DNA of 6,398 nt, taken from the IMG/VR virus record IMGVR_UViG_3300023312_000117, positions 1 through 6,398 of that record; one strand, written 5' to 3'. Below the pieces are notes generated by a model that searched no databases, was not told the origin of the DNA, and worked only from the letters and a program-made list of their open reading frames with translations. Both the position numbers and the translations under genes were made by a program. This DNA is from a virus. Taxonomy: Duplodnaviria > Heunggongvirae > Uroviricota > Caudoviricetes. Numbering within the stretch: position 1 is the stretch's first letter; each line of letters begins with the position of its first letter. Positions 1 through 6,398 of this stretch are shown piece after piece.

Positions 1-177
1 ACGCTGACGCATCTGCATGTCAGTAATTGCCGCGTTCGCCAGCTTCAGTTCTCTGGCATTTTTGTCGCGCTGGGCTTTGTAGGTAATGGCGTTATCACGG
101 TAATGATTAACCGCCCATGACAGACAGACGATGATGCAGATAACCAGAGCGGAGATAATCGCGGTTAATCTGTTCAT
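1..177 (-). CDS. Rz: Rz i-spanin (inner-membrane spanin subunit); only the N-terminal 59 codons are in the window, the 3' end runs off the window start
   Basis: Minus-strand ATG at 177-175 overlaps the R stop (ATGA). Translation [59 protein letters not shown] is near-identical to lambda Rz as recalled, with a hydrophobic N-terminal anchor. The embedded Rz1 would lie beyond the window start. Confidence 0.82.
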
Positions 178-650
178 ACCTCAATCTCTCTGACCATTCC
201 GCCCGCTTCTTTGAATTTTGCAATCAGGCTGTCAGCCTTATGCTCGAACTGACCATAACCAGCGCCCGGAAGTGAAGCCCAGATATTGCTGCAACGGTCG
301 ATAGCCTGACGAATATCACCGCGATCAATCATCGGTAAAGCGCCACGCTCTTTAATCTGTTGCAGTGCCACAGCGTCCTGGCTTTTCGGAGAGAAGTCTT
401 TCAGGCCAAGCTGCTTGCGGTAAGCAACCCACCAGCGTGAAAGAAGTTGATAACGGCCTGCAGCTGTTGATTTGAGTTTCGGGTTTAGCGTGACAAGTTT
501 GCGAGGGTGATCGGAGTAATCAGTGAAGAGTTCTCCACCGACAATAACGTCATAACCGTGGTTACGTGTCGGTTGTCGCCCGTTATCCGTTCCCTCTGAC
601 CATGCCACCATATCAAGGAAAGCTTTACGCTGGGAATTTAGTACCTGCAT
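174..650 (-). CDS. R: Endolysin R, lambda-type lytic transglycosylase (158 aa)
   Basis: ORF 174..650(-) translates to [51 protein letters not shown]..., near-identical to lambda R as recalled, including the catalytic Glu in the WSEGTD motif. ATG at 650-648 is preceded by AAGGAG with a 6-nt spacer. Sits between holin and Rz. Confidence 0.9.
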
Positions 651-653
651 AAA

Positions 654-980
654 TTACTCCTTAGAGCCACCAAACTTGTTACCGATTACTCTCATTGCAG
701 CCCCACGAATAGCATCAACACCGATCAGCCCCACCCCACCACCAATGGCAACAGATAGTGATTTAGGCCATCCGACATACTCAAGAGCGGATGCAAAAGT
801 CAGCGTCAGAGCGCCACAGAGTAGAATTTCGAGTGTTTTTCGCTTCCAGCCGCCACCACCGCCAAAATAGGCAATACGTAAACCAGCCATAACAATCGAC
901 ATAATCACTGCGCCCAGCGGTGTGTCTCCACGCCACCAGCTCTGGACCAACTCCAGCCATGTATTTGGGTTATGAGGCAT
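654..980 (-). CDS. Putative holin (108 aa, about three predicted transmembrane segments, Gly-rich loops); not a lambda S homolog
   Basis: ORF immediately upstream of R on the same strand, with its TAA stop (656-654) inside the R Shine-Dalgarno. Three hydrophobic stretches (LGAVIMSIVMAGLRIAYF, LEILLCGALTLTFASALEYVGW, LSVAIGGGVGLIGVDAI) and a charged C-terminus fit a class I holin topology. Function is inferred from position and hydropathy only. Confidence 0.55.
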   Translation of the reverse strand: MPHNPNTWLELVQSWWRGDTPLGAVIMSIVMAGLRIAYFGGGGGWKRKTLEILLCGALTLTFASALEYVGWPKSLSVAIGGGVGLIGVDAIRGAAMRVIGNKFGGSKE

Positions 981-1120
981 TTGTAGTTATCTCTCACCTC
1001 GCTGATACAGCAGGTGCAAATTGAGGAAACATCATGTACCGCAAATCAGAAGCGGAAACGTCAAAGAAGCCGAGTCAATGGATAACTGCGGGATAGGCTA
1101 GGACCAAGGAATCCCCAGAC

Positions 1121-1154
1121 CCAGAAACGACAAAACCCGCTCGATGGCGGGTTT
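1121..1154 (-). terminator. Candidate intrinsic terminator on the minus strand (possible tR'-like late terminator)
   Basis: Perfect 8-bp inverted repeat AAACCCGC (1133-1140) / GCGGGTTT (1147-1154) with a 6-nt loop. On the minus strand the hairpin is followed by TTTTGTCGTTTC. On the plus strand the trailing sequence is not T-rich, so it is mainly unidirectional. Confidence 0.4.
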
Positions 1155-1199
1155 AAGCTGTGTGGCGAAGTGAGCACACTTAACAGATTACGATATTTT

Positions 1200-1259
1200 T
1201 TGCGTACGCGTTAGTGTTTTGATAGAATTTTCAGCCACATAAAAATTCATTCTTATAAT
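1200..1259 (+). promoter_or_regulatory. Putative sigma70-type promoter region for the plus-strand two-gene operon
   Basis: Candidate hexamers: TTGCGT (1200-1205), 17 bp, TAGAAT (1223-1228); also TTGATA (1219-1224) and a consensus TATAAT (1254-1259) 12 nt before the ATG. A weak SD-like GGGA (1262-1265) lies 6 nt before ATG 1272. Which hexamers are used cannot be decided from sequence. Confidence 0.25.
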
Positions 1260-1271
1260 TCGGGATATATA

Positions 1272-2447
1272 ATGGATATAACTTGTTTAGAATGTGGCAA
1301 TGTTCTTGACGACCCAACTGTAGCTTGCGATAAATGCGGTGCCACGCCTCATGTTGTAGTGCTGGGCAAACAATCGTACTTTCCTATTGGTGCTGTAACA
1401 GCAAATCTTGAAAAAAATGATTCAAGAGCATTTGATTATCGATTAGGTGAAGTTTGGGATCTAAAAAATGAAGTCACATCTGAATTCATAACCAGAATTG
1501 AGAAAAAATTTAGCCGAAAAAACAAATTTCATAACTTCCTAGACTCAGATCACAACCCTTCATCCATTCCTACGATCCTAAAAAAATACATTAATAAGAA
1601 TAATGAATTCATTGATTTATCTAGAGCTATAATAGAGAAGCTTAAACATAATGCTAATAACGAATCGAGAGTTGCCCAACTTCAGGGGGGGAGCGTTGTT
1701 TTCATCCACTATAAGTCTACCGAACCAGAGGATTTGGGGAAACTTCTAATCGTAATGGTTGATAAACAAAGCGCCTATGACTTTGATTCGGATAAGTTGA
1801 CCCCAACAAGATTAAATCCAATTAATACCGATGCCTTACGGCAGGCTGCGATGTTCGATTTAACTTTATTCGAAGCCAGTTATCCAGAAAACAAGGGTGA
1901 CTCATATGTACATTTCTTGCAAGGTAAATCTAAAAGCGATTTTTTCAAAGACTCATTAGGTTGCCGACATGATTCGGACAATAAAAGAAGCATTCAGCAA
2001 TTATTCAGTGCTATAGATATTTTTGCTAGTAAAAACTCACTCGGTCGTGTACTGCGTGATACTATTGACAATGAAGTTAAATCCTTACTGGAAAAAAAAT
2101 CAAAAGATAAACACGGAAATAAGTCCGTTAAGATAGAGGATATTTCAAAAATAATTGACTCATGCCTGACTGATTCACACAAATGTAAGGGAACGTTTGT
2201 CGATTTTGTTAATCTTAATGGTTTCCAGATTGACCCTCAATTTGAACCAACTCCTAAAGCAGCTGAAAGCGCGCTTACAATTGAAGTGGCAGATAACGAC
2301 AATAATTTTAAGTTGAAAATAATGCGTGGAGCTATTGGAGACGAAAAGTCAAATAAGCCTGTAATTCTCACTGACAACAAATGCGAAATTGTGATAAAAT
2401 TGAGTCAGGCAAATTATGATGAACTCAAAAGATATAGAGACAGCTAA
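1272..2447 (+). CDS. Gene A: zinc-ribbon plus NA37-family (YejK/NdpA-like nucleoid-associated protein) domain protein, 391 aa
   Basis: ATG start, long ORF in AT-rich DNA. N-terminus has a Cys4 zinc-ribbon pattern, CLECG...CDKCG (Cys 5, 8, 19, 22). The central region GGSVVFIHYKS...LLIVMVD...NPINTDALRQAAMFDLTLFE...YVHFLQGKSKSDFFKDSLG aligns by eye with E. coli YejK as recalled (GGFVLFCHYRY...LLVAVLS...HADIVARIDLTEWE...[22 protein letters not shown]). Confidence 0.75.
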   Translation: MDITCLECGNVLDDPTVACDKCGATPHVVVLGKQSYFPIGAVTANLEKNDSRAFDYRLGEVWDLKNEVTSEFITRIEKKFSRKNKFHNFLDSDHNPSSIPTILKKYINKNNEFIDLSRAIIEKLKHNANNESRVAQLQGGSVVFIHYKSTEPEDLGKLLIVMVDKQSAYDFDSDKLTPTRLNPINTDALRQAAMFDLTLFEASYPENKGDSYVHFLQGKSKSDFFKDSLGCRHDSDNKRSIQQLFSAIDIFASKNSLGRVLRDTIDNEVKSLLEKKSKDKHGNKSVKIEDISKIIDSCLTDSHKCKGTFVDFVNLNGFQIDPQFEPTPKAAESALTIEVADNDNNFKLKIMRGAIGDEKSNKPVILTDNKCEIVIKLSQANYDELKRYRDS

Positions 2448-2449
2448 TA

Positions 2450-3664
2450 ATGACAATTGCTGATGACTTATCAAGATTAGCGCAGATTATTAACGGAGCC
2501 TCAAGCAGAGTTGAGGGCTACTACACTGTCATAAGTCTTGAAGAAAGCATTGTTATTGTAAATAGTTCTGAAATAATTAGACTGTTACAATCTATAGGTT
2601 ATAAAAAGGCAACAACCTGCATCGAAAATAATGAAATTTGGCTAGATCGCCAAGCTTCATCTTGGGATGATGCTATAATTTATGAGAATGTTGAGTCTTT
2701 TTGGTCTAGAGTAAACACCCAAAACGCTCTTCCGAAAAATTATATCATCGGAACGCCGTTAATACTCCCTACTTCTAAGAATGAAAGCATCGAAAAAATC
2801 CATATTTTCTTTATGTGGAAAGATATCCTTTCATTAATTGCTGATCATCATAACAGTGACTGCTCTGTCTTATTTTTCACCAATGAAGACAAAAGTTATA
2901 CAGTCGAACTCACGCATTTTTTACAATATAGCGAGATTAATCGCTTATCGAACTCGTCTCTTAAATATGAAATTATAAAGGAGCTTCTCGACACAATAAA
3001 AATCAATGATTTACACAAAAGCGAGCGCAAGCTCGTTATACGCTCAGCCATAAACGAAGTATTTAAAGCAAATGGTACGTTCAATTTCTTTGACTTGCTT
3101 AACTCTACTGAACTCGTCAGGAAAAAATATGATGAACTATATGAGATTTACACAAAGAGGTTTTCTGTAAATAAAATTCTTAACGAACTCGATGAGAAAA
3201 ATCTTGAGTTCACGAGTAAAATTAACGAATTCATATCATCTAATCAGACAAAAGCATTGACTATTCCCGGTGCATTAATAGCAGCTGGTGGCTTAGTGAA
3301 GGCTAATGAAACAACCGAAGCAATATTGATTATCGCAGGACTTTGGATGATAAAAAAAGTCAATTACATTTCTATTGAGATATTCAATGAAACATTCGAC
3401 AACTTACGTTCTCGAGTGGAGTCCGCTTTCGATAAGTATTTAAAGTTTGAAGAAAATAAAGAAATCAAAGATAATGCAGATAGTATTAAGAGTAGCATTA
3501 CAGGTTTGATTGATAAAGCTAAAAAAAGGATGAGAACTGTTAAATATCTCGCATCAGCCATGTTTTATGGAGGCCTTATTTACGTTGGATATAAACAGTT
3601 CCCAGTCTTTTTTGAAAAATCGGCAGTAAATCTATTTTATTTTTTATGCCATACTATAAGCTAA
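2450..3664 (+). CDS. Gene B: uncharacterised 404-aa protein with C-terminal hydrophobic (putative membrane-associating) segments; candidate effector partner of gene A
   Basis: ATG at 2450 lies 2 nt after the gene A stop (TAATAATG), implying an operon. Same AT-rich composition. Hydrophobic stretches near the C-terminus: ALTIPGALIAAGGLV, AILIIAGLWMI and YLASAMFYGGLIYVGY. No catalytic motif recognised. The 3' end overlaps the 3' end of Q convergently by 21 bp. Confidence 0.7.
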   Translation: MTIADDLSRLAQIINGASSRVEGYYTVISLEESIVIVNSSEIIRLLQSIGYKKATTCIENNEIWLDRQASSWDDAIIYENVESFWSRVNTQNALPKNYIIGTPLILPTSKNESIEKIHIFFMWKDILSLIADHHNSDCSVLFFTNEDKSYTVELTHFLQYSEINRLSNSSLKYEIIKELLDTIKINDLHKSERKLVIRSAINEVFKANGTFNFFDLLNSTELVRKKYDELYEIYTKRFSVNKILNELDEKNLEFTSKINEFISSNQTKALTIPGALIAAGGLVKANETTEAILIIAGLWMIKKVNYISIEIFNETFDNLRSRVESAFDKYLKFEENKEIKDNADSIKSSITGLIDKAKKRMRTVKYLASAMFYGGLIYVGYKQFPVFFEKSAVNLFYFLCHTIS

Positions 3665-4000
3665 CATTGCTAAACAGCCGTCAACAAACCCCATTGCAGT
3701 TTGCAGTTCCTTCCTAATTGTGCCATCAGAGCATTTTCTCTTCTTCGCAATAGTGCGTAATGAGATACCGATAACAAAGTGGGCGATGATGAGCTCATAT
3801 TCCTCTGGTTTATACCTTCTCAACCGAGCCACACAACTGTCTATCATGATGCCTTCGTCATCATCACACTGAATCCGTGACTTTTTGCCATGAGGTAAAA
3901 GTCCCTTGAAACCAGCCGCTATCGGCTGCCAGTCCACTCCGCTATTGTCTGAAGCAGCCCAAGCTCCCCAACGATCCATTACTTCATACATATCACGCAT
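3644..4000 (-). CDS. quuD: Late-gene antiterminator Q-like protein (QuuD/phage 82-type Q family), 118 aa from ATG 4000
   Basis: Translation MRDMYEVMDRWGAWAASDNSGVDWQPIAAGFKGLLPHGKKSRIQCDDDEG...CSDGTIRKELQTAMGFVDG matches the DLP12 QuuD-type Q pattern as recalled. ATG 4000-3998 has GGAG 7 nt upstream; the longer TTG start at 4054 in the ORF track is less likely. Lies between rusA/ylcG and the lysis genes, the expected Q position. Confidence 0.78.
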   Translation of the reverse strand: MRDMYEVMDRWGAWAASDNSGVDWQPIAAGFKGLLPHGKKSRIQCDDDEGIMIDSCVARLRRYKPEEYELIIAHFVIGISLRTIAKKRKCSDGTIRKELQTAMGFVDGCLAMLAYSMA

Positions 4001-4084
4001 CAACTTTCTCCACAAAATCAGGCCAGAACGCCAATTACAAGCAAAAATCAACAAAACAGTATTAGTTGATTGTTATCTCTGACT

Positions 4085-4225
4085 TCATACTCCTGCTCCT
4101 GTCAGGGTTTTGGCGTAATTCTTCAGTATTCGGTAATCGGTCAAAACAGAACCGGGGAAACGATATAAGCGCAGACGCCCCCAGCGGTGGCGAAGAAATT
4201 CTGCCATATTAAACTCAAACATCAT
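4085..4225 (-). CDS. ylcG: YlcG-like small protein (46 aa, DUF3950 family)
   Basis: Hand translation of the minus strand gives [49 protein letters not shown] at 4225-4223 overlaps the rusA stop (ATGA). Not in the ORF track, presumably below its length cutoff. Matches the DLP12 gene order rusA-ylcG-quuD. Confidence 0.6.
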
Positions 4226-4584
4226 TCATTCCCCATTTCGGTGATGGTCAGTTCCAGCCTCCCACCTTTGGTAACAGGCATCTTCACAACGCGGTAATCA
4301 ACGACCTGAGCATCATCCAGCCAGAAACCTGCTTTAGTGAGTGCGTCAAAAGCGGCTTTTTGCAGATTATCCAGGTCACGGCGACGGCGATCCGGCATGT
4401 GGCACTCAATGCGGATTTTCACAGGCATAGCTAGGCCGATATCCAGCATTGCGTTTTTAATGATTCGGGCGACGTTATCGCGGTATGCCTGCCCCTCTGC
4501 GCTGACGTGCGTGCGCCCGCGATTATGGCGGTAATAGCGATTATTGCTCGGAGGCCAGGGTAATGTGATGCTGTAGGTATTCAC
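4222..4584 (-). CDS. rusA: RusA Holliday-junction resolvase (120 aa)
   Basis: Translation [120 protein letters not shown] matches E. coli K-12 DLP12 RusA as recalled. GTG start at 4584 overlaps the ybcO stop. Confidence 0.92.
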
Positions 4585-4871
4585 GCCTTAATAACCCCCT
4601 CTTTCAGCCACATAACCTGTGTTCTCGCCATACCTTCCAGCGCGCATTCTTTTGCATATGCAGCATCGACAAAATGTGTGCGGCGGTCGATTTCGTCGTG
4701 GCAGGCAGAACATGCAATGGTGGCAATCAGGTCTGGCGGTTTGATACCGGTACCGCACAATCCAGCCAGCCGGATATGTGCCAGTACAGACGTTTCAGAA
4801 TTGCCATTACATACGCCAGGGATTCTTACCTGGCATTCCCGACCACGCGCTGCTTTTCTCAAATCAGCCAT
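4581..4871 (-). CDS. ybcO: YbcO-like protein (DUF1364; putative nuclease), 96 aa from ATG 4871
   Basis: Translation from the internal [99 protein letters not shown], matches DLP12 YbcO as recalled. GGAGG lies upstream of ATG 4871; the TTG at 4910 is an unlikely extension. Confidence 0.82.
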
Positions 4872-5034
4872 GATTCCTCCTTGCTGCCAGTCGCAACCAT
4901 TTTTTATCAACCAGGCTAGCGGTATATCCGAGCAGTGTTGGTATTTCGGATGGCTTCGGCTCAGGCTTACGCTTACGACGATTTGATACTCTGTAGATGT
5001 GTCCGTTCATGACACGAATAAGCGGTGTAGCCAT
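4864..5034 (-). CDS. ninE: NinE-like small protein (56 aa)
   Basis: Hand translation gives [59 protein letters not shown] at 5034-5032 overlaps the ninB stop (TAATG) and the 3' end overlaps the ybcO start. Position between ninB and ybcO matches DLP12. Below the ORF-track length cutoff. Confidence 0.75.
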   Translation of the reverse strand: MATPLIRVMNGHIYRVSNRRKRKPEPKPSEIPTLLGYTASLVDKKWLRLAARRNHG

Positions 5035-5489
5035 TACGCCTCCTGCTTGTCACGGAGCAGCTGGAACTCGCAGCTCTGCGGAATAGTCAGGTGGCAGCCA
5101 ATATTCACCGCCCAGGCTTCAACCTTACACAGGAAGACATACATCTCTCCGGTATCAAGATCGGAGGTATGGCGTAACGACTGGATAGTGGTGATATCAC
5201 CGGTTACGACATCAACCAGGTCTTTGGTTTCATAACCGAGATATGTGTGTTTGAGAGCATCTTTTACCCAAGCTGGAGTGGCGAACGTTTTACCCCTGTT
5301 GATGAGGTATTCACTGATTTCGCTGTACCACATGTGGCTGAGTGCATTCTGGGAAAGACTGCGTTTCTCACGCCACGGTTTAAGCACCATGCGAAAGCAT
5401 TTGCCCTCCTCCAGATAAGGCTGGATCTGCCGACCGATAGCGGTGAAGTTACCGCGATGTAATTTGATGCCATCTTGTGGGAGATTCAC
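5034..5489 (-). CDS. ninB: NinB-family recombination protein (YbcN-like), 151 aa
   Basis: Translation [62 protein letters not shown]... matches DLP12 YbcN / lambda NinB family as recalled. GTG start at 5489 is preceded by GGAGGTGAAGC. Confidence 0.86.
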
Positions 5490-5685
5490 GCTTCACCTCC
5501 GCAGAGGTCAAACGCTGGATGCAAAAAATCGCAGGTGCATCTCTGCATCTGTGAAGGGAGAAGAGAGTTTGGATTGTATGTGCGCATAAACGTCCCCGTT
5601 TAGCGCAGAAGTCACCGGAGTTGTTCAGGCTCCGATGACATGATTATGGCAAAATGATTATGTAAAATCAAAAGCCAAAAAACAA

Positions 5686-6375
5686 TTATGGTTTATTTTC
5701 TAGCTCTGATTTTTTGAAAGCTTCTATCAGACGATTAGCATCTTCTGTACCACCAGGAAGCACGTTTGATTTTTTAAGAATATACGGTGGGAACTTTGTG
5801 GTTAAATATTCATGCTTAAACCATCTACGAAACTCTGACAATGCAGAATCAGGATAGGCATTAATGATCTGAGGATTGGAACTTGCCTGAAGAAAATCTT
5901 CAGGGTAATAATGCTCACAGTCTACTCTTTCTCCAAATTCTGTTGCTAACCCCTTTGCTTTCCAGTGACGCGCCCAGCAAGAACCAACACTGCCATCAGG
6001 TACGGTATGCTGATTAATCGCTAATCCAGCATTGATGAGATCTACCATCATACCTGCAATTTCATTAAATATAATGAAATACCCATCAGGTATGGTTCCC
6101 TTATCTTTTAATAAAGATACTCTGTCATGGTAATGCCTCCACGGGTCCTCCGGTTGATATTTTAGCGCCTCGTATATAAATGTCTTGAGGCCTTTTTTAG
6201 CAAGCTCTCTGTAAGATCTAATTGCAGTCTCACTTTCTGCTTGTTTTGCTTCAAAGGCATAGTATTCAAGTATAGCCATGCATACAACATCTGGATAAGC
6301 ATGGTACTCAACACCATTTCGAATTATTGGTATATAAAGTTTTTCATTAGACTGGCCCCCTGAATCTCCAGACAA
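5686..6375 (-). CDS. Uncharacterised AT-rich ORF (229 codons if started at TTG 6375); family not recognised
   Basis: Long minus-strand ORF upstream of ninB with GC visibly lower than the nin genes (spot counts ~27-40% on 60-nt lines). The ORF opens at TTG (6375-6373) directly after an in-frame TGA; the first in-frame ATG is at codon 33 (6279) and has no obvious SD. The start codon is therefore uncertain. Confidence 0.5.
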   Translation of the reverse strand: MSGDSGGQSNEKLYIPIIRNGVEYHAYPDVVCMAILEYYAFEAKQAESETAIRSYRELAKKGLKTFIYEALKYQPEDPWRHYHDRVSLLKDKGTIPDGYFIIFNEIAGMMVDLINAGLAINQHTVPDGSVGSCWARHWKAKGLATEFGERVDCEHYYPEDFLQASSNPQIINAYPDSALSEFRRWFKHEYLTTKFPPYILKKSNVLPGGTEDANRLIEAFKKSELENKP

Positions 6376-6380
6376 CCAAT

Positions 6381-6398
6381 ATCACTTAAATAAGTGAT
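6381..6398. promoter_or_regulatory. 18-bp perfect palindrome ATCACTTA-AA-TAAGTGAT; candidate operator or protein-binding site at the window edge
   Basis: Positions 6381-6398 read ATCACTTAAATAAGTGAT, identical to its reverse complement. It lies immediately 5' of the start of the 229-codon ORF. The ATCAC half-site resembles lambdoid repressor operator half-sites. Truncated by the window end, so context is unknown. Confidence 0.3.

What the first reader, a model, noticed from the sequence alone, without database searches (positions are those of the whole stretch)
981..1271. Late-operon regulatory architecture is split by the insert; a terminator-like hairpin lies 140 bp upstream of the holin
A strong hairpin (8-bp stem, 1133-1154) followed by a T-rich tract on the minus strand sits where a tR'-like late terminator is expected. 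Q, however, is 2.5 kb away across the opposite-strand operon. Either pR'/qut lies next to Q and late transcripts read antisense through the whole operon, or the insert separated Q from a pR' located near 1155-1270. Both arrangements would couple prophage induction to expression or silencing of the inserted genes.
Basis: inference. Interest (0 to 1): 0.45.

Follow-up and report, generated by a model that had tools for sequence, protein, structure and literature searches.

The report
Late-gene promoter-terminator cassette beside the holin
The hairpin is the stop signal of a compact 100-base late-gene switch; in this group of prophages the switch normally sits next to the lysis genes, and a slot for foreign, mostly defence-type genes separates it from its activator gene Q.

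Summary
The hairpin is real: minus strand, stem 1154-1133, then a T-rich tail. It is the best terminator-like site in the region. It is the 3' end of a 98-bp conserved cassette (minus strand, 1220 to 1123). The cassette holds a Q-clade-specific GC dyad, an invariant TAnnnT -10 (TAATCT, 1190-1185), a conserved start-site block and the terminator at +25..+46.

In every related locus the cassette lies downstream of a Q antiterminator of the phage 21 family (PF06530) on the same strand. In 13 loci it directly follows Q, as in phage 21. In about 80 cargo classes or species-level loci, 0.6-3 kb of low-GC genes on the opposite strand lie between Q and the cassette. Here that cargo is the DS-1 defence pair.

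In E. coli K-12, whose DLP12 prophage carries the same cassette, published Cappable-seq data place a start site exactly 7 nt after the -10.

The first alternative is rejected. Late transcripts fire away from the insert, so the proposed coupling to late transcription does not follow.

This is an ordinary member of a known kind of switch. It has some undescribed family features.

The parts
3644..4000 (-). Q antiterminator gene, 118 aa, phage 21 family
   Evidence: It matches Pfam PF06530 at 160 bits over residues 1-115 of 118. phmmer finds Q21 structures 6p18 and 6jnx at E = 0.0013. Q21 itself matches PF06530 at 87 bits. RefSeq annotates it as an antiterminator Q family protein.
1272..3664 (+). 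Cargo in the slot between Q and pR': the DS-1 anti-phage pair, DS1_1 at 1272-2447 (YejK/NA37-like) and DS1_2 at 2450-3664 (membrane-associated tail)
   Evidence: NCBIfam NF053868 scores 451 bits against a cut-off of 330, and NF053869 scores 375 against 315. DS1_1 also matches Pfam NA37. GC is 0.31-0.40, against about 0.50 in the flanks. The DS1_2 stop overlaps the Q stop by 21 bp.
1219..1259 (+). Candidate promoter of the DS-1 operon, back to back with the cassette: either TTGATA 1219-1224, 16 bp, AAAAAT 1241-1246, or TATAAT 1254-1259
   Evidence: This rests on a consensus scan and direct reading of the sequence. It is inferred and no start site is mapped. The segment 1221-1271 travels with DS-1 in other genomes.
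1123..1220 (-). The whole conserved late cassette: pR', candidate Q-binding site, start site and tR'
   Evidence: nhmmer with the cassette profile finds one hit, 1220 to 1123, and no second copy even at E <= 10. The window sequence was part of that profile. Homology between different cargo classes begins near 1220 and ends near 1132.
1202..1209 (-). GC-rich dyad GCGTACGC at -31..-24, followed by an A tract. This is the candidate Q-binding element
   Evidence: The dyad type follows the Q clade. Window-type Q goes with GCGTACGC in 49 of 49 species-level loci. L011-type Q goes with GCGGWCCG in 14 of 15. The same holds across 21 cargo classes, where QuuD goes with ACGTACGT. The predicted recognition helix differs between the clades. 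No binding was tested.
1185..1190 (-). -10 hexamer TAATCT of pR'
   Evidence: The hexamer reads TAnnnT, with T1, A2 and T6 fixed and the interior free, in 60 E. coli variants. In the 63 cross-genus cassettes it was located by a pattern that requires TAnnnT, so invariance there is partly by construction. In K-12 the equivalent hexamer TATGCT lies 7 nt before the Cappable-seq start site and 16 bp after TTTACG.
1176..1181 (-). Start-site block AAGTGT (family consensus AAGAGT, -3..+3), with the predicted start at 1177-1179
   Evidence: The start is placed by homology to the K-12 start site at U00096.2 576452, which is L004 position 3730. The block G.TAAG|AGTGGT is at least 90% conserved in 63 cassettes. 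Its role, pause element or otherwise, is unresolved.
1133..1154 (-). tR' hairpin at +25..+46: 8-bp stem with 5 G-C pairs and a 6-nt loop
   Evidence: A hairpin at the same relative position occurs in 44 of 63 cross-genus cassettes, with other stem sequences.
1121..1132 (-). T-rich tail TGTCGTTTCTGG. It is also the recombination joint to the lysis module
   Evidence: In L010 homology stops at 1132, and other late regions begin inside the T tract.
981..1120 (-). Leader of the lysis operon, which belongs to the lambda-type holin module
   Evidence: Among phage records it is shared only with the SfII and SfIV group. It has no significant fold, z = -0.43, and no promoter-like site on the minus strand.
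174..980 (-). First late genes: lambda-family holin at 654-980 and endolysin at 174-650
   Evidence: The holin matches TIGR01594 and PF05106. RefSeq annotation agrees.

Best explanation
The hairpin at 1154-1133 (minus strand) is tR', the terminator of a compact Q-dependent late cassette at 1220 to 1123. RNA polymerase starts at about 1178 from a weak promoter. That promoter has the -10 TAATCT at 1190-1185 and a poor -35. Without Q, the polymerase stops at the hairpin after about 50 nt, so the holin, endolysin and downstream late genes stay silent. After induction, Q is made from its gene 2.4 kb away. It acts in trans at the cassette, probably through the GCGTACGC dyad at 1209-1202. It converts the polymerase to a terminator-resistant form, as shown structurally for its relative Q21, and the polymerase reads through into the lysis genes. 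The DS-1 genes occupy a cargo slot between Q and pR'. This slot is filled in most phages of this Q family, always on the opposite strand, so late transcription does not cross them. Shown here: the anatomy, its conservation, its linkage to Q, and a mapped start site in the K-12 homologue. Inferred: Q binding at the dyad, pausing, termination and read-through.
For: (1) The hairpin plus T tail is the top terminator-like site. (2) In 132 E. coli and IMG/VR loci with the cassette core, every locus with enough upstream sequence has a PF06530 Q upstream on the same strand. In 7 loci Q directly abuts the cassette (61-67 nt from the end of the Q match to the cassette core). The others hold 21 different cargo classes of 0.6-2.9 kb. 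(3) In 80 Q loci from other Enterobacterales species, the cassette lies downstream on the same strand in 64: 6 adjacent to Q and 58 with cargo. (4) Phage 21, whose Q is in the same Pfam family, has the same layout within 85 bp: -35, Q-binding element, -10, start site, pause element, and a terminator ending at +50. (5) I predicted the start site from the invariant TAnnnT. Cappable-seq then showed a triphosphate 5' end at that exact base in K-12 (U00096.2 576452, + strand, log2 enrichment 4.8). With 16,359 clustered start sites genome-wide, a hit at one chosen base is expected at about 0.002. (6) A terminator hairpin at +25..+64 is present in 44 of 63 cassettes against 3% of control windows, and the stems differ in sequence. 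(7) The dyad type tracks the Q clade and its recognition helix. (8) Module joints fall at the two ends of the cassette, as expected for a unit that must stay with its Q. (9) There is no second cassette near Q.
Against: No transcript data exist for this prophage. The K-12 start-site signal is weak: relative read score 1.7 against a threshold of 1.5. The window's -35 is poor (CTAACG at 18 bp), and the promoter scan does not call the site. At the K-12 start position the window has T instead of A. No clear -10-like pause element lies at +2..+7 as in lambda and phage 21. The only candidate, AAGTGT, straddles the start site. The T tract is short (UUUU G UCG UUU), so termination may be partial. 19 of 63 cross-genus cassettes show no hairpin by my simple rule. 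The 3'-end datasets I could search gave nothing for the K-12 site. The association between Q clade and dyad could reflect linkage alone.
Confidence: 0.8

Rival explanations
1. pR' and qut lie directly downstream of Q, and late transcripts read antisense through the DS-1 genes before reaching the hairpin and the holin.
For: This is the textbook position of pR', for example in phage 21. One weak promoter-like match lies on the minus strand at 3374-3347, but the total number of such matches is no higher than in shuffles: 12 against 10.2.
Against: The Q stop overlaps the DS1_2 stop by 21 bp, so there is no intergenic space. Cargo differs between phages right up to the end of Q, so no conserved element can lie there. 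The conserved cassette is on the holin side in all cargo-bearing loci, and its K-12 copy has a mapped start site.
Confidence: 0.03
2. The main product of the cassette is the roughly 50-nt terminated RNA itself. It would be a regulatory small RNA made in lysogens, like StxS of Shiga toxin phages. The strong conservation of +1..+25 would then reflect RNA function rather than Q loading.
For: pR'-tR' short RNAs are made by lambda, 21, 82, phi80 and P22, and StxS is functional (PMC7547250). The transcribed block AGTGGT.AC..G.CAC....CTTA is conserved across genera.
Against: There is no Rfam match. No conserved upstream RNA hairpin was seen by eye, and the fold of +1..+64 is only z = -1.8. The K-12 start-site signal is weak. 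This reading adds to the Q switch and does not replace it.
Confidence: 0.1
3. The lysis genes are driven mainly by a host-controlled promoter, as reported for DLP12 essD with sigma E. On this view the cassette is a relic with no role in this prophage.
For: A review text states that the DLP12 lysis operon is controlled by a Q-type antiterminator, RpoE and Hha (PMC7918800). K-12 has a strong start site 371 nt upstream of the cassette, near a sigma E-like match.
Against: That upstream K-12 sequence belongs to the nmpC cargo and is absent from the window. The window has no promoter-like site between the hairpin and the holin. The cassette is conserved across genera together with an intact Q, which argues against decay. 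I could not read the original DLP12 papers.
Confidence: 0.05
4. The hairpin is only a general insulator. It would shield the lysis genes from stray transcription coming from upstream and would not be part of a Q switch.
For: Any terminator at this position has this effect. Early transcripts that leave Q would also meet it.
Against: This does not explain the fixed spacing of the hairpin to a conserved -10 and start site. It also does not explain the strict linkage to one Q family or the Q-clade-specific dyad.
Confidence: 0.02

Closest known systems
Phage 21 late regulatory cassette (pR'21, Q-binding element, sigma-dependent pause element, tR'21)
   Same: The Q proteins are in the same Pfam family (PF06530). 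Both have a compact unit of about 85-100 bp. In both, a Q-specific element lies between the -35 and -10 positions, the terminator ends near +50, and the first late genes are the lysis genes (PMC6606751; bioRxiv 10.1101/651190).
   Different: There is no DNA similarity. Phage 21 has a consensus -35 (TTGACA), a direct repeat TGAGCA x2 at -27..-12 and a pause element TAAGCT at +2..+7. The window has a poor -35, a palindromic GCGTACGC at -31..-24, and its only -10-like element at -3..+3. In phage 21 the cassette starts 7 nt after Q. Here it lies 2.4 kb away.
DLP12 / qsr' late region of E. coli K-12 and the sequenced phage 434B (quuD - nmpC - essD)
   Same: The Q family, the cassette (about 87% identical over 77 bp), and the layout of Q, opposite-strand cargo, cassette and holin are all the same. 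The window's prophage sits at the DLP12 site (emrE-ybcK).
   Different: The cargo is the porin gene nmpC instead of DS-1. The dyad is ACGTACGT with a better -35 (TTTACG). The holin is of the S21 type, not the lambda type. No late promoter is annotated in the 434B record.
Lambda pR' - 6S RNA - tR'
   Same: The logic is the same: a promoter that initiates without Q, an early terminator, and Q acting in trans to allow read-through into S, R and Rz. This is established knowledge, summarised in PMC9191641 and PMC7547250.
   Different: The Q family differs. The lambda RNA is 194 nt, from my own memory; here about 50 nt is predicted. In lambda the pause element sits in the first transcribed bases, with pause capture at 13 nt and pausing at +16/+17. 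In lambda pR' directly follows Q.
StxS, the pR'-tR' small RNA of Shiga toxin phages
   Same: It is a short RNA produced in lysogens by termination at tR' (PMC7547250).
   Different: StxS is processed from a longer transcript and binds Hfq. Nothing of this kind is known or tested for the RNA predicted here.

Membership tests
Q-dependent late cassette (pR' - qut - tR') of lambdoid phages | Lies between Q and the late (lysis) genes on the same strand | tested here: met
   Q is at 3644-4000 (-), the cassette at 1220-1123 (-) and the holin at 654-980 (-). The same order holds in all related loci.
Q-dependent late cassette (pR' - qut - tR') of lambdoid phages | Directly follows the Q gene (textbook layout) | tested here: not met
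   2.4 kb of opposite-strand genes lie in between. The feature is met in 7 + 6 related loci. It is a habit of the model phages, not a functional requirement, because Q acts in trans.
Q-dependent late cassette (pR' - qut - tR') of lambdoid phages | A promoter that initiates without Q | tested here: inconclusive
   The -10 TAnnnT is conserved. The K-12 homologue has a triphosphate 5' end 7 nt downstream. The window's -35 is poor, and this prophage has no data.
Q-dependent late cassette (pR' - qut - tR') of lambdoid phages | A Q-binding element specific to the cognate Q | tested here: inconclusive
   The dyad at -31..-24 co-varies with the Q clade: 49/49 and 14/15 loci, and across 21 cargo classes. 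There are no binding data, and linkage is not excluded.
Q-dependent late cassette (pR' - qut - tR') of lambdoid phages | A sigma-dependent pause element (-10-like) in the first transcribed bases | tested here: inconclusive
   No conserved nAnnnT lies at +2..+30. AAGAGT (window AAGTGT) at -3..+3 is conserved but lies 5 nt upstream of the lambda and phage 21 position (PMC9191641).
Q-dependent late cassette (pR' - qut - tR') of lambdoid phages | An intrinsic terminator shortly after the start site | tested here: met
   The hairpin is at +25..+46 with a T-rich tail. It is conserved in position but not in sequence. Termination efficiency is not testable here.
Q-dependent late cassette (pR' - qut - tR') of lambdoid phages | Q-dependent read-through of the terminator | not testable with these tools
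   This needs a reporter assay or in vitro transcription.
Q21-type antiterminators (Pfam PF06530) | Sequence membership and relation to the solved Q21 protein | tested here: met
   The window Q scores 160 bits on PF06530. It finds Q21 chains at E = 0.0013. Q21 scores 87 bits on the same model. The fold was not predicted.
DS-1 anti-phage system (the insert) | Both proteins above the NCBIfam equivalog cut-offs, and adjacent | tested here: met
   NF053868 scores 451 against 330 and NF053869 scores 375 against 315. PMC13092281 lists a YejK nucleoid-associated domain among domains newly validated in defence. PADLOC 2023 has no model for it.
pR'-derived regulatory small RNAs (StxS, lambda 6S) | A stable short RNA with a trans-acting function | not testable with these tools
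   Only the predicted length of about 50 nt and the conservation of +1..+25 are available. There is no Rfam match.

The most novel reading that the evidence does not exclude
In this branch of the Q21 family, the late switch may work differently from the lambda and phage 21 paradigm. Q is a sigma-region-4-like protein. It would bind a clade-specific dyad that occupies the -35 position of a promoter lacking a -35. It would load onto the polymerase while that enzyme is still an initial transcribing complex, or is paused at about +8 to +10. That stall would be set by the strongly conserved start-site block TAAG|AGTGGT, and no separate pause element would be needed at +2..+7. Separately, the slot between Q and pR' may be a general hotspot for lysogen-expressed cargo on the opposite strand, largely defence genes. 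Cargo transcripts would run antisense into Q, acting as a lock on lysogeny. At induction, early transcripts would override them and switch off the prophage's own defence.
Probability: 0.15. Interest if true: 0.65.

Novelty: new member of a known kind. Interest (0 to 1): 0.35.

Why it matters
For this window, the result settles how the prophage's lysis genes are wired. They are controlled by a Q-responsive promoter and terminator right next to them, and the defence genes sit outside the late transcript.

More generally, Q plus this 100-bp cassette gives two fixed anchors around a variable slot. In 57 of 58 species-level loci and in 21 of 21 E. coli cargo classes, the slot holds low-GC genes on the opposite strand. 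Most of these genes are unnamed. That makes the slot a practical place to look for new prophage-borne defence systems.

The cassette also offers candidate natural variants for studying Q specificity: three dyad types paired with three Q clades.

Tried and rejected
- **RNA and tRNA scans.** Rfam at a permissive threshold gave only two chance snoRNA-like matches, and ARAGORN found no tRNA.
- **Second cassette or promoter next to Q.** None was found.
- **Alignment to phage 21.** Aligning the cassette to the phage 21 cassette showed no DNA homology, only the same layout.
- **Pause element.** I looked for a -10-like pause element at +2..+30 and found none conserved. An upstream -10 reading (hexamer TATCGT at 1195-1190) was rejected because that hexamer is not conserved in other variants.
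- **Upstream RNA hairpin.** A small RNA hairpin at +2..+17 is present in some sequences but was not conserved by eye.
- **Lysis leader.** The leader at 981-1125 has no significant structure.
- **3' end evidence for K-12.** The held supplementary files of two Term-seq papers had no entry for the site. A third start-site paper is not held.
- **DLP12 promoter papers.** The two original papers (PMID 25998262 and 23378572) are not held. What I say about them rests on a citing sentence and on memory.
- **Literature on the hotspot.** One search for a published description of this hotspot found nothing specific. That does not prove absence.
- **Stem covariation.** I did not run a formal covariation count on the terminator stem. 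Any alignment of such short, indel-rich hairpins would have been fitted to the structure. I used enrichment over control windows instead.

Full report
**Layout of the window**

The window is part of a lambdoid prophage at the DLP12 site of E. coli (emrE-ybcK side). The late direction is the minus strand. Reading in that direction, it holds:
- a BstA-like gene, ybcN/ninB, ninE, ybcO, rusA and ylcG;
- the antiterminator gene Q (3644-4000);
- two + strand genes (1272-3664);
- a lambda-family holin (654-980) and an endolysin (174-650).

The two + strand genes are the DS-1 anti-phage pair. Both exceed the NCBIfam equivalog cut-offs. The first carries a YejK/NA37 domain. PMC13092281 lists such a domain among those newly validated in defence. 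GC falls from about 0.50 to 0.31-0.40 across this pair.

**The observation**

The hairpin exists as described. Its stem is AAACCCGC/GCGGGTTT at 1133-1154, with a 6-nt loop. On the minus strand it is followed by TGTCGTTTCTGG.
- It ranks first among terminator-like sites between 600 and 4300, where such sites are about three times more frequent than in shuffles.
- It folds at -12.5 kcal/mol, z = -2.3.
- The + strand has no T tract after it.
- The stated distances to the holin and to Q are correct.

**What the hairpin belongs to**

Comparison with other genomes shows that the hairpin is the 3' end of a conserved unit.
- *Homology limits.* SfII and SfIV phages and hundreds of E. coli genomes share window 981 to about 1220 but carry different genes beyond that point.
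- *Locus L011.* This one is decisive. A Q gene of the same family ends, and within a few bases the homologue of window 1215 to 1132 begins, with no insert.
- *Locus L010.* Here Q, DS-1 and window 1271 to 1132 are joined to a quite different, Stx-phage-like late region. Homology stops at 1132, the first base after the stem.

So 1220 to 1123 is a module with sharp joints on both sides. A profile of it finds only this one copy in the window (the window sequence was part of that profile). The module matches in 3930 of 5426 complete E. coli genomes. It also matches in phage 434B, mEp332, cdtI and several Stx phages.

**Linkage to Q, and the cargo slot**

I fetched 120 viral contigs that hold the exact cassette core and analysed them together with the earlier loci.
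- Every locus with enough upstream sequence has a PF06530 Q upstream on the same strand.
- In 7 loci Q directly abuts the cassette (61-67 nt from the end of the Q match to the cassette core).
- The remaining loci hold 21 distinct cargo classes of 0.6-2.9 kb. All have their main reading frames on the opposite strand, and their GC is 0.32-0.42.

A scan of one genome per species gave 80 Q loci from Enterobacter, Serratia, Yersinia, Xenorhabdus, Erwinia, Pantoea, Providencia and other genera.
- The cassette was found downstream of Q on the same strand in 64 of them.
- In 6 it is adjacent to Q, and 58 carry cargo.
- 57 of those 58 have opposite-strand reading frames. Median GC is 0.35.
- The cargo comprises 49 protein families among 99 proteins.

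**Anatomy of the cassette**

The consensus from 63 species-level cassettes, from -45 to +32, is a.aaaa....taacgcGTaCGCAaaaa.tat.gTA...TG.TAAG|AGTggT.aCt..G.cac.....T.a. It has four parts.

1. *A -10 hexamer.* TAnnnT has T1, A2 and T6 fixed and a free interior, which is the signature of a -10 element. This holds in 60 E. coli variants. In the cross-genus set the hexamer was located by a pattern that requires TAnnnT, so invariance there is partly by construction. In the window it is TAATCT, 1190-1185.
   - The DLP12 type has TTTACG 16 bp upstream, and L051 has TTTACA.
   - The window type has only CTAACG at 18 bp.
2. *A GC-rich dyad at -31..-24, followed by an A tract.* In the window it is GCGTACGC, 1209-1202.
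3. *A start-site block.* G.TAAG|AGTGGT is conserved at 90% or more.
4. *A hairpin with a T run starting at +25 to +42.* It is present in 44 of 63 cassettes, against 37 of 1158 control windows. The stems differ in sequence: AAACCCGC, AAACCTCGC, GCCTCGGC, GAAATCCTGC and AAGAAGCCTCAC. A structure conserved in position while its sequence changes is what a working terminator should look like.

**Experimental anchor**

From the -10 I predicted the start site at the seventh base after the hexamer. In K-12 that is NC_000913.3 577229, or 576452 in U00096.2. I checked the 777-base shift using the essD coordinates.

The Cappable-seq table of PMC4782308 lists a + strand start site at exactly 576452. Its relative read score is 1.7 and its log2 enrichment is 4.8. 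The signal is weak. However, with 16,359 clustered sites in the genome, a hit on one chosen base is expected at about 0.002.

The site lies on the holin side of the K-12 cargo gene nmpC.

**Comparison with phage 21**

Q of the window and Q21 both belong to PF06530, and they match weakly by direct comparison. The annotated phage 21 record places these features within 85 bp after Q:

| Feature | Phage 21 |
|---|---|
| -35 | 7 nt after the Q stop |
| Q-binding element | two 8-bp subsites, -27..-12 |
| -10 and start site | annotated |
| Pause element | TAAGCT at +2..+7 |
| Terminator | ends at +50 |

The window cassette has the same size and the same order of parts, but no sequence similarity to it. 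Q21 forms a nozzle on the RNA exit channel that prevents terminator hairpins from forming (10.1101/651190; PMC6606751). I infer the same mode of action here.

**Candidate Q-binding element**

The dyad type follows the Q clade without exception in E. coli:
- window-type Q with GCGTACGC;
- L011-type Q with GCGGTCCGC;
- QuuD with ACGTACGT.

The association is almost without exception across genera: 49 of 49 and 14 of 15 loci. This holds even where the Q proteins are only 58-65% identical and where the cargo between Q and the cassette differs.

The predicted second helix of the helix-turn-helix also differs between clades. It reads SDGT(I/V)RKE(L/M)QTA in one clade and (D/S)EKxIRIE(I/M)QMA in the other.

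This fits a specificity determinant. Co-inheritance is not excluded, and no binding was tested.

**What remains unclear**

I found no conserved -10-like element at +2..+30.

The conserved AAGAGT (window AAGTGT, 1181-1176) has the A2/T6 signature and, as I recall it, resembles lambda's AACGAT. It lies at -3..+3. In lambda, pause capture occurs at 13 nt (PMC9191641). An element 5 nt further upstream would act at about 8 nt, which is still within initial transcription.

Three readings remain open:
- this block is an unusually early pause element;
- the initial transcribing complex is itself the loading substrate;
- the block has some other role.

The T tract in the window is short, so termination may be incomplete.

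pR' fires away from DS-1, so late transcription neither expresses nor silences the insert.

Two other features stand out. The stop codons of Q and DS1_2 overlap by 21 bp, and there is no terminator-like site between the two genes on either strand. DS-1 transcripts should therefore extend antisense into Q. Early transcripts leaving Q should likewise extend antisense into DS-1. Any coupling to induction would come from the early operon, not the late one. This is inference only.

**Verdict**

The hairpin is a tR'-type terminator, and the late unit is split by cargo. This is an ordinary member of a known kind of switch, in its family's usual arrangement.

The family-level features appear undescribed in what I could read:
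- the cassette consensus;
- the pairing of dyad type with Q clade;
- the strict opposite-strand cargo slot.

They are of moderate interest.

Noticed in passing
window 1272-3664 (+): The insert is the DS-1 anti-phage pair (NF053868 and NF053869). A DS-1-like pair is also the most frequent cargo at this slot across genera, including Shigella, Yersinia, Xenorhabdus, Rosenbergiella and Pseudescherichia (8 of 58 loci by protein clustering).
   Followed up: partly
window 3644-3664: The Q stop (minus strand) and the DS1_2 stop (plus strand) overlap by 21 bp, and no terminator-like site lies between the two genes. The convergent transcripts should therefore run into each other's genes.
   Followed up: partly
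window 3644-3680 and Q genes of L137-L216: The last residues of Q, after a conserved GF(I/V)xG motif, differ with each cargo class. The cargo joint therefore lies inside the 3' end of Q, and each cargo module brings its own Q tail.
   Followed up: partly
loci L137-L216, between Q and the cassette: The slot holds 49 protein families in 58 species-level loci. Many are two-gene modules: a soluble protein of about 300 aa plus a membrane protein of about 170-190 aa. Of 10 representatives, none reached an NCBIfam cut-off: one had a weak small-alarmone-synthetase-like match and one a weak DS1_1-like match. Of 6 tested against PADLOC, 2 matched only candidate systems (PDC-M53A, PDC-S33).
   Followed up: partly
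L004 (K-12) 3359, = U00096.2 576081 (+): K-12 has a strong Cappable-seq start site (score 90). It lies 33 nt beyond the nmpC start codon and 371 nt upstream of the cassette start, on the essD strand, next to a GAACTA-16-TCACT match that resembles a sigma E promoter. It may be the published essD promoter. The sequence is specific to the nmpC cargo and absent from the window.
   Followed up: no
IMG/VR loci such as L093, L102, L114, L026 (DLP12-type cassettes): About 25 DLP12-type copies carry GCTGG instead of GCGGG in the 3' arm of the terminator. This lowers the hairpin energy from -11.5 to -5.3 kcal/mol, so the terminator is probably leaky in these copies.
   Followed up: partly
window 5686-6398 (-): A BstA-like defence gene (PADLOC BstA, E = 7.9e-93) runs toward the right end of the window. 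Most E. coli genomes that match 1-6347 at 100% identity do not match 6348-6398, so the sequence changes inside this gene.
   Followed up: no
window 1153-1171 (minus strand +8..+26) and cross-genus cassettes: The transcribed part shows conserved AC, CAC and CTTA at about 8-nt spacing (+8/9, +15-17, +22-25). No function is assigned.
   Followed up: no

Follow-up and report, generated by a model that had tools for sequence, protein, structure and literature searches.

The window, which is the whole analysed stretch of DNA with a length of 6,398 nt, carries a DLP12-like prophage region of about 50% GC into which two plus-strand genes are inserted between Q and the holin gene. In the ORF listing gene A spans 1272–2447 (391 aa) and gene B 2450–3664 (404 aa), and both run antisense to the flanking phage genes, which are all encoded on the minus strand, namely the genes for lysozyme (174–650) and holin (654–980), Q (3644–4000/4054) and rusA (4222–4584). 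The junction between A and B reads GAC AGC TAA TA ATG within TAATAATG and leaves a gap of 2 nt. Coordinates and junction sequence confirm the arrangement given in an earlier note on this DNA, which was made from the sequence alone and described two coupled plus-strand genes with a 2-nt gap, antisense between Q and the holin. The same note had put their GC content at about 32% against about 53% in rusA, which comes close to the measured values of 36.1% (gene A) and 33.7% (gene B) compared to 52.9% for rusA, 51.1% for the holin gene and 50.3% for the lysozyme gene. Hundreds of homologues of each gene and their conserved linkage show that A and B are genuine genes rather than ORFs arising by chance.

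By comparison with other prophages, the edges of the inserted module were placed at about 1215–1245 on the left and about 3675–3700 on the right. A minus-strand terminator at 1133–1154 is part of the phage late region and position 1155 lies immediately beyond it; the region upstream of the holin gene is common to prophages without the two genes only as far as about 1213–1245 of the window. This comparison and the reading of the sequence assign the left module edge and the likely promoter and ribosome-binding region to 1215–1271 on the plus strand. Two promoter-like sites are predicted there from consensus matches only, TTGATA-16-AAAAAT at 1219–1246 and TTCAGC-18-TATAAT ending at 1259, and a GGGA is found 7 nt upstream of the ATG of gene A. 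The right edge falls into 3644–3700 without assignment to a strand, as judged from ORF coordinates, sequence, an alignment of Q alleles and GC content: the 3' ends of B (plus strand) and Q (minus strand) share 21 nt (3644–3664), the last ~10–18 codons of Q come from the AT-rich module, Q alleles unlinked to the two genes align from about 3675–3700 of the window onward only, and the low GC content extends to about 3700. Both the low GC content and the sharp homology breaks are consistent with a horizontal acquisition of the module, as the earlier note had proposed.

Lambdoid phages are known to carry morons in the interval between Q and the lysis genes, with stx in Stx phages and nmpC in DLP12 as examples. 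The two genes occupy the identical slot downstream of Q and are, like nmpC, transcribed against the late operon, but they represent a different cargo with its own predicted promoter, upstream of the late-region terminator. Since they lie upstream of this conserved terminator, Q-dependent late transcription is directed away from them.

Identification as DS-1

Genes A and B are DS-1, an already described two-gene anti-phage system. Gene A matched the NCBIfam model NF053868 (DS1_1_antiphage) over its full length with 451.4 bits (curated cut-off 330, E = 2.1e-135) and gene B matched NF053869 (DS1_2_antiphage) with 375.2 bits (curated cut-off 315, E = 2.8e-112). DS-1 (working name D390) was discovered by machine learning using DefensePredictor (DeWeirdt, Mahoney & Laub, bioRxiv 10.1101/2025.01.08.631726; Science 2026, PMC13092281) and was flagged there as prophage-borne. 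The protein encoded by gene A (WP_000355468.1) is identical in 391/391 residues to the D390/DS-1 sequence in Table S8 of that work, and the protein encoded by gene B (WP_000150292.1) is identical over all 399 residues printed there. RefSeq has both accessions on 100% identical DNA, and the transcription unit is equal in length to that of the published DS-1 (2,393 bp, 220602–222994). The two genes are without any difference from the published operon; in the flanks, 39 of the 6,398 positions of the window differ from the best-matching genome copy. Following NCBIfam, Table S8 and RefSeq, where the current names are 'nucleoid-associated anti-phage protein' and 'anti-phage protein', gene A (1272–2447, plus strand) is referred to as DS-1A and gene B (2450–3664, plus strand), the presumed membrane effector, as DS-1B.

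This confident match to a described system, given by two equivalog models, contradicts the earlier note in so far as it had called the pair undescribed and not any named system. Of the searches suggested in that note, the one with Pfam NA37 gave a match for A, and the one with PADLOC did not give any: PADLOC-DB v2.0.0 (2023) holds no family for A or B at E ≤ 1, which is no evidence of novelty because this library is older than DS-1, but makes it understandable that the note did not recognise the system. A literature search found no further names or follow-up studies for DS-1. Because machine learning had pointed to this operon before and bench experiments had confirmed it, the locus itself is no new discovery. 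A defence operon was correctly picked out here from the sequence alone, by its low GC content, its position in a moron slot and the combination of a nucleic-acid binder with a hydrophobic second protein. Thus the system is already known, and it is its mechanism that we infer below.

The assumption of a defence module was borne out, since the exact operon is experimentally protective in E. coli (DeWeirdt et al., PMC13092281). D390 was assayed there on a low-copy plasmid under its native promoter in E. coli MG1655 and is flagged as replicated. The -log EOP values for DS-1 are 7.6 for Bas1, 2.7 for Bas26, 1.7 for Bas3, 1.7 for T3, 1.0 for T5 and 0.9 for T7 (Table S7, PMC13092281), with the effects on T5 and T7 being at or just under the 10-fold threshold of the study itself. 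Protection against Bas1 is about 10^7-fold with no plaques at all, and SECphi27 forms small plaques on DS-1 cells, whereas lambda and T4 are absent from the DS-1 match rows of Table S7 (PMC13092281). The restricted phages are T1-like Drexlerviridae (Bas1, Bas3), T5-like phages (T5, Bas26) and T7-like phages (T3, T7); Bas01 uses LptD as receptor and the T5-like phages mostly BtuB or FhuA. The evidence for DS-1 in that work consists of plaque assays only and a mechanism is not given (PMC13092281).

Distribution and genomic context

DS-1A is followed by DS-1B on the same strand, abutting or overlapping, in 12/12 species-representative genomes, and the same order was found in 4/4 distant relatives of B (E = 3e-31 to 6e-17) and in 56 of 61 IMG/VR loci, where the five exceptions are accounted for by contig ends, partial BLAST segments and one truncated remnant. 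The co-occurrence of both genes, which the earlier note had wanted to see checked, therefore applies to essentially all loci examined. Among E. coli, a blastn search returned 107 copies that are all at least 99% identical and no diverged copies, and about 2% of the complete E. coli genomes carry DS-1, all with one near-clonal allele. No DS-1 match was obtained with blastn and tblastn in 50,697 sequenced phage records; the operon was seen solely in prophages and other integrated elements.

The slot between Q and the holin gene works as a swap site in which other defence-like genes can take the antisense position of DS-1, in agreement with its earlier description as a moron slot: related prophages carry other antisense genes at this position, including TIR and nuclease/methylase genes. 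One cargo of this slot, WP_001433853.1 together with WP_000623433.1, showed no match to a Pfam or NCBIfam family. Elsewhere, members of the DS-1 family are found at a P2-like prophage cargo site and adjoining TIR and nSTAND genes.

Such surroundings bear on the question whether the module serves defence in the first place. A prophage nucleoid protein and its membrane partner could also serve the physiology of the prophage or the host, for example by organising the chromosome or controlling lysogeny. The plaque effects would then be a side effect of expression from a plasmid. YejK, the relative of DS-1A described below, is indeed a housekeeping nucleoid protein, and the effects on T5 and T7 are borderline. 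Nevertheless, we regard this explanation as extremely improbable, as native promoter and low-copy vector were used, the effects of 10^7-fold on Bas1 and 10^2.7 on Bas26 are replicated, the contexts are of the defence type (the TIR and nuclease/methylase swap site, the P2-like cargo site, the TIR and nSTAND neighbours) and the DS-1 family diverges fast in sequence compared to the neighbouring Q, which is ~80% identical.

DS-1A is a YejK paralogue with a zinc-ribbon-like N-terminus

Residues 64–376 of DS-1A (1461–2399, plus strand) form a NA37/YejK-like nucleoid-associated domain according to Pfam PF04245 (NA37; 84.5 bits, cut-off 24.6, E = 1.2e-23), and E. coli YejK (9be2_A, E = 1.2e-9) is the sole relative among solved structures. 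Against the housekeeping YejK equivalog NF001557 the protein scored 81.4 bits, and because this is far under the cut-off of 341 it is a paralogue of YejK and not YejK itself. Although both belong to the same domain family (PF04245, PDB 9be2), DS-1A differs from housekeeping YejK by a predicted additional N-terminal zinc ribbon, by being AT-rich mobile cargo and by always occurring with B.

The zinc-ribbon-like motif is encoded at 1278–1349 on the plus strand and has the pattern CxxC-x10-CxxC with Cys5, 8, 19 and 22. The earlier assignment of A as Zn-ribbon/NA37-like agrees with the NA37 match and with this cysteine pattern, but the Pfam zinc-ribbon models stayed below threshold on A (E = 0.07–0.28). 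HHpred analysis by the discoverers of DS-1 suggested a NinF-like Zn beta-ribbon for residues 3–26 with a probability of 86% (DeWeirdt et al., PMC13092281). Of 11 members of the A family, 9 have a CxxC...CxxC or CxxC...CxC pattern; it is missing in L003 and in the Pseudomonas locus L011.

DS-1B as presumed membrane effector

In the AF2 model of DS-1B (pLDDT 86) a soluble N-domain is predicted with confidence, and long helices come after it. The N-terminal part (aa 1–222; 2450–3115, plus strand) is a soluble alpha/beta and helical domain, which is variable and acidic and a candidate docking surface for DS-1A. Its acidic character is found in 11/11 family members and is mild in DS-1B itself with a net charge of -8 over 224 residues. 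No fold relative of this domain was found; that it might act as a 'DNA mimic' is an unverified candidate reading. In the family alignment the most conserved block covers aa 226–300 (3125–3349, plus strand), a long helix leading into the first hydrophobic helix, and it contains most of the invariant or near-invariant columns (Y227, S239, N241, K242, E246, K257, E260, Q266, K268, A269, P273, A275 and A278).

Hydropathy and the AF2 model place a hydrophobic helical hairpin at aa ~268–286 and ~288–305 (3251–3364, plus strand) with family-averaged hydropathy peaks of 2.1 and 2.5 (11-residue window); the corresponding helices of the model comprise residues 271–284 and 288–331. Hydropathy and charge pattern point to a third hydrophobic helix at aa ~366–384 (3545–3601, plus strand) with a family-averaged hydropathy of 1.9, which is preceded by the basic cluster KAKKRMR. 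All three stretches are conserved across the family, so that the C-terminal hydrophobic segments mentioned in the earlier note could be verified. As each arm of the hairpin is short (~15–18 residues), full membrane insertion of B is likely rather than certain.

Structure prediction combined with Foldseek, also proposed earlier for gene B, did not lead to a PDB relative, as nothing was found with the full-length model at E ≤ 0.001, and a search of the B profile against PDB sequences gave no match either. For the overall layout of B, in which a soluble domain is combined with long helices and a hydrophobic hairpin, the structural matches are generic helical only. Pfam matches of B to SWIB, CdvA and UPF0184 (E = 0.09–0.6) were dismissed as noise, and Foldseek matches to the alpha-pore-forming toxin AhlB/SmhB and to CorA as weak (probability below 0.15).

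Comparison with PANGU and proposed mechanism

The earlier note had also recognised in the pair the logic of a sensor combined with a membrane effector, and this matches the account of operons encoding a NAP and a TM protein in the PANGU preprint (Li et al., bioRxiv 10.64898/2026.04.06.716658). Type II PANGU (Pag2A + Pag2B) is an E. coli operon of a YejK-like NAP and a membrane effector in which abortive infection is triggered after the phage degrades the host DNA; both genes are needed, neither of them is toxic alone, and the growth curves resemble abortive infection (10.64898/2026.04.06.716658). Pag2A-GFP goes off the nucleoid upon T4 infection, and the binding of Pag2A to the acidic domain at the N-terminus of Pag2B has a KD of 19 nM (10.64898/2026.04.06.716658). 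Departure of the NAP from the nucleoid was observed for both PANGU types, and in type I the effector becomes toxic when the NAP is mutated so that it no longer binds DNA (10.64898/2026.04.06.716658).

Likened by the described architecture, DS-1 is, as type II PANGU, a bicistronic anti-phage defence operon found in E. coli that includes a gene for a YejK-like NAP, and DS-1B likewise combines a soluble acidic N-domain with C-terminal hydrophobic, putatively transmembrane helices. In contrast to DS-1A with its predicted zinc ribbon, no such element is mentioned for Pag2A and zinc is nowhere mentioned in the preprint text, and while DS-1 is located in a prophage late region, the PANGU operons were chosen by their linkage to defence islands (10.64898/2026.04.06.716658). 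The spectra also differ, as DS-1 acts on T1-, T5- and T7-like phages and is listed without a row for T4, whereas PANGU-Ecu restricts T4 but not T1 and T5 (10.64898/2026.04.06.716658). Because vectors, promoters and expression levels were not the same in the two studies, this mismatch argues against DS-1 being the PANGU-Ecu operon but not against a shared mode of action. In type I PANGU (Pag1A and the GRel toxSAS Pag1B), a YejK-like NAP is the sensor and the effector has an acidic NAP-binding domain, as is presumed for DS-1, but Pag1B is a cytoplasmic alarmone synthetase, while DS-1B is without such a domain (no Pfam match) and has a hydrophobic C-terminus.

The PANGU data also speak to a toxin-antitoxin arrangement, in which B would be a membrane toxin constantly neutralised by A and the shut-off of host expression by the phage would deplete A. 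The tight two-gene operon with its translational coupling and B as a candidate membrane-active toxin would suit this idea, which we nevertheless consider very improbable: the PANGU genes are singly non-toxic and both needed for defence, DS-1A is a large DNA-binding protein of 391 aa and thus unlike a labile antitoxin, and in one E. coli genome an IS1 element has inserted into gene A while B is apparently intact, a situation that would be hard to tolerate were B a free toxin.

From this comparison we conclude that DS-1, inserted in antisense orientation between Q and the late promoter/holin of a DLP12-like prophage, probably works by a PANGU-like abortive infection following nucleoid release. 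In the uninfected cell DS-1A, with its YejK-like domain and zinc ribbon, would be kept on the chromosomal DNA. An infecting phage that destroys the host chromosome would leave DS-1A without DNA and set it free to dock on the acidic cytoplasmic domain at the N-terminus of DS-1B. Docking might switch on the C-terminal membrane module of DS-1B, consisting of the hydrophobic hairpin and the third helix with their long helical links, and the inner membrane would be damaged. The infected cell would then no longer support phage growth, which as abortive infection would protect the lysogen population. The linkage of both genes, the acidic N-domain of B and its conserved C-terminal helices are consistent with the scheme of type II PANGU. 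Furthermore, the DS-1-sensitive phages seem to come from groups that degrade host DNA. T7 and T3 do so via gp3/gp6, and lambda, which is missing from the DS-1 rows, does not degrade the host DNA. For T1 and T5, host-DNA degradation is stated in the PANGU preprint (10.64898/2026.04.06.716658).

That Bas1 forms no plaques at all might instead reflect direct immunity. Zero plaques are known from classical exclusion proteins, and together with the prophage origin of the system and the conserved hydrophobic helices of B this might indicate superinfection exclusion, with B in the inner membrane blocking DNA entry or receptor function, A regulating or stabilising B and the cells surviving; the generic helical layout of B, by which the effector chemistry is not established, would allow for this. 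However, one would hardly expect an entry blocker to be strictly coupled to a cytoplasmic DNA-binding protein in hundreds of diverged pairs, the restricted phages differ in receptors and injection routes, and the analogous type II PANGU behaves abortively at the population level, which makes exclusion rather improbable.

Somewhat less improbable, though still unlikely, is a direct sensing by DS-1A of a phage component, such as the linear DNA that enters the cell or the ends of this DNA, an intermediate of replication or a protein, perhaps via the zinc ribbon, so that the signal activating B would not be the degradation of host DNA. The predicted ribbon has been added to the YejK fold and kept in most family members, with no counterpart in the PANGU text, and T4 as a strong degrader of host DNA is not among the DS-1 matches while Bas1 is blocked so efficiently, a phage-specific strength that is typical for sensors of particular phage components. 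Yet L003 and L011 keep the A-B pairing without a ribbon, the NAP leaves the nucleoid in both PANGU types and a DNA-binding-dead NAP is enough for type I toxicity, and the sensitive phages belong to three unrelated families with the breakdown of host DNA as the obvious common trait.

DS-1 is a convenient model for the switching of a membrane effector by a nucleoid protein, which is an open question according to the PANGU preprint, because it is active from its native promoter, shows a very strong Bas1 phenotype and exists as a single near-clonal allele. It is possible, albeit with a lower probability, that DS-1 represents a separate branch of NAP immunity, distinguished by the extra zinc ribbon and a response to T1-, T5- and T7-type phages but not to T4, with an N-domain in B that lacks a recognisable fold relative and a CorA-like layout (soluble domain, stalk helix, hydrophobic hairpin) that might form a new gated membrane channel, and with the stretch from Q to the late promoter serving this prophage group as a dedicated antisense defence hotspot. 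The identical operon is also present in another, Stx-phage-like late region in O104:H4.

Results and Discussion

The window comes from a lambdoid, DLP12-like prophage and covers its late-regulatory and lysis region, in which the phage genes all lie on the minus strand: a GH24 lysozyme (174-650), a lambda-family holin (654-980, PF05106), the antiterminator Q (3644-4000, PF06530), ylcG, rusA (4222-4584), then ybcO, ninE and ybcN, followed by the 3' portion of a hypothetical gene (5686-6398). Between the holin and Q, and antisense to them, we found two plus-strand ORFs separated by 2 nt inside TAATAATG: gene A, 391 aa, at 1272-2447 and gene B, 404 aa, at 2450-3664. They are AT-rich relative to the phage genes, with 36.1% GC in gene A and 33.7% in gene B against 50-53% in the lysozyme, the holin and rusA. 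As the ORFs, the gap, the strands and the GC contents all agree, the earlier note, which had proposed an undescribed defence or abortive-infection module here, was right in each detail that could be checked.

The word "undescribed" did not hold. The gene A product scored 451 bits against the NCBIfam equivalog NF053868 "DS1_1_antiphage, nucleoid-associated anti-phage protein" (cut-off 330) and the gene B product 375 bits against NF053869 "DS1_2_antiphage" (cut-off 315), and since both matches exceed their cut-offs the question of identity is settled. The name DS-1 comes from the "DefensePredictor" study of DeWeirdt, Mahoney and Laub (bioRxiv January 2025; Science 2026, PMC13092281), in which it is listed in Tables S6, S8 and S11 under the working id D390 as a prophage-borne transcription unit of 2,393 bp encoding WP_000355468.1 (391 aa, annotated with YejK/NA37 at residues 42-382 and a NinF-like zinc beta-ribbon at 3-26) and WP_000150292.1 (404 aa). 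The gene A protein is identical to the printed D390 sequence throughout and the gene B protein across 399/399 printed residues. In addition, a RefSeq copy with 100% identical DNA bears the same two accessions, and the newest RefSeq annotations label the pair "nucleoid-associated anti-phage protein" and "anti-phage protein". PADLOC-DB v2 gave no match for either protein. It is thus virtually certain that the locus is DS-1, a system already described, named, experimentally validated and included in the NCBI annotation models.

The defence function anticipated for the pair is likewise borne out, as the same operon, cloned by others, protects MG1655 against phages. In that assay a low-copy plasmid carried each candidate unit under its native promoter in MG1655, 24 phages were tested on the resulting strains, and an EOP drop of at least 10-fold or smaller plaques counted as a hit (PMC13092281). 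In the complete D390 record of Table S7 the -log(EOP) was 7.6 for Bas1, for which no plaques were seen, and 2.7 for Bas26, 1.7 for Bas3, 1.7 for T3, 0.9 for T7 and -0.15 for SECphi27, all with smaller plaques, while T5 gave 1.0 without a change in plaque size; D390 carries the flag "replicated TRUE" (PMC13092281). Next to these data a non-defence role is very unlikely. On DS-1 the text of that paper says only that defence is a newly validated role for a YejK domain (PMC13092281). Some interest remains in the unpublished mechanism of DS-1, in the N-terminal domain of B, which has no known fold relative, and in a hotspot of antisense cargo, of which one pair or more matches no Pfam or NCBIfam family.

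Relatives of B numbered 69 in a word-indexed search, mainly from Enterobacterales, and 769 cluster representatives in an exhaustive profile search (E <= 1e-3), mostly full length. A co-occurrence check, as suggested earlier, found A directly upstream of B on the same strand in 12/12 species-representative genomes (Enterobacterales, Pseudomonas, Alteromonadales, Cellvibrionales), in 4/4 loci of distant B relatives (E 3e-31 to 6e-17) and in 56/61 IMG/VR viral contigs, the five exceptions comprising one truncated remnant of B and otherwise contig ends or partial BLAST segments. The distance between A and B varies from -44 to +17 nt, and the two form an obligate two-gene module. Lambdoid prophages carry DS-1 in the same Q-holin slot; distant pairs were found between ogr and gpD of a P2-like prophage, near a TIR (TIR_2) gene on an integrase/relaxase island and adjoining an nSTAND1-like gene (pairs in such other mobile contexts: L019 2890-5230, L016 3325-5230, L020 2820-5191). 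The NA37 gene of L016 may be truncated or miscalled, as its call is just 228 aa long whereas those of L017 and L018, which are near-identical, have 364 aa. Searches of the sequenced free phages in INPHARED at the DNA and protein level did not find DS-1. Among complete E. coli genomes it is present in 106/5,426, all copies being at least 99% identical, so that it is one near-clonal allele.

Some copies look decayed: in Photorhabdus viridis (L013, 5651-6948) A is an N-terminal fragment and B is split over two reading frames, and in L060 (4837-5268) only the C-terminal third of B is left, adjoining Q. In the complete E. coli sequence NZ_OZ547033.1 (1467102-1470385) an IS1 lies inside gene A, the annotation shows two fragments of a nucleoid-associated protein there, and gene B is apparently intact; if B is still expressed there, this argues that B alone is non-lethal. 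A 2.6-kb contig (L003) from a MAG labelled Lactobacillales encodes a pair whose A and B share 48% and 38% identity, respectively, with the E. coli proteins. Because the distribution is otherwise gammaproteobacterial, this contig was more likely mis-binned than derived from a Firmicute.

To take the proteins one by one, the NA37-like nucleic-acid-binding protein expected for gene A was confirmed by Pfam (NA37, the YejK-type nucleoid-associated domain, E 1.2e-23). The protein matched PDB 9be2 with E 1.2e-9 and the YejK equivalog with only 81 bits (cut-off 341), which on sequence comparison makes it a distant paralogue of the housekeeping protein YejK, set apart by an extra N-terminal CxxC-x10-CxxC motif that is present in 9/11 family members examined. 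This motif bears on the main rival explanation for DS-1 action, in which A would sense a phage component directly, perhaps via the zinc ribbon, and which we regard as unlikely. For the gene B protein Pfam returned nothing credible. Its predicted structure is confident (pLDDT 86). An alpha/beta domain (residues about 1-165) is followed by a short bundle of helices at 169-218 and a long helix at 220-268; then come a hydrophobic hairpin (helices at about 268-286 and 288-305), a charged helix of about 60 residues and a third hydrophobic helix (about 366-384). The hydrophobic segments, which the earlier note had pointed out in the C-terminal part, are conserved family-wide; conservation is highest at residues 226-300, from the long helix into the hairpin, and variability is greatest in the N-terminal 220 residues. 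Fold searches with full-length B returned generic helical bundles only, with CorA/Mrs2 and ClyA-type pores recurrent among the matches, which in the model indicates a similar layout and not homology. No known fold relative was found for the N-terminal domain, which is only mildly acidic in this copy. Membrane-level exclusion is a less likely explanation than direct sensing.

A possible mechanism is offered by the PANGU preprint (Li et al., bioRxiv, April 2026, 10.64898/2026.04.06.716658), which reports YejK-like NAPs to be infection sensors. The type I NAP binds long dsDNA non-specifically, is located on the nucleoid and is freed by T4-induced chromosome degradation; the toxSAS effector is activated when the NAP dimer clamps its acidic "DMK" domain, and the pair is toxic without phage if the NAP is DNA-binding-dead (10.64898/2026.04.06.716658). 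Type II, from E. coli, combines a NAP with a partner whose N-terminal domain is acidic and whose C-terminal domain is TM: upon T4 infection the NAP departs from the nucleoid, it binds the effector N-domain with a KD of 19 nM, defence needs both genes, either alone is non-toxic, and growth curves point to abortive infection (10.64898/2026.04.06.716658). A classical toxin-antitoxin pair is, like membrane-level exclusion, less likely for DS-1 than direct sensing. Compared by description, the architecture predicted for DS-1 is exactly that of type II PANGU, and our preferred explanation is that DS-1 follows the same logic. DS-1A would sit on the nucleoid in the resting state and lose its DNA when a phage destroys the host chromosome; the DNA-free protein would then bind the acidic N-domain of DS-1B, which in turn would damage the membrane and cause abortive infection. 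By analogy, we consider such a PANGU-like mechanism reasonably probable. The DS-1-sensitive phages fall by phage taxonomy into three unrelated groups, T1-like, T5-like and T7-like. T7 and T3 degrade host DNA. The same applies to T1 and T5 (10.64898/2026.04.06.716658), and host-DNA degradation as the apparent common trait of the three groups supports the PANGU-like mechanism. Lambda is unaffected by DS-1 in the published D390 data. The tested E. coli operon, PANGU-Ecu, restricts T4 and not T1 or T5 (10.64898/2026.04.06.716658), a pattern opposite to that of DS-1, so DS-1 is probably not the PANGU-Ecu operon, or the trigger threshold differs.

Regarding the insertion site, the region upstream of the holin (960 to about 1215-1245) is common to 574 E. 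coli genomes, whereas only about 106 carry DS-1. This conserved region includes a strong intrinsic terminator on the minus strand (1133-1154, AAACCCGC-CATCGA-GCGGGTTT, then TGTCGTTTCT), probably a tR'-type terminator read through by Q-modified polymerase. If so, the late promoter would be located between the terminator and gene A and would diverge from the DS-1 promoter; the promoter-like sequences at 1219-1259 belong to the inserted module. On the other side, Q alleles without DS-1 linkage align only from about 3675-3700, and these homology edges give a module of about 2.45 kb. B and Q overlap convergently by 21 nt (3644-3664), and some 10-18 codons at the end of this Q allele fall inside the AT-rich module and cannot be aligned with Q alleles not linked to DS-1. 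As these codons come from the module, its insertion rewrote the Q C-terminus.

In related E. coli prophages the cargo of this slot is always antisense to the late genes and includes an AAA-ATPase "ATP-dependent nuclease" with a cytosine (Dcm) methyltransferase, a TIR-domain protein, and the pair WP_001433853.1 and WP_000623433.1 (L024 4808-5836 and 5844-6419; variant in L022 2972-4460). The latter pair has no match in Pfam and NCBIfam and is a candidate defence system because of its position in the DS-1 slot. The interval from Q to the conserved holin-upstream region and late promoter is clearly an antisense cargo hotspot and swap site (window 981-1245 and 3644-3700; L014 3800-6634, L022 2972-4460, L023 4818-5633, L024 4808-6419). 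Even where B has diverged to about 41% identity and A to about 55%, the pairs adjoin Q genes about 80% identical, and thus the cargo either evolves much faster than Q or has been exchanged repeatedly. In E. coli O104:H4 2009EL-2050 (L015, 5141-7869) DS-1 proteins identical to these occur together with this Q allele in a different late region, which is Stx-phage-like and also contains three tRNA genes, a class II holin and a SASA-family esterase; the Q and DS-1 block thus travels as one unit from one prophage backbone to another. Finally, the hypothetical gene at the window end (WP_000068668.1, 309 aa; full gene in L001, 10532-11461) has no match in Pfam and NCBIfam, and with a GC content of ~0.38-0.42, below that of its neighbours, it may be another accessory cargo piece in the nin region.

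Follow-up and report, generated by a model that had tools for sequence, protein, structure and literature searches.

Between the antiterminator gene Q and their lysis genes, lambdoid phages carry cargo genes (morons); stx in Stx phages, nmpC in DLP12 and lc in PA-2 are examples. In phage lambda, paQ, a dedicated CII-activated antisense promoter inside Q, acts as a brake on late-gene expression. Defence hotspots have been described for P2 and P4 (PMC9122126) and other hotspots are also on record; our literature search returned nothing specific to a defence hotspot between Q and the lysis genes. Among defence systems, DS-1 is a DefensePredictor system (Science 2026, PMC13092281), and the cloned system was reported to protect against phage infection. 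The supplement of that paper enters the proteins WP_000355468.1 and WP_000150292.1 as DS-1 (working id D390), and its main text mentions neither an antiterminator nor a holin; we found in the paper no account of the prophage position or the overlap with Q. Among antiterminators, the 162-residue Q21 has been solved, and the last six residues of its C-terminus become ordered and touch RNA polymerase at the α/β interface (10.1101/651190). In the standard Q21 cassette, pR' directly adjoins the Q gene. The same preprint assigns Pfam family PF06530 to the Q21/Q933W family and gives it again for Q82, apparently an error.

We compared these systems with an E. coli lambdoid prophage in which a DS-1 operon runs tail-to-tail into Q. 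The window, the whole stretch of DNA that was analysed, has 6,398 nucleotides, and positions 900-4300 are 100% identical to a RefSeq-annotated locus (L001).

Architecture of the locus

The features between the lysis genes and Q are as follows.

174..650, minus strand: endolysin R (open reading frame; glycoside hydrolase family 24 in RefSeq on L001)
654..980, minus strand: lambda-family holin S (Pfam PF05106, E = 5.7e-25)
1133..1154, minus strand: intrinsic-terminator-like hairpin with T tract from the terminator scan, candidate tR' of the late operon
1165..1226, minus strand: conserved block bounding the cargo on the lysis side, candidate pR'/QBE region
1272..2447, plus strand: DS-1 gene A, zinc-ribbon and YejK/NA37-like 'nucleoid-associated anti-phage protein' (WP_000355468.1)
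2450..3664, plus strand: DS-1 gene B, 'anti-phage protein' of 404 aa (WP_000150292.1)
3644..3664, no strand: 21-bp tail-to-tail overlap; on the plus strand, gene B codons 399-405 (L C H T I S stop)
3644..3664, minus strand: the same overlap as Q codons 113-119 (L A Y S M A stop)
3662..3689, minus strand: junction zone, Q codons 104-113, with the L077 breakpoint, the end of homology and the GC switch
3644..4000, minus strand: antiterminator Q of the Q21 family, 118 aa from ATG (Pfam PF06530, E = 2.7e-47)

The convergent 21-bp overlap between gene B and Q, which a sequence-only reading had pointed out, is confirmed by the open reading frame coordinates of the window (3644-3664) and by RefSeq, which annotates the identical two coding sequences on L001 (5551-6765, plus; 6745-7101, minus) with the same overlap. 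The overlap is more than a chance feature: in about 60 distinct Q/cargo pairs surveyed, the gap is usually +12 to +48 bp; several other cargo pairs overlap by 4-12 bp, and overlaps of 21-33 bp occur only in the DS-1 clade, consistently. The two frames are codon-aligned antisense. The TAA at 3662-3664 is the stop of gene B and, on the opposite strand, the TTA codon of Q Leu113; the TAA at 3644-3646 is the stop of Q and, on the opposite strand, the TTA codon of gene B Leu399. The same reading had described an AT-rich Q end on a Q body of normal GC content, and this agrees with the measured values: GC is 28.6% in the overlap and 46.3% in the Q body (3681-4000), with the switch at about 3660-3675. 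The cargo (1221-3643) has a GC content of 34.7% and so differs in composition from the phage backbone (46-50%).

On the lysis side, endolysin R, one of the conserved backbone genes for lysis to the left of the hotspot, gave no Pfam match at E ≤ 0.01. Holin S forms the conserved left border of the hotspot, and the identical accession (WP_001120496.1) flanks differing cargo in three other loci (L006, L007 and L009).

Both cargo genes matched NCBIfam equivalogs of DS-1, gene A to NF053868 (DS1_1; E = 2.1e-135, 451.4 bits, cutoff 330) and gene B to NF053869 (DS1_2; E = 2.8e-112, 375.2 bits, cutoff 315). Gene A also matched Pfam NA37 (E = 1.2e-23), and the two genes are co-directional on the plus strand with 2 bp between them. 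PADLOC (2023) reported nothing for either gene, and NCBIfam (2026) identified both. Since both scores exceed their cutoffs and both accessions match the published and validated system (PMC13092281), the AT-rich insert is assigned as the two-gene DS-1, its proteins showing no difference from those published. The C-terminal ...FYFLCHTIS of gene B is conserved among homologues; creation of the CHTIS end by the junction was therefore rejected. We accept the three-residue extension KHC of 407-aa gene B variants as a junction product, antisense to LAM(L/F) of Q. The existing annotation of a 118-aa Q and of overlapping coding sequences is correct, and DS-1 is the name to attach to the AT-rich insert.

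Comparison of the antiterminator with Q21

By its match to PF06530 (160 bits, cutoff 26, residues 1-115 of 118), Q is classified as a Q21-family antiterminator. An alternative upstream TTG at 4054, which would give a Q of 136 aa (3644..4054), was rejected as the start; all homologues and RefSeq begin with MRDMYE. Q shares with the Q21 family the full-length Pfam match, the sigma region 4-like core and the location, with nin/rusA genes on one side and lysis genes on the other. Against the solved Q21 (6P18 and 6JNX), however, the match is weak (E = 1.3e-3) and limited to residues 8-86, and Q is 44 residues shorter. Unlike in the standard Q21 cassette, the probable promoter lies 0.6-3.7 kb from Q, across the cargo. 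In the AlphaFold2 model the C-terminal tail of Q merely extends the last helix (residues 92-117), which is predicted as a confident helix. Because the last six residues of Q21 contact RNA polymerase, a C-terminal extension of Q cannot be taken as neutral automatically.

A cargo hotspot between Q and the lysis genes

Differing opposite-strand cargo lies between Q and the lysis side in nine related phages and prophages, and more than 25 distinct cargo types lie between Q and a conserved 18-mer or the holin gene. The 18-mer, TTTTTGCGTACGCGTTAG, occupies 1197-1214 of the plus strand within the conserved block at 1165..1226. This block of about 60 bp is kept in five E. coli prophages with different cargo and also in other genera, in DS-1 loci whose lysis cassettes differ. 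With up to three mismatches allowed, about 120 of 129 loci have the 18-mer at a distance of 600-3750 bp downstream of Q. A search for an empty site, with Q followed directly by the block, found none, the minimum distance being 600 bp. At the place equivalent to the hairpin at 1133..1154, the DS-1 loci of other genera also have a hairpin, of different sequence. Block and terminator hairpin are present beyond the cargo in nearly all loci.

From this conservation we infer that the block would be the Q target site together with the late promoter region (pR'/QBE), and the probable late promoter likely lies beyond the cargo, just upstream of the holin gene. A consensus scan of the minus strand at 1155-1271 found no convincing sigma-70 promoter, and visual inspection located no pR' there either.

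The hotspot resembles the lambdoid moron sites and the P2 and P4 hotspots in its variable, AT-rich accessory genes, its conserved flanks and exchange by recombination in the flanks. It differs from them in two respects. First, the coding end of Q contains one of the boundaries, and each cargo type brings its own Q C-terminus. Second, the cargo precedes the probable late promoter and is nearly always convergent on Q.

Mapping of the junction within Q

Among the surveyed loci, Q relatives adjoining other cargo are mostly 113-116 aa long with cargo-specific ends, compared with 118 aa here. A native Q end should recur, in residues and length, in Qs from prophages lacking the insert, and Qs beside other cargo differ in both. 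They agree with this Q through residue 113 (3662-3664), where protein homology stops, and diverge after it; since they match that far, only AYSMA (residues 114-118) is non-homologous on alignment. The tail quoted in the sequence-only reading, LAMLAYSMA, is thus divided: only AYSMA lies within the overlap, and LAML is ordinary Q sequence, GCLAML or GCLAMI being found also in Qs adjoining other cargo. Across the family the tail is hypervariable in both length and sequence, with Qs of 111-141 aa.

The proposed comparison with related prophages located a breakpoint. The Q of locus L077 equals that of the window over the first 319 nt, with one mismatch, and its cargo and Q end differ. Similarity decays from about 3681, which places a recombination breakpoint at about 3681-3689. 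Because L077 matches to about 3681 and then has different cargo and a different Q end, the breakpoint falls inside the last ~12 codons of Q. Three further loci (L073, L074 and L076) have other breakpoints within Q, and the block of DS-1 and Q recurs at 99.7% identity with a different upstream backbone. Among the 129 loci, each Q tail type pairs with one cargo type. These alignments show the Q end and the cargo being exchanged as a unit by phage-phage recombination, with breakpoints inside the conserved Q gene. The earlier proposal that recombination bringing in the operon replaced the C-terminal tail of Q therefore stands in part: the L077 comparison reveals a mosaic junction inside the C-terminal codons of Q. 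However, no insertion event of this prophage is involved, the same overlap being present in other genera, and the non-homologous residues number five rather than nine or ten.

Substitutions in the overlap

We compared synonymous and non-synonymous differences in the two frames of the overlap. There are 39 synonymous and 59 non-synonymous differences in the gene B frame, against 7 and 91 in the Q frame. The control region, which encodes gene B only, gave 174 and 173 in the gene B frame against 31 and 316 in the Q frame. In the part encoding only Q, 408 synonymous and 75 non-synonymous differences in the Q frame indicate purifying selection. Varied Q tails are found in the DS-1 lineages (AYSMA, TDSMT, AQCMA, AEGMTYVIQ and PLYLT), and the gene B ends stay CHTIS-like. 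Since substitutions in the overlap track the gene B frame and alter Q radically, the pattern shows a tail evolving like non-coding antisense, and we regard it as a tolerated passenger. Most DS-1 lineages keep a Q of 118 aa; constraint is one possible reason, and conservation of the gene B Leu399 codon accounts for the length as well.

Origin of the overlap

The explanation that best joins these results is an old, inherited DS-1/Q junction at a cargo bay, in which a spacer was lost and the Q tail is a by-product; we give it a probability of about 80%. The cargo bay splits the Q21-family Q gene from its probable target, the late promoter and terminator, and is occupied here by DS-1, whose genes are read in the direction of Q. 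The DS-1 lineage would have lost the short spacer between Q and cargo, which elsewhere mostly holds both stop codons and a hairpin. Without the spacer, both genes extend by several codons into each other's antisense strand, each closing at a TAA that reads as a TTA leucine codon on the other strand. AYSMA, the five-residue addition to Q, would be dictated by the conserved C-terminus of gene B, just as the KHC of some gene B relatives would be dictated by LAM(L/F) of Q. In a lysogen, the DS-1 transcript, lacking a terminator, may enter Q antisense, and during lytic growth, the early transcript expressing Q may enter DS-1 antisense.

Most non-overlapping pairs of Q and cargo have a perfect hairpin of 6-16 bp within the gap, as found by a simple perfect-stem scan, and a fair number of such pairs have none. 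The gap hairpin of L077 folds with z = -3.9. By the same scan, no locus of the DS-1 clade has a hairpin of at least 5 bp near the junction, and 3600-3720 of the window folds no better than shuffled sequence (z of 0.05 and 0.69). Terminator scan, hairpin scan and fold test agree in finding no terminator after gene B. An Rfam scan of the whole window (E ≤ 1) returned two chance snoRNA-like matches and no known RNA element at the junction or the putative late leader. Promoter-like sites are present upstream of gene A (for example, 1219-1246), in a total number no higher than in shuffled sequence. Because no terminator separates gene B from Q, the transcriptional interference suggested by the sequence-only reading is plausible, and so is mutual antisense read-through between DS-1 and Q. 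With the cargo upstream of the probable pR', such interference would hit early, pR-driven transcription of Q and not the late transcript. It would resemble lambda paQ, since antisense across Q braking the late genes is what terminator-less convergence could produce here; unlike paQ, the antisense would be predicted read-through of a defence operon with no dedicated promoter inside Q.

Such read-through could itself have been selected, with DS-1 antisense holding the Q/lysis switch off in the lysogen and induced transcription of Q silencing DS-1, so that self-targeting is avoided. The convergent genes without hairpin or terminator, unlike most other cargo types here, are in keeping with such a device, as are the persistence of the arrangement across 71-90% gene B identity and the recurrence of small overlaps without hairpins in several other cargo types. 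The overlap sequence, however, is conserved no further than gene B coding demands, and a neutral junction predicts equal persistence, because restoring the spacer needs a precise insertion. Since many neighbouring cargo types retain a hairpin, the hotspot does not in general require antisense coupling. We therefore consider selection for the overlap and the missing terminator unlikely.

A recent illegitimate insertion in this prophage, which cut the native end of Q and left a damaged and possibly non-functional protein in a decaying DLP12-like prophage, would account for a Q end unlike those beside other cargo and for an overlap with the AT-rich composition of the cargo. Neighbouring gene names (ybcK, ybcN, ybcO and nohD) recall the defective DLP12, and IS elements interrupt the region in some genomes. 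The distribution of the junction largely refutes this reading. DS-1 loci L010, L011/L012, L013/L014, L015 and L129 overlap by 21, 30 or 33 bp, colinearly and without indels, and all gene B relatives that we checked in the 71-90% identity range, drawn from five genera or metagenomes, share this colinear overlap with Q. Outside E. coli, the overlap is present in Citrobacter, Raoultella, Klebsiella and metagenomes, on different phage backbones. Since the same colinear overlap recurs at such divergence, a fresh insertion of this prophage is not its source. The body of Q is also under strong purifying selection in DS-1-linked lineages, the Pfam match spans nearly all of Q, and nothing native is missing, because homology to other Qs extends to residue 113. 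Recent insertion is thus very improbable. The same distribution shows an old tail-to-tail junction, inherited with DS-1 across genera as a module. In L040, a distant relative of DS-1, a hairpin lies in a gap of +20 bp, and this locus, together with the other cargo types, suggests an ancestral spacer with a hairpin.

That the five extra residues are an adaptive change of Q function, such as an altered RNA polymerase contact, is the least probable reading of all: the polymerase contact of Q21, the length held in most DS-1 lineages and the confident helix of the model point towards it, but the residues differ radically from lineage to lineage (Y/D/Q/E/L and S/C/G/Y), the Q frame has as few synonymous changes (7 of 98) as non-coding antisense, family tails are hypervariable, and the complementary gene B codon fixes each tail residue.

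Implications for lambdoid phages

The locus is a worked example of cargo swapping in lambdoid prophages by recombination in two flanks, the conserved Q gene and a conserved promoter-proximal block. With recombination inside the Q gene, each cargo type carries its own Q C-terminus, and the Q tail could thus quickly mark which cargo follows. The hotspot is also a convenient site to seek untested defence candidates. A wider proposal is that this Q subfamily has a built-in cargo bay separating Q from its own target promoter, and that in the DS-1 lineage loss of the hairpin makes DS-1 and Q mutually antisense, so that defence expression would keep Q silent in the lysogen and would itself be switched off on induction; we view it as doubtful, at the same low odds as selection for the overlap. 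If this antisense coupling is true, the expression of defence would be linked to the lysis-lysogeny switch.

Gene layout and identity of the cargo

The phage genes of the window lie on the minus strand throughout (ORF calls, Pfam and RefSeq), in the order BstA-like, ybcN/NinB-like, ninE, ybcO, rusA, ylcG and then Q, the late-gene antiterminator. Two AT-rich genes on the opposite strand stand between Q and the holin gene S:

174–650, minus, endolysin
654–980, minus, holin S
1272–2447, plus, AT-rich gene A
2450–3664, plus, AT-rich gene B
3644–4000, minus, Q

The GC content of this cargo region is 34.7%, against 46–50% in the surrounding phage backbone, and about 106 of the 5,426 complete E. coli genomes searched carry the 3.4 kb segment 900–4300 at 99–100% identity. 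PADLOC (2023) did not recognize genes A and B. In an NCBIfam equivalog search, NF053868 [`nucleoid-associated anti-phage protein' (DS1_1)] and NF053869 [`anti-phage protein' (DS1_2)] both scored well above cutoff. On the matching E. coli locus L001, the cargo is annotated as WP_000355468.1 and WP_000150292.1, the accessions that the DefensePredictor supplement (PMC13092281) lists as system DS-1 (working id D390, marked replicated); the text of that paper describes the YejK nucleoid-associated domain as newly validated in defence. From these matches and shared accessions, the cargo is therefore DS-1, an already-known, validated defence system.

In two of the E. coli genomes the feature lists suggest that the region, otherwise identical, is interrupted: IS1 splits the nucleoid-associated gene in NZ_OZ547033.1, and an IS3-family element splits Q in NZ_CP097170.1. 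A second AT-rich cargo gene, at 5686–6375 on the minus strand within the AT-rich region 5600–6398, matches PADLOC BstA with an E-value of 7.9e-93, over profile positions 77–291 of 292 only, and has an in-frame stop directly upstream of its TTG start. At the corresponding position of L001, whose identity to the window is known for 900–4300, the RefSeq entry is a `BstA C-terminal domain-containing protein' of 309 aa.

The overlap and the C-terminus of Q

The convergent 21-bp overlap described in the sequence-only reading is real. Gene B runs to 3664 and Q to 3644, so that the terminal 21 bp are common to both on opposite strands, and RefSeq calls the same overlapping pair on the locus identical over 900–4300. 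The two frames are codon-aligned antisense: the gene B stop TAA is the TTA codon of Leu113 in Q, and the Q stop TAA is the TTA codon of Leu399 in gene B. The Q end is AT-rich as that reading had it, with 28.6% GC in the overlap against 46.3% in the Q body and a switch at about 3660–3675.

The match of Q (118 aa) to Pfam PF06530 spans practically the entire protein; its similarity to solved Q21 (6P18) is weak (E-value 1.3e-3, residues 8–86). The Q21 structure preprint (10.1101/651190) gives PF06530 as the Q21/Q933W family; it also gives PF06530 for the Q82 family, apparently in error. Q relatives of 71–95% identity were gathered from annotated phages, complete E. coli genomes, GTDB species genomes and IMG/VR, and the Q end and nearest convergent ORF were extracted at 129 loci. 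In this survey, Qs without DS-1 linkage are mostly 113–116 aa long; among the 120 closest protein clusters, DS-1-type Qs included, 93 are 113–116 aa and seven are 118 aa. Conservation runs through G104-F105, and the hydrophobic pattern is kept to residue 113. Beyond that residue each cargo type has its own Q ending, a pairing that holds across the 129 loci: for example, six loci combine VLRMV with a 179-aa neighbour, eight or more combine VVSILV with one of 204 aa, and more than a dozen combine VLSML with one of 182 aa. Since GCLAML and GCLAMI are also present in Qs adjoining other cargo, Q homology extends to residue 113, and AYSMA alone is foreign. DS-1-free Qs thus differ from the window Q at the C-terminus, and the proposal that the native tail was replaced withstands this comparison.

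Codon differences were counted in both frames among eight DS-1-linked lineages.

Synonymous/non-synonymous codon differences in each frame
Stretch; gene B frame; Q frame
Overlap codons; 39/59; 7/91
Gene-B-only stretch; 174/173; 31/316
Q-only stretch; 54/429; 408/75

By these counts, change in the overlap follows the coding constraints of gene B, and the Q tail behaves like non-coding antisense. The Q tails of DS-1-linked lineages read AYSMA, TDSMT, AQCMA, AEGMTYVIQ and PLYLT, and the gene B ends stay CHT(I/L/F)S-like. Selection on the Q body is strongly purifying (408 synonymous, 75 non-synonymous), and Q is therefore most likely functional in DS-1-linked phages. Residues 92–117 form one confident terminal helix in the AlphaFold2 model of Q (mean pLDDT 71.5), so the tail is predicted only to lengthen this helix. 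The extra residues thus appear to be a passenger of gene B, with the caveat that the last six residues of Q21 contact RNA polymerase (10.1101/651190); Q21 is 44 residues longer than the window Q, and the C-terminus of the latter is not alignable with it.

Recombination within Q and age of the junction

The Q of L077, an IMG/VR prophage, equals the window Q from upstream of the start through nucleotide 319, with one mismatch at window position 3689. Past this point there is codon-level resemblance over 3680–3662 and random sequence beyond; the L077 protein has 115 aa, ending GCISILFW. Its cargo is a different gene pair, with products of 160 and 273 aa; the holin that comes next is almost unchanged, with one difference in 108 aa. 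The identity, the divergence and the different cargo together place a recombination breakpoint between L077 and the window at about 3681–3689, within Q codons 104–107. Two DS-1-linked loci break elsewhere within Q: L073 is 86% identical over nucleotides 1–150 and 100% after, and L074 is 82–85% identical in the body and 97.5% in the tail and beyond. Six E. coli matches (H65–H70) carry the DS-1 and Q block at 99.7% identity on another upstream backbone, with the break near 4040. On the right of the cargo site, therefore, recombination takes place in Q itself; the left boundary of the site lies at about 1220.

Gene B relatives are found at 85–90% identity in Citrobacter, Raoultella and a metagenome, at 75% in a Logan assembly and at 71% in Klebsiella sp. 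Each of these adjoins a Q of 118 aa, or in a single case 122 aa, and overlaps it by 21, 30 or 33 bp. The surrounding phage backbones carry different holins and different early genes, and across the junction the loci align colinearly and without indels. The sole difference of the 407-aa gene B variants is AAA or AAG for TAA at codon 405; they end KHC-stop, the antisense of L-A-M-(L/F) in Q. The 404-aa variants, including the window, keep CAT TGC TAA after their stop (3665–3673 in the window), the frame-preserved remnant of that ending. One A/T difference at codon 405 thus interconverts 404-aa and 407-aa gene B and the 21-bp and 30-bp overlaps. More distant DS-1 relatives (41–42% identity) also occur near the same Q family, one of them (L040) with a +20 bp gap to Q. 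The suggestion of an insertion junction in the Q C-terminus therefore holds in substance, given the L077 breakpoint, but not as a local accident: the DS-1/Q junction is ancient and modular.

In Pectobacterium brasiliense (L133, 4243–4700) a 41% DS-1 relative lies beside a degraded, unannotated Q remnant and also near a D5_N primase gene. A 65% relative in a metagenome (L131) has a different context: its neighbours are AAA_15 and HNH genes, and a Q-family gene of 133 aa lies upstream and does not overlap its end.

For a prophage cargo hotspot, the DS-1/Q junction is nothing out of the ordinary.

Other cargo was seen at the same site. E. coli 50EVA (L007, 1746–3948) carries an NA37/YejK-like protein (344 aa) and a 392-aa partner, which are 25–28% identical to DS-1 A and B (pairwise E-values 3e-10 and 4e-7) and perhaps constitute a remote DS-1-like system; Q is followed there by a gap of normal type, 24 bp long and with a hairpin. 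The cargo of L080 (5433–8291) is a co-directional C5 cytosine methyltransferase and then two genes of 229 and 385 aa on the opposite strand, and that of L114 (2669–5851) is a single opposite-strand 1060-aa protein with an N-terminal metallophosphatase-like motif.

A proposed loss of the spacer hairpin

Most non-overlapping Q/cargo pairs have a perfect 6–16 bp hairpin exactly in the 12–48 bp gap between the stops (L077, 5349–5370; L006, about 3944–3962; also L007, L005, L003 and others). These hairpins are GC-rich, differ in sequence with each cargo type and are probably bidirectional terminators; those of L077 and L006 fold far better than shuffles (z about −3.9). Such a hairpin is absent from all overlapping pairs, every DS-1-clade locus included. 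On neither strand does window segment 3600–3720 fold better than its shuffled versions, and the terminator scan predicted none after gene B. In the simplest history, the ancestor of the DS-1 clade would have lost the spacer together with the hairpin and both stops, and each ORF would then have extended to the next antisense TTA. Transcriptional interference between gene B and Q is plausible, because there is no terminator between the genes.

A candidate late promoter beyond the cargo

A block of about 60 bp (about 1165–1226), followed on the minus strand by a terminator hairpin (1154–1133), is conserved beside all cargo types in E. coli. DS-1 loci from other genera, whose lysis genes are different, share the block as well; there the hairpin keeps its position but has another sequence. 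The core 18-mer of the block lies at:

1197–1214, Q sense CTAACGCGTACGCAAAAA, plus strand TTTTTGCGTACGCGTTAG

With up to three mismatches, it occurs downstream of Q in about 120 of the 129 loci, across many enterobacterial genera, against a calculated chance expectation of about 0.002 per locus. The distance from the Q stop is 600–3750 bp and never less, and no empty site, with the 18-mer close to Q and no cargo, was seen among the 129 loci. A promoter scan identified no consensus promoter in the block. We infer that this block probably serves as Q target and late promoter region, which would place the cargo between Q and its own promoter.

If the 18-mer is this target, the Q subfamily would always have cargo between Q and the promoter. 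With this placement, should it be correct, DS-1 is never traversed by late transcription and converges on the early transcript from which Q is expressed. The putative interference would then concern Q expression, and not the late operon.
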